This document shows positions 1 to 64,000 of a DNA stretch of 64,000 nt, in pieces. Position numbers and translations under genes: made by a program. Position 1 is the first letter of the stretch; each line of letters begins with the position of its first letter. The notes under the pieces are model-generated. The model saw only the letters and a program-made list of their open reading frames with translations, searched no databases and had not been told where the DNA came from. Source of the stretch: Blastocatellia bacterium. Lineage in GTDB: Bacteria > Acidobacteriota > Blastocatellia > UBA7656. The DNA lies in the NCBI GenBank assembly GCA_963765495.1, contig CAVXWP010000001.1:96001-160000 (forward strand). Direction: 5' to 3'.

Positions 1-441
1 TATTCGTCTCTTGCGGGCGAGCCTGACACGGTGACTCAGCCCGTCCCGGCTCTTGACGGCCTGCGCATCCTGGTCGTTGATGACGAACCCGAAGCCCAGC
101 GAGTTCTCGCGATGATGCTTCAGCCTCTGGGGGCAGAAATAAAGACCTGCAACTCTGCCGATGAGGCTCTCGAAGAGGTGCCGCGTTTTAAGCCGGATGT
201 GATAGTGAGCGATATTGGGATGCCGGGCGAGGACGGGTACTCGCTGATTCGCAAGGTGCGAGCAAGAAGCGCGGACGAGGGAGGAAGGATTCCGGCCATT
301 GCGCTCACGGCATACGCCAGAAGCGAGGACCGAATACGCGCGCTCGCCGCCGGGTTTCAGGCGCACGTCCCAAAGCCGGTTGATTTGACCGAACTGGCCT
401 TAGCAATCGCAAGCCTCGTCGGGCGAACCGGGTCGAGTTGA
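1..441 (+). CDS. C-terminal receiver (REC) domain, probably of a hybrid sensor histidine kinase; 5'-truncated by the window edge
   Basis: Frame is open from base 1. REC motifs ILVVDD, DIGMP (phospho-Asp), ALTA and KP; the 'LDGLRILVVDDE...GFQAHVPKPVD' pattern is typical of terminal REC domains of hybrid kinases. Confidence 0.8.
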   Translation, partial: YSSLAGEPDTVTQPVPALDGLRILVVDDEPEAQRVLAMMLQPLGAEIKTCNSADEALEEVPRFKPDVIVSDIGMPGEDGYSLIRKVRARSADEGGRIPAIALTAYARSEDRIRALAAGFQAHVPKPVDLTELALAIASLVGRTGSS

Positions 442-476
442 TCGAAAGCATATCTTTATAAGAGAAGAGGGAATTT

Positions 477-544
477 GCCACCGCAGACACAAAGACACAG
501 GGATTATTTTAATCTTTTCTCTGCGTCTTTGTGTCTGCGGTGGC
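477..544. repeat. Intergenic inverted-repeat element with 9-mer-based arms (CACAAAGA family)
   Basis: gccaccgcagacacaaagacacag ... ctgcgtctttgtgtctgcggtggc; a related copy lies at 5476-5542. Confidence 0.85.
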
Positions 545-575
545 TATTCTGAATTTTTGCGCGAAAGCGCCGTCC

Positions 576-605
576 TTGACACATTTTCAGGCCGTGTGTT
601 AATTT
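576..605 (+). promoter_or_regulatory. Putative sigma70 promoter of the atp operon
   Basis: TTGACA at 576-581, 18-nt spacer, extended -10 TGtTAATTT at 597-605. Confidence 0.5.
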
Positions 606-643
606 TCGTGGCTTGAACCGGCCGTAGATTTCTTAGTAGAGGA

Positions 644-1138
644 GTGTACATTTTGCTCGCGATTATAGCGCTCGCTCTCGCGGAGGGCGAAGGCAGCATT
701 ATAGACCTGGACGGCTCGCTCATTGTAGTATTAATTCTGTTTTTGATATTTGTATTCTTGATGACCCGGTTGTTGTTCAAACCCGTTGGCCGGGTTCTGG
801 CCGAGCGAGAGTCGTTAACGGTGGGCGCAGTCACCGAAGCGCGTGCCGCCAATCGCCAATACAAGTCACGCCTTGAAGAGTATGAATCCGCTATACGGCA
901 GGCTCGCGCCGAAAGCTATCGCTTTCTTGAGCAGCGTCGCGCGGCTACGCTCGAAGAGCGCCGCCAGATGATAGAACAGGCCAGGGGCGAGGCTACCGAA
1001 AAGATCGAGAATGCCAGAACTGAAATCGCGGCGCAAAGCGAAACGACTCGCGCCGAACTCGAATCCGAATCCCGCCGAATCGCCGACCAGATTTCGCGCA
1101 CCGTTCTGGGTCGCCCAATCGGAGGTGCAGCCGATTGA
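644..1138 (+). CDS. atpF2: ATP synthase F0 subunit b'
   Basis: TM helix, then LLFKPV..VLAERE and a coiled coil; first of two b-type genes. The start may be TTG at 653, which has better spacing from AGGAG. Confidence 0.85.
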   Translation: MYILLAIIALALAEGEGSIIDLDGSLIVVLILFLIFVFLMTRLLFKPVGRVLAERESLTVGAVTEARAANRQYKSRLEEYESAIRQARAESYRFLEQRRAATLEERRQMIEQARGEATEKIENARTEIAAQSETTRAELESESRRIADQISRTVLGRPIGGAAD

Positions 1139-1689
1139 TTATTGATCCCTTTTTCCAGATGCTTATGCCCGCTCTTGCCGACCCTGCCGCCGGAGGCTCT
1201 CTGCTTAGCAATCCTGACCTGTGGCGGGTGATTAACCTTTTAGTATTCGTGGTCCTGCTTGTTTACATACTCCGCAACAAGCTGAAGATCGGGCGTGTAT
1301 TCGATAACCGCGCGGCCACTATTGTAAAAGAGCTTGAAGAGGCCCGGCGCGATAAACAGGCAGCCGAAGAACAACTCAACCAGCTTACCGAACGGCTCAC
1401 GCGCCTCGACCAGGAAGTGGCCGAAATACGCGCCGAGGCCGAACGCGAAGCCGCGCGCGAGGACGAGCGCATACGCGAGGGCGCACGTGCCGATGCGGAA
1501 AAGATCAGGCAGATGGCCGAACGCGAAATCACGGGCGCTATGAAGGCTGCGCGCACAGAGCTTCGCGCCTTTGTGGCCGAGCACGCGGTCGAGATGGCCG
1601 AGGCGACAATACGGCGCGAAATCCGGCCCGAAGACAACAGCCGGATTCTCGACAAATATATTGAACAGATGCGCGAGGTGAACAGATGA
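1135..1689 (+). CDS. atpF: ATP synthase F0 subunit b
   Basis: WRVINLLVFVVLL TM segment and charged coiled coil; GGAGG SD; lies directly before atpH. Confidence 0.88.
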   Translation: MIIDPFFQMLMPALADPAAGGSLLSNPDLWRVINLLVFVVLLVYILRNKLKIGRVFDNRAATIVKELEEARRDKQAAEEQLNQLTERLTRLDQEVAEIRAEAEREAAREDERIREGARADAEKIRQMAEREITGAMKAARTELRAFVAEHAVEMAEATIRREIRPEDNSRILDKYIEQMREVNR

Positions 1690-2234
1690 GCGTTATGACA
1701 GTAGCCCGTCGCTACAGCGAGGCGCTCGCCGATGTCGCCATCGAGCGCAATCTGGTCGAGCAGATCGACTCCGAGGTCCGGTCTTTTGTGGAGATGATGG
1801 GGCAAAACCACGAACTGCGCGAGGTATTTGCAAGTCCCGTCTTATCAAATGATGATAAGAGCCGTGTGCTTGAAGCGCTCATAAGCCGAAGCAACCCCGG
1901 CAAGATGACCGCAAATCTGCTCAGGACGCTTCTCAAACACTATCGCCTGCACCATCTGGACGCGGTTTACGAACGGTTTCGCCAGGAGATAAACGAGCGC
2001 CGGGGCATCCTTCGCGCAGATATCACGACCGCCGGGCCGGTCAGCGAAGATCAGCAGACGGTCTTGAGCCGGAATATTCAGGAGATGACCGGCAAGAAAG
2101 TTCAACTTCAATTCAAATCCGATCCTTCGCTCATAGGCGGAGTGGTCACGCGCATCGGTTCGGTGGTCTATGACGGCTCGATACGCACCCAGCTTGAGAC
2201 CGTAAAACAACGGCTCAAATCGGGAAGCATTTAG
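1686..2234 (+). CDS. atpH: ATP synthase F1 subunit delta
   Basis: VARRYSEAL N-terminus and DPSLIGGVVTRIGSVVYDGSIRTQL C-terminus. Confidence 0.95.
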   Translation: MSVMTVARRYSEALADVAIERNLVEQIDSEVRSFVEMMGQNHELREVFASPVLSNDDKSRVLEALISRSNPGKMTANLLRTLLKHYRLHHLDAVYERFRQEINERRGILRADITTAGPVSEDQQTVLSRNIQEMTGKKVQLQFKSDPSLIGGVVTRIGSVVYDGSIRTQLETVKQRLKSGSI

Positions 2235-2266
2235 AGGTCTGAGATAATAATTCTCAAATCTCATAT
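2230..2266. repeat. Degenerate 7-mer inverted repeat (TTTGAGA/TCTCAAA) at the atpH-atpA junction
   Basis: tttagaggtctgaga ... tctcaaatctcatat, overlapping the atpH stop codon. Confidence 0.4.
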
Positions 2267-2286
2267 CCGCATTTTTACGGGGGACT

Positions 2287-3852
2287 GTGATGGAAGGAAT
2301 CAGAGCAGACGAGATAAGTAAAATAATTCGACAGCAGATCGAAGGGTTCGACACGAGCGTCGAGATTAGCGAAGTAGGCAACATCATACAGGTAGGCGAC
2401 GGCATCGCCGAGATATATGGACTTGAGCGCGTGATGGCGGGCGAGCTGCTGGAACTGCCGCACGAGGTCGCGGGCATCGCGCTCAACCTTGAAGAAGACA
2501 AGGTCGGCGCGGTCCTGTTCGGCGAGTACGCAAAGATCAAAGAAGGCGATGTGGTCCGCCGCACAAAGCGAATCATGTCGGTTCCGGTAGGCGACGAGAT
2601 TATCGGTCGCGTGGTCGACCCGCTGACTCGCCCGCTCGACGGACGCGGCCCTATAGACACGGGCGGCAAGTTCAATCCGCTTGAGAAACTCGCCCCCGGC
2701 GTTATGGACCGCGCGCCCGTGCGCGAGCCTATGATGACGGGTCTCAAGGCTATTGACGCGATGGTTCCAATCGGACGCGGCCAGCGCGAGTTGATAATCG
2801 GCGACCGCCAGACGGGTAAAACCGCCGTCGCCATTGATGCCATAATCAACTCGAAGGGCAAAGACCTGATCTGCATTTACGTAGCCATAGGTCAAAAGGA
2901 ATCGACCGTCGCGCAGGTACAAAAGACGCTCGAAGATTATGGCGCGATGGCTTATACGATTATCGTGGACGCTTCGGCCTCAAGCCCCGCCGCTATGCAA
3001 TACATAGCGCCGTACGCGGGCTGCGCGATGGGCGAGTACTTCCGCGACCGGGGCCAGCACGTTTTGTGCATCTACGACGATCTTTCAAAACACGCCTGGG
3101 CATATCGCTCTATTTCGCTTCTGCTCAGACGACCGCCCGGACGCGAAGCATATCCCGGCGATGTCTTTTATCTGCACTCCCGATTGCTCGAACGCGCGGC
3201 AAAGCTGTCGGACCTGCTTGGCGGCGGAAGCCTGACGGCGCTGCCGATAATCGAGACACAGGCGGGCGACCTTTCGGCTTACATCCCGACAAACGTCATC
3301 TCGATCACGGACGGCCAGATATTTCTCGAATCCGACCTGTTCCATTCGGGCGTGCGACCCGCAATCAACGTGGGCAACTCGGTTTCTCGCGTGGGCGGTT
3401 CGGCTCAGATCAAGGCTATGAAACAGGTAGCCGGTACGCTCCGACTCGACCTCGCGCAGTTCCGCGAGCTTGCGGCCTTCACGCTGTTTGGCTCGGATCT
3501 CGACAAGGCCACGCAGGCGCAGCTTGCTCGCGGCCAGCGATTGACCGAGATACTGAAGCAGCCGCAGTATTCGCCTATGCCGGTCGAGCAACAGATTATG
3601 ATTATCTGGGCGGCGACCAACGGCTTTATTGACGACGTGGCTATGGAAGATGTGAAGAAATTCGAACAAGGGCTGCTCAATTTCCTTGAAAACGCAAGAG
3701 CGGGCCTGCTCGAAAAGATTCGCACCAAGAAGGCGCTCGATGACGAGTTGCGCGAAGAGATGCGCGCGGCCGTCTCCGAGTTCAAAGAACGCTTTACTGC
3801 CGATATGGGCAGCGCGGCAGGTCGTGCCGCATCTCCCGCCGCGGCAGATTGA
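2287..3852 (+). CDS. atpA: ATP synthase F1 subunit alpha
   Basis: [22 protein letters not shown] (Walker A), [20 protein letters not shown]. Confidence 0.99.
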
Positions 3853-3861
3853 TAGAGGAGT

Positions 3862-3965
3862 GTCGGGAGTCAGGGGCCGGGGGCCGGGGAAGAGAAGTGG
3901 GTGATCTGGTTCGTCAATCTTTCCTTCCGGCCTCCGGCCCCGACCCCCGACCCCCGATCCCTGAT
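3862..3965. repeat. 7-mer tandem inverted-repeat hairpin (GxCRGGR / CCCYGAY) between atpA and atpG
   Basis: Left arm gtcggga gtcaggg gccgggg gccgggg; right arm cccgac ccccgac ccccgat ccctgat. Confidence 0.8.
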
Positions 3966-3966
3966 T

Positions 3967-4887
3967 ATGGCAAATCTTCAAGATATTCGACGGCGAATTC
4001 GATCCGTCAAAAACATGCAACAGATAACCCGGGCCATGAAGCTTGTGTCGGCGGCCAAGCTTCGCCGCGCGCAGGATCGCGTGATCGCGGCTCGCCCTTA
4101 CGCAAACACGATGATCAGCATGCTTTCGCGGCTTTCGCGGCGGGCGGGCGATTTCAAGCACCCGCTCATGGATGCTCGCGGCGATGAACACTATCTGTTT
4201 GTGCTTGTGACGGCCGATAAAGGATTGTGCGGCGCTTTCAACACCAATTTGATAAAGGCCGCGCAACGCTTCATGCAAGAGAACGAAGGCAAGCAGATGG
4301 AGATGGTCGCCGTAGGCCGAAAGGGCCGCGACTTCTTTCGTCGCCGGAAAATCTCCATCGTGGGCGAATATATAAACGTCACCGCTCGCGTGGTTGATTA
4401 CGACGATGCCGCCGGAATCGCGCACAGCCTGATGGAGAGGTACACGGCGGAAGATTCGACTATTGACCGCGTGTTTATCATCTATAACGAGTTCAAATCG
4501 GTCCTATCGCAGCGCGTCGTCATCAAGCAACTGCTGCCCATAGGCTCGGACGCATTCGGCACAGGAGGCGAGGCGGCTGACGCGGAAGCTCAGCCTGCCG
4601 AGAGTAAGAAAGACCCCGAAGTGTTTATCGAATATCTCTACGAACAGCCGCCAGCCGAGATATTCGGTCGCCTGCTTCCGCGCTATGTCGAGACGCAGGT
4701 GTTTTACGCGCTGCTCGAATCGGTGGCAAGCGAACACGGCGCGCGGATGACGGCTATGGAATCGGCTTCAAAGAATGCCGGAGAAGTGATAGAGACGCTG
4801 ACTATCAACATGAATCGCGTACGGCAGGCATCGATCACTCGCGAGATCATCGAAATCGTTTCGGGCGCGCAGGCGCTGGAAGGCTGA
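3967..4887 (+). CDS. atpG: ATP synthase F1 subunit gamma
   Basis: MANLQDIRRRIRSVKNMQQITRAMKLV (conserved start, ATG 3967), DKGLCGAFN, ASEHGARMTAM, RQASITREIIEIVSGA. Confidence 0.98.
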   Translation: MANLQDIRRRIRSVKNMQQITRAMKLVSAAKLRRAQDRVIAARPYANTMISMLSRLSRRAGDFKHPLMDARGDEHYLFVLVTADKGLCGAFNTNLIKAAQRFMQENEGKQMEMVAVGRKGRDFFRRRKISIVGEYINVTARVVDYDDAAGIAHSLMERYTAEDSTIDRVFIIYNEFKSVLSQRVVIKQLLPIGSDAFGTGGEAADAEAQPAESKKDPEVFIEYLYEQPPAEIFGRLLPRYVETQVFYALLESVASEHGARMTAMESASKNAGEVIETLTINMNRVRQASITREIIEIVSGAQALEG

Positions 4888-4926
4888 CGCGATTGATTTG
4901 ATTCGAAGCTGCCCGGAACAAAAGAT

Positions 4927-4968
4927 AAGCCCCGTGCCTTTGGAAAGGGACGGGGCTTTATTACTTTT
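4927..4968 (+). terminator. Rho-independent terminator after atpG
   Basis: AAGCCCCGTgCCTTTggAAAGGgACGGGGCTT hairpin followed by TATTACTTTT. Confidence 0.75.
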
Positions 4969-4985
4969 AGTATAGTGAAACAGAG

Positions 4986-5456
4986 ATGGCCGAAAGCTTT
5001 ACAACGCGCCCGTCCCCGCTCGCCTACAGGGTAATCAAATACTGGCTGCCGGTAGTGCTCATGATGTCAGCCATGTACTACATGTCTACGGACACCTTTT
5101 CAGGTGACAACACTCGTGGTCTGATTGAAGAGATCTTTGCCTGGCTCTTTTCCGGCGCAAACTCTGCGACGATAGGCGCGCTTAATGTCATCGTGCGAAA
5201 GGCGGCCCACTTTACGGAATATGCCGTGCTGGCCGCGCTGTCGTTCAGGGCGTTTCGCGCCGACAGCCGTTTGAGGTGGCGACTCGGATGGGCCGTATAT
5301 ACGCTCGGAATTGTAGTCACGTGGGCGCTATTGGATGAGTTTCATCAGGCGCACACCCGCACGCGAGGCGCGTCAATTTATGATTCGATGCTCGACACGG
5401 CGGGCGGGCTTTTCATGTTGATTGCGATAGCCGTCTACAATCGCCGGAGAAGATGA
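4986..5456 (+). CDS. VanZ family membrane protein
   Basis: RKAAHFTEYAVL and LDEFHQAHTRTRGASIYDSMLD motifs; several TM helices. Confidence 0.9.
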   Translation: MAESFTTRPSPLAYRVIKYWLPVVLMMSAMYYMSTDTFSGDNTRGLIEEIFAWLFSGANSATIGALNVIVRKAAHFTEYAVLAALSFRAFRADSRLRWRLGWAVYTLGIVVTWALLDEFHQAHTRTRGASIYDSMLDTAGGLFMLIAIAVYNRRRR

Positions 5457-5475
5457 AAGCTGTCACAATACATTT

Positions 5476-5542
5476 GCCACAGAGGCACAAAGACACAGAG
5501 ATTTTTTCTAATCTTCTCTCTGTGTCTTTGTGCCTCTGTGGC
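5476..5542. repeat. Inverted-repeat element (9-mer family) between convergent genes; likely bidirectional terminator
   Basis: gccacagaggcacaaagacacagag ... ctctgtgtctttgtgcctctgtggc, a perfect 25-bp stem. Confidence 0.85.
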
Positions 5543-5556
5543 GTTTTGAACTCTTA

Positions 5557-7011
5557 CTAATTGCTCATTCGCCCGGAAGCGGGCGCGGCCTTCATATTTG
5601 AACCACCGGCTGACATCAATCGTTCGATCTCATCCGGTTCCGACACTATCTTGCCGCTCAACTTGACCAGCCCCTTCTCGGTCACGAGATAATCGTCTTC
5701 AATTCGCACGCCGAGCTTCTCGTCGGGGATGTATATGCCCGGCTCGATTGTGAAGACCGACCCCACGGGCATGGGCTTTGCGTACTCGCCTACGTCGTGC
5801 ACATCCATGCCGACCCAGTGACCAAGCCCGTGAATGAAATACCTGTCGAGCTTGTTGCCCTGCTTGTCGGTCAGGCTGCTGGCCCGCATCACCTCTCTTG
5901 CTACACCGTCCAACTTCGTTATGTTTGATTCGCCCAGTTTGAAAGCCTTCTCGGCGGCGCGTTGAGCTTCGAGCACGAGTTGATAGACTTCGCGCTGGCG
6001 CGGCGTGAATTTGCCCGAAGCCGGATAGGTGCGGGTGATGTCGGCCGTGTAATAACTGTATTCCGCGCCGATGTCTACGACGACCAGATCGCCCGCATCA
6101 ATTTTCTTGCGATTCTCGTTGTAATGCAGGATGGTGGAATAAAACCCCGATCCGACGATTGAGGGAAAGCCAAGGCGTTCGGCCCCGTTGCGGGCGAACG
6201 CGTATTCCAGTGCGGCCTGCACTTCGTATTCATACGCGCCCGGACGGATCGTTTTGGCCGCGTCGCGTTGAGCTTCGCCTGTTATGTCTATGGCCTTTTG
6301 AAGCAGCGCGATTTCAGCAGGCGATTTTATCTTGCGTAATTCGGCTATAAAAGGCGACACGTCTACGATCTGAACGTGAGGGGCTTCCTTGCGAATACGT
6401 TCGATAAACTGATTCTCGCGTGTGATTACGGCGGTCGACCCTTCGGGTATTATCGTATAGAGCTTGGCCGGGGGCTTTGCGCTTCCGTCTTCCACTTTAA
6501 ATGGAGGAGACATCAGGATATCGTGCAGGCGCTCATAAAACTTTTCGGAGCTTGCCACTTCCTCGACGCCGAATTTCTGTTCGGCTTCGGCGCCGGGACC
6601 GATCTGCACACCCGTCCACCTTTCCCGCCGAAGGTTGCGCGGCGGGATGAAAACGATCTCTTTTGCGGCCTTGTCGGCAAGCAACCCTGCGGGGATGAGC
6701 ATCAGGTAGGCGGCAGGCGTCTCGACGCCGGTCAGGTACATAATGTCGTTTTTCTGGCGAAAGCGCGCGACCTCGCCCAGGTCTTCCTCTCGCTGCCCGA
6801 TCAGAACCACGATGCCGTCTTTGAGTTGACTCATCAGCTTTTGCCTGCGGGTGTGATAATCGGCCTTGGGCTGATTGGCAAGCTTATCATCATCGGCGGA
6901 AGCGGGTTGCAAGATGGTCGGGAGAGTGAAAGCGACAATCATCATCGCTACGGCTGCGATCAAGCGCGCGCGCCTGTGGGCGGGATGATCGTGTCGAATA
7001 AAATATCTCAT
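5557..7011 (-). CDS. pepP: Xaa-Pro aminopeptidase (M24B) with N-terminal signal peptide
   Basis: FRQKNDIMYLTG (AMP_N); metal ligands in DIGAEY, ADITRT, HGLGHWVGMDVHD, EPGIY, RIEDD. Start ATG 7011 with GAGG SD. Confidence 0.9.
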   Translation of the reverse strand: MRYFIRHDHPAHRRARLIAAVAMMIVAFTLPTILQPASADDDKLANQPKADYHTRRQKLMSQLKDGIVVLIGQREEDLGEVARFRQKNDIMYLTGVETPAAYLMLIPAGLLADKAAKEIVFIPPRNLRRERWTGVQIGPGAEAEQKFGVEEVASSEKFYERLHDILMSPPFKVEDGSAKPPAKLYTIIPEGSTAVITRENQFIERIRKEAPHVQIVDVSPFIAELRKIKSPAEIALLQKAIDITGEAQRDAAKTIRPGAYEYEVQAALEYAFARNGAERLGFPSIVGSGFYSTILHYNENRKKIDAGDLVVVDIGAEYSYYTADITRTYPASGKFTPRQREVYQLVLEAQRAAEKAFKLGESNITKLDGVAREVMRASSLTDKQGNKLDRYFIHGLGHWVGMDVHDVGEYAKPMPVGSVFTIEPGIYIPDEKLGVRIEDDYLVTEKGLVKLSGKIVSEPDEIERLMSAGGSNMKAAPASGRMSN

Positions 7012-7127
7012 AAGCAAGTTACCTCGTAGGATTGAAATCATTGCGTCGGTCGTTGAAGCGGCCGTGACCTGAGTATAAAAGCATAACCCGAAACCGCGTT
7101 CGAGCAAAAGCCAATAGGCGACAACTC

Positions 7128-7221
7128 CGAGTGACGCGTGACGCGTGATTCGAGCAGGTTTGCAAGTTGTTTAAAACCGGCGGCCTGCCCGAAGGTCACG
7201 AATCACGCATCACTCGTCACG
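7128..7221. repeat. MITE-like element with 7-mer arms (GCGTGAY / TCACGCA) and a 47-nt core
   Basis: The core matches the 12946-13053 element at 34/47 positions (counted by eye). Confidence 0.85.
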
Positions 7222-7240
7222 GATGAGTTTCGTCTGTGAT

Positions 7241-8185
7241 CTATTGCCCTTGATGTAGCGCCAAAGCTGCCGCTATGCGAGCCGCCACTTCTGCATTGTT
7301 GATGAGGAGCGCACGGTTGGTTTCAAGCGAGCGACCTTCGGTCAGTTCCTTTACTTGAGAGAGCAAAAACGGTGTGAGGGCTTTGCCTCTGATGCCCGAC
7401 CGGGCGGCGCGTTCGAGGGCGCGCTCGGTTGCTTGTTCCATTTGAGCGGGTGGTATCTCAAAGTCCTCAGGCACGGGCGCGCATACGAGCACAGCCGTTT
7501 TACCGCCGCTTTGCCAGTGGAGCACCGCAAGTCGGGCCGCTTCTTCTACGGTATCTACGGCTATGTCTACCGGCAGACCGCTTCGACGGGAGTAGAATGC
7601 CGGAAATTCATCGGTGCCAAAACCGACCACGGGCACGCCAAGCGTTTCCAGATGCTCCCGCGTTTTCGGCAGGTCGAGTATGGACTTGGCTCCCGCTGTA
7701 ACGCATATCAAAGGCAGTCGGGCGAGCGCCGTCATGTCGGCCGATATGTCGAACGAATCGGCTACCCCTCTGTGCACGCCGCCGATTCCCCCGGTCGAAA
7801 AGACCTTCACGCCCGCAATCTCGGCTATCCTCATCGTAGCGGCAACCGTGGTGGCTCCCCATCTTCGCCTGAGCAAAACGGCGGCCATATTGCTCAGATT
7901 TACTTTTTCGACCGGGCCGTCGGGAGCCGCGCCCGTGCCGAACATCTCTATCTCATCCGCGCTCAGTCCCACTTTGACCGTTCCGCCGACAATGCCTATG
8001 GCGGCCGGGACGGCTTCGTGATCGAGTATGGCTTGTTCGGCGGCGCGGGCGGTTTCGATGTTGAGCGGGCGAGGCAGCCCGTGCGCGATCACCGTGGTCT
8101 CGAGCGCGACAACGGGTTTGCCTTCGGCAAGCGCCCGCGATACTCGGTCAGCCAGGCACAGGGTAAAGATGGAATCGCCATTCAT
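7241..8185 (-). CDS. psuG: Pseudouridine-5'-phosphate glycosidase
   Basis: VVALETTVIAHGLPRP, GATTVAATM, FSTGGIGGVHRG, DISADM, GAKSILDLPKT, LTPFLL. Confidence 0.95.
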   Translation of the reverse strand: MNGDSIFTLCLADRVSRALAEGKPVVALETTVIAHGLPRPLNIETARAAEQAILDHEAVPAAIGIVGGTVKVGLSADEIEMFGTGAAPDGPVEKVNLSNMAAVLLRRRWGATTVAATMRIAEIAGVKVFSTGGIGGVHRGVADSFDISADMTALARLPLICVTAGAKSILDLPKTREHLETLGVPVVGFGTDEFPAFYSRRSGLPVDIAVDTVEEAARLAVLHWQSGGKTAVLVCAPVPEDFEIPPAQMEQATERALERAARSGIRGKALTPFLLSQVKELTEGRSLETNRALLINNAEVAARIAAALALHQGQ

Positions 8186-8203
8186 GATTTAAGCAGTTTC
8201 GGA

Positions 8204-8743
8204 TTAAGCTTTTTCGATCCGGTTTCTAATGTCGTCGAAGAAAAGGACGGGCGCGGAAGATTCGGCGGAAAGCTCTTCGGAGAGCGCATTTTGCCATGCG
8301 ACTATCTCTACGCGAATGCCGAGCCCCTTAAGGAATTTCACGGTTTCGAGATAATCCCTGTCGCCCGAGACCAGAATCGCGGTCTCGTAAGACTGATTCA
8401 TTCCGAGCATAAGCATCTTTGTGGCGAGCCCCACGTCGACGCCTTTTTCGACGGGTACGGTTTTGGTATGTCGGCACTTGCTACAGGTGATAGTTCTTTT
8501 TCCGAGCGCGTAAATAGAGACTTCCCACCGCAGTTCTTCTTTGAGAAAGGTGTAAAAGGCTGTCTCTTCGTCTCGCGGCGGGTCCTGTTGAGATGCGAAA
8601 TAATAGGTTTGCCATATCTGGCTGTCCTGCTCCAGATATTGCAGGAATTTCTGCCAGTCGATTCGCCATCCGGCGGTTTGCTGTCCGTAAAATATATTGC
8701 CGTTATCAATAAAGCAGATTGTTTTTCCGCGTGTTGCCGACAT
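8204..8743 (-). CDS. NYN (LabA/DUF88, PIN-like) domain protein with an inserted CxxC knuckle
   Basis: FIDNGN, EKGVDV and LVSGDRDY acidic motifs; CSKC insertion. Start ATG 8743 with GGAG SD. Confidence 0.88.
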   Translation of the reverse strand: MSATRGKTICFIDNGNIFYGQQTAGWRIDWQKFLQYLEQDSQIWQTYYFASQQDPPRDEETAFYTFLKEELRWEVSIYALGKRTITCSKCRHTKTVPVEKGVDVGLATKMLMLGMNQSYETAILVSGDRDYLETVKFLKGLGIRVEIVAWQNALSEELSAESSAPVLFFDDIRNRIEKA

Positions 8744-9010
8744 TCTCGTCTCCGTTTGCAGAGTATTTCGGGTGGGCCGCGTCTTTGCCCCGACCGACCG
8801 ACCTGCTGATGATAGTTGATGGCGGTTTGAAAACAAAGCCTCGAACGCCAGAGCCTTTGAAATTCTCACGATCAATGGTTTCTTTCGATCTCGGCAGGTA
8901 TTTATCAGGCGATAAGGTTTTACACCGGGCAGGCTGCGAGTATACTCTTGATATTTGAAGTCACAAGCTCTGATCAAAGGACGCTTATATTGTTTGGGAG
9001 GGTAACGAAT

Positions 9011-10300
9011 ATGCCGATGAATGATGTCATAGCGGTGATACTTGGAGGAGGTGTAGGGCAGAGGCTTTACCCGCTGACCAAGCTGAGGGCGAAACCCGCA
9101 GTGCCGCTTGGAGGCAAGTACAGGCTCATTGATATACCCGTATCAAACTGTATAAACTCCGACATACATCGCATCTTCATTCTCACGCAATTCAACTCCG
9201 CGTCGCTCAATCGCCACATTGCGCGCACATATCGCTTCAGCCGGTTCACAAACGGTTTTGTGGAAGTGCTCGCGGCAGAGATGACTCCCGAACGGCCCGA
9301 CTGGTTTCAGGGAACGGCCGACGCCGTGCGCCAGAGCTTTCATCATTTCGACAACTACAAGGGCGAAACCATACTGGTGCTTGCGGGCGACCATCTCTAT
9401 CGCATGGACTATCGCAAGTTTATAGCCGAGCACGAGAAATCGGGTGCCGATGTTACGGTAGGCGTGACGGCGGCGCGCGAAGATGAGGCTTCGAGTTTCG
9501 GGCTGCTCAAGATAGACAGCACCGGGCGCATAATTGAGTTCAGCGAAAAGCCGAAGGGCGAGGCGCTTGAGCCGATGCGGGTTGATACGAGCGTGCTGGG
9601 GCTTTCGCCCGAGCAGGCTGCGCGCCGCCCGTTTCTCGCTTCTATGGGCATTTATATCTTCAGGAAAGAAGTAGCCCGCAATCTGCTTCATAATGTAATG
9701 CCCTCGGCGGTCGATTTCGGCAAAGAGGTCTTGCCCGGCGCGCTTTCCGACATCAACGTGCAGGCGTTTTTGTTTGACGATTACTGGGAAGACATCGGAA
9801 CGATAGGCGCTTTCTATCGCGCAAACATGGAGATGACACTGCCTTTGCCTGCTTTCAATTTCTTTGATGCCGACGCGCCCATCTACACGCGGCCTCGTTA
9901 CCTGCCCGGCTCAAAGCTGCTTGATTGCCACATCGAAAGCTCTATCATAACCGAAGGGTGCATAATAAACGGGGCTACCATTGATGATTCGATCATCGGA
10001 ATCCGCAGCCGGATCGAGCACGGCGCGAAACTGGAAGGCGTGCTGATGATGGGAGCCGATTTTTATCAATCGCTTGATGAGTTGCAGCAGGACATAGACC
10101 GGGGCCACCCGCGCATAGGGGTCGGGCCAAACTGTAATATACGCCGCACGATAATTGACAAGAACGCGCGCATAGGCGCAGGCGTGCAGATCCTAAACGA
10201 TGCGGAACGCCGCGAATATGATGGAGACGGTTACTTCATACGCGACGGCATAGTGATCGTCCCAAAAAATGGTGTGATTCGCGACGGGACAGTCATCTGA
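9011..10300 (+). CDS. glgC: Glucose-1-phosphate adenylyltransferase
   Basis: [56 protein letters not shown]. Start 9011 after GGGAGGG. Confidence 0.97.
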
Positions 10301-10330
10301 ACGGGCATCTGACCGGGAGAGCCGAGTGAT

Positions 10331-10645
10331 ATGCCGACCTTTGATCGTGACCACGAAGACTTAACGATCCCCGAGAGCAAGCGGAAGATTAAGAAGCCGC
10401 CGCTCTACAAAGTCTTGCTCCACAACGACAACTATACGACCATGGATTTCGTGGTCTATGTCCTGACCGAGGTCTTTCACAAATCGGAAAGCGAGGCTGT
10501 GAGGATAATGCTTCAGGTCCATCAACAGGGCGTAGGCATAGCGGGCGTCTTCACCTTCGAGATAGCCGAGATGAAGACGGCAAGAGTGACAGCGCTTGCG
10601 CGCCAGCACGAATACCCTTTGCTTTGCACTCTGCAAGAGGAGTGA
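10331..10645 (+). CDS. clpS: ATP-dependent Clp protease adaptor ClpS
   Basis: PPLYKVLLHNDNYTTMDFVV, IMLQVHQQG, YPLLCT. Confidence 0.97.
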   Translation: MPTFDRDHEDLTIPESKRKIKKPPLYKVLLHNDNYTTMDFVVYVLTEVFHKSESEAVRIMLQVHQQGVGIAGVFTFEIAEMKTARVTALARQHEYPLLCTLQEE

Positions 10646-10678
10646 TTTGAGATTTGAGATTTGAGATCGAATTTCGAG
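10646..10678. repeat. 7-mer tandem repeat (TTTGAGA x3) at the clpS-clpA junction
   Basis: tttgaga tttgaga tttgaga tcgaatttcga immediately after the clpS stop. Confidence 0.7.
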
Positions 10679-10685
10679 AATAGAG

Positions 10686-12941
10686 ATGATTACCAGAGAG
10701 TTACAGGTCACATTGAATCGAGCGGTCGCCGAGGCGGTTGACCGTCGGCACGAGTTTCTTACGCTGGAGCATTTTTTGTACGCCTTGCTTGAAGACCACA
10801 CTGCCAGGGATGTGATAGTCCATTGCGGCGGCGACATAAACACGCTGAAGCGCGATCTGGAAGATTTCTTTGCCGAGCGCCTCGAACAATTGCCCGAAGG
10901 CGAAGATCAGACCCCCGAACAGACCCCATCCTTTCAGCGCGTGTTGCAGCGCGCCGTGCTTCAGGCTCAGGGGTCGGGTCAGGAACAGATTGACGGCGGC
11001 AACATACTGGCCGCGCTTTACAACGAGCGCCGGTCAACGGCCGTTTACTTCCTTGAGCGACAGGGCATCACCCGGCTCGATGTGCTCAACTACATCTCGC
11101 ACGGCATCTCGAAGATAACCGACGAGCCCGACGCGGGTTTCGGTGAGTCGGAGATCGAAGATGAAGAGGCGGGCGCACCTCCCGTTCGCGACCCGCTCGC
11201 AGCCTTTACGGTCAATCTGGTAGAGCGAGCCGCAAAAGGAAGAATCGACCCTCTGATAGGCCGCGCTTCAGAAGTCGAGCGCACCGTGCAGGTGCTTTGC
11301 CGCAGACGGAAAAACAATCCCATTTACGTGGGCGATCCCGGCGTGGGGAAGACCGCGATAGCCGAAGGGCTCGCCCTGAAAATCCATCGCGGCGAAGTGC
11401 CGGAAGTGCTCGCAACGTCGGAAATCTACGCGCTCGATATGGGGGCGTTGCTTGCGGGAACGAAGTACCGGGGCGAGTTCGAGCAACGGCTCAAGGCTGT
11501 AATAGTGGCGCTTGTGAAGCGAAAAAACGCGATCCTCTTCATAGACGAGATTCACACGATAGTCGGCGCGGGCGCGGTGAGCGGCGGCTCGATGGATGCT
11601 TCGAACATACTAAAACCGGTGCTCGCCTCGGGCGAGTTGCGCTGCATAGGCTCTACGACCTACCCCGAGTACAAAAGCTCGTTTGAGCGCGACCGGGCGC
11701 TTGCTCGTCGCTTCCAGAAGATCGAGATTTCAGAAGCCAATGTCGAAGACACGGTCAAGATACTTGAAGGGCTGAAGGGATACTACGAAGATCATCACGG
11801 CGTGCGCTTTACTCATCCTTCGCTGAGAGCGGCGGCCGAGCTTGCGGCAAAACACATAAACGACAGGTTTCTGCCCGATAAGGCTATAGACGTAGTGGAT
11901 GAAGCGGGCGCGGCTGTAAAGCTTCTGCCGCCAAACCGTAGGCCAAAAACGATCCAGCCTAAAGACATCGAGATAGTAGTCGCGCGCATGGCAAAGATTC
12001 CGCCTCGAACCGTTTCGGTCTCTGACAAGGAGCGGCTGCAAAATCTGGAAGGCGATCTTCGGGCGGTCATATTCGGGCAGGATCAGGCGATAAGTCAGAT
12101 CGTCAAAGCGATCAAGCTCTCGCGTTCGGGGCTTGGCCACCCGGAAAAGCCCATCGGCTCGTTTCTGTTCTCAGGCCCGACGGGGGTCGGCAAGACCGAG
12201 CTTTCAAAACAGCTTGCCCTGTCGCTTGGCGTCGAGTTCCTCCGCTTCGATATGAGCGAGTACATGGAAAAACATACCGTGTCTCGATTGATCGGAGCGC
12301 CTCCGGGCTATGTCGGCTTCGATCAGGGCGGGTTGCTTACGGACGCTATCAACCGGAATCCTTATGCGGTGCTGGTTCTGGATGAGATCGAAAAGGCTCA
12401 TCCCGATCTGTTCAATATTTTGTTGCAGGTCATGGACCACGCTACGCTGACGGACAACAACGGCAAGAAGGCCGATTTTCGCAACGTGATATTGATTATG
12501 ACGACAAACGCCGGGGCGCGCGAAGTGAGCGCCGAGGGGATAGGTTTTTCCAGAGGCAGTTCTTCGGGCAGCAAGGGCAAAGGCGCTATCGAGCGCACAT
12601 TCAGCCCGGAATTTCGCAACCGGCTCGACGGATGGATAGCCTTCGATTCGCTCGGCACTGATGCGGTCGAGCGCGTGGTCGATAAGTTCATCAAGGAAGT
12701 GCGCGATCAGATCGAAGAGAAAAAAGTCAGCATCGAATTGCGGGAAGCGGCCAGGCAATGGCTGGCCACGCACGGCTATGACAAGCTGTTTGGCGCGCGC
12801 CCCATGGGCCGTCTGATTCAGGCAAAGATCAAAGAGCCGCTGGCCGAAGAGATTTTATTCGGCCAATTGCAATCGGGCGGGCGGCTCGTGATTGATGTCA
12901 AGGACGGCGAATTGTCACTTGAATTCGAAAGCGCCGACTAA
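10686..12941 (+). CDS. clpA: ATP-dependent Clp protease ATP-binding subunit ClpA
   Basis: Two AAA+ modules ([16 protein letters not shown]), ClpP-binding IGF loop, adjacent to clpS. Confidence 0.97.
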
Positions 12942-12945
12942 TGCA

Positions 12946-13053
12946 AAGTGATGCGTGATGCGTGATGCGTGATTCGAGCAGGCTGGCAAATTGTCTTTAA
13001 CAGGTAGCCTTTCTGAAAGTCACGAATCACGCATCACGCATTACGCATCACTT
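12946..13053. repeat. MITE-like element with 7-mer arms between convergent genes
   Basis: (gtgatgc)x3 gtga ... tcacgaa tcacgca tcacgca ttacgca tcac; contains the stop codon (13048-13050) of the minus-strand gene. Confidence 0.88.
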
Positions 13054-14754
13054 CTTCACGAAATCGGTCCACTTGCTCATATCTTTACAGGCGGCTGCAC
13101 GGGGCGCTTTGCCGTCAAGGAGCGCCGCCGCCACGCACGCCCACGCGGGAGCGAGTTCGGAGCTTGCCGAGTTGGTCTCGTGATAATGGTTGGGCACTTT
13201 CTGTGACTTGCAGGGGTCTTCGGCCTGTTTAAGACCACGGGCCGGGTCGGGCGTGGGCGGGTGAAAATCTGAACCGGGCACGATATAGCCGAACTCTTCG
13301 GGGCACAGGCCGAGCACGAATTTGTATTTCTTCGTCATGCGACCGATCACGCCCGGCTCTGCGGGCCGTCCCGTTTTGGCTTCGGGGCAATCGTTGCGCC
13401 CGTGATCCTCCACGCCGTAGAAGACTTCGGGAAACAATTCGCCCGGCGTCGTTATGATCTGCGCATCGCCCATAGTGATTACGTAAACCCACGTGTTGAT
13501 TTCGATGTTATCGGCTTCGGCGGGCGTGGACAAAGTGTCGAGCACTCCCTTTGCAGCCAGGACCGCATAGGCCGCGTTATCCATTGGCGCTCTGAGGTTC
13601 GCCTTCTTCAATTCGATCTTATTTACCGCGCTCCACTCGCCGCGCGCGAGAGCCTCGATGGCCGCCTTGCCAATGTCTCGCCCTATCGCCTCGGTGCGCT
13701 CGCTGGTAAAGACCGGGCGGTTGTGCTTCTCATCGAGCGGATAATCTTTTCCGTCAAACCTGATACGGTCGTGATTCTTGTTGTTTGTGTCGCCTATGAT
13801 TTCAGCCGCGCCGATGTCGCCGCTGACATAGACGGCTATGCCCCCGAATCGCTTCTCTACGGTCTGGCGAACGGCGTGCGGAAAATCGGAAGTTATGATG
13901 GTGTTTTTGTCTTCCATAGATTCGGGGTGCGTGTTCCAGTTGATCAGAGTTGCGATGACCTTTCCTCGGCGTTGCCCCTGGGTGCCGACGAATTGCATCA
14001 CGCGCATCTCTTCATCAAAGAAACGCGGGGGCCGCCCGCCCGTTCGCGTCTGCATGCCGAAGATCGAAGGCGATGCCTGCGGGTCGGTGCGTCCGAGCTT
14101 CATCCGCGCAGGTGCAGTCGAGCGAGCCGCCCGATTTATCGCTTTGGCGATCTGATGGTCGAGAAATCTGAGATACTTCGGATACTTGCCGTCGCTAAAT
14201 GGATTTATTCCCCACGGGCCTATGGTGTCGGGTCCCTGATGGTTGTGAGTGCTTGTGATGAGGATTTCGCCTATGCCAAGCGAGGGATCGACCAGTTTTT
14301 GAATTTCGCCCAGCCCGTAATAATTTGCTTTCGAGTAATATCCGATCACATCAATCGAGACGATGGCGATTTTTGTCGCGCCGTCGTCCAACACTATGGC
14401 TCGCGCCCAGTAATCGTCGTGTTTGCCCGTGGCCGGACGGTTGCTGCCAAATCCCGCCAGGTATATGCCGTCATACTTGTCTTTTGAGCTTGGGTCGAGC
14501 GCCGTGTTACCGGGATCGTCTTCAAACGGCTCGCCCGTGTCCCATCGCCCGTTGTTATTCTTGTCTGTGTATTTCTCTCCCCAGACGCCGGAGGCGGTTA
14601 TCTGGCCGTCCCATTCAGGGTTAGGCCCAAAGGGCGTGACCGCGACTGCCGCGACCCCGACTCTCAACCCGGCCTTTGCGGCAACCGTTTTCGACCGACC
14701 GAAGCCGGTTGACACGAGCGCTATTACGATTGCAATGGTCAAATATCTCGACAT
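13048..14754 (-). CDS. Secreted protein, neutral/alkaline ceramidase-like fold
   Basis: Signal peptide; [50 protein letters not shown]. Confidence 0.6.
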
Positions 14755-14882
14755 AACATCCTCCTGACGATAGTTGATTGAATGCTCGGAAAGGCGCGCT
14801 AATAATAGCGTTTGTTTGCTTGCGGCTCAAGCGCAGCTATCTGTTCAGGTGGCAATTTGAACTTTTATGCCGGAGAAGATGC

Positions 14883-14911
14883 TTGACAGCCGATGCGATA
14901 ATGCGCATAAT
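14883..14911 (+). promoter_or_regulatory. sigma70 promoter of the leader-pheA-aroF operon
   Basis: TTGACA (14883-14888), 17-nt spacer, CATAAT (14906-14911). Confidence 0.8.
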
Positions 14912-14938
14912 GCGCGGTAAGTTTTGTTGCTAAAGCTT

Positions 14939-15061
14939 ATGATTTACGATCAGCCACACACACCGTCCACATCCGACCGGGCCAGAGGCTTTGTCTCTAA
15001 CTGGTTTAGCTTCTATTTTTACTTTAGCACCGCAAATGGAGCGGGGGGCGCGATGGTGTAG
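14939..15061 (+). CDS. Attenuator leader peptide, 40 aa, aromatic-rich
   Basis: Translated by hand: MIYDQPHTPSTSDRARGFVSNWFSFYFYFSTANGAGGAMV*. It has 8 aromatic codons in a 12-codon stretch and is too short for the ORF track. Confidence 0.85.
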   Translation: MIYDQPHTPSTSDRARGFVSNWFSFYFYFSTANGAGGAMV

Positions 15062-15131
15062 ACTGAAACCGAATCGCAAGAGTTTTCGAGGCCCGCTCCT
15101 TCCAGTGAAGGTAGCGGGCCTCAAAGTTTTT
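15038..15131 (+). promoter_or_regulatory. Attenuator: mutually exclusive antiterminator and terminator hairpins
   Basis: Terminator GAGGCCCGCTCCTTC-cagt-GAAGGtAGCGGGCCTC (15088-15122) then aaagTTTTT. GGAGCGGG (15038-15045) can pair with CCCGCTCC (15092-15099) in its 5' arm. Confidence 0.8.
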
Positions 15132-15140
15132 GGAGACTAA

Positions 15141-16055
15141 TTGATGACCAATAGTATTGCGGGTGAAAGACTGAAGGTGGCTTATCAGGGCGAGCGCGGG
15201 GCCTTCAGCGAAGCGGCTGCGCAAAAGCTCGTTGGCCCTGATTTTGAGGGGATGCCTTACCGGACGTTTGAAGAGATGTTTGAGGCGGTCGCTGACGCGG
15301 AAGCCTCGTGCGCCGTGGCCCCGATTGAAAACAGCCTGGCCGGATCGGTCTATAAGAATTATGACCTGCTGGTCGAGCACGATCTGACGATCATCGGCGA
15401 AGCTAAACTCAGAATCATTCACAACCTTATTGCCCTGTCAGGCGTCAGCCTTTCAGATGTGCGACGCGTCTATTCACACCCGGTCGCGCTCGCTCAATGC
15501 GAACGCTTTCTGCGCGCCAATCCACAATTCGAAGTCGAGGCCGCTTACGATACCGCAGGCAGCGTCCGCGCGATTGTCGAAGGCGGCAGCCGTGACGAAG
15601 CCGCCATAGCGGGCGCGCAGGCGGCCCTGGTCTATGACGCGCAGATTCTTGTCGAAGGTATCGAAGACAACCTTGAAAACTTCACTCGATTTTTATTGCT
15701 TGTGCGACCCGATTACGCAGGCTCGATCAAGACCTCGGCCCGCCCTGGCACGCGAAAAACGACTATAGTCTTTCGCGTAGCCAATCATCCCGGCGCGCTC
15801 TTTCGCTCGCTCGCCGCTTTCGCGCTCCGCGATATAGACCTGTCGAAAATAGAGTCGAGGCCCATCGAAGGACGTCCGTGGGAATATTCGTTTTATCTCG
15901 ATTTGACCGGCGATCTGGCCGAACCAAAAATTGCGCGAGCGCTCGCGCACCTGGCCGAGATGGCCGAAAGCATTAGAGTGCTTGGCAGCTATCCGAGCGC
16001 CGAGTCATTTGAGCAGTCAAATTCAAATGCCGAAGGGACAAAGGAGAAGGAGTAA
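15141..16055 (+). CDS. pheA: Prephenate dehydratase
   Basis: [36 protein letters not shown], and ACT domain LSKIESRP. Confidence 0.96.
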
Positions 16056-17083
16056 TGATAATAGCCATGAAACCAGATGCAACCGAACAACAGATCGAAG
16101 ACGTTTGCGCAAGCATTCGTCGTTACGGGTACACGCCGCACCTTATCCGCGGGGAAGAGCGTGTGGTGATCGGAGCCATAGGCCGGGGCGACAATAAAGA
16201 CCACTTGCAAAACCTCCGCTCTGTGCCGGGCGTGGCCGACGTAGTGCCGATACTTCAGCCTTATAAACTGGTCAGCCGCGAGCTTAAACCTCAAAAAACA
16301 ACCATTCACGTCGGCGACCTGGAAATCGGCGGAGCTGAGTTCGTGGTGATGGCCGGCCCCTGCTCGGTCGAAACGCGCGAGCAGTTGATGGAGACCGCAG
16401 AGGCCGTCAAACGCGCGGGCGCGCAGGTGCTTCGCGGAGGCGCTTACAAACCGCGAACCTCGCCCTATGATTTTCAGGGTCTTGAAGTGGAAGGCTTGAA
16501 ACTGCTGGCCGAAGCTCGCAAACATACCGGCCTCAAGGTTATAACAGAGACCGTGACAGCCGAAGATGTAGAAGTGGTGGCCGAATACGCCGACATACTT
16601 CAGGTGGGCGCGCGCAATATGCAGAACTTTGCCCTGCTCAAGAAACTCGGTCGCGCGGGCCGTCCCGTCCTGCTCAAACGCGGGATGAGTTCGACCATAA
16701 AGGAACTTCTGCTCTCGGCCGAATACATCGCCTCGCACGGAAACGATCAGGTCATACTTTGCGAGCGCGGCATCCGCACTTTCGAAACTGCTACGCGCAA
16801 CACTCTGGACCTTGCCGCCGTTCCCGTCCTCAACGAGTTGAGCCACCTCCCCGTGATCGTAGACCCTTCACACGGCACGGGCAGGCGCAGCCTGATCAAA
16901 CCTCTATCGAAAGCAGCCATGGCGATAGGCGCTGACGGGTTGATCATAGAGGTTCATCCGCGCCCGCAGGAGGCCTGGTCTGACGGGCCTCAATCGCTGT
17001 TGCCGGATGATTTCGCCGAGATTATGGAAGACCTGCGCCGTTATGCCCCGCTCGAATCGCGCTATCTCAATAAAGCGCATTAG
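16055..17083 (+). CDS. aroF: DAHP synthase, type I-beta, with N-terminal regulatory domain
   Basis: [50 protein letters not shown]; start overlaps the pheA stop (TAATG). Confidence 0.95.
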
Positions 17084-17092
17084 CCCGTAGCC

Positions 17093-17164
17093 CTTTGACA
17101 GGATTAACAGGATTTATGAGGATCGGGCCGGGTTCTCGTTTTATCTTTGTTAATCCTGTCAAAG
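17093..17164. repeat. Inverted-repeat element (ACAGGATTA 9-mer family)
   Basis: ctttgacaggattaacaggat ... atctttgttaatcctgtcaaag between convergent genes. Confidence 0.85.
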
Positions 17165-17178
17165 CGTGAAGCGACCCG

Positions 17179-17964
17179 TCATCGGCCTCCGGTTTTGCGC
17201 GCGATCTCATCCCCGGTCTTTTCCATGCGATACCAGGCATATCTCGCGCCGGTATAGTAAAGAAATCCCCTCTCTCCTCCAAGTCTCTCTGTAATGACAT
17301 CTCCCCTCAGACCCGGCTGCTTCTCCTGACCTCGAACCTCTGCAAGCGTCTCCTTGAAAGATAAGGGCTTTATATCAACGCCGACGCCGTTTTTGAGCAG
17401 GTAGGTATTGTTCGCCTCCGGGTCTCTCCAGCCGACAGGTCCGTTTCCGTGAATGATAACCAGCAACTCATCGCCCTGACTGACGTGAACCGGTTCCGGG
17501 TTTGGCGCGGGAGACTGCACGGCCCTTGTGGGATCGGGCACGTGGACCTTTTTCGGATCTTCGAGTTGCCATCGGGCGAGCTCGTCTTGTATTTGCGGCA
17601 ATCGTCCGGGGACGGGTCTTACGACTACGACAAGATCCTGTGAATCGTCTCCGTCGAAATCACCTACGATGCAACGATGCACATCGGGAGTAACGTTATT
17701 GTCGTACACGCGCGCGACCACGACTTTAATTTCATCCGGCAGAGGCGGAGGGAGCACAGGCTTTTGCGCGGCCTCTGGAGGCGCGGCTTCTACTTGAGCG
17801 GGCGCTACGACAGACGGGGTTGCCGCTTCGGCCTGCGGCGCTTCTACAGGTGTCGTTTGCTCTTTCTTTACACATCCGCAAAGCGACGCGGACACGGCTA
17901 TGACGAGGAACCACAGACCGAGCGCGTTACCCTTCAGCCACGATGATTTTGCTGCTCCTCTCAT
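17179..17964 (-). CDS. Hypothetical lipoprotein with an FG-GAP-like Ca-binding motif
   Basis: Lipobox-like LCGC after a hydrophobic stretch, Pro/Ala linker, GDFDGDDSQDL. Confidence 0.65.
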   Translation of the reverse strand: MRGAAKSSWLKGNALGLWFLVIAVSASLCGCVKKEQTTPVEAPQAEAATPSVVAPAQVEAAPPEAAQKPVLPPPLPDEIKVVVARVYDNNVTPDVHRCIVGDFDGDDSQDLVVVVRPVPGRLPQIQDELARWQLEDPKKVHVPDPTRAVQSPAPNPEPVHVSQGDELLVIIHGNGPVGWRDPEANNTYLLKNGVGVDIKPLSFKETLAEVRGQEKQPGLRGDVITERLGGERGFLYYTGARYAWYRMEKTGDEIARKTGGR

Positions 17965-18088
17965 TGAGACACTTTCTCCTTTCACTTTGATTTGAACACC
18001 GCGTAGTGGCGGAGGCCGATCAGGCGAGGGATGACCTGACCGGCTTCCGTCTTGTTGAGTTTTTGCATCTACTCTGCGACCTCGGTCG

Positions 18089-19519
18089 TCAGAGCGATTT
18101 TAGGAATGTCAGCACATTGTTCTTGTCGGCAGTCGAGAGATTAAAGAAGGCTGTGTTTGCAGCCTGAGCCTGATTGCGGTGTCGCCTTATCGCGTCTGTG
18201 AAGGTCAGCGACTCGCCATCGTGCATCAGCCGGTTACGGGTGCGAACTCCCCATAGCGGGGCTGTGCGCATGATGTTGGCTGTCGTTTGATCAAGAACAC
18301 CATTGGGGTCGGTAAGTTGCACTATCCCATCGCCGGTCCCTATGTCGTGCAGAAGAAAATCTCCATACGGGTGGAAGGTTTTGCAACCAAGTCCCTGCGG
18401 TACGGTAAAAGTGCCTCCGTTGATTACCGTGCCGACGGGCGAGGTGACAATACTGGGAACGTGGCAGACGGCGCATCCTATGGCCTTGAATAGATCTTCT
18501 CCATCGGAGGCCGCCTTGGTATTCGCCAGAAACTTGTTGCGCGGCGGAGCCTTTGTGGCTCTCATAAAGCGGGCGAACACGTCTATATCGTTGTCTTGAT
18601 CTTCGACAAATCCGCCTATTTCGGGCAATTCGTCGCATACATTTGTAAAGTCAGCAGATAAGAGGCGATTGGTTATGCCCATCTCGTTGAGGTAGGCATC
18701 GCCAGAGAAGGAAAGCAGGCTGGCCTGTTGATCCTTCCATCCGAAGCGGCCTACACGGAAGGTCGGGTCATTGACTTCAAGTACCTGCACAAGGACCAGT
18801 CTTCCTCTCTGCGCTGCGGGCTGGTTGTTTGCGATGTCCAGCAATGTGTTGCTGTTGACCGCCTCGACCAGCCCGTCTCCAAGTACGTTCAGGGACGTTC
18901 GGAACGAATGGACTATCTGCTCCTCGGGAATCATGTTGGCATTTGTGTCGGTTATCATATCCACCCGTTCCTGTATATTCGCATCCGGGTGGTTGAATTG
19001 CTGGCCGTTTACGAGCGTGTATTTCAATGGGCCTGCCGGACAAATCGCGCGATCATTGATGAGCGATCTGTCGCAAATTAATTGCTTGTTCCCATTGTCG
19101 TCGGTGATCAACACGCAGGGGTTGGAAAATTGGCCATGACTTGAGATGCCGGCCCTCAATTCATTGACCTGACTGATTGCGCCCGACACCGTGTTTTGAT
19201 GGCACTCTCGGCACGACTGCGCGTTGTAGGTTGGCCCGAGCCCATCCTCTATCGTTTCAAATTCATCGAAGGTTCCGTTATCGGCGTGATGCGTATCATC
19301 ATCAACAAAAAACTGATTGATTGACCTATCATCAAAAGCCGCGACGGCTTCTCCCCCGATACAAGGTGCAAAAGGTGAAGGATTAGGGTCACTATCCACA
19401 GAATCTGGCAGCTTCCCTGGGAATTGGGATGATTGACCTCTGACGATGCTCACCTTTATCATTGGGAGAGTGAACAACGCCGCGAAGAGCAAGAATACAC
19501 CTATCTTTACCAGTTTCAT
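18089..19519 (-). CDS. Exported di-heme oxidoreductase family protein (DHOR/DUF1111-like)
   Basis: GLGPTYNAQSCRECH and GCAVCH heme motifs, GRFGWK, HDIGTGD, RTAPLWG, LMHDG; signal peptide; AAGGAG SD. Confidence 0.88.
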   Translation of the reverse strand: MKLVKIGVFLLFAALFTLPMIKVSIVRGQSSQFPGKLPDSVDSDPNPSPFAPCIGGEAVAAFDDRSINQFFVDDDTHHADNGTFDEFETIEDGLGPTYNAQSCRECHQNTVSGAISQVNELRAGISSHGQFSNPCVLITDDNGNKQLICDRSLINDRAICPAGPLKYTLVNGQQFNHPDANIQERVDMITDTNANMIPEEQIVHSFRTSLNVLGDGLVEAVNSNTLLDIANNQPAAQRGRLVLVQVLEVNDPTFRVGRFGWKDQQASLLSFSGDAYLNEMGITNRLLSADFTNVCDELPEIGGFVEDQDNDIDVFARFMRATKAPPRNKFLANTKAASDGEDLFKAIGCAVCHVPSIVTSPVGTVINGGTFTVPQGLGCKTFHPYGDFLLHDIGTGDGIVQLTDPNGVLDQTTANIMRTAPLWGVRTRNRLMHDGESLTFTDAIRRHRNQAQAANTAFFNLSTADKNNVLTFLKSL

Positions 19520-20010
19520 TCTCGTCTCCTTAATTGTCCCGGCGCACACCTCAACCAGGACAGGGGCGGATTACCTGCCCGCTGGTTAGCCTGTTACTCG
19601 TATTGAAGTCCCGATCCCTGAGTGTGTTCGATTGTCTTCGTTAGACACCTGTGCACGCAATCATACCCACGTAGCCAGTACAATCGCGTATAATGTTTGT
19701 GCCTATAAGAAAGATGCCCGAATGACTGCAATCAACATTCCAAAATTGCGCTGGTAAGCTATCTCATAATACTCTGAGTGATTTAAGTAGCATTGGTTTT
19801 ATTAGCGGCAATTGATTTATGAGGCGGGATTGTGAGGAAAAACGCAAAAATGCCACAGGCCGCAAAAAAACAACCTGTAAGGATTCTTACTCAGAGGTCG
19901 TTTCAAACGAGATAGAGCAGTCTATCTGCATGGTCAAAAAAAGACAGGCATGCGCCGTGCCGCCAGACAGTCAAATCATTATCTTGTCGGTTGAATGTTT
20001 TCCTGACGAC

Positions 20011-20409
20011 TCAACCCATGTGTGTTGAGTGTACGGGTTTGATTTTATAAAGCACCCGCACCTCGCCCGGCTGACGATTAGGATATCTGTCGAGGCCTAT
20101 ATATTTTTTTGCCATCTTGTCTATATGTTCTTCCGCGCCTTCTTCGGTGATCTCATCGACCTGACCGCGCACTTCGAGATAGCGATAAGGATTGTCCGGG
20201 TCCTGTATCGAAAGCGACACAGAAGGATTGCGCTCCATGTTCTTATCCTTTTGCCGTCCGCGAGCGGAATTCACAAGCACGTGTGTACCGTCATAATCTA
20301 TCCAGACGGGTGTTACCTGGGGGTTGCCGTCGGGCATCACTGTGGCAAGATGCGCGAATGCTTTCTTATCAAACAGGTCCTTGTATTTTTCAGGAATAAC
20401 GTCTGCCAT
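20011..20409 (-). CDS. PPOX-class split-barrel oxidoreductase, probably F420-dependent
   Basis: LATVMPDGNPQVTPVW, KDKNMERNPSVSL, YRYLEVRG; AAGGAGG SD. Confidence 0.85.
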   Translation of the reverse strand: MADVIPEKYKDLFDKKAFAHLATVMPDGNPQVTPVWIDYDGTHVLVNSARGRQKDKNMERNPSVSLSIQDPDNPYRYLEVRGQVDEITEEGAEEHIDKMAKKYIGLDRYPNRQPGEVRVLYKIKPVHSTHMG

Positions 20410-20581
20410 AACTGCCTCCTTTAAATTTTATGCTTCAATTATAGCAATCAACTCGATGCCTCCAAAACGGACGGGAACTTCCCCGTAGATTGTGGGGTCT
20501 AAACTCTCAGCGCCGGCCAGTCGATCTCAGCAAAACCCGCGCAGGCATTTCAGAGTCTCAGGGCTGTCCGGCCCAGAAGAA

Positions 20582-20923
20582 TCAGAGCGGATTGTCAGTA
20601 GTGATTTCAACCGGCAATCCTTCGCCCCAGCCATACTTGTCGCGAGCAAGCTGCTGAGTCGCTTCCCACGCGCTCGTATCGCTTTTGTGGTCCAGCACGC
20701 GAGCCGTCGCCTCATACTCGCGGTCGCCTACGCGCACACGCACGCCGGGGTTGCGCTCAATATTTTTCACCCATTGCGCGTTGTGAAAATGCTCGGCGAA
20801 GATATAGAGCTTGCCCTCGCGTTTGACAAACCATATCTCGATCTCGCGCGGCAGATTTGAAACGCGCCCCTGTGTGGTCAGGTACAGAAATTGAAGCTTT
20901 GATAAATCCTGATCGGCGGGCAT
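20582..20923 (-). CDS. Nitroreductase-family deazaflavin-dependent oxidoreductase (Ddn/DUF385-like)
   Basis: LTTQGRVSNLPREIEIWF, WVKNIERNPGVRVRVG. Start 20923 with GAGGAG SD. Confidence 0.8.
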   Translation of the reverse strand: MPADQDLSKLQFLYLTTQGRVSNLPREIEIWFVKREGKLYIFAEHFHNAQWVKNIERNPGVRVRVGDREYEATARVLDHKSDTSAWEATQQLARDKYGWGEGLPVEITTDNPL

Positions 20924-21069
20924 AAACGCTCCTCTCGCATGAAAGATTTCCGCAATTGCGCGCAATCACCAGTACCGATTAAGCCACATATTTCGGCCGC
21001 CGGACAAGTTGCGGTTCGCTTGACTCGGATCATAGCTCGCTCGTAACCTGAAAGCAGAGGTTTGAAAAG

Positions 21070-21813
21070 ATGGTTGAAGAGATAAGACTGGATGCGCTTG
21101 CGATTGGCGCGCACCCGGATGACGCGGAGTTTTCCTGTGGTGGAACTCTTTTGAAACTGATCTCTCTGGGCTATCGCGTAGGCATACTCGACATGGCGCG
21201 TGGAGAGATGGGCACTCGCGGCAATGCCGAGACACGAGCGCGCGAGGCCGAAGAGGCTGCAACGGTTCTGGGGCTTGTGGTGCGCGACAACCTCGAAGCG
21301 CCCGATGCTCACATCTGGCTGACCGAAGACACCCGCACGCGAATGGTGCGCAAGATTCGCAAGTATCGCCCGCGCATTATCTTCACACATTATTGGGAAG
21401 ACCCTCACCCCGACCACGCGCACACCTGCCAGATAGTGCGCGAAGCCTCGCATGTGGCGGGGTTGGCAAAATACGACGCCGAATCAGGGCAGGAACGGTT
21501 CCGCCCACAGGCCATCGCGCATTTCCTGTTCCCGCGCACTGTCGTGCCTACCTTCGTGGTGGACATCAGCGACTTTGCCCCAAAGAAGCAGGCCGCCGCC
21601 GAGTGTTATCGCTCTCAGCTTTACGACCCGGCTAGCGCCGAGCTTGAAACCGTTATAAGCGACAAAGGGTTCCTCCGCAGGCTGGAATCCCGCCAGAGGT
21701 TTTACGGTGACCTGATTTCCGTAGAACACGCCGAAGCCTTTGTCGTGCGCGAAGCTCTCAATGTTCACGACCCCGTAGAATTGTTGTCGCGAAGAATGAA
21801 TATTTATAGCTAG
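21070..21813 (+). CDS. bshB1: Bacillithiol biosynthesis deacetylase (PIG-L family)
   Basis: GAHPDDAE, GEMGTRG, DPHPDH; directly upstream of bshA. Confidence 0.9.
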   Translation: MVEEIRLDALAIGAHPDDAEFSCGGTLLKLISLGYRVGILDMARGEMGTRGNAETRAREAEEAATVLGLVVRDNLEAPDAHIWLTEDTRTRMVRKIRKYRPRIIFTHYWEDPHPDHAHTCQIVREASHVAGLAKYDAESGQERFRPQAIAHFLFPRTVVPTFVVDISDFAPKKQAAAECYRSQLYDPASAELETVISDKGFLRRLESRQRFYGDLISVEHAEAFVVREALNVHDPVELLSRRMNIYS

Positions 21814-21922
21814 GGGCCAGGGGCCGGGGGCCGGTTATAGATGGAAGATCACAGTATTAGCAAATTGCCGGGGCATCGGCGTAATGACTCGACACCGGCC
21901 CCCGGCGAAGCCCTGGCTCCTA
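21811..21922. repeat. 7-mer inverted-repeat hairpin from the bshB1 stop to the bshA start
   Basis: TAGGGGCCAGGGGCCGGGGGCCGGT pairs with ACCGGCCCCCGGC(gaag)CCCTGGCTCCTA: 25 bp with one G-U pair and one 4-nt bulge. Confidence 0.85.
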
Positions 21923-23058
21923 TGAAAATCGGCATCACCTGTTATCCAACCTACGGCGGGAGCGGCATCGTCGGCGCAGAGCTTGGGCTTGAGCTTGCAA
22001 AGCGGGGACACTCGATCCATTTCATCAGTTATGCGCCACCGATGAGGCTCGGTGACGGCGGCACCACCCGTGACCGGGTTCACTTCCACGCGGTAGACAT
22101 GCTCAGCTATCCGTTGTTTGAGTATCCGCCTTACACCGACGCCCTGGCATCAAAGCTGTTTGAAGTGGCCCGCGATGAATCGCTCGATCTGGTTCACATG
22201 CATTATGCGATACCGCACGCCGTGAGCGCCCATCTGGCGCGCGAAATGCTTCGCCCCTCGCGTTACCTGCCGGTTGTGACCACCCTCCACGGCACGGATA
22301 TAACTCTTGTTGGCCGTGATCCGTCTTTTCTGCCTATCACGCGGTTTGGCATAGAGCAATCGGATGCGGTGACATCGATATCGAATTACCTGCGCAAGGC
22401 TACCCTTGATACCTTCGGCATCAACTGCCCGATAAGAGTGATCTATAATTTCATAGACGCGAATTATTATCGCCGCACGCCGCACGAAGAGTTGAGAAGA
22501 CGTATCGCTCCCGACGGCGAAAAGATCCTATTGCATATCTCTACATTTCGCCCGGTCAAGCGAATCACCGATTGCATAAAAGTCCTCGCGCTCATTCGCA
22601 AAAGCGGGCTGGGCGCAAAACTTGTGATGTGCGGAGACGGGCCTGAGCGTCAGGGGGCCGAGCGGCTGGCCGCGCGTCTCGGAGTCGCCGACTGCATCAA
22701 GTTCGTGGGCAAACAGCCTCAGTCTCAGATAAGAGATTATCTATCGCTTGCCGATCTGTTGCTGCTGCCTTCTCTTACCGAGTCGTTCGGGTTGGTTGCG
22801 CTTGAAGCGATGGCGTGCGAAGTCCCGGTCATTGCCACTCGCGTTGGCGGCATACCCGAAGTCGTTGTGGAAGGCGAGACCGGATATATGTTTGATGTAG
22901 GCGATGTGCGGACGATGGCGGAGGCGGCGCTCTCGATTCTGACCGATGACCGCAGGCGCGAAGAGATGGGAAAGAAGGGAAGGGTGTCGGCCGTTACGCG
23001 TTTCTCTACCGAAAGCATTATCCCGCAATATGAAGACCTCTATCGCTCAATAATCTGA
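21922..23058 (+). CDS. bshA: N-acetyl-alpha-D-glucosaminyl L-malate synthase (GT4)
   Basis: [15 protein letters not shown] start, [32 protein letters not shown]. Confidence 0.96.
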
Positions 23059-23091
23059 TTTGGGATTTCGAACCTCATACCTCAAAACCTG

Positions 23092-24966
23092 TTAACCCTG
23101 CCTGAGCATTTCGACCAGGAGTATGGACACGGCCGCCGGTGTGATGCCCGGTATTCGGGCCGCCTGTCCGATGGTTCGAGGGCGAACGGTTCCGAGTTTC
23201 TGCACGACTTCGTTTGAGAGCCCTGAAATCCTCGAAAAATCCGTGTGAGTCGGTATTTCGAGCGCGTCGTAACGGCCCCGCTTGCGGGCAAGCGATTCCT
23301 GATCTTTCAGATAGCCCGAATACCTAATGTCATTAAGCGCGACTGCAATCTCTTTTTCGTGAATCGCTCCCGGCGTGCGCGCCTTGATGATTTCGACCAA
23401 CCTCTCGGAATTGAAATCGGGCCGACGCGCTAGATAATCGAGACGTTTGCCTTTGACGGCTTCGGGCGAGCCTTCAAGGTCCAAAGCATCGGCAAGTTCG
23501 GCGGCCATTTCGCTGACCTTTGTGTCGGCAAGAAACTCTCTCACCGTTTTCACATCCCGCTGGCGCGCGAGAAAGGCTTCATAATCGCGCTCACCAACCG
23601 AGCCTATTTCGCAGGCAAGCCGTGTGAGTCGCTGGTCTGCGTTGTCGTATCGCAGAGACAGACGCATCTCGGCCCGCGAGGTGAACATGCGATAAGGCTC
23701 GTCGGCCCCGCTCGTGACCAGATCGTCTATCATAACCCCGATGTAGCTCTCTTTGCGGTCGAGCGCGAAGGGCTCGCGTCCGAGGGTTTTGAGCGCGGCG
23801 TTTATCCCCGCGACAATCCCCTGTCCGGCGGCTTCTTCGTAACCTGACGTGCCGTTTATCTGCCCCGCGTGAAACAGACCGCTAACCTGCTTTGTCTCAA
23901 GCGTAGAGTAAAGCTCGCGCGGGTCTACGAAATCATACTCGACTGCGTATCCGGGTCTGAGCATCTTCACGTTTTCAAGACCCGGTATGCGGTGAACCAT
24001 CTCGAGTTGCACCTCTTCGGCAAGACTCGTAGAGATGCCGTTCGGGTAGACCTCGTAGGTCGTGTAGCCTTCGGGTTCGAGAAATATCTGGTGGCGTGGC
24101 TTCTCGCTGAACTTCACAACCTTGTCTTCAATCGAAGGGCAATAGCGCGGGCCAATGCCTTGAATGTCGCCGCTGTAGAGGGGCGATTTATCCAGGTTGC
24201 GGCGGATCACATCGTGTACTTCTTCGTTTGTGTATCCGATAAAGCACTCGATTTGCGGGCGATTAATCTCGCGGGTCTTAAAGGAAAAAGGCACGGGGCG
24301 ATCATCGCCCGGCTGGCGTTCGAACTGCGAGTAATCAATCGTCCGCCCGTCGAGCCGGGGCGGCGTGCCGGTCTTGAGCCTGCCGGTCTTGAACCCGAGG
24401 CTGCGCACACAGGCGGCAAGCTTTATCGAGGCAGGCTCGCCGCTGCGGCCCGCCTGAAAGGTTCTCTTCCCAACGTGGATCAACCCGTTCAGGAATGTCC
24501 CGGTGGTCAAGACTACGGCCCGGCCTTCGATCACGCGGCCGTCTGCCAGCCCTATGCCTGTGACAACTGCGTGAGCGAATTTGATTTCGGCCACTTCGCC
24601 TTCGATGATAGTCAGATTTTCTGTAAGGCCGAGGCGGCGGCGCATTTCGCTGCGGTAAAGATTTCTGTCGGCCTGCGCTCGCGGAGACTGTACGGCGGGG
24701 CCTCGGCTGCGATTGAGCAGGCGAAACTGTATGCCGGTCGCGTCAATGACTTCGCCCATGATGCCGCCGAGCGCGTCAACTTCGCGCACGAGATGGCCTT
24801 TGGCTATGCCGCCGATTGCCGGATTGCAACTCATCTGCCCGATTGAATTTGTATCAATCGTGACGAGCGCGGTTCGCGCGCCCATCCGCGCCGCGATATA
24901 TGCGGCCTCACATCCGGCGTGCCCCGCGCCGATAACGATAACGTCGAAAGATGCGTGATTGCTCAT
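23092..24966 (-). CDS. mnmG: tRNA uridine-5-carboxymethylaminomethyl modification enzyme MnmG/GidA
   Basis: [67 protein letters not shown]. Confidence 0.99.
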
Positions 24967-25038
24967 TCTTGCTAAATCCAACTTCTCAATTTTGCCGGAG
25001 CGTTTAGCCCCGGCCATGTAATCTTAGCAGATTTTATA

Positions 25039-25193
25039 TTTTGACAGGATTAACAAGATTCTTTTTTAATCTGAGGAGGGTCAGGCAATTCCCCGCAGCT
25101 TGCTGCGGCTCCATTTCCTCCCCTCTTGCGCGATACCTCGCAGCTTGCTGCGAGGAGCTTCATTCTTCTTGAATCCTGTAAATCCTGTCAAAA
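25039..25193. repeat. ACAGGATTA-family inverted repeat with a nested two-palindrome element
   Basis: Outer arms ttttgacaggattaacaagattc / gaatcctgtaaatcctgtcaaaa. Confidence 0.8.
25073..25163. mobile_element. Putative IS200/IS605-type non-autonomous element (twin subterminal hairpins); ends approximate
   Basis: CCGCAGC-tt-GCTGCGG (25093-25108) and CCTCGCAGC-tt-GCTGCGAGG (25136-25155) with a short spacer and no ORF. Confidence 0.5.
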
Positions 25194-25212
25194 AAATAGA
25201 GCGTTCCAGATT

Positions 25213-26646
25213 TCACCTGTCGGTCTGTGACCCGGCCGCTTCCTTCTTCGGCAAGGAAAACGGCAATTTGTCGGGCGTTACGCGCACGCCGGTCGTGAAC
25301 TTGAAGGGATACTTTCCACCGCTCGGGAAGGTCATCTCTACAAAGTAGGCCGTGTAGCCTTCGGTCGGGGGCGCAACGCGGGCGTGGTACACTCCGTCTT
25401 TTTCCGCCGCGAGCGGAGAGCTTTTGTAGGCCGGGCCGATAATGTCGAGCCGGAAATCGCGCGCCTTCGGGTTGGTCGCCTGCCAGAGCTTTACTTCCAC
25501 GGGCTTGTCTTTTGTCTCGACCGTGATCGAGCCGTCCTTTTCAAACTTCCACGTAAATCGCGGGCGCGCCCTGTTTGTTACGAGCGCCTCAAAAAAGGAG
25601 AAAAGGCTCGCGGGCGCATCACTGTTTTTCAGGTCGTGTTTTGTGTTCGGCACATAACGCAGATACTTTTCCCCCTTCAGATCGTCGTAGTAAAACTGCG
25701 ACGAGTCGGGCAAAAAGTATTGATCGCCGGTCGAATTCATTATCAGCTTTGGCATCGTCAGCCGGTCGCGATAAGAATAAGGGTCTTCGATCTTCATCAG
25801 CGCAGCATACTCGGGCGTCCCCGCCCATTCGTGTATATGATTGTAATCCGCGATGGCCGGTGCCCAGAATCCGTAAGCCCGGTAGTGATGCTCCATCGCC
25901 TTCGCGTTGTTTAAGACATCGATAACAATCGGGATGATCCCGACCACTCGATCATCAACGGCGGCCGTGGTCCACGTAGTCCAGCCGCGTTTCGACCCCC
26001 CGGCCACGATAAATTTATCTACTTTCACATTTCCGCGTTCGGCGCTGCCCAAAAAGGCTGTGATCGTATCGAGCGCCCGCACCGCCGCCTTTGTCATCGG
26101 CAGGCGCAGGGGCCACGTCTCGTCACCCGTCTTCAGATATTTCTCCCACGTGTAGGCGATGATTTCGTCTTCGGTTCTCGGTTTGCCTTCATCCTTGAAG
26201 ATCAGAGGCTCGTTTGGAATCATGCGCAGATCGGCTACGACCGCGTGAGTGCCAACCGCTGCCGACACGAAAGCGGGATCGGCTCCACCTGGCACCTTGC
26301 CGTTATTCGAGCCGCCGTTGATAAAGAGCAGCGCCGTCGAAGTATCCACCTTGTCCGGTTGTATGATCGTCAACCAGTGCTTCCATAAGGGGCGGTCCAC
26401 TTCGTCGGCGGTGCGCCACTGTTGCGATGTCATCTCAAGTATGAATACCGTGTTGCCTTCGCCCTTGACCGTCTTAACCAGGTTGTAACTGTAATTGGGA
26501 TCGGGCTTGAAGACGTAGCGGTCGAGTGCCGTCTGCTTACGGCTGTCGCGCTCGCGCTGTCCGGCATAACCGGAGCCGACCATAATCAAGGCAAACGCGA
26601 GCAGAGTGATAAAACGGATAATCGGCCTGCGATTTCTGATTGTCAC
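25213..26646 (-). CDS. Secreted PhoPQ-activated protein PqaA family (alpha/beta hydrolase-like)
   Basis: MTSQQW..WKHWL, EDEIIAYTW, RLPMTKAA, GGSKRGWTTW, DPYSY, GDQYFLPDS; signal peptide. Confidence 0.9.
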   Translation of the reverse strand: MTIRNRRPIIRFITLLAFALIMVGSGYAGQRERDSRKQTALDRYVFKPDPNYSYNLVKTVKGEGNTVFILEMTSQQWRTADEVDRPLWKHWLTIIQPDKVDTSTALLFINGGSNNGKVPGGADPAFVSAAVGTHAVVADLRMIPNEPLIFKDEGKPRTEDEIIAYTWEKYLKTGDETWPLRLPMTKAAVRALDTITAFLGSAERGNVKVDKFIVAGGSKRGWTTWTTAAVDDRVVGIIPIVIDVLNNAKAMEHHYRAYGFWAPAIADYNHIHEWAGTPEYAALMKIEDPYSYRDRLTMPKLIMNSTGDQYFLPDSSQFYYDDLKGEKYLRYVPNTKHDLKNSDAPASLFSFFEALVTNRARPRFTWKFEKDGSITVETKDKPVEVKLWQATNPKARDFRLDIIGPAYKSSPLAAEKDGVYHARVAPPTEGYTAYFVEMTFPSGGKYPFKFTTGVRVTPDKLPFSLPKKEAAGSQTDR

Positions 26647-26754
26647 TGATGATTCCTCCCCGTCAGTTTAATTGCTTCCTTACGATGGTTTCCACTGGGT
26701 AAATCATACCGCAAGAGATCGGCGCTGATAAAAGTGAGTGTGAAGAGTTGAGCT

Positions 26755-26810
26755 AGACAGGATTAAGAAAGAATCTTGTTCAATCCAATCTAATCCTGTT
26801 AATCCTGTCT
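26755..26810. repeat. ACAGGATTA-family inverted repeat
   Basis: agacaggattaa ... taatcctgttaatcctgtct. Confidence 0.75.
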
Positions 26811-26820
26811 CGCTCTCAGC

Positions 26821-27978
26821 TCAGTTCTTCTTTTTATTCTCTTCGGGCAAACGGCGCGGCTCGTAATAAGGTTTGCTGCCGAGCTTTTGAACCTCCTTCG
26901 TAAAGGTCGTGCCGTAGTCGCGTTCGGCATCGCTGAGCGCCCACGCCTGCCGCTTGTAATTCCAGTTGTCCGGGGCGAGTCGTTGCGCCTCCTTGAAATG
27001 CGGAATCGCATCCGGGCCAAAGCCCTTTCCATAAAGGTATTCGGCCAGCGCGAATTCCGAATCGGCCAGCGCGCGTTCTTGATTCTGTGGTTTGAAGTGC
27101 GCCTTCAGTTCCTGCTCGCTCAAAACATATCGGCTGTTGTCGCCGTTTTGCGCCCAGTCGCGTATGGCATCAAGGTAAGGCTCGGCTTCGATGTTGTGAT
27201 AAGCCTTGAAACGGTTGTCAACATAAGCCACTTCGGGCGGTCGTACTATTCGACCCTGTTCGTTTATCCAGACCGCCGTCGGGACGTTCACCAAATCATA
27301 AAGTTGAGTGACCGCGTGTTTGTCATCAATCAGCACCGTATAATCGAGTTTCTCGCGGGTGATCCACGGGCCGGCATCTTTTACGCCCCCGGTGTCTTGA
27401 GCTATGGAAACGATTTCGAAATTCTTGTCCTTCAACTCCTGATAAAGCTTTTGCCATCCTGGCAAATCGAACCGGCAGCCTCACCACGAAGCCCAGGTCA
27501 AAAGCAATACCTTTTTGCCTCGGAACTCCGCGAGCGAATGCGTCTTCCCGTTCATATCGGGGAGTGTGAAATCGGGCGCTTCAAGGCTTGAGAGCCGGTC
27601 ATTTATCTCTTCCGAGCGCGAGCCGAAATACCATACGCCGTGCTTTTCATCGGAGGCAAAAGGCTGCTTGATGAGCCGGGCAAATTCGGTCAGGTTGAAC
27701 CACGAGACCCCGCCCTTTTTGGAAATGAAGTCAGCCTTTCGCGCTTTCGGCAACGGAAAGCAAAGCTCATCCCGACAGACTCCCTGTGGCTTTACTTCGA
27801 ATCGGGTGGCGCGCTTGAGGTCTTTCATCGTCACCCACAAATCCTTTGACTCAGCCGCCGCCGCGCCGATTTCTACGGCCACGCCGTCATAGATAACCGT
27901 GCGACGGCTATGGTCGGAAGCTGTGGCTGCGATACCCGCGCAGCACATCACAACAGCGCATAGAAATGCTTTGAGCAT
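26821..27978 (-). CDS. Exported redoxin (TlpA/ResA-like thioredoxin fold) selenoprotein with C-terminal TPR-like helix pair; Sec at codon 166, 385 aa
   Basis: ORFs 27481-28068 and 26821-27465 are in the same frame, separated by a TGA at 27481-27483 in ...LLTWASW-TGA-GCRFDLPGWQ..., the attacking-Cys position. ATG 27978 has an AAGGAG SD. Confidence 0.88.
27443..27483 (-). promoter_or_regulatory. Putative bacterial SECIS element
   Basis: mRNA reads UGA GGCUGCCGGUUCGA UUUGCCA-GGA-UGGCAAA AGCUUUA: a perfect 7-bp stem (27450-27466) with a G-starting loop 21 nt after the UGA. Confidence 0.75.
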
Positions 27979-28099
27979 AAAAGTCTCCTTCGTTACAGAT
28001 CGGTTACTCAACGCCCGCCCGACGTTTGTAGTGTTTGTGATGATATACAAAGGCCGGAGGCCGGGCAAGAAAACGATGGTTTTAATGTGAAGATGACAA

Positions 28100-29389
28100 T
28101 TAAAACGGGGGAGCGAGGATCACGCCCTGCCCTGTGCTAAATACCCCTGCGACGCACCCTGTCATCAAGGTGGCAAGCGTGGCGGCAAGCAGCGCGCGAA
28201 AGCCGAGGCTTGCAAGATCGTCGCGCCGCTCAGGCACAAGGGCGGCCGTCGCGCCTACGAATATCGCTACCGAAGCCACGTGCGCAAAGCCGCACAGCGC
28301 ATAGCTCAGAATCACGACCGTTCGCGGGTCGGTTAACTGTCCACCCGCGACCATCTGTCCCATATCCTGATACGAAACTACCTCGGTCAGAATCACCCTC
28401 TCGCCAAGCAATCGAGAAGCTTCCGAAAGATCGGCCCGGGCGATGCCGAGCAAGGCCGCGAGGGGATAAAAAATCCAGCTCAGAATCTTAACCAGCGAAA
28501 TCGGCTCTACAAGCCCGAACCATCGGCTCGGCCACGCGAGCAATTTGTCTGCGAGCGAGACCAGCCCGAGCATCGCAATCAGCAGCGCCGAAATCCCCGC
28601 GGCCAGTTTCACGCCCTCCATCGCGCCCGAGATTATCGCGCCCATCAGATTGCGCGAGCGCGACGCTTCGTCCTCGGGCGGGAGGGCGCTCAGAGTCTCG
28701 GGCGTCTCGGTTTCGGGCAACAGGAGCTTTGTCGTGACTACGACCGCAGGTATGGAAAGCACCGACGCAGAGAGCAGATGCCCGGCGATCTGTGGAAAGG
28801 ATGATTGCAGAAAAGCTACGTAAATGCCGAGCGTAGTCGAAGCCACGGTCGCCATCCCGGAGCCGAGTATCGTCAGCAACTCCGATTGAGTCATCTGTCC
28901 GAGGTAGGGCCGGATGACGAGCGCCGATTCGACGCCCACAAAAATGTTTGCCGCGCTGCACAACGATTCCGCGCCGCTGATGCTCATCGTGCGATGAAAC
29001 ACCTTTGCGCAGAATCGGACTATGACCTGTAGTATGCGCAGATGGTAAAGCGCCGCCGTGAAGGCCGAAAAGAAGATGGCGATTGGCAGGGCTTGAAAAA
29101 GGAGAATAAAGCCTACAGACCCCGGCTCTCCGGGTGCGGCGGCAAGCGGCCCGAGCAGAAAAGTCGATCCGCTTTTTGAGGCATCGAGCAAGGCCAGGAC
29201 CCCGTCGTTGAGCCAGATAAAGACCTGCTGCGCTCCCGGCAGGCGAAAGATCAAAAGACCAAAGACGAGTTGCAGTCCCATCCCCCAGCCAATCGTCTTC
29301 CAATTCACGCGGCGGCGATTGGAGGAAAGAAGCCAGGCTATCAGGGCGAATGCAAAAAAACCGCCGAGCGAAATCAGGTTGTGTAGCAT
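28100..29389 (-). CDS. nupC: Concentrative nucleoside transporter (NupC/CNT family)
   Basis: [37 protein letters not shown]; many TM helices. Confidence 0.92.
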
Positions 29390-29479
29390 CGCGGACCACA
29401 CTCTACTGTTTTATCACTCGGCAAACAAGAGCTTGTTTAAGCAGCAATTCTCGGTTTAGAGGAAATCGCACCGGGATAT

Positions 29480-29543
29480 ACCACGAAACACACTAAATAC
29501 ACGAATAATTCTTCTATTTCGTGTGCTTCGTGTATTTCGTGGT
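29480..29543. repeat. Inverted-repeat element (CACGAA 9/10-mer family)
   Basis: accacgaaacacactaaatacacgaa ... ttcgtgtgcttcgtgtatttcgtggt, at the left edge of the accessory region. Confidence 0.75.
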
Positions 29544-29586
29544 TCACTTCTTGTTAAGACAGAATTTCTAAACCGAGAATTGCTGG

Positions 29587-29703
29587 AATCAGGTTTGGTC
29601 GAGCGACATAACGTACGTGCGATTAGTTGGCGGCTTTCTTTATCTGATGGCGATCATCGACTGGTACAGCCGTTATGTGTTGGAGTGGGGACTGTCGGTG
29701 ATG
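29587..29703 (+). mobile_element. IS3-family transposase (rve integrase core) fragment
   Basis: Translates NQVWSSDITYVRLVGGFLYLMAIIDWYSRYVLEWGLSVM, carrying the first catalytic Asp motif of IS3 OrfB; truncated at both ends. Confidence 0.85.
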
Positions 29704-29740
29704 ATATGCCCTCCCCCTATTCAGCCGATTAAGCTCGCTT

Positions 29741-32616
29741 TCATCTCAGTCGCATCGTTGGATCCCCTATCAGTATCCACGTTCGCCGGATGTCTAGGTC
29801 TGTCGTCGCCTCCTTCGCTGCCCGCGTCGCTTCTCCCAGTCTTACCGGTCCTCCTCGACCAAAAAAGGATTCGTATAGCTGCCGGTTTATCAACGCCTGC
29901 TCTCCCGGCATCGTCGTCCCAGACGATGCCCACACCGCTACCGCTCCTCCTCGCTCTGACTTCATCAACGCTTCCCCAAGACTCTCCAACGCCGGATCGT
30001 CAAAGTACCCGTTCAAACACGTCATCATCACAAACAGACTCAAGTGCTCCCCGTTTTTCATCTGCGCCGCGTCTTCATTCTCAAGCAGATTTCCTCTCCA
30101 CTCCGTCACCGATCCATGCCCGGCGTAGTTGACTACCTTCTGCCCGCGATTGATCGCTTCCACCATCTCCGCTTTCGCCTTTTCTGTCCCTATCTGACCA
30201 CGGTTGACCTGATTCACCTTGAGACGGGATGGGATGATCCCGGCTAGCTCTCTGCTCGCCTGCTCAAAGTTAAATCCATCGTTGCTGTCTGATACCAGCA
30301 GTAGTTCGCTTGAGCTTTGGCTCTGCTCATACCCGATAATTTTCTGAATCATTATCGTAGCTTCCTCGCCGTTGCGGAACGGCAAGCGGCCTACCGCTAG
30401 CTCCGCTATCCCGTCATCGTTAAAGTCGGCCAGCCAGTCGTCACTTGCCGTTTCCAGATACTGCGTGTCTATCAGCCGCGTCGGCACAAGGTCATAGCTT
30501 CCAAGCCCAAGATAATCTCTCGCGTCATAGCTGGCATCCCCGGCAAGCAGCACAAAGCGCGCCGGTCTCTTCCAACTGCTTGCCGCATAACTCAGAAAAT
30601 CTTTCACCGCCTGAACGGTTTTGTTGCCAAAGCTGAATTCGTCATAGATGTCTTCGATGTCTACGACTGCTACGCTAAGCCCTTCCTTCTGCCGCAGCGC
30701 CTTCAACGGTTCAATCGCGCCGAAGAATCCTCTCTCAGTGAGAATCAACAGGTCCGCTCCGTTACCCGGCTGTCGCAGAGTTGACGGGATGTTTGCCGCG
30801 ACCGTCTCGGGATGTCTGGTCTGCCCATCGGCAAACATCAATAGCAGCCGGTCGCCGGTTCCACCTGGTGTGGCCGTCGCCCTATAGCCGCTCTCGTCCT
30901 CCGTTACGCTTGCTGTAATCTCCTGCACGGATTCACTATCGGTTATATCAAATACTCTTACGCCCTTACTGCTGAATCCGCTGACGCTGACCTGCTTGCC
31001 CGCCTCTGCTCTCAAGCTCAACTCATCGTTGTCGGCATTGAAGCTGTGCGAATAGGTGATGCGGATCGTGTCTACCAGACTCACATCGGCCTGACCGCCT
31101 TCGGCTATCAGTCGCACCGTGTTCTCACCCTCTCGCAGCAGCCCGGGCACCACCGACACAAGCTTCCTGCTCAACTCCTGCCCGAAGAAGTCTAGTTGCG
31201 TCACCTCCGCGCCGTTTAGTTGCACGCGGACCTTGTGGGCCGTCTGCGTCACTCCCTGTAATGAGACCTCCAGCATCGCCGGGGCTGTCGCTGAGGCGTT
31301 CAGATGTTTTAGCTGTAGCGATTGATCTACCGGCTCGCTTGCAATCACCGCCCCGAAGAAGTTCTCCGCATCCCCGTTTCTCAACCCCGCGAAATAGATA
31401 GTCCGGTCTTTCCGCTCCACGGTGTAGGCGAATCCACCCTCAGCCACCTGCTTCCCTTTGCCTTCGGTCACCACTATGCGTTTGCCCGCCCCTGCCCCGG
31501 CCACCAGCCAGTAGACTCGCCTATCGGTTGAAGGGGTATCGAGGCCCATGCCGTAGAACTCGACCGCATCACCCGCCTCCAACCGTCCATCCTGCTCTCC
31601 CGTGACTTTTATTGCCTGCTCTACTCCGTCTGCGAACAACTGCAAGTGTCGTGGATCACTCTTCGGGTCGAGTCCCGCTTGCACAAGCTCCGGTTGGGTG
31701 ATGCGATAGTATCCTTCCTCTCTGACCGTGATCTTCACCGCCGCCTGCCCGGCCATACTCGTTTGCGATTCAAGCGTCGCGGCGGATGGTTGCGCCAGTG
31801 TCGCCGTGCGAGTCAGCGGAACGGAGCCGAGCCCGCCTGCAAGCAGTCCCGCGCGCATGCCGATTTGCGCAAGCAGAACGGACCTTCGCTCCACTTCCGA
31901 AGGACTGGCATCTGGCGCACTGGTTATCGCATACGGTCCATTCATCGTCGATTTGCCGTTGAGGTCTATGTCTTCCAGCCAGTAGCGAATCGACTTCCCG
32001 GCGGGCGGCGTATCGGCCCAGTAATAGACGTGCCCTGACAGCAGTGACGTCCCCGGCCCGTCCGTCAGCGCCGACCCGGCTATTAGCTGCGGCGTGATGA
32101 GCGTGCGCGTCCCGTCTACTTCGCGGTAGATCTTGAAGCCAAGGTTGTCTGCCTCAAAGCCGGTCTGCCACCTGAGCAGCACTTGATTGCCGTAGCCATT
32201 TGCCGTGAAGCGTTCCAGTTTCACCAGGGTCGGGTTGCTGACTATCCCGATGTTTGTCCCCGTGAATTCCGAGGTGTTGCCGTCATTATCAGTCGCCGTG
32301 GCTATTATCTTATCCCCCGGATTGATGCCGAGGCTCGCCGCATTGCCCGCGTCAAAGGTGGCGATGCCGGGGGCGCCGTTTAGGTAATCATCCGCCGTGT
32401 AGTATGTGCTTGAGATATAGGTCTCCCCCTGGAGATTCTCATCGGCTTTGAAGAATTCGATGTAGAGACCGTTTCCGCCGTAGTTGGAATTATAGGTAGC
32501 GGAATCTACTTTGTATTGAAGGATGAGATTGCCGCTCGTATTGATTACGGCGCTCGTGAATTCAGGATAGTTTTGCAAGCGGTTGCCACCGTCATCAGCA
32601 TCTTCGGGGTCATTTG
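29741..32616. repeat. High-identity direct repeat block, copy 1 (copy 2 at ~50598-53475)
   Basis: Last Ig module and C25 region match at offset 20857-20858, with mostly synonymous differences. Confidence 0.92.
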
Positions 32617-35600
32617 GTGTGTGCCCAGGCGTGCCGAGGTCAATGCCAAGACCGGCATTGCCAAAGATGGAATTGGGGTCGATGACGTTGCAATGTCCGG
32701 CGGTTTCGTCAACCCACACGCCAGGGCCGCCGTTCTCGGAAATGATGTTGCCGGCATTGGCTTCCAGGCCGCCGATTTCGTTCAATCTCGCGCCAGCAGT
32801 TACAAGAACGCCGGCTGCGCCATTCCCTTCGATCAGATTGTTTTTCAGCCGGTTGAAGGCTGCATTAACTCCATCAATCATCACGCCGATTCCTTCATTG
32901 TTGGCAATCGTAGTTTTCAAACTGTCGTTGACGTCGCCAATGACCGTGCGGAGGGCATTATTGAGCGTAACCCCGATGCCATTGCCCAATCCGGGGGAGC
33001 CGTTCTCGTCGGTGCCGATTATGGAATTGTTAATGGTATTGTCCGACGGTGCATCGCCCATCACCTCGATGCCTTTTTCGGTGTTTCCAGAAATTATGTT
33101 TTTTGCCGATTCCACTACATCACCAACTAAGACATCAACTGTGTTGTCGAGTTGAATACCGACCTGATTAGGTATTGTGGTTAGCGTGCCATCATCCTGC
33201 CTGAAGACCCCAATGAGATTACCGGAGATTTGTGCTAAGATACCGCCACCAGCAGGGCCTTGGGCTCGTTGCTGATTCCCTGATCCCTGTACTTTAATTC
33301 CTACTGGATGATTACCGATGGTGTTGTCTTTTATCCATACTCTGCGGGTTTCGACACCGGGACCCGGTAATATGCAGATTAATCCTCCCTCATTATTGGG
33401 GAAATTTTGACCGCTGGGAGTAACCCCAATCCAATTATTTTGAATGATCAAATCCCCATCCGTCTGATTCTCAACGCCAATCCCGTTGACCATATTACAA
33501 TTGATGATGTTGCCATGTTTGACCGGCGGTGTAATGACTCCAACCTGGTTTGCCCCGGCCTGCACGATAAACATTCCCAGCCGATTTGGTATACAGTTAT
33601 CGGTATTTCTGTTCATCCCAATCGCATTGTCACGAAAGATATTGCCGCTCGGCAGATTGGCCGGATCAGGATTGTTACTCAGCGTTCCTAAAAAGATGCC
33701 ATAGCCGAACGCGTCATCCGTATGACCGGAAATCGTGTTTCCGAAACCGCCGAGCCGACTGCCGTCACAACTGCCAATGCAATTGTCCTTGGCAAATTCG
33801 CCAACAATCAACCCGATCTTGCCATTCGGAACCGCCGTCTCTCCTGCGGTGTCGATGCCGATGCGATTATCAATCAGCTTATTGTCTGTTGTCGTCAGGT
33901 CAGCCCCGTTAGGCGGCGGTTGCACGCCATCTCCAAGGAAGACGCCGAGAATGACGCCGAACAAGGTATTTCCCGACACCGTGTTGGTCTGGATTTGGTT
34001 ATGGCTCGCCCCTTTGAGTAGTATGCCGATAGTGTTTGGGATGGCTACCGCTGAAGAGTTTTCCAGTAGCCCTACGTCATTTAAGCGAATCTGGTTCTGG
34101 CTTGGCCCGACTGTCGTATCGGTGGCGACAAGATATATGCCTACGGGTGAGTATCCGACCGTATTATATTGAATAGTCGTTGTGGTCACTTGCCCCTGCA
34201 AAAAGATCCCATTCAAGCCATTGCCGAGATTGGTTCCACTGCTCCCGACTCTGGTTCCAATCTTATTGCCTTCAATATAATTCCCCTCGACGACAGTGTT
34301 TGGTGAACCGGCCGGCACAGTCAGGTAAATTCCGTTCTCCTGATTGCCGCCGATGACATTCGGATAACCGCCGTTGCCTTTGCCGATCCATTGTCTGTCG
34401 GCAAAACAAACGACGCCATTTCGATTCGCAATAGGATTGCTGGCATCTCTGTTGACGCCAATGAAATTCGTGGCGACGAAATTTTGGACGCCTGCCGTGG
34501 CATCAATTAAAATACCGGCAGAATTTGCGGAATTATTGTGTCCCGAAATGATGTTGCGCGTGTTGACGCCAAATATCGCGTTGCCAAGGGTATTCAGGGT
34601 CGCACCGTTGCGAATATAGACGCCGTATTGCCCGTTTCCCAAATCCTCCATGCCGTTATCTTTGGTGCCGATGTAATTGCCGCTTATGTTGTTCCCAGTT
34701 GAAGAATTGTCCAGAACAATACCGTTATTACTATTTCCCGAAATGACATTGCCGTCCACATCTATGGTTTGTCCAATGGTATTGGTATTTGAACCTGAAA
34801 GCAGGATGCCAGTCTGGTTGGCTAAAGCAATCATGCCGGTCTTATCGGTGCCGATTTTGTTGTTGAAGATTTCATTCGACGCGCCGCCAATAATTGAAAT
34901 CCCGTTGACGTTATTTGAAATAGTATTGCCGAGACTTGATTCTGTGTCGCCAATCGTATTATAGCTGCTGCTATTGAGGAGAATGCCCGAGGACATTTGA
35001 CTGGCAGTATCGGCTGTCGTGCCGTCAGGGTTGATGCCGAAATAACAATGCTGCACGCGGTTGGCTGAACCGCCGGAGATGAAAATCCCTGAATTGGTAA
35101 AGTGATTAATTGCCAGACCGCGAATGGTTGTGCCGGTTGTTGAAAGGTGTAGGCCGTCCGACACCGTGTCATTGCCGCGAATTTCGATTAACGGCGGGCC
35201 CAGATAATTCGAGCCGCCTTGACTGCTGCCGTCGAGCGTAATGGAGTTGGTGATAGTTGGTAGCGCCGAGCCGGGCGTTATCGTTTCGATGCCGCCACCG
35301 GGTATGTTGAATTTTATTATGTCGTAGCCGGGGCGATGTTCGGCCACCTGTATTGCTGCCCGCAAAGTGCATTGGTTCCCGTTTGTGTCCGGGTCAACAT
35401 CGCAAATATCGTTATTCAGGTTGGTTGGGGTGTCCTCTTCATCCGTATCGACAGTGACAATTATTTCACCGGAGGAACAAGTCAGCGCAAGTTGCTGGTA
35501 TTTTTCCTTGTTCGACCCCGAAAAACTATTCAATTTGGCAGCTAAACCCTCATCACAAGTAAATCCTGCGTTGCAGGAAAATTCCGATGTGTTGCCGAAC

Positions 35601-38600
35601 GAATCGATTGCCGTCGCGGTATGAAACGCATATGCCGGATTAGCCGGATCATCCGTAACGAAATAAATGTCTGCCAATCCGTGATCATCGGTTGTGACGC
35701 TGGTCGAACCGATATAGAATTTGCCTTCGCGGTCAGCCGCATCGCTCGCGTAAACATCAATGGTATAGGTGTTAAACGGACGGCTCAGTAACGCCCCCGA
35801 TATTATGATATGCCCGGCACCATCATAAATGGGACTATCAAGCAATGGGAAATTCTGTAAATCGTTTGATCCCGTGTCAAGGTCCTGACAATCGTTTTCC
35901 GTGACACCGTCGCCGGGATCATAACCGTTGGTTAAATCAATCCCCAGACCGCTGTTTGAATATATCGAATTTCCACGAATGATATTGGCGTAACCACCGC
36001 TTGCTACAAGCACACCGGCAAAATTGTTCCCCTGCGTGCCGTTATAGGCGATCTGATTTCCTGCCTGCGTTGTGCCGTCCCCGACTTGCACTCCGTAACT
36101 GGTCAGAAATATTCCGTTTCTACCGTTACCGAGCTCTCCCAACGAGCTATTCAAACCGATCAGATTATTGATGATTCTGACGAAAACGCCATAACCATTT
36201 ACAGAAATCCCATTAAGATTTGTATTGCCTGAAATGATATTTCGCGCTGATGAATCGGTGCCGCCGATCAAGACCTGTGCGCCGAAGGAAGCGGCAACGA
36301 AGACAGTGCCGCTACCGCCGCCGGATTGAGTTCCGCCGTTCGGGATTGCATTGTTGCCCGTTATATCCGTGCCAATCAGATTTGCCTGAATATTAGTAGT
36401 GCTAAAACTGATTCCGGCCGCTAAATAATCGCCCGCCCTGATCGCGGAAGAGTCGTTCCCGGAAATCAGATTGCCGCCCGAGACACCGTTTCCCTCGCTC
36501 GCCGAAAGGCCGACGTAAACAGTTCCCCGGCTCCCTGAAATAACTCCATTGTTCGCGTTACGCAGCATTTGATTTCCATCTTTATTTGTCCCGATAAAAT
36601 TATTGAAGATGCCGCCTGTGCCGTATCCCTCGCGCTCAAGAGCATCTGACAAACTCTCATTGCTATTTCCTGAAATCAGATTACAAAAGCCTGTGCAGGC
36701 ACCGCCCGGCGTTGTGCCGGCGGGCGAGCCGATAGTGTCGAAACCGATATTATCCAGAATGTAAACAGTCGCAAAAAGGAGAACGAAACCACTGCGCTGA
36801 TTACGCGTGTCATTCGGAATAGCAATATTGCCTGTCACGTCCGTGCCGATGTTGTTGCCTACAATCGTGCAGCCGCCGCCCTGCAATAGAGGGGTATCAA
36901 TGCAATAAATCGCGTTCAGCCCGTTGCCGGAAACAATATTGCGTCCGCCCTCCGTGACCGAGCCGAGCATTGTCTGCGTAACGGGATTAGTGGTAAAGCC
37001 TTGCCAGCAATTGCCGAATCCCTGCGTTCCCGCCGGATTCGTGCCGAAGCGATTGCCGCTGACGAGATTGTTCAATGTGAGCAGTTCGCCCGTATCCACG
37101 TTGAAGAGTGGTACCACATCCATCCCGACACCATCGCAACCGGGTTGATCTCCGGCAAGACGGTCTTCACCATTTCCCGAAACGGTATTGCCCGCACCTG
37201 CCGCGTCGCCGCCGAATGTGTTGTTCGCTCCGGTAAAGAAAAGTCCTTGCGAGTTTGGAACTTTACCCGTTCCGAGCGAGTTCAAACCGATAATGTTTCC
37301 TTCAAATGTATTCGAGTTTCCAGCCGTGACGCTGATGCCGACACCGAAATATTGACGACTGCCGTTGCCCGACATAACATTGCCAGCACCGGGCGCGGTT
37401 CCTCCGATCTGATTGTTGTCCGAGTCGAAGATATTTAAGCCGGTTGCGGCATTACCTTTGTCGAAACTTCCGGTCGGGTCGGTGCCCAAGAAATCAGCCT
37501 CTATCACATTAGAACCGTTATTCGGCGAGGTGCTCGTGCTTTCAATCGTAATGCCGTTGCCGCCGATCTGACTTCCATTCTCATCAATAACAGAAGGCAT
37601 CGAGTTAATGTTCAAACCGCGCACCGTAACGCTGCTGGCACGTATTTTCAAGCCGTCAATCGAGCCCGACAAATTCGCGCCGGTAATTTCGATAAGCGGC
37701 AAACCGTTATAACCGGGCTGCGTCGTGCCATCTATCGTCATTGGGGTAATGATGGTCGGCAATTGCGAGGCGAGCGTGATGGTCTGAAGACCGCCGCCGC
37801 CGATGTTAAACTCTATTGCGCCAGCGCCGCCGCTGGAATTGGCCCGATTTATCGCCCCGCGCAAAGTGCAGAGGTCTCCGCCGCCGAGACAATTGCTCAA
37901 TGAGTCGGATGCAGAATTGACTGTAAAAACAGCGGTTGGCGCACTCATTACAACCGAAGGAGAAGATGCGCCTTCGCGTAGAATTACCAAATCCGACAGA
38001 GCGTCTTTATTCAGGCGCAGCGGCAAAACGGCGACTGGATTCGTTTCGGCATCAAGTGAGACAAGTGCGGTTCCCTGGTTCTGGTTTTCTTTCTTTGCCT
38101 GCGCGACGATATGAATTTGCTTTGAAACTGAATCAACCAGAATCAAATCATCTCTACCTGAAACGGAAACTCGAGCTTTGATAAGTTTTTGCGCATTTTG
38201 CGACTTTGCTGCATTAACAAGATGCCAATCGGTTATTAAGTTTACGAGATTCCACCTGGCAAGCGTGGAGGGCCTGCTCGAAATTGAGCTGATAAAAGCC
38301 GCTTTCGAGCGTAGTCGATTTTCTTCCGCTTTCGCCATGCCTTCACTCGTCAGTTCAGATTGTTCTTCTTTGCTTAACTCTTTGAACTTCTTCGCCTCCT
38401 CTTCGGCTTTTTTGCTCAAAAACTCCTGTCTCTCTTTTGGTGAAAGCCTCGAATCAATCATCATCAAGCCGCGCTCTTTTGCCGTTGCCTCGTCAACAAT
38501 CGGCTCATTGGCAGGCACAGCATAACTATTCGTGTCGACACCGGTTGGAATAAAAGAATTTTTTTTGAGATGCTGTCTGGCTTCTTTCGAAAAAGAGTTG

Positions 38601-40368
38601 GTTGAAATTTTGCTGCTTCGCACGGGTTCGAGAATGGAAATGCTTCCCGAGTCAGACAAAATCGCCAGATCGTCTCCCCGTTCGTCGTTGAAATCTCCAA
38701 CAACCAGACCTGACATCTGAAAAGGCATTTTTCGAGTGGCGACAACCGCCTTCGGTCTTTCAATATCGAATCTTTTATCAATATCCCACGGGTAAGCCTG
38801 TCCGCGACCGTGAATAATCGTCAATTGATCCCCGCAGGCGACGGCTATGTCTCCATAATAATCATCGTCCAGATTCCCGATTGCGATGTCGACAGCTGGC
38901 GCTGGAAGTGCCAAGACTTCCGGCTTCTGTTTGAACGCCCCTTCGGGATGCTCAAAAACCACAAGCTGTGAACTCTTCCCGTTTTCTACGGCCACGGCCA
39001 CATCGCTCTGCCCATCGGCACGGCCTATTTCTCCTACCCCCAGTGCCGTCATTTTTCCCGGCAGCAGTATCGTCGCGGGAGCCGCAAAATTCCCCCTCCC
39101 GTCGCCTGTGAGCAGTTGCAATCGATTGTCGCCTTTCGCTGCCGCCAATACATCTTTCCTGCCATCGCCATTGAAATCTCCGACCACGAGATAGTCCGGC
39201 CTCAGCCCCAGAGGGAATGTCTTTTCCGTCGCATAAAATGGAGAATCGAGGAACGTGCCCTCGGCTTTGTGCCTTTTGGCTTGCGGCGAATTGGGAAACA
39301 TCGAATCCAGATTGCCCCGATAGAACTTCAATGTGCCATCAGCGTCGGCGGTCACGAGGTCTGCTACGCCGTCGGAATCGAAATCCGCCGAGGCCAGTAG
39401 CGATGGCTCGCTCGCGCTCGTCTCTTGATTGGCTGCCGTGCCTGATTGCAGGGAGAGATCCTTGCCGTCTTTGAAGTTGATATAAGGCGCTCCCCGCCCT
39501 TCGGCTTTGATGGTGGTCCTGCCTGGCGTCTCGGTCGATTTATCTGCCCCCTGTTTCTTTTCTCCGGATTCAGAAACCGTCGCGGCGGATTCCGAAGGCT
39601 GCCCAATACCAGGGGGGGGCTGTTGTTCGCTTCGGTTTTGGCTTCGCCAGAAGCCTCCGGGTTGCCGCTTGCAGTAAGCATTGCGCTGACATGAGGCGCG
39701 TCTGTACCGCCGGTCGTCAAGGCAGATTGATTGCTGCTGGCGACCCTCGCTTCGGTGCGAGTCTCAGCCAGATGGGCGGTATGATCTGACGGTTGTGGAG
39801 CCTTGTTCCAGCCTTGTGTGAAGACGCCGATTGGGGGCTTCCTGGAGAGAGAGACCACCCGTGGTGCGATAGCGAATACGTTACGGGTTGCTGCTAGCAA
39901 GCCTGTGCCGCTCGGCTTGCCCGCATGTTCGCTGGCAGCAACGGTTCTGGTGCTGCGCGCCGTTTCGCCGCGAGCAATCGCGCTGTAGTCCGGTACGTGA
40001 TTGGCTGTCAGTTTGGGAATGGGATGTAAGATGAACGAACGAGAGCCGCGCAGAGCAACGACCGTACCTCTCGGTGCGTCGCTCTTGTGATTGTCAAGAC
40101 GGCCCGGCAACATAATCACCCGTCCCGCAATATTTATCTCGCCGGTGCGCAGCGGCGTTTCCTCAAGCGGCGAGGCGGGCAATTGATACGTCTCGCCGCC
40201 TGTGTTCTTTCGACCCCTCCCCGCACCACTCATCACTAATGCGGTGCCGTCATCAGTAGACGCTGCGGCACGAGATTGAGGCGGCAAGGCGCTGCTTATA
40301 AGGCAGAGCGTGAGCATCAAGGCAAAGATGAAGCGCAGTCTTCGGTGGTAGTAATCTGATGGCAGCAT
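29741..40368 (-). CDS. Giant secreted protein A1 (~3,540 aa if the frameshift is corrected): signal peptide, FG-GAP/VCBS repeats, 2 CSLREA-type domains, beta-helix repeats, Ig-like modules, C-terminal peptidase C25; -1 frameshift at G8 39612-39619
   Basis: Joins ORFs 39364-40404 and 29741-39355; paralog A2 reads through this point. Motifs DFNGDGRKDV, CTLRGAI/CTLRAAI, NxIxGNxIG repeats, YAGHGS (His 30116-30118) and MTCLNG (Cys 30017-30019). Probable start ATG 40368 with GAGGA SD. Confidence 0.8.
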
Positions 40369-41900
40369 TGGGCATTCCTCATTCGATCTGCGGACCAGAT
40401 GCATCTTCAGATCGATATAGTTAATTTACTCCACACAAACAGGAGTTATTTCTGGTGTCTCGGTCAGCGATTGTGCATCGCAAAGTACCGGGAGGCGATT
40501 GCAAGCTGGCATTGCCTCGATGCTGAGTGCCTACATAATATGCCAGGACGCGGCGCTCGGGGGTGTAGTGTTGCAGATTCCAGATGGTGCCTTTTGAGGT
40601 TATCGTTCCTCTCCCGGTGTAGGTTGTGCCCCCGCAACAAAAACGATAATCGCCCGTCCTCGTGTTAAACAACAGCACGGTCCCTGCATTGCCGTCATCC
40701 TGCAAACAGACATCAAAGGTCGTGACGGTGAAGTTGCAGGTTGCGGTGTTGCCGGAACTGTCTGTCGCCGTACAAGTCACCGTCGTCGTCCCTAACGGAA
40801 AACAACTCCCCGATGGCGGATTGCACGTCACGGTTACTCCCGGACAATTATCGCTCGCCACAGGCGCGGGATAGTTGACCACCACGCAGGACGAACTCTG
40901 ATTCGGGGATACCGCTGTGAGGTCTGCCGGACACGTAATCAGGGGCGACTGTGTGTCGGCGATGGTTATTGTGAAGGCGCAACTGGGGCCTGCGGTGGTT
41001 GTGCAGGTCACTGTGGTCGTGCCTTTCGGGAAGAACGAACCCGAAGCCGGAGAACAGGTAACCGTGCCGCATCCGGCTGAGGTGGTCGGAGCCGGATAGC
41101 TCACCACTGCGCCGCATTGACCCGGATCATTGCTCCTGGTGATATCCGTCGGGCAGGTGATGGTGCAGGCTTGCTGCGTAACCGTCACCGTGAAGCTGCA
41201 AGTGGCGGTGTTCTTCGAGGCATCGGTAGCCGTGCAGGTGACCGTCGTTGTGCCTGTAGGGAAACAAGTGCCAGAAGGTGGTGAGCAATTGACCGTAGCG
41301 CCCGGACAGTTGTCATTGGCAGCCGGGGTTGTGTAGTTGACGACGGCGCACTTCTGAGTCGATTGAACATTGACATTTATGTCTGCCGGGCAAGTCAGGT
41401 TGGGCGGGGTGTCGTCAACCACGGTTACCGTAAACGAGCAACCCGGCCCTGTTTTAGTCGCGCAGGTGACGGTTGTTGTGCCGACGGGGAAGAAGGAGCC
41501 GGAAGCGGGCAAGCAACTCGCCGAGCCGCAGTCCCCGGTTGTTGTTGGCGCGGGATAGTTGACCACCGCGCCACACTGAGTCGCGCCGGGGCCGGTGTTG
41601 GCGGTCTGATTAGGCGGACAGGTAGTCGAGCAGTCTATCTCGAAAGCGCCGATGTCAGAGCCGTTGCCGCCCACAGCGTTCGCAATCGTCGGGTCATCAA
41701 CGGGACGAGGGAAGCCGCGCTGGTCAGTAGTGATGGGCGTTGCGGTGATCGGGTCGATGGCGGCAGCGCCTTTATCAATGGCGGGGCTGCCTGCGAGAAG
41801 CGCCAGGGTTTGAGTTGGGCCGCCGTTATCGGCGAGCGGGCCAAGCAACGGATTGATGGGCGAGGCATTGGTGCCGATCTGGTCGCCAGTCATCGGAACG
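38783..41900. repeat. Near-identical direct repeat block, copy 1 (copy 2 at ~59199-62330)
   Basis: Base-by-base match at offset 20416-20417 spanning the B C-terminus, the intergenic gap and the A N-terminus; right boundary approximate. Confidence 0.92.
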
Positions 41901-44770
41901 ATGGTCGCGTCTCTATTATTGCCGATCAGGTTCCAGCCCTGCGAGATGAGCGTGCCTTTGAAATCGGGACCGAGAGTTGCCGTGTTCCCGGCGATAATGG
42001 AATCTTTAGCGGTGACACTGCCACCGTCAAGACTATTAAAATCGACGCCGCCGCCGCTGCATTCTCCGGTGGCACCACCGTTATAGCCAATAACATCGGT
42101 GGCCGTATTACCGAATATGGTGCTATTGGTAAGATACATCTGGCCGCTATTGGAGATACCACCGCCACCGCCAAAGGAAATACCAATTCCCTGGACATTG
42201 TTTAAGGGCGTAAATTGGTAAAGGATCGATTTCGATAAGTTGCCCGTTACGGTGCTGTTTGTGAGATTCAGAATTCCGCCATTGGCAATGCCGCCACCTG
42301 AGCTACAAGTCGAAAAAAAGTTTTGGTTTGAAGTTCCTGTGATCTTACCGCTGTCCGCAATATTGCCTGAGATCGTACTGTTCGTGACATTCAACGTCCC
42401 GGTGTTGAAGATTCCGCCCGCCGCCGCGCCGGAAAGAAATACAGTGGCACCGCCGCCGGGACCGGGTGAGGCAGCCAATACAATATCGCCGTTCTTGGCG
42501 GTGTTATCCGAGATCGTGCTGTTCGTCAAATTCACCGTCCCGCTGGCATTGTGGATGCCTCCACCGGTGGCAGTGCCAGCTTCTGTGCCATTAGTGGTAG
42601 AGGCACCCAGGGCTGAATTCCCGGAGATGATGCTGTTGACAATATTCACAGTTCCCGTGCTTCGGTTATTGATGGCACCGCCGAGACCTTGAAAGCCCTG
42701 AACGTTATTGTTCGTACTGATTGCCTGATTTCCCGTGAGTATAGTGCTGCTCAAACTCAATGTGCCCGTACTGTCATTGAGAATGCCGCCGCCGAAGCCG
42801 TCGCCTCCGCCAGGAGGTCCCTCCGGTCCACGATGCACGCCATTGGCAATCGTCAAACCTGAGATTGCTACATCGTAATTGCCCGCCGCAACGTTGAAGA
42901 TGCGCGAACTGTTATTGCCGCTCACGGTGATGAAGCTCGCACCGGGGCCGACGATATTCACGCTGTCAAAGATCACCATTTCGCCGCTGGTCAGCGTGAT
43001 CGTTCCCGTAACGCCTGCCGCAAAGGTAATGGTTTGCGTTCCCGGCGTTAAATTAGAGCAGATGACCGCTTCGCGCAGGCTGCCCGCACCGCTGTCATTT
43101 GTGTTGGTGACGAGCGTCGAGCACGCAACGTTCTGCGCTTCAAAGGCGCCGATGTCAGAGCCGTTGCCGCCCGACGCGTTCGCAATCGCCGGGTCGTCAA
43201 CAGGACGAGTGAAGCCGCGCTGATCGGTAGTGATGGGCGTTGCGGTGATCGGGTCGATGGCGGCAGCGCCTTTATCTATCGCCGGGCTGCCTGCGAGAAG
43301 CGCCAGGGTATGCGTCGGGCCGCCGTTATCGGCCAGTGGGCCAAGCAGCGGATTAATGGGCGAGGCATCCGTGCCGATCTGATCGGCGGTGCATCGGAGC
43401 GGTGTGATCGTCGCGTCCTTGTTATTTCCGATCAGGTTCCAGCCCTGCGAGATCAGCGTGCCGTCAAAATCGGGGCCAACGTCAGCGGTATTTGTGGCGA
43501 TGATGGTGTTCCTGGCCGTCACCGTAGCGTCATTATGAATGCCGCCGCCATTGCCCGTGCTGCTCGGGCCGCCGTTGAAGGATGGCGTGCCGACCGCAGC
43601 ATTCCCAGAGAACGTGCTGTTTGTGAGTATCAACTGGCCGCCGTTGGAAATGCCCCCCCCAATACTAGGCCCCGGTGTGACATTAGCGCCGCTATTTCCG
43701 CTGATCGTCGTGCCATTGGCAGAATTACCGGAAACTGTGGTGTTGGTTATTTGAACCGTGCCAGAGGCATTGGCAATTCCCCCGCCAATACTTCCGAAGG
43801 CGAAAACGAAATTCGGACTGTAATTAAGCACAATCGTGTCGCCGTTCGCATAATTGCCCGAAATGGTGCTGTTGGTGATGTTTACGTTTCCCGATGCGTT
43901 GCTGATGCCGCCACCGGTTGATCCGACCTGAAATCCACTGCCGCCTGCGCCGCCGCCGTTACCGCCCTGGGTGGTCCTCCCATTTGCCGCAGAGTTTCCG
44001 ACAACCCAACTGTTGGTCAAGTTCACGGTTCCGCCATTATTAGCGATGCCCCCCCCAGAACCCGAGCCGCTGAGACTACTAGGAGATCCTCCACTTGCGT
44101 TGCCACCCTTCCCAGAATTACCGGAAATTTTACTGTTGGTTATGTTGACGGTCCCAGTACTGGCATTATAGATTCCGCCGCCATTGCCTGTGCCGCCATG
44201 AATTCCAACATTACCGATTGGCATAGCATCGCCGCCAAGCGCCAAATTACCCGAGATCACAGAACTACTGACTGTGACAGTACCTGTGCTATTGTTGAAT
44301 ATTCCTCCACCCATACCATCAGTAGCCGGATCTCCATCCGCTCCGCGATGCATGCCATTGGCAATCGTCAAACCGGAGATCGTGACGTTGATCGCCGGTA
44401 TCACGCTGCCGATGTTGAGCACCCGCACCGCGTTGTTGCCGCTTATGGCGAGCAGGCTTGCGCCCGGCCCTTGAATCTGGAGGTCCTTGTCTATCGCCAG
44501 TTCGCTCGCAAGCGTGATCGGACTTGTCACCGTCGTCATATCGAAATCAATCGTATCGCCCGGCGCTGCCGTGGCTATCGCTTGCCGCAATGTGCAGTCG
44601 GCTCCCGGACAGGTTCCGCCCGCATCGGCGCTGCTGTGCACCGTTATCGTCGCCGTTGGCGTCTTCTGGACCGCGCTTCCTGCCACAGGAGCCGTGACCG
44701 GAGTGAGCAACATTGCGAGCGCGATACCACCCAACAGCGCGGCGATAGTAATTCTCTTATTGGATTTCAT
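40421..44770 (-). CDS. Secreted protein B1 (1,449 aa): 2 CSLREA / beta-helix / choice-of-anchor Q modules, 4 Cys-rich HYR domains and a ~98-aa Cys-containing C-terminal domain
   Basis: Signal peptide from ATG 44770; CTLRQAI, GSLREA; LGPLADNGGPT.T.ALLAGSPAIDKG...DQRG..R...DIGAFE x2; HYR P.GS.FP.GTTTVTC x4. Confidence 0.85.
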   Translation of the reverse strand: MKSNKRITIAALLGGIALAMLLTPVTAPVAGSAVQKTPTATITVHSSADAGGTCPGADCTLRQAIATAAPGDTIDFDMTTVTSPITLASELAIDKDLQIQGPGASLLAISGNNAVRVLNIGSVIPAINVTISGLTIANGMHRGADGDPATDGMGGGIFNNSTGTVTVSSSVISGNLALGGDAMPIGNVGIHGGTGNGGGIYNASTGTVNITNSKISGNSGKGGNASGGSPSSLSGSGSGGGIANNGGTVNLTNSWVVGNSAANGRTTQGGNGGGAGGSGFQVGSTGGGISNASGNVNITNSTISGNYANGDTIVLNYSPNFVFAFGSIGGGIANASGTVQITNTTVSGNSANGTTISGNSGANVTPGPSIGGGISNGGQLILTNSTFSGNAAVGTPSFNGGPSSTGNGGGIHNDATVTARNTIIATNTADVGPDFDGTLISQGWNLIGNNKDATITPLRCTADQIGTDASPINPLLGPLADNGGPTHTLALLAGSPAIDKGAAAIDPITATPITTDQRGFTRPVDDPAIANASGGNGSDIGAFEAQNVACSTLVTNTNDSGAGSLREAVICSNLTPGTQTITFAAGVTGTITLTSGEMVIFDSVNIVGPGASFITVSGNNSSRIFNVAAGNYDVAISGLTIANGVHRGPEGPPGGGDGFGGGILNDSTGTLSLSSTILTGNQAISTNNNVQGFQGLGGAINNRSTGTVNIVNSIISGNSALGASTTNGTEAGTATGGGIHNASGTVNLTNSTISDNTAKNGDIVLAASPGPGGGATVFLSGAAAGGIFNTGTLNVTNSTISGNIADSGKITGTSNQNFFSTCSSGGGIANGGILNLTNSTVTGNLSKSILYQFTPLNNVQGIGISFGGGGGISNSGQMYLTNSTIFGNTATDVIGYNGGATGECSGGGVDFNSLDGGSVTAKDSIIAGNTATLGPDFKGTLISQGWNLIGNNRDATIVPMTGDQIGTNASPINPLLGPLADNGGPTQTLALLAGSPAIDKGAAAIDPITATPITTDQRGFPRPVDDPTIANAVGGNGSDIGAFEIDCSTTCPPNQTANTGPGATQCGAVVNYPAPTTTGDCGSASCLPASGSFFPVGTTTVTCATKTGPGCSFTVTVVDDTPPNLTCPADINVNVQSTQKCAVVNYTTPAANDNCPGATVNCSPPSGTCFPTGTTTVTCTATDASKNTATCSFTVTVTQQACTITCPTDITRSNDPGQCGAVVSYPAPTTSAGCGTVTCSPASGSFFPKGTTTVTCTTTAGPSCAFTITIADTQSPLITCPADLTAVSPNQSSSCVVVNYPAPVASDNCPGVTVTCNPPSGSCFPLGTTTVTCTATDSSGNTATCNFTVTTFDVCLQDDGNAGTVLLFNTRTGDYRFCCGGTTYTGRGTITSKGTIWNLQHYTPERRVLAYYVGTQHRGNASLQSPPGTLRCTIADRDTRNNSCLCGVN

Positions 44771-44898
44771 GATAGACCCCTTATATCTCTGTGTTGTGGA
44801 CTCTGGCCGGTTTGTAATTGCCGGATGATTACACGCTAAAACTTTCCATCCACCGCACCTTCGACTTAGATCGCGGTTCAATTCAATCCCGCCAAGTT

Positions 44899-46731
44899 TC
44901 ACTGCACGACGACCGTGAGCGTAGCGGTGCGCGTCTTGCCCGAACTGTCTGTGCCGGTGAAGACCAGATCATAAGTTCCAGGCGACGCTGAGCCTTTCAC
45001 CTTCACCTTGAAGGTCGCGCTCGAAGTTGTGGTGACCGGATTGGCAGGTTTGACCTTCAGTCCTTTGGGTGAGGCCGGAGGCGTTATGGTCACATTGCCA
45101 GTGAATCCACCCGAACCGTTTATGGTGATCTTCGGCTTCACATTATTGCCTCGCGCTACCGTCACCATCGCTTGATCGAACGAGAGCGTAAAATCAGACT
45201 CGACCGTGCCCGTTATCGTGACAATTTGGGCCTTCGAATCCATCGCGCTGCCATTGGTCACGTAGACCAGCGCCGGTCCCGATATGTTGGGCATCTTCGC
45301 GGTGATCTGGGTCGTTGACTCGGACCAGTTTGTCGAGCCGTCCTGAATGTGATAAATCTTGTCGTCCTGAATCACTGAAACCACGTTCCCAGTCAATGAA
45401 AAATTAGTCCCTGTGATTTTCATGGTGGTGTTCGGATGCAGGTTCTGGGTTCCATGATCGGGACCTGTATCGTCGTTGAGTATTCCGCCCAGATTGATCT
45501 CAGGGCAGTTGCCGGGTATTACGGGGTTCTGTCCCTTTATCAATGCCTCAAGCGTTGTCCCAAGAGTCGTGATTTCCCCATCGCTTCCTCTGAACAGTCC
45601 CCAACTGTTCTGAGGAGGCGGAGCATTGTCGATCACCTGCCAGAAAATGGCGTAGGAAGCGCCGAACGAGCCGGGACCTATGACCGCATTGACCAGTTCC
45701 TTTGTGTAACTTGCCGCGTTGCACTCTCCATAATCGGTGCGGGCGAATCCGAACTCTCCAAGCAGAAACGACGCAGGCTCAACATTGCTCTGGCCCTGGA
45801 ACTTCCCCTGCCCGGCCTTCACAAGATTGAGGCTGCCGCCCAATACATAGTTGATCGCCTGTTGCAGATTCACTTGAGGCTGGCCGACCTTGAGGCCGAT
45901 TGTTTGCCAGGAAGAATATGAAAAATAGTCCACATCGTGAACGCGCGGCGCGACGTAATCGATTACGCAGCGGTTGGCAAGCGAAGGCTGATTGCCCGGT
46001 CCTCCGAACGGTGTGCCTCCGCAGGGTTCTCCGCCCGGCGCAACAACGAAATTGAATTCTATTCCGAAGAAGACATTGTTTACTCCGGCGGCCTTCGCCA
46101 TTGCGACGCCGTCCGCCCTCGACTGTTGCCAGTTCACGTAATTGTCCCAGACTGCCGGATCATTGTTCACGCCGAGCGCGCCCTGCACAGCGTTATCGCC
46201 TTCCCAGTTGAGTATGATGAAGGTCTTCGACGGGTATGTGTTGAAGAGGTATTGGCACAGGTTTTCGATCTGAGTGCGCTCTACATCATAAGCGGATGAT
46301 GAGGGATCGAAGCCGTTTACCCATGTTGGAAGACTCTGATCGGCAGGCCCGTCGGCAGGCGTGTAAGTAGTCAGCAGGTATGTCCGAAAACTGTCGGAAC
46401 CAAAGAGCGTCTCGTAAGCGGAACTGGAAGCGACCTTGACAAGCCAGTTCGGATCATCGTCCTTTTTTATGGATGGATTGACCATATAAGGGTCTCTGGC
46501 CGATATGGCGACACGGATGGTGCGAGTGCCCATCTCGGCGATCTTTTCAGCCGCCCAGTTCAGCCTGTCGGTGGAAGAGTCATAAGAAGAGTAGTCGACT
46601 CCCCAGTTATAAATGCCGATCATATCGGCCACATCGGTCGGGCGAGGCGGCACAGCGCGCGTGATTGGCGCGATCAGCAGGGCGACGGCGAAGAATGCCA
46701 TAAATGAAAGCAGTCTGAATTTGTTGGACAT
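44899..46731 (-). CDS. Secreted protein with putative clan-A glycoside-hydrolase-like barrel, IPT/TIG and Ig-like domains
   Basis: Signal peptide from ATG 46731 (AAGGAG SD); NWEGDN and LLGEFG motifs; ITGTNF...W...QITA (IPT-like); DFTLS...GTYDLVFTG tail. Confidence 0.6.
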   Translation of the reverse strand: MSNKFRLLSFMAFFAVALLIAPITRAVPPRPTDVADMIGIYNWGVDYSSYDSSTDRLNWAAEKIAEMGTRTIRVAISARDPYMVNPSIKKDDDPNWLVKVASSSAYETLFGSDSFRTYLLTTYTPADGPADQSLPTWVNGFDPSSSAYDVERTQIENLCQYLFNTYPSKTFIILNWEGDNAVQGALGVNNDPAVWDNYVNWQQSRADGVAMAKAAGVNNVFFGIEFNFVVAPGGEPCGGTPFGGPGNQPSLANRCVIDYVAPRVHDVDYFSYSSWQTIGLKVGQPQVNLQQAINYVLGGSLNLVKAGQGKFQGQSNVEPASFLLGEFGFARTDYGECNAASYTKELVNAVIGPGSFGASYAIFWQVIDNAPPPQNSWGLFRGSDGEITTLGTTLEALIKGQNPVIPGNCPEINLGGILNDDTGPDHGTQNLHPNTTMKITGTNFSLTGNVVSVIQDDKIYHIQDGSTNWSESTTQITAKMPNISGPALVYVTNGSAMDSKAQIVTITGTVESDFTLSFDQAMVTVARGNNVKPKITINGSGGFTGNVTITPPASPKGLKVKPANPVTTTSSATFKVKVKGSASPGTYDLVFTGTDSSGKTRTATLTVVVQ

Positions 46732-46830
46732 CTCAAAGCTCCTTTTCAATGCGCACACAGGCCATAAAGTCTCAGATTTTGTTCTCTCACTTATACATGC
46801 GATAAATCGCGACGGTTTACCCCATCGCTC

Positions 46831-46904
46831 AAGCCCTGAAGGATTATCGCTACTGTTACCCAGCGCGTTGCGCTGGGCTATTGAATTGCGCCCCTTCGGG
46901 GCTT
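46831..46904. repeat. REP/REPIN-like nested palindrome
   Basis: Outer arms AAGCCCTGAAGG / CCTTCGGGGCTT enclosing CCCAGCGC-gtt-GCGCTGGG (46859-46877). Confidence 0.65.
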
Positions 46905-47009
46905 TTGTGGTCTTTTCAAACGCCCTCTGATCGCTGAGTACGCGGAGACAGATTATTTTCTCGACACTTCAAACTTCTCACTCAGCGCTCAGCGCTCGGC
47001 GCTCCCCTG

Positions 47010-47018
47010 TGATATAAT
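47010..47018 (+). promoter_or_regulatory. Extended -10 promoter for the ECF sigma-kinase operon
   Basis: TGaTATAAT consensus ending 46 nt before the ECF start; preceded by CTCAGCG 7-mer repeats. Confidence 0.6.
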
Positions 47019-47064
47019 CGCCCTCAATCTTTTGCGATATTTTGGGCTTGGGTTTAGCGATAAG

Positions 47065-47640
47065 ATGGAGGTCTCATCGAAAATTACAGAACTCCTCGTC
47101 GACTGGCGCAACGGTCGCTCCAACGCTTTCGATCAACTCTTCGCGCTGGTCTATGATGAATTGCGCTCTCTCGCCTCCGGTTACATGCGACGCGAACGAC
47201 CAGATCACACTCTTCAAACCACCGCCCTCGTCAATGAGGCATACTTGAAACTAGTCGGTCACAAAGACTCCCTGATGGAAAACCGGCTTCACTTTTTCGC
47301 TATCGCCGCCAAAGTCATGCGCCAGATACTCATCGACCACGCCCGCTCTCGTCAGTTTGAAAAGCGCGGCGGCAAGGCGGTAAAGATTTCCCTCGATGAA
47401 GCGGTAATTCTGTCCGACGAGCGCGCCAGCGATTTGATCGCGCTTGACGAAGCGCTAAAGTCTTTGGCAGCCTTTGACGCGCGCAAGAGCCGGGTCGTCG
47501 AGTTGCGATTTTTTGGCGGCATGACTATAGAAGAAACAGCCGAATTCCTTGGGGTTTCCTTTAACACCGTGGTGCGCGATTGGGAGATGGCGAGGGCCTG
47601 GCTCTATCGCAATATTTACGAGGGTGGCAATGGAAGCTAG
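47065..47640 (+). CDS. ECF sigma factor, kinase-associated type (TIGR02999 / ECF43-like)
   Basis: LVYDELR.LA, DHTLQTTALVNEAYLKL, RQILIDHAR...KRGG, VVELRFFGG, RDWEMARAWL; overlaps the kinase gene. Confidence 0.92.
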   Translation: MEVSSKITELLVDWRNGRSNAFDQLFALVYDELRSLASGYMRRERPDHTLQTTALVNEAYLKLVGHKDSLMENRLHFFAIAAKVMRQILIDHARSRQFEKRGGKAVKISLDEAVILSDERASDLIALDEALKSLAAFDARKSRVVELRFFGGMTIEETAEFLGVSFNTVVRDWEMARAWLYRNIYEGGNGS

Positions 47641-50221
47641 CCGCTGGCAGCGAATTGAAGAACTTTTTGGCGAAGCGCTAAATTTAGACGTTGCTGAACG
47701 CGCTCCGTTTTTGACCGCAGCGTGTGGCAGCGATGCGGGTTTGCGTCGCGAGGTCGAAGCTTTACTTGGTTCGCATCAACGAGCAGGTGATTTTATTAAA
47801 GCGCCGGTGGTTGATGAAGCGCTTAACGTCATCAATCATACAGATATAACACTCGGCAAGAAAAAGCGCATCGGCACTTATGAAGTGGTGCGCGAAATCG
47901 GACGCGGCGGCATGGGCGCGGTCTATCTGGCATCGCGCGCCGATGAGGAATTTAAAAAATATGTCGCGATCAAACTCATCAAACGCGGCATGGATACCGA
48001 AGACATACTGCGGCGCTTCAAAAACGAACGACAAATTCTCGCCTCGCTTGACCATCCAAATATTGCAAAACTTCTAAACGGTGGCACCACTGCGGAGGGG
48101 GTTCCTTACTTTGTGATGGAGTATGTCGAGGGGCAGCCGCTAACCGAGTATTGCGACAGTCATAAGCTCTCGACCGTTGAACGCTTAAAACTATTTCGTG
48201 AAATCTGCGCCGCCGTACAACACGCGCATCAAAACCTGGTCGTTCACCGTGACCTCAAACCCAGCAACATTTTGATCACTTCGGATGGCACGCCGAAACT
48301 ACTCGATTTCGGCATTGCAAAATTTTTAAACCCGGCGCTGGCGCCGCAAACCATCGCGCCAACGGCTACGATGATGCGAATGATGACCAGAGATTATGCC
48401 AGCCCCGAGCAGGCGCGCGGCGAACCCATCACAACAGCGAGCGATATTTACTCGCTCGGTGTGTTGCTTTATAAATTGCTCACCGGGCATCACCCTTATC
48501 AATTCAAAACGCCGTTGCCACAAGAAATTGAGCGAGTGATTTGCGAAAGCGTCCCCGAAAAACCCAGCACGATGGTGACACGCACTGAAATTATCGAATT
48601 GGAGGATGGCAAGACCTTAAGCCTTACGCCCAATTCGGTGAGCCGCACGCGTGAAGGTCAGCCCGATAAATTGAGGCGGGCCTTGAATGGCGATGTCGAT
48701 AACATCATCTTAATGGCCATGCGAAAAGAACCGCAGCGACGTTATTCCTCGGTCGCCGAATTGTCTGAAGACCTTCGCCGCTATCTCGGCGGCTTGTCGG
48801 TTCTTGCGACGAAGGACACCTTCCGGTATCGCGCCGCGAAATTCGTCAAACGCCATCGCGTCGGCGTGGTTGCCGCCTTGCTTGTTTTGTTGAGCCTGAT
48901 CGCCGGCCTCGTTGCGACCATCTGGCAGGCGCAACAGGCGCGACAGGAGAGAGCCAAGGCCGAAGAGATCAAAAATTTTATTGAGCGAACCCTGAATTAT
49001 TCAAACCCCCTCTCCAATAAAGGCGGGAAAACCGTTCGGGAAACAACCGTCACTGAGGCGCTGGACGAGGCGGCCAAACGCCTTGAGAGTGGCGAATTCT
49101 CTAACCAACCGGAGATCAAAGCCGAGTTAGAACTGGTTATTGCCCGGTGTTATTACGGTCAGGGGAAATACTCATTGGGCGCAAAACACGCACAGGAGTT
49201 TATTCTCCTGCAACGTCAATTTTATGGCGGAAAGGATCCCAAAACACTCATCGCATTGACCACATGGGCAGGGCTGCTGTTTGACAAAGGAGAGATGGCT
49301 GAATCTGAAAAATTATACCGTCAGGTTTTGCCTCTGATGCGCGAGGAAGAAAAAAAGGGTTCCGTCAAGGCCGCCGAACTGGCACAGGCGCTCAATCATT
49401 TTGCCTATCTGCGTCGAACTCAGGGGGATTCCCGCGAGGCCGAATCTCTGTTTCGCGAAGCCTTAGCCCTGAATTCACAAATACCGGAAGAGTTCCGTTA
49501 TATCAACGGGACCACACGCAGCACGCTTGCTTCAACGCTGGCGGATCAGGGAAGGTTCGATGAAGCCTTGCAAACCGCTTATGAAGCGGTCGCCGAATAT
49601 CGCCAGCGCGGAGACAGCAACAATCCAAATTATGGATTCGCCTTGACCATACTTGGCGGGTTTCTCGTTGATAAAGGAAATTTCGCCGAAGCCGATGCCG
49701 ACTTACACGAAGCCGAGACCATTTTCCGCGATTTTCTCACTACTCCCGGCTTGTGGGGAGGCGATAATTTACGCAACCAGGCGATCTCTTTATATAAACA
49801 GGGAAAGTATGGCGAAGCTATAACCAAAGCGGACGAAACATTGACCCTCTATCGCGAAAACTTTGGCACACATTACGACCATTATCCGACCGCATTGATC
49901 ATTAAAGGTTTGAGTCTGACGAAAATGGGACAGGCGAAAGAGGGTGAAAAGATTTTGCGAGAGGCGGTCAAAATTCGCACCGAACTATTGCCAAAGGAGC
50001 ATTTCTGGGTGGCTGTGGCCAACGGGGCGCTGGGCGAATGTTTGACGCTGCAGAAGCGTTTCACGGAGGCCGAACCATTATTGCTGTCAAGCTACGAGAG
50101 CCTTCAGCGCTCGCAGAGACCGAACAGCCCGCTCATCCGAACCGCGCTTGAGCAGATCGTGACTCTCTATGAAAATTGGGGACGAGCGGATGCTGCCGCC
50201 AATTATCGAAGTAAGTTGTGA
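47630..50221 (+). CDS. Hanks-type Ser/Thr kinase with a TM helix and C-terminal TPR repeats
   Basis: Start MEASRWQRIEELF; GRGGMGAVY, VAIK, HRDLKPSN, DFG, YASPEQ; TM VGVVAALLVLLSLIAGLVATIW; TPR region. Confidence 0.95.
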   Translation: MEASRWQRIEELFGEALNLDVAERAPFLTAACGSDAGLRREVEALLGSHQRAGDFIKAPVVDEALNVINHTDITLGKKKRIGTYEVVREIGRGGMGAVYLASRADEEFKKYVAIKLIKRGMDTEDILRRFKNERQILASLDHPNIAKLLNGGTTAEGVPYFVMEYVEGQPLTEYCDSHKLSTVERLKLFREICAAVQHAHQNLVVHRDLKPSNILITSDGTPKLLDFGIAKFLNPALAPQTIAPTATMMRMMTRDYASPEQARGEPITTASDIYSLGVLLYKLLTGHHPYQFKTPLPQEIERVICESVPEKPSTMVTRTEIIELEDGKTLSLTPNSVSRTREGQPDKLRRALNGDVDNIILMAMRKEPQRRYSSVAELSEDLRRYLGGLSVLATKDTFRYRAAKFVKRHRVGVVAALLVLLSLIAGLVATIWQAQQARQERAKAEEIKNFIERTLNYSNPLSNKGGKTVRETTVTEALDEAAKRLESGEFSNQPEIKAELELVIARCYYGQGKYSLGAKHAQEFILLQRQFYGGKDPKTLIALTTWAGLLFDKGEMAESEKLYRQVLPLMREEEKKGSVKAAELAQALNHFAYLRRTQGDSREAESLFREALALNSQIPEEFRYINGTTRSTLASTLADQGRFDEALQTAYEAVAEYRQRGDSNNPNYGFALTILGGFLVDKGNFAEADADLHEAETIFRDFLTTPGLWGGDNLRNQAISLYKQGKYGEAITKADETLTLYRENFGTHYDHYPTALIIKGLSLTKMGQAKEGEKILREAVKIRTELLPKEHFWVAVANGALGECLTLQKRFTEAEPLLLSSYESLQRSQRPNSPLIRTALEQIVTLYENWGRADAAANYRSKL

Positions 50222-50227
50222 CTTTTT

Positions 50228-50589
50228 TTGCCTGCTGAGCGATTATTACAGGTGGCGGTCAAAAAATATGAAGAGCGCGCCCCGCGACTGAGCAAGTGGA
50301 TGGAAGCGAGTCTCTATCAAGGACTGACGGTGATGAGTTTTCCATTGGAGCATCAGAAGCGGCTGAGGACAACGAATCTGTGTGAGCGAGTGAATCGAGA
50401 ATTGAAGAGGCAACATGAGTAGTGGGGGTATTTCCAAATGCAGGATCGTTGGAGAGGTTGGCGACAGCGGTATTGATGGGGATAGATGAAGACTGGCAAA
50501 GTAGCACTTGCTACTTAAGTTTTTCTTAAAGGCTGTTCCCGTGGGGATGGAGAGGGTTGGCGATTTTACAGAAACAACGTTGCATTATC
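50228..50589 (+). mobile_element. IS256-family transposase 3' remnant (frameshifted) with putative right end
   Basis: FPLEHQKRLRTTNLCERVNRELKR, then in a shifted frame VVGVFPNAGSLERLATAVLMGIDEDW; terminal attttacagaaacaacgttgcattatc at 50563-50589. Confidence 0.8.
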
Positions 50590-50597
50590 GCTCACTT

Positions 50598-53500
50598 TTA
50601 TCTCAGACGCATCGTTGGATCCCCTATCAGTATCCACGTTCGCCGGATGTCCAGGTCTGTCGTCGCCTCCTTCGCCGCTCGGGTCGCTTCTCCCAGTCTT
50701 ACCGCTCCTCCGCGACCAAAAAAGGTAAGGTATAGCTGCCGGTTTATCAACGCCTGCCCTCCCGGCATCGTCGTCCCGGACGACGCCCATACCGCTACCG
50801 CTCCTCCTCGCTCCGCCTTCATCAATGCTTCGCCTAAACTCTCCAACCCCGGATCATCAAAGTACCCGTTCAAACACGTCATCATCACAAATACACTCAG
50901 ATGATCCCTGTTTTTCATCTGCGCCGCGTCTTCATTCTCAAGCAGATTTCCTCTCCACTCTGTCACCGAGCCATGCCCTACGTAGTTGACCAACTTCTGC
51001 CCTCGATTGATCGCTTCCATCATCTCCTCTTTCGCCTTTTCTGTCCCTATCTGACCTCGGTTGATCTGATTCACCTTGACTCGCGATGGGATGATCCCGG
51101 CCAGTTCTCTGCTCGCCTGCTCGAAGTTATACCCATCGTTGCTGTCTGATACCAGTAGCAGTTCGCCTGAGGCGGGACTCTGCTCATACCCGATGATCTT
51201 CTCTATCATTGTCGTAGCTTCCTCGACGTTGCGGAACGGCAAGCGCCCTACCGCCAGCTCCGCTATCCCGTCTTCGTTAAAATCGGCCAGCCAGTCGTCA
51301 CTTGCCGTTTCCAGATACTGCGTGTCTATCTGCCTCGTCGGCACCAGGTCATAGCTCCCAAGACCAAGATAATTTCTCGCGTCATAGCTGGCATCACCCC
51401 CAAGCAACACGTATCGCGCCGGTCTCTTCCATCTGCTTGCCGCATAACTCAGAAAATCTTTCACCGCCTGAACGGTTTTGTTCCCAAAGCTGAATTCGTC
51501 ATAGATGTCTTCGATGTCGACGACTGCTACGCTAAGCCCTTCCTTCTGCCGCAGCGCCTTCAAAGGCTCTAGCGCGCCGAAGAATCCTCTCTCAGTGAGA
51601 ATCAACAGGTCCGCGCCGTTACCCGGCTGTCGCAGACTCGACGGGATGTTTGCCGCGACCTTCTCAGGATGTCTGGTCTGCGTGTCGGCAAACATCAATA
51701 GCAGCCGGTCGCCCGTTCCCCCTGGCGTAGCCATCGCCCTATAGCCGCTCTCCTCCTCCGTTACGCTTGCTGTGATCTCCTGCACCGATTCACTGTCTGT
51801 GATGTCAAGCACTCTTATGCCCTTACCAGTGAATCCGCTGACGCTCACCTGCTGGCCCGACTCTGCCATCAAGCTCAACTCATCGTTGTCGGCAATAAAG
51901 CTGTGCGTATAGGTGATGCGGATCGTGTCTACCAGACTCACATCGGCCTGGCCGCCTTCGGCTATCAACCTCACCGTGTTCTCGCCTTCGCGCAGCAGCC
52001 CGGGCACGACCGACACAAGCTTCCTGCTCAACTCCTGCCCGAAGAAGTCTAGTTGCGTCACCTCCGCGCCGTTTAGCTGCACGCGGACCCTGTGGGCCGT
52101 CTGCGTCACTCCCTGTAATGAGACCTCCAGCATCGCAGGCTCTGTCGCCGAGGCGTTCAGATGTTTTAGCTGTAGCGATTGTTCTACCGGCTCGCTTGCA
52201 ATTATCGCCCCGAAGAAGTTCTCCGCCTCGCCGTTTCTCAGCCCCGCGAAGTAGATGGTTCGGTCTTTCCGCTCCACGGTGAACGCGAATCCACCCGCAG
52301 CCACCTGCTTCGCCTTTGCCTTCGGTCACCACTATGCGTTTGCCCGCCCCTGCCCCGGCCACCAGCCAGTAGACTCGCCTATCGGTTGAAGGGGTATCGA
52401 GGCCCATGCCGTAGAACTCGACCGCATCACCCGCGTCCAACCGTCCATCCTGCTCTCCCGTGACTTTTATTGCCTGCTCTACTCCGTCTGCGAACAACTG
52501 CAAGAGTCGTGGATCACTCTTCGGGTCGAGTCCCGCTTGCACAAGCTCCGGTTGGGTGATGCGATAGTATCCTTCCTCTCTGACCGTGATCTTCACCGCC
52601 GCCTGCCCGGCCATACTCGTTTGCGATTCAAGCGTCGCGGCGGATGGTTGTGCCAGCGTCGCCGTGCGAGTCAGCGGAACGGAGCCGAGCCCGCCTGCAA
52701 GCAGTCCCTCGCGCATGCCGATTTGCGCAAGCAGAACGGACCTTCGCTCCACTTCCGAAGGACTGGCATCTGGCGCACTGGTTATCGCATACGGTCCATT
52801 CATCGTCGATTTGCCGTTTAGGTCGATGTCTTCAAGCCAGTAGCGAATCGACTTCCCGGCGGGCGGCGTATCCGCCCAGTAATAGACGTGGCCTGACAGC
52901 AGCGACGTCCCCGGCCCGTCCGTCAGCGCCGAGCCTGCAATAAGCTGCCGCGTGATCAGCGTGCGCGTCCCGTCTTCTTCCCGGTAGATCTTGAAGCCAA
53001 GGTTGTCTGCTTCAAAGCCGGTCTGCCACCTGAGCAGCACTTGATTGCCGTAGCCATTTGCCGTGAAGCGTTCCAGTTTCACTAGTGTCGGGTTGCCGAC
53101 TATCCCGATGTTTGTCCCCGTGAATTCCGAGGTGTTGCCGTCATTATCAGTCGCCGTCGCGATTATCTTATCCCCCGGATTGATGCCGAGGCTCGCCGCA
53201 TTGCCCGCGTCAAAGGTGGCGATGCCGGGGGCGCCGTTTAGGTAATCATCCGCCGTGTAGTATGTGCTTGAGATATAGGTCTCCCCCTGGAGATTCTCAT
53301 CGGCTTTGAAGAATTCGATGTAGAGTCCGTTCCCGCCGTAGTTGGAGTTAGCTGGATCGGAATCTACTTTGTACTGGAGGATGAGATTGCCGCTGGTGTT
53401 GATTACGGCGCTCGTGAATTCAGGATAGTTCTGCAGGTTGTTGCCGCCTGAATCAGCATCTTCCGGGTCGTTTGGCAACGGCTCGCTGCTGCACTCATCG

Positions 53501-56500
53501 AGGTCCTCGACCTCCTCGCCATCGGCCACATCCAGCGGGCATCCGAGACTGATGCCGAGCGCAAGGTTTGCCGAGATCGTATTCGGGTCTACCTTGTTGC
53601 AACATCCCGCGCTTTTTAAGCACTATTAACTCCATACTTTTTATTAAAAGCAATCTTGTTTCCGGCATTGGCTTCGGTCCCGCCCACCGTGTTATCGTGA
53701 GCCCCGCTATGAATGATGACTCCGGCCAGCCCATTTCCTAAATCACTCACCCCGTCGGAAGCCGTGCCGATATAATTGCCCGATACGCGGGTATCGTGGG
53801 TTAGCTCTCCGGAGATGGTAACTCCGCTCAGCCCATTGGCTGAGATAATGTTGCGCGCCTCCGGTATCTCACTGCCGAACCCCCCAACCAATGTATTTGT
53901 GGCGATGGAGATAAAGATTCCTGACCGTTGATTCCCAAGCCGCTGGGTTCCACTTAAATCCGTGCCGATCAAATTGCCTTGAATCTTCGTTCCGTCAGGG
54001 CGAACCAGTATAGCAAACTCTCCTGGCGCTGCCCCGACAGAGATGCCGATACCGAGATTGCCCGATATGAGGTTCGGCGCGGGCGCTCCGGTTTCCGCGT
54101 CAACGCCGCCGATCATCGTGTTAGTCGCCTTATTTCCAACCCCGATGCCTATTTGAAGATTTCCCAGCGCCCCATCGCCTTGTAAGTTTGTCCCTATTCT
54201 ATTGCCCTGGATAATGGTGTTGGTTGGCGCGGTGTTATGTTCGGGCGAAGCTGAGACGAGAATGCCTATGTTGTTCGCTGAAACCACATTGGATATAAGC
54301 TTATTGTCTGAGGCTCCGTCGACAAAAATCCCGGCACCTGTATTTCCTAACCCGGCATCCCCGGCCCTATTGATCCCGATATAATTGTACCTGACGGTGT
54401 TGCTGTCATTGATGATGTGAACACCGTGCCCTCCATTGCCCGATATCAGATTTCGGTGCCTGAGGGTGGAATCGCCAATTTGATTGTGCATCCCGTCTAC
54501 ATAGATGCCGTCGCCGCCGTTTGCCATAGCCGTATCACCTGCTACGTTTGTCCCTATGAAGTTGGTATGAATCGTGTTCTCCTGAGGAAACGGGGTGTTG
54601 TTATTTTCTCTCTGTATGCTGATTCCGTTTTCTGTATTGCCGGAGATGAAATTGTTAATCACTTTGTTCTGCGAGCCAAAGATCTCAATCCCGCTCCCGT
54701 TTGGCCGGGCGGTATTAAACCCTATATCGAGCCCGACTACGTTGCCCTCCAATCTGTTATTAACCGCCCCTGCCAGCAGTCTGATTCCCACATTGCTGTT
54801 GCCGCTAATGATATTGCCTATATATCCAACGCCTATACTATTCCTAACGCCTATATCATTATTGGTGGCGACGCCGATGACGATGCCTGTTGCTTGATTT
54901 GTGCCCGGATCATTGTCGAAATCCCCGATTGTGTTATTTACCACCTTGTTGTTTTGCGTATGCGACGCGTCGTTGTCTCCATCAATATTAGAGATAAAAA
55001 CGCCCCCCTGCTCGTTATCAACAATCGTGTTGGCCTCTCCAAATCCGCCGCCAATCGTATTGTTTGACGCTCCGCGTATGGCCACACCCAACATACTCAG
55101 CCGTATCACATTGTGAGTAACAAAATTGCCATTGGCATTCTCCTCTATCTGTATGCCTTGCCCCGGCCCTCCAATCAGATTCTTTTCCTGGTCGCTGCTA
55201 CCGCCGATGTGATTGCCCGATGCGCCATGCGTAATAAGCACGCCATATGTGCCACCGGCAGCCCCTTCACCGTCGGCGATCACGGCGATATAGTTGCCGA
55301 TAACCGTATTATTCATAGCGCTTGCTGTATCAATCAGCACTTGAGTGGTGCGGTTGGCGGCTATGACATTCCTCTCTAAAGAGGTCGCGCCGCCTATCCG
55401 GTTCAGGCTGCCGGTGATATGGACGCCGGTATCCTGACGACCATTCGGGTCCGGGGTTATGCCGTCGGCCAGAATGCCGATGTAACAGCCTGTCAGGGTA
55501 TTATTGCTGCTGACAAACTTAACTCCGGCCTTGAAAAACCGATTGATTGCCAGCGCCCGCACCGTAGAGCCATCGCTGCCTGCTGCAAACACCAAACCGT
55601 CCGTAGCTCCCGTGTTGATGCCGTTTATCTCAATTAAGGGCGCGCTTGAATATCCGGACTGCGACGAGCCATCAAGGATGACCTGTGCGGTGATGGCGGG
55701 CAGCGCCGAGCCGGGCATGATCGTATGAATGCCCGCGCCGGAAATGTCGAACTTAATCGTATGCGAGCCAACATAGCCCGCTCGTGTGACGACTTCGAGC
55801 GCCGCTCTCAAACTGCATTGCAACCCGGTCGTGTTGGTATCCACATCACAAACGCCGTCATTGGGATTTTCGTCCGACTGGTCGCCTTCGATAGTGACGA
55901 TGAGCGCCGACGGGCAGGTTTCCTGCGGCGCGGCAAGATAATCTTTGAGGCTGCGGTACTGGCTCAGACCGCTATCACTACAAGTCGCACCGGCGTTGCA
56001 GGAAAATTCCGATGTGTTGCCGTAATCATCGGTGGCGGTAGAGGAAATCACGGCAGATGAGGAAACGGTTGAGGTCGAGGTGAAGGTGAAGGAGGCAAAA
56101 CCATTGCCATCGGTGGTGACATCGGTTGAACCGATTGATGTTTCACCTTCGCCGTGACCTGAGGAATCGCCATTGGTGCTGGCATAAAAATCAATAGTGA
56201 AGTGTTGATGACCGCTGCTGCGGAGGATGCCTTCAACCGTCACCGTGCCATCGCTGTTGAAGACAGGGGCGATCAGTTCGGGGAAATTTTGCAGGAGGTT
56301 GGCGCCAAGATCACTATCCTGATCGCAATTATCATTGATCGTCACCCCGTCGCCGCTGGCCGAGGCGTCAGAGCTGAGATCAATGCCCAGACCGCCGTTA
56401 TCCTTGATTGAATTGCCGCGAATCTGATTCCCACGCGTTGGCGGATCGCCGGGAGACTCGTGCACCAACACACCCGCGAGGTCGTTATTCCAAATCACGT

Positions 56501-59500
56501 TTTGTTCGTCGGAATCCGTGCCGCCGACGACGGTGCTGCCGTATCCGTCAAGAAACACACCGCTGCGTTCGTTGCTCAACGGCAGGTTGTTTCTGTTCAG
56601 CCCGATATAGTTGTTGATGATGCGCACATCGCCGCCGATATTATGCACATGGATTCCGTTTGTCGCATTACCCGATATGTAATTCTTCGAGAACTGATTG
56701 ATGCCGCCAATCGTCACCGAAGTCCCGAACGTGGAAATGATGTTGACCGCGCCATCCGTGAACGGCCCGTTGGGGATGGTGTTTATCCCGTCTACATCCG
56801 TGCCGACTAGATTTGCTTCGACCGTGTGCGTTTGAAAGTTGAATCCCGAACCAGACACGATGTTGATTCCCGAGCCGTTGCCGGAGACGAGATTGCCCAT
56901 GTTCACGTTCTGGACCGCATCATACAGACCAATAAAGGTATCGCTGGTTTCGACGTGTATGCCGCCGAAGTTTCTGAGCGCCTGGGCGCCGTCCATCGTT
57001 GTCCCAACATAGTTGTTGAATATACCTACGGTTCCAAATCCATCACGGTAGACCGCTCCCCCCGTGGAAGGAGGGAAGAGGTTGTCATTTCCCGAAATCA
57101 AATTGCAAAAGCCTGTGCACGCGCCTCCCGGAGTTGTGCCTCCCGGCGCGCCAATGTTTGAAAGCGAGAGATTATTGCTGACGTTCACCACACCAGTGAT
57201 GGTGAAGAAACCGCCAAGAAAGTTGCGCCAATCATTTTCCATCGCCATCGTCCCGGTGATGTCCGTGCCGATGTTGTTTCCAATAATCGCACAGTAGCCG
57301 CCTTCGCTGATACCGTTGAAGAAGGTGTCGTTGCACCAGATGCCGTCATAGCCGTTGTCAGAGATGATATTGCGTCCGGCTGGTGTAATCGAGCCGATGG
57401 TAGTCGTCACAACCTGAGTGGTGGTAATGCCTTGCCAACAGTTACCAAGCGGATGCAGCCCGTCGGCGCTGGTTCCGATGCGGTTGCCTTTGACCGTATT
57501 TCCATTAGTCAGCAAATCGCCTGTGTCTACCGAAATCAACGGCACGATTTGCATGCCTTCGCCAAAGCATTGCCCCGGAGCCGGGTTGACATCGGGTGGG
57601 TAGAGTTTGCCGTTCCCGGAAATCGTGTTGCTGTCAAAATCCCCGTCACCGCCGATCTGGTTGTTGTTGCCGGTCAGCAGGACGCCGCGCGTGTTGCCGA
57701 GTTTCGACATCCCGGACCGGCTCGTGCCTATCAAGTTGCCGGCGATGAAATTGTCGTTGCCCGCAGTGACCGAGAGGCCCGCGCCGTCGTTGCCTGATAT
57801 GAGATTATATGCGATGAAGTTCGTGTCGGCGTCGAAGATGTTCAACCCTGTCGCTTCGTTCCCTTTGTCGAGTGTGCCGCTGGGGTCGGTGCCAAGGCTA
57901 CAGTTGGTGATTATGTTGTTGCCGTTGTTCGGAAAGAGCGTAGTGCTCTCGATGGTCATGCCGTTGCCGCCAATCAGGCTGCCGGTGTTCGGGTCTTGGA
58001 CGGCGTGAAACTCGTTGATCGCCAGGTTGGCGATGAAGCAGTTGCTGGCGCGAATCTTCAGGCCGTCGGCGGCCACGCCGCTCAACTGGTCGCCTTTGAT
58101 TTCAATCAGGGGCGTGCCGGTGAAACCGGGCTGCGTCGAGCCGTTAATGGTAACCGACGAGGTGATGGCCGGCAGTTCCTGCAAAGGCGAGATCGTATGC
58201 ACGCCGCTGCCCGGGATGTTGAAATCGATCTCGGCGCCGCCTCCGTCAGAATTGGCCAGTTGAATCGCTTCGCGCAGCGTGCATGGCTGGCCGGTTTGCA
58301 AGCAGTTGCTTGCGCCATCGGCTTCCGTGTTGACCGTGAATGTCGCCGTGGGCGTGGTCAGCACTACAGAAGGACTCAAGGCGCCGCTTCGCAAGACGAC
58401 CAGATCGGTCAACGCGTCGGCATTCAACTGCATGGGCAAGACGGCCAGCGGCGCAGCCTCGTCATCGAGTGAAACGATTTGACTCGTCAGCATCTGGCTC
58501 GCGGTATTCGCCTGCGCGACGATGTGTATCTGTCTGGCAGATGAATCAGGCAACGCGAGATCGTCTCTTCCTGTGTTTGAAGCGCGAAGGCGGACAAGCC
58601 GCTTTGCAACCGGGGAACTGGCGGCGCTCGCCAGCCGCGCATCGGTGATTAGCATTTGCAATTTCCATGCAGAGAGTGGCGAAGGGCGCGCGGCAATCGT
58701 TCGCAGGAAAGCATCCTTCGTGCGCTGCCGGCGCTCGTCGGCTTGCGCCCCTTTTTCAGCCAGCAACTGCGCCAGTTCATCCTTGCTCATGGCTTTTAGC
58801 TTTTGCGCTTCGTCCGCAGCTTTTTGATCAAGCAGCCGCTGTCTCGTGTCGGGGGAGAGCCGCGAATCCATCAACGTCAAACCGCGCTGAGTGGCGGCTT
58901 CTTCGTTAGGCGGCCCGGACTGTGCCAGCAGCGCAAACCGCTTCGCATCTGCACCCGACGGCACAAAGGCGCGCGATCTGGTTTGTTGCTTCGCCGCTTC
59001 GGGCAGCGCGACGTTTGACGGCTTGCGCTCATCGCGCAACGGCTCGAGCAAGTACAAGCTGCCGCTCGCATCCAGCAGCGCCAGATTCTGGCCGCGCTGA
59101 TTGGAGAACTTTCCGATCTCAAGCGCGGCGATGCCGAACGGCATTTTTCGTGTCGCGACGACCGCACCCGGACGTTTGATGCCGAATCGCGGGTCTAAAT
59201 CCCACGGGTAAGCCTGCCCGCGTCCGTGAATTATCGTCAATTGATCCCCGCAGGCGACGGCTATGTCTCCATAATAATCATCGTCCAGATTCCCGATTGC
59301 GATGTCGACAGCTGGCGCTGGAAGTGCCAAGACTTCCGGCTTCTGTTTGAACGCCCCTTCGGGTTGCTCAAAAACCACAAGCTGTGAACTCTTCCCGTTT
59401 TCTACGGCCACGGCCACATCGCTCTGCCCATCGGCACGGCCTATTTCTCCTACCCCCAGTGCCGTTATTTTTCCCGGCAGCAGTATCGTCGCGGGAGCCG

Positions 59501-60785
59501 CAAAATTCCCCCTCCCGTCGCCTGTGAGTAGTTGCAATCCATTGTCGCCTTTCGCTGCTGCCAATACATCTTTCCTCCCATCTCCATTGAAATCTCCGAC
59601 CACGAGATAGTCCGGCCTCAGCCCCAGAGGGAATGTCTTTTCCGTCGCATAAAATGGAGAATCGAGGAACGTGCCCTCGGCTTTGTGCCTTTTGGCTTGC
59701 GGCGAGTCAGGAAACATCGAATCCACATTGCCCCGATAGAACTTCAATGTGCCATCAGCGTCGGCGGTCACGAGGTCTGCTACGCCGTCGGAATCGAAAT
59801 CCGCCGAGGCCAGTAGCGATGGCTCGCTCGCGCTCGTCTCTTGATTGGCTGCCGTGCCTGATTGCAGGGAGAGTTCCTTGCCGTCTTTGAAGTTGATATA
59901 AGGCGCTCCCCGCCCTTCGGCTTTGATGGTGGTCCTGCCTGGCGTCTCGGTTGATTTATCTGCCCCCTGTTTCTTTTCTCCGGATTCAGAAACCGTCGCG
60001 GCGGATTCCGAAGGCTGCCCAATACCAGGCGGGGGGCTGTTGTTCGCTTCGGTTTTGGCTTCGCCAGAAGCCTCCGGGTTGCCGCTTGCAGGAAGCATTG
60101 CGCTGACATGAGGCGCGTCTGTACCGCCGGTCGTCAAGGCAGATTGATTGCTGCTGGCGACCCTCGCTTCGGTGCGAGTCTCAGCCAGATGGGCGGTATG
60201 ATCTGACGGTTGTGGAGCCTTGTTCCAGCCTTGTGTGAAGACGCCGATTGGGGGCTTCCTGGAGAGAGAGACCACCCGTGGTGCGATAGCGAATACGTTA
60301 CGGGTTGCTGCTAGCAAGCCTGTGCCGCTCGGCTTGCCCGCATGTTCGTTGGCAGCAACGGTTCTGGTGCTGCGCGCCGTTTCGCCGCGAGCAATCGCGC
60401 TGTAGTCCGGTACGTGATTGGCTGTCAGTTTGGGAATGGGATGTAAGATGAACGAACGAGAGCCGCGCAGAGCAACGACCGTACCTCTCGGTGCGTCGCT
60501 CTTGTGATTGTCAAGACGGCCCGGCAACATAATCACCCGTCCCGCAATATTTATCTCGCCGGTGCGCAGCGGCGTTTCCTCAAGCGGCGAGGCGGGCAAT
60601 TGATACGTCTCGCCGCCTGTGTTCTTTCGACCCCTCCCCGCACCACTCATCACTAATGCGGTGCCGTCATCAGTAGACGCTGCGGCACGAGATTGAGGCG
60701 GCAAGGCGCTGCTTATAAGGCAGAGCGTGAGCATCAAGGCAAAGATGAAGCGCAGTCTTCGGTGGTAGTAATCTGATGGCAGCAT
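50598..60785 (-). CDS. Giant secreted protein A2 (paralog of A1, ~3,390 aa if corrected); frameshifts near 53615-53630 and 52312; possible pseudogene or assembly error
   Basis: Joins ORFs 53616-60821, 51880-53529 and 50598-52304; same architecture as A1; C25 dyad YVGHGS / MTCLNG intact. Confidence 0.78.
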
Positions 60786-60837
60786 TGGGCATTCCTCATT
60801 CGATCTGCGGACCAGATGCATCTTCAGATCGATATAG

Positions 60838-63800
60838 TTAATTTACTCCACACAAACAGGAGTTATTTCTGGTGTCTCGGTCAGCGATTGTGCATCGCAA
60901 AGTACCGGGAGGCGATTGCAAGCTGGCATTGCCTCGATGCTGAGTGCCTACATAATATGCCAGGACGCGGCGCTCGGGGGTGTAGTGTTGCAGATTCCAG
61001 ATGGTGCCTTTTGAGGTTATCGTTCCTCTCCCGGTGTAGGTTGTGCCCCCGCAACAAAAACGATAATCGCCCGTCCTCGTGTTAAACAACAGCACGGTCC
61101 CTGCATTGCCGTCATCCTGCAAACAGACATCAAAGGTCGTGACGGTGAAGTTGCAAGTTGCGGTATTGCCGGAACTGTCTGTCGCCGTACAAGTCACCGT
61201 CGTCGTCCCTAACGGAAAACAACTCCCCGATGGCGGATTGCACGTCACGGTTACTCCCGGACAATTATCGCTCACCACAGGCGCGGGATAGTTGACCACC
61301 ACGCAGGACGAACTCTGATTCGGGGATACCGCTGTGAGGTCTGCCGGACACGTAATCAGGGGCGACTGTGTGTCGGCGATGGTTATTGTGAAGGCGCAAC
61401 CGGGGCCTGCGGTGGTTGTGCAGGTCACTGTGGTCGTGCCTTTCGGGAAGAACGAACCCGAAGCCGGAGAACAGGTAACCGTGCCGCATCCGGCTGAGGT
61501 GGTCGGAGCCGGATAGCTCACCACTGCGCCGCATTGACCCGGATCATTGCTCCTTGTGATATTCGTCGGGCAGGTGATGGTGCAGGCTTGCTGCGTAACC
61601 GTCACCGTGAAGCTGCAAGTGGCGGTGTTCTTCGAGGCATCGGTAGCCGTGCAGGTGACCGTCGTTGTGCCTGTAGGGAAACAAGTGCCAGAAGGTGGTG
61701 AGCAAGTGACCGTAGCGCCCGGACAGTTGTCATTGGCAGCCGGGGTTGTGTAGTTGACGACGGCGCACTTCTGAGTCGATTGAACATTGACATTTATGTC
61801 TGCCGGGCAAGTCAGGTTGGGCGGGGTGTCGTCAACCACGGTTACCGTAAACGAGCAACCCGGCCCTGTTTTAGTCGCGCAGGTGACGGTTGTTGTGCCG
61901 ACGGGGAAGAAGGAGCCGGAAGCGGGCAAGCAACTCGCCGAGCCGCAGTCGCCGGTTGTTGTTGGCGCGGGATAGTTGACCACCGCGCCACACTGAGTCG
62001 CGCCGGGGCCGGTGTTGGCGGTCTGATTAGGCGGACAGGTAGTCGAGCAGTCTATCTCGAAAGCGCCGATGTCAGAGCCGTTGCCGCCCACGCGTTCGCA
62101 ATCGTCGGGTCATCAACAGGACGAGGGAAGCCGCGCTGGTCAGTAGTGATGGGCGTTGCGGTGATCGGGTCGATGGCGGCAGCTCCTTTGTCTATTGCCG
62201 GGCTGCCCGCAAGCAGCGCCAGGGTCATCGTCGGGCCGCCGTTATCGGCCAGTGGGCCAAGCAACGGGTCAATCGGCATGGCATCCGTGCCGATCTGATC
62301 GCCAGTCATCGGAACGATGGTCGCGTCCTTATTATTGCCGATCAGGTTCCAGCCCTGCGAAGTGAGTGTGCCGTCAAAGTCGGGGCCAACGTCAGCGGTA
62401 TTTGTGGCGATGATGGTGTTCTTGGCCGTCACCGTGGCGTCATTATGAATGCCGCCGCCATTACCTGTGCTGCTCGGGCCGCCCATTGAAGGACGGCGTG
62501 CCGACCGCAGCATTCCCGGAGAACGTGCTGTTTGTGAGTATCAACTGACCGCCGTTGGAAATGCCTCCCCCAAGGCTGAAGAGCGGGACCACTGTCACTG
62601 CGGAGATGCCGCTGATCGTGAGGCCGTTGGCTGAATTGCCGAAGAAGGTGCTATTGGTAATACGCACAGTCCCTGTGTTATTGCTAATACCTCCCCCAAT
62701 GCCACCAGTAGCGATATAAATATTACCATCATTGACATTGTAAACGCCCCCGTTCGCAGAATTACCGGATACTGTACTGTTGGTGATATTTACATTTCCC
62801 GATGCATTACTGAGACCGGCCCCGGATGATCCCACGACGAATAGGCCGCCGCCGCCGCTGTTGCTTCCCGCAGTTACGGTGTCGCCGTTGGTGGCTGTGT
62901 TTCCAGCGATCGTGCAGTCAGTCAAATTCACCGTACCGTTCGTGTTGGCAATACCACCTCCGGAACTCGTGCCGGCAACTCGGGCCTGATTGAGCACATT
63001 CCCGCTGTTGCCCTTGCCACCTCTCACAACATTTTCGGAGATGACGCTATTCGTAATATTAAGAGTTCCACCGTTTGCATTATAAATGCCGCCGCCAATG
63101 CCTTGAGCAGCCTCAGTTCTGCCATTGAGAACACTATCGCCGCCGGCGGCGAAATTGCCGGAGATCACGACATTGTTGATGGCGAGCGTGCCAGTGCTGT
63201 TGTTGAGAATGCCGCCGCCTGTGCCGTTGGTCGGAGTCGCACTGTTGATACCCCGATTCAAGCCGTTCGCGATCGTCAAGCCCGAGATCGAGACGTCGTA
63301 ATTACCCGGCGCAATATTAAATATACGCGAGGCATTGTTGCCGCTGACGGTCAGTACGCCCGCACCGGGGCCGACGATATTCACGCTGTCAAAGATCACC
63401 ATTTCGCCGCTGGTCAGCGTGATCGTTCCCGTAACGCCTGCGGCAAAGGTAATGGTTTGTGTGCCCGGCGTTAAATTGGAGCAGATTACCGCTTCGCGCA
63501 GGCTGCCCGCACCGCTGTCATTTGTGCTGGTGACGACCGTCGAGCACGCAGCGTTCTGCGCTTCAAAGGCGCCGATGTCAGAGCCGTTGCCACCCGTCGC
63601 GTTCGCAATCGCCGGGTTGTCAACAGGACGAGGGAAGCCGCGCTGGTCAGTAGTGATGGGCATTCCCGAAATGGGATCAGTAGCGGCGGCTCCTTTGTCT
63701 ATCGCAGGGCTGCCTGCGAGCAGTGCCAGGGTCATCGTCGGGCCGCCGTTATCGGCCAGTGGTCCGAGAAGAGGATCGATCGGCATCGCATCCGTTCCGA

Positions 63801-64000
63801 TCTGGTCACCAGTCGTCGGCGTGATCGTCGCATCCTTACTATTGCCGATCAGGTTCCAGCCCTGCGAGATGAGCGTGCCTTTGAAATCAGGGCCGAGGCC
63901 GTCGGCGGGTACGTTGTTGCCGGAAATGATGGTGTCTTTCGCATTTACGGTACCGGCAGAAGTGAGATTGTCAACGCCTCCGCCCTCGCCGGTACCGGCA
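60838..64000 (-). CDS. Secreted protein B2 (paralog of B1), 5' end beyond the window; frameshifts near 62484 and 62090
   Basis: Joins ORFs 62461-63786 (frame open to 64000), 62052-62513 and 60838-62091; choice-of-anchor Q modules; HYR x4 and C-terminal domain nearly identical to B1. Confidence 0.8.

Follow-up and report, generated by a model that had tools for sequence, protein, structure and literature searches.

A dispersed heptamer-armed palindrome between atpA and atpG of a Blastocatellia bacterium, and the case for and against a split ribosome-binding site

Introduction

The window analysed here, a stretch of 64,000 nucleotides from a soil bacterium of the Blastocatellia, contains the genes for the alpha and gamma subunits of the F1 ATPase, atpA and atpG, on the same strand and separated by a long palindrome. 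A Shine-Dalgarno (SD)-like hexamer follows the atpA stop codon, on the far side of the palindrome from the atpG start, and this raises the question of how ribosomes come to initiate on atpG. A preliminary description of the locus proposed that the palindrome folds so as to juxtapose the hexamer and the start codon, thereby rebuilding a ribosome-binding site that is split in the linear sequence. The features that bear on the question are as follows.

2287..3852, + strand: atpA (F1 alpha subunit), with its TGA stop at 3850-3852 (open reading frame; Pfam domains ATP-synt_ab, ATP-synt_ab_C and ATP-synt_ab_N)
3855..3860, + strand: SD-like hexamer GAGGAG, separated by 2 nt from the atpA stop and by 1 nt from the stem, complementary to the 16S tail CCUCCUU
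3862..3951, + strand: heptamer-armed hairpin of 90 nt (minimum free energy (MFE) fold, ensemble, palindromic alignment, TRF)
3862-3895, + strand: 5' arm of the hairpin, GTCGGGA GTCAGGG GCCGGGG GCCGGGG and onwards (MFE pair list)
3896-3917, + strand: apical part of the hairpin, with a small helix 3900-3904/3911-3915 (MFE pair list)
3901..3903, + strand: in-frame GTG in the apical part, a false start that would add 22 repeat-encoded residues (open reading frame 3901-4887)
3918-3951, + strand: 3' arm of the hairpin, ending CCGGCCT CCGGCCC CGACCCC CGAC (MFE pair list)
3952..3966, + strand: unpaired tail of 15 nt, CCCCGATCCCTGATT, consisting of surplus heptamer units of the 3' arm directly 5' of the start codon (fold)
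3967..4887, + strand: atpG (F1 gamma subunit), start ATG 3967 (Pfam PF00231, 339 bits, residues 3-304)
4928..4968, + strand: terminator-like G+C hairpin with a T-rich tail, 3' of atpG (by eye; a consensus scan did not flag it)

Results

The start of atpG

Translation of atpG begins at ATG 3967. An ATG occupies the homologous position in all 53 homologous junctions, and a tblastn alignment extrapolates to residue 1 of the product. The notion that atpG begins instead at GTG 3901, within the hairpin, and encodes a protein of 328 residues has the open frame from 3901 in its favour but is almost certainly wrong, given this conserved ATG, the repeat-encoded and unconserved nature of the 22 added residues, a Pfam gamma model that starts at residue 3 of the ATG-3967 product, and 10 relatives in which the atpA stop lies only 1-20 nt 5' of the ATG, which excludes such an extension. 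The preliminary description had named a start at GTG 3901 as one way in which its own proposal could fail, and this is not the case. For annotators, the example illustrates that repeats of this kind produce false N-terminal extensions. The remainder of the layout is as first described: the atpA stop is followed by GAGGAG, the 15 nt 5' of ATG 3967 are pyrimidine-rich and lack an SD, and no SD 4-mer was found in the last 30 nt before the ATG.

The fold of the junction

Both the MFE structure and the ensemble favour a stem at 3862-3951, the closing pair having a probability of 0.99 (3862:3951). The hairpin had been drawn originally at 3862-3965, with a single nucleotide between it and the hexamer on one side and the start codon on the other, but pairs belonging to that register (3863:3964 and its neighbours) have a probability of approximately 0, and forcing it costs 6.8 kcal/mol (-58.7 against -65.5 kcal/mol). 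Fifteen nucleotides are left between the stem and the AUG because the 3' arm is about two heptamer units longer than the 5' arm. Similar tails occur in relatives, where the distance from stem to ATG has a median of 11 nt across 35 junctions, and the arm nearer the start is longer in 99 hairpins and shorter in 56.

Weak pairing with C3953-3955 is predicted for the central GG of the hexamer (unpaired probability 0.01-0.02); the predicted cost of freeing the hexamer is 2.6 kcal/mol, or 4.4 kcal/mol for the hexamer and the start region together, and the bases of the AUG have a predicted unpaired probability of 0.6-0.7. Compared with dinucleotide shuffles the fold is modestly unusual (z = -2.4, with 5 of 200 shuffles folding equally well), since the stretch is very G+C-rich, and the reality of the structure therefore rests on its membership of a repeat family rather than on the shuffle test. 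In silico, the 5' arm alone can form a G-quadruplex (-11.2 kcal/mol); when G-quadruplexes are allowed in context, the hairpin stays the MFE structure (-71.2 kcal/mol).

One copy of a dispersed repeat class

The atpA-atpG hairpin belongs to a class of palindromic repeats, scattered through the genome, with arms of tandem 7-base units. TRF detects arrays of period 7 at 3873-3889 and 3938-3961, inverted with respect to each other, and a period of 7 accounts for 1641 of the 4540 TRF rows obtained genome-wide. From 492 inverted array pairs we delimited at least 476 hairpins in the 7.3-Mb genome, with boundaries set by palindromic local alignment and a median of 33 pairs; 48 of the 476 are of the GGGG/CCCC type. 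The censuses of gene context depend on gene and start calls made by a crude, ORF-based method. By these calls, 103 hairpins lie between convergent genes and 25 between divergent genes, 302 of the 530 sides facing the end of a gene overlap its stop codon, and, on the sides that face a start, 56 starts are no more than 6 nt from the stem and 81 are at 7-16 nt. Hairpins are present in 300 of the 3436 co-directional junctions, and when they are removed in silico 20 nt or less are left in 41% of the 300, or approximately 120 junctions, compared with 27% of the 3136 hairpin-free co-directional junctions. The bshB1-bshA junction, which had been put forward as an independent second case of the same geometry, is not independent: its hairpin is of the same GGGGCCN class and separates the stop codon from the next start, and no SD precedes the stem.

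Several other identities were considered for the element. It is not a MITE, as its loop (3888-3926) is unique genome-wide and the copies have only the heptamer arms in common; a TGAT/TGAT repeat flanks the element but is too short to judge as a target-site duplication. Nor is it a REP or BIME, being 90 nt long and beginning GTCGGGAG, rather than 20-40 nt long with a head of GTAG or CGTC. Directly 3' of the stem comes CCCCGAUCCCUGAUUAUG, in which there is no U-tract, so the hairpin is not a plain intrinsic terminator; a consensus scan gave no terminator site, and a promoter and terminator scan of 3850-3970 found nothing. Rfam returned no match above its gathering threshold, the best scoring 36.4 bits against a threshold of 89, and the 35 matches at E <=1 were all to generic miRNA-type hairpin models. 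No RNA run was listed for 3300-4500, and among Logan contigs from four DNA runs none covers 3792-3955. A limited literature search for heptamer hairpins in Acidobacteria found no paper on the phylum.

The junction in relatives

Within the family, 27 of 46 atpA-atpG junctions contain period-7 arrays, which are built from at least 15 different units, and the presence or absence of the hairpin varies within 4 genera; none of six long junctions from other families contains such an array. An SD at linear distance is absent from all 10 tight junctions (gap 1-20 nt) and present in only 4 of 36 long ones, so that 42 of the 46 family junctions have none, which indicates that atpG does not need one. If a pre-existing site had been split by the palindrome, relatives without the insert were expected to show GAGGAG followed by 5-9 nt and the ATG; this was not found, and no ancestral ribosome-binding site that could have been split is visible in the junctions compared. 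This picture across the family seems the more telling one: an essential gene stays expressed without an SD, with hairpins of 75-200 nt and changing sequence in the region between the preceding stop and its start.

Discussion

Our preferred explanation, to which we incline on balance, is that the hairpin is a tolerated repeat in an SD-less and probably coupled junction, and that GAGGAG is at best auxiliary and no required half of a ribosome-binding site. Palindromic heptamer repeats lie immediately after stop codons across this genome, and atpG would probably be expressed through coupling to atpA translation, through SD-independent binding to an unstructured start region, or both. That the hairpin-free relatives have SD-less junctions of 1-20 nt is what suggests that atpG is probably coupled, SD-independent, or both. 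Insertion of the repeat would be tolerated because the RNA folds back on itself, so that the atpA stop, 9 nt 5' of the stem, and the atpG AUG, 15 nt 3' of it, may remain spatially close, and because the region around the AUG (3952-3990) is predicted to stay single-stranded. GAGGAG could then serve, at best, as an auxiliary long-spaced SD or as a standby anchor. The analysis shows the element's place in a repeat family, its fold, the start codon of atpG and the lack of an SD at this junction in relatives; that ribosomes couple or re-initiate past the stem, and that GAGGAG can be dispensed with, is what we infer. We know of no experimental precedent in bacteria for coupling across a 90-nt hairpin. 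The atpA-atpG junction and the approximately 120 similar junctions in this genome offer a natural test bed for initiation or re-initiation past large structures, and they bear on why palindromic repeats can spread within operons and cause no polar damage.

The original proposal was that GAGGAG pairs with the 16S tail while the stem loops out some 90-104 nt, allowing the SD to act on AUG 3967. We regard this as possible but doubtful. Part of it stands, since a genuine SD-like hexamer lies 1 nt from the base of the stem, the 15 nt leading up to the AUG hold no SD, and the predicted fold shortens the path from SD to AUG from 106 nt to approximately 16 nt and one helix width. SD pairing is also meaningful in this organism, because its 16S tail (GGATCACCTCCTTTCT) carries the canonical CCUCCU anti-SD and an SD core is found at approximately 48% of 773 unambiguous starts, about half, against a background of 11.5%; and freeing the hexamer would cost little, as given above. 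What did not stand is the spacing, for the favoured fold leaves 1 + 15 nt and a helix width where 5-11 nt would be wanted. Slipped registers would bring the spacing to approximately 10 nt (+5.9 kcal/mol) or 2 nt (+6.8 kcal/mol), but their ensemble probability is approximately 0, although a ribosome may induce such slippage.

Comparative evidence for a bridged SD is similarly divided. In the closest relative (G001, AtpG 78% identical), AGGAG lies equally far from the stop and immediately 5' of a hairpin whose arms use another heptamer; in a second relative (G013) the hairpin is abutted by GGAGGAGGA, and SD-like motifs abut it in some genomes of one genus (g14). Together with the strong anti-SD match of GAGGAG at the very base of the stem, the AGGAG of the closest relative and the motifs in that genus could reflect selection for a bridged SD. 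However, SD-like 4-mers occur 3' of the stop in 12 of the 36 long junctions, close to a chance rate of approximately 27% by our own rough estimate, and the spacer shared with the closest relative (identity 7/9) is no more conserved than nearby third codon positions (0.70). The hairpin-free relatives, moreover, manage without any SD, and most junctions of the family lack one at linear distance.

Genome-wide, bridged SDs give no general signal either. Where a start lies within 8 nt of a hairpin, an SD occurs at the bridged distance in 8 of 60 cases, compared with controls of 10% and 5.5%; the weak excess of 13% over 5.5% means that some bridged SDs may exist. Among hairpin junctions whose residual gap does not exceed 20 nt the figure is 21.5%, against 35% for ordinary tight junctions (p = 0.005). 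An apparent enrichment of SDs 5' of stems, 25% in the raw count for starts within 6 nt compared with 10% in a convergent control, was rejected, because it is inflated by a purine-rich AGGGATG repeat family, and the excess is small once that family is excluded and virtual positions are used.

The precedent for a split, or 'accommodated', ribosome-binding site comes from genes 38 and 25 of phage T4 (Nivinskas et al. 1999; Malys & Nivinskas 2009; both as related in PMC3014915), in which folding shortens the spacing from 22 to 5 nt and from 27 to 11 nt, respectively. On that account, the T4 sites share with the atpA-atpG junction the order of SD, stable hairpin and AUG, an SD complementary to the anti-SD and the lack of an SD at normal linear distance, and the T4 gene 26-25 hairpin is likewise placed at an intercistronic junction. 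Yet the T4 hairpins described there are small and yield working distances of 5 or 11 nt, whereas here 90 nt are looped out and approximately 16 nt plus the helix remain, outside the range of 5-11 nt. The T4 arrangement is also reported to be kept in close T-even phages and to have been tested by mutation, while in the present case hairpin-free relatives are SD-less; and the atpA-atpG hairpin is no dedicated structure but one of the copies of a dispersed repeat. If GAGGAG does act across the stem, it would represent a cellular split ribosome-binding site, in a core operon, created by the insertion of a repeat.

Translational coupling bridged by the stem, a bacterial counterpart of ribosome shunting, is a speculative idea that we think rather unlikely. 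Ribosomes that finish translation at the atpA stop, which precedes the stem by 9 nt, would pass across the base of the hairpin to the single-stranded heptamer tail and the AUG, with GAGGAG at the base of the stem acting as a holding site. The approximately 120 junctions with short residual gaps, the arrays in 27 of 46 family junctions and the SD-less bshB1-bshA junction are all consistent with such passage. If it occurred, heptamer hairpins would be 'translationally transparent' and so able to colonise tight operon junctions.

We give still less credence to a role in mRNA processing or stability, which would be compatible with the other models. The long duplex would be cut by RNase III or would block 3' exonucleases, in the manner of REP elements, for which a role in stabilising the mRNA 5' of them has been proposed; either event would uncouple the parts of the message that encode atpA and atpG, which is predicted to help set an excess of alpha over gamma. 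RNase III needs roughly two helical turns, which the G+C-rich stem of approximately 36 bp exceeds, and a gene for the enzyme is present (PF14622 at 131 bits). Genome-wide, such hairpins adjoin the 3' ends of genes, as do the paired heptamer arrays of Xanthomonas (PMC4692102), and they recur both at this junction across the family (27/46) and at co-directional junctions within the genome (300/3436). Against this, ten relatives have no hairpin at all, some of them sharing genera with carriers, so that a fixed stoichiometric role is not required, and the fast turnover of hairpin units fits selfish or neutral DNA equally well. An effect of REP elements at stop codons on translation was reportedly described by Liang, Rudd and Deutscher in 2015.

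The structural features of the repeat class, tandem heptamers in inverted arms and dispersed copies close to the ends of genes, have analogues in other bacteria. In Xanthomonas, arrays of GGGAATC occur as inverted pairs, and Nostoc has G-rich heptamer repeats (Rehm et al. 2015, PMC4692102). The resemblance extends to tandem-heptamer arms in convergent pairs that form potential stem-loops, to G-rich units with runs of G, and to copies that are dispersed, mostly intergenic and nearer the 3' end of the upstream gene; inverted tandem 7-nt arms and many dispersed copies beside gene 3' ends are both found in the present genome. The differences are that the host here belongs to the Acidobacteriota, that many unrelated units coexist in one genome, that hairpins are often located within tight operon junctions, directly beside start codons, and that the hairpin prevails even when G-quadruplexes are allowed in the fold.

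Marine Beggiatoaceae carry direct repeats of the heptamer TAACTGA (MacGregor 2015, PMC4679880), which lie a few nucleotides 5' of start codons, in the place of a ribosome-binding site, with most of the genes downstream lacking an SD. Many 3' arms at the atpA-atpG junction across our family end similarly, in CTGA, optionally tt, and ATG. The Beggiatoa repeats are direct, however, with only one inverted set reported, whereas those described here are inverted pairs that form long hairpins, from which only a short single-stranded tail of direct repeats emerges. Enterobacterial REP and BIME elements (PMC3733652) are also dispersed extragenic palindromes found behind stop codons and inside operons, but REPs are 20-40 nt long with a conserved GTAG or CGTC head, while the present elements span 75-175 nt, have heptamer arms and, in the atpA-atpG copy, show no such head.

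Downstream of atpG there is no atpD; the next open reading frame is VanZ-like by Pfam, and the G+C hairpin with its T-rich tail at 4928..4968 probably marks the end of the operon.

The atpA-atpG junction

An F-type ATP synthase operon with the gene order b'-b-delta-alpha-gamma, every gene confirmed by Pfam, occupies the start of the window:

644-1138, b' gene
1135-1689, b gene
1686-2234, delta gene
2287-3852, alpha gene (atpA), stop TGA at 3850-3852
3967-4887, gamma gene (atpG), start ATG at 3967
about 4928-4968, terminator-like hairpin with a T-rich tail, 3' of atpG, seen by eye and not flagged by a consensus scan

Upstream of the operon (644-4887) there is a response regulator gene and neither an a nor a c gene; downstream, a VanZ-like gene follows atpG, and atpD (the beta gene) and an epsilon gene are both absent. 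The ATP synthase genes are thus spread over two or more loci. Elsewhere, at 81933-82766 of contig C3 of the source genome, G000, there is a further gamma-like match, a distant one with 30% identity.

Between the atpA stop and ATG 3967 lie 114 nt. The stop is followed by TA, the Shine-Dalgarno (SD) motif GAGGAG (3855-3860) and T, in that order, then by G-rich heptamers in tandem (GTCGGGA GTCAGGG GCCGGGG GCCGGGG), a central part of 30-40 nt, and a C-rich run (CCGGCCT CCGGCCC CGACCCC CGACCCC CGATCCC TGA), after which TT precedes the ATG. The preliminary description placed the atpG start at this ATG, and homology confirms this: the codon homologous to residue 1 is ATG in 53 of 53 related junctions extracted, followed by GCA or CCA, AAY and CTT; ten genomes of the family end atpA just 1-20 nt 5' of it; and the Pfam gamma model begins at residue 3 of the product. 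GTG 3901, which lies within the hairpin and would add 22 repeat-encoded residues, was rejected as a false start.

RNAfold predicts a single dominant stem at 3862-3951, of some 36 pairs, together with a small apical helix. The parts named in the preliminary description (SD, hairpin and ATG) are all present, but its geometry, a hairpin at 3862-3965 separated by 1 nt from the SD and by 1 nt from the ATG, is not the favoured one: pair 3862:3951 has a probability of 0.99, while the earlier register (3863:3964 and neighbours) has a probability near zero and, if forced, raises the free energy from -65.5 to -58.7 kcal/mol, a penalty of 6.8 kcal/mol. Slippage by one heptamer carries a penalty of 5.9 kcal/mol. 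About two extra heptamers are carried on the 3' arm, which leaves 15 nt (3952-3966) single-stranded before the AUG, so that the path from SD to AUG in the favoured fold is 1 + 15 nt plus the width of the helix. The start region of atpG is predicted to be unstructured, its AUG bases being 0.6-0.7 unpaired. Weak pairing is predicted between the central GG of GAGGAG and C3953-3955; the predicted cost of a free SD is 2.6 kcal/mol, and of a free SD and start region together 4.4 kcal/mol.

Allowing a G-quadruplex in the fold did not displace the hairpin, and no Rfam family matched it at threshold. Dinucleotide shuffles gave a z of only -2.4, a modest value attributable to the very high G+C content of the stretch. 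No U-tract follows the stem and a scan found no promoter-like site; the hairpin was rejected as an intrinsic terminator, being a stem without a U-tract, and it is neither a REP element nor a MITE with a conserved core.

A dispersed class of hairpins

The atpG hairpin belongs to a class of scattered repeats that adjoin stop codons. Across the G000 genome (7.3 Mb, 17 contigs, 54% G+C), TRF assigns period 7 to 1641 of its 4540 rows, and there are 492 pairs of inverted heptamer arrays no more than 200 nt apart, from which 476 hairpins were delimited (median length 111 nt, median 33 pairs). There are several unit families: GTGATGC, the largest, AGGGATG, GAGATTT, GGGGCCG/CCCCGAC, ACTGCCT and AAAACTC; the GGGG/CCCC type, to which the atpG copy belongs, accounts for 48 of the 476 hairpins. 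The loop of that copy (3888-3926) is unique in the genome, and it therefore has only its arms in common with others. Further copies in the window are:

5478-5540, hairpin of 8-nt units (CACAGAGA x3 / TCTCTGTG x3), between the VanZ-like gene and a convergent peptidase-like ORF
7114-7237, GTGATGC-type hairpin
12946-13053, GTGATGC-type hairpin
21811-21921, GGGGCCN hairpin at the bshB1-bshA junction

The first of these indicates that unit length in the class is not strictly 7. The GTGATGC pair are alike in their arms and also in their loop (GATTCGAGCAGG.T.GCAA.TTGT..TTAA...), and would appear to be copies of a whole element, unlike the atpG copy. At bshB1-bshA the 5' base of the hairpin (MFE -68.1 kcal/mol, z = -3.5) takes in the upstream stop TAG (21811-21813) and the 3' base is directly next to the ATG of the following gene; the sequence 5' of the stem has no SD, and an in-loop ATG (21841) gives a false extension.

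According to ORF-based gene calls made for this analysis, 300 hairpins lie between co-directional genes, 103 between convergent and 25 between divergent ones. They adjoin gene ends: where a side faces one (530 sides), it overlaps the stop codon in 302. Closeness to start codons is also frequent, with a start at most 6 nt from the stem on 56 sides and 7-16 nt from it on 81. After in silico deletion of the hairpin, the residual gap is 20 nt or less in 41% of the 300 co-directional junctions, compared with 27% of 3136 hairpin-free junctions. Where the start is within 25 nt, the arm facing it is longer than that facing the upstream stop in 99 cases against 56 (p = 0.0007), which leaves the start codon preceded by a short heptamer tail that is single-stranded. 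Hence the atpA-atpG arrangement is typical for G000, whose repeats have here one of their usual sites.

The junction in related genomes

G000 is the sole member of its genus in a family of 53 genomes, from which 46 junctions were read. Ten are tight (gap 1-20 nt, e.g., TGAtATG, TGAgttATG, TAAactgatATG), and none of these ten has an SD 4-mer at -16 to -8, contrary to the expectation of GAGGAG-N5-9-ATG in relatives without the insert; the junction is ancestrally short and without an SD in this family. The other 36 are long; one, from the relative G005 (locus L011), has a gap of 726 nt with an extra small ORF apparently inserted between the genes.

Period-7 arrays occur in 27 of the 46 junctions, with at least 15 kinds of unit (TCAGCCT, CAGGGGT, ATTGAAA, CAGTTTT, TTTGTCA, TCAGGAT, GGTAGTC, ACTAGGG, CAGAGGT, CAAATCG, GGGGTTA and others), and 29 of 35 contain a palindrome with 18 or more pairs. 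Both the presence of an array and its unit type differ inside genera g7, g14, g19 and g20, which points to repeated gain, loss or replacement, and the junction looks like a hot spot of array gain or replacement. Six long junctions from the class but outside this family contain no period-7 array.

At the family junctions the median distance is 4 nt from stop to stem and 11 nt from stem to ATG, and many 3' arms end ..CTGA(tt)ATG. The native ..CTGAT(T)ATG context is similar to the terminal heptamer of many 3' arms. A linear SD, at normal distance before the ATG, is present in only four of the 36 long junctions; 12 of the 36 show an SD-like 4-mer no more than 30 nt past the stop, for which we estimate a chance rate of about 27%. 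In G001, the nearest relative, the hairpin consists of TCAGCCT units and AGGAG occurs at an offset identical to that in G000, the spacer identity of the two genomes (7/9) not being above the 70% at nearby third codon positions. The relative G007 has the outer arm sequences GGGAGTCAGGGG and CCCCGATCCCTGA in common with G000. Among co-directional junctions of G000 itself, only 300 of 3436 have such hairpins, against the 27 of 46 atpA-atpG junctions with arrays across the family.

Translation of atpG

The organism makes use of SDs: its 16S has a canonical tail, and an SD core at -20 to -4 precedes 48% of 773 unambiguous starts against a background of 11.5%, with a peak at -12 to -10. Were bridging across hairpins routine, deleting them in silico should leave an SD at -14 to -8. 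This was so for 8 of 60 hairpins (13%) with a start no more than 8 nt away, the purine-rich AGGGATG family being left out, compared with 10% in a control displaced by 10 nt and 5.5% of 455 sides facing gene ends. Of 107 junctions whose residual gap is at most 20 nt, 21.5% have an SD, against 35% of 850 ordinary tight junctions (Fisher p = 0.005). Most hairpin-abutted genes thus lack an SD on both sides of the hairpin, and no more than a minority can have a bridged one.

The explanation that we favour, and hold to be somewhat better than an even bet, is that a repeat occupies a junction without an SD, where translation of atpG would depend chiefly on coupling to the termination of atpA, on SD-independent binding, or on both. 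A palindromic insert may be tolerated here because it folds out, keeping stop and start close and leaving the 15-nt single-stranded tail, while GAGGAG may assist as a long-spaced SD or standby site.

The preliminary description saw instead a split ribosome-binding site, GAGGAG serving the atpG start across the hairpin. There is experimental precedent in phage T4, where structure reduces SD spacing from 22 to 5 nt in gene 38 and from 27 to 11 nt in gene 25 (PMC3014915). That interpretation is partly supported at best, since insert-free relatives lack the predicted SD and bridged SDs would be a minority, and we consider it unlikely. A role of the hairpin in processing or stability, compatible with the other readings, seems more doubtful still, although G000 encodes RNase III and the stem is long enough for that enzyme.

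A limited literature search found no report of such hairpins in Acidobacteria. What is new and of interest is the recurrence, family-wide, of changing hairpins at an essential gene junction without an SD. As a class they are similar to the paired inverted arrays of GGGAATC in Xanthomonas, likewise nearer to the upstream gene (PMC4692102), and the heptamer tail before the atpG start is reminiscent of the TAACTGA repeats of Beggiatoaceae, which abut start codons lacking an SD (PMC4679880).
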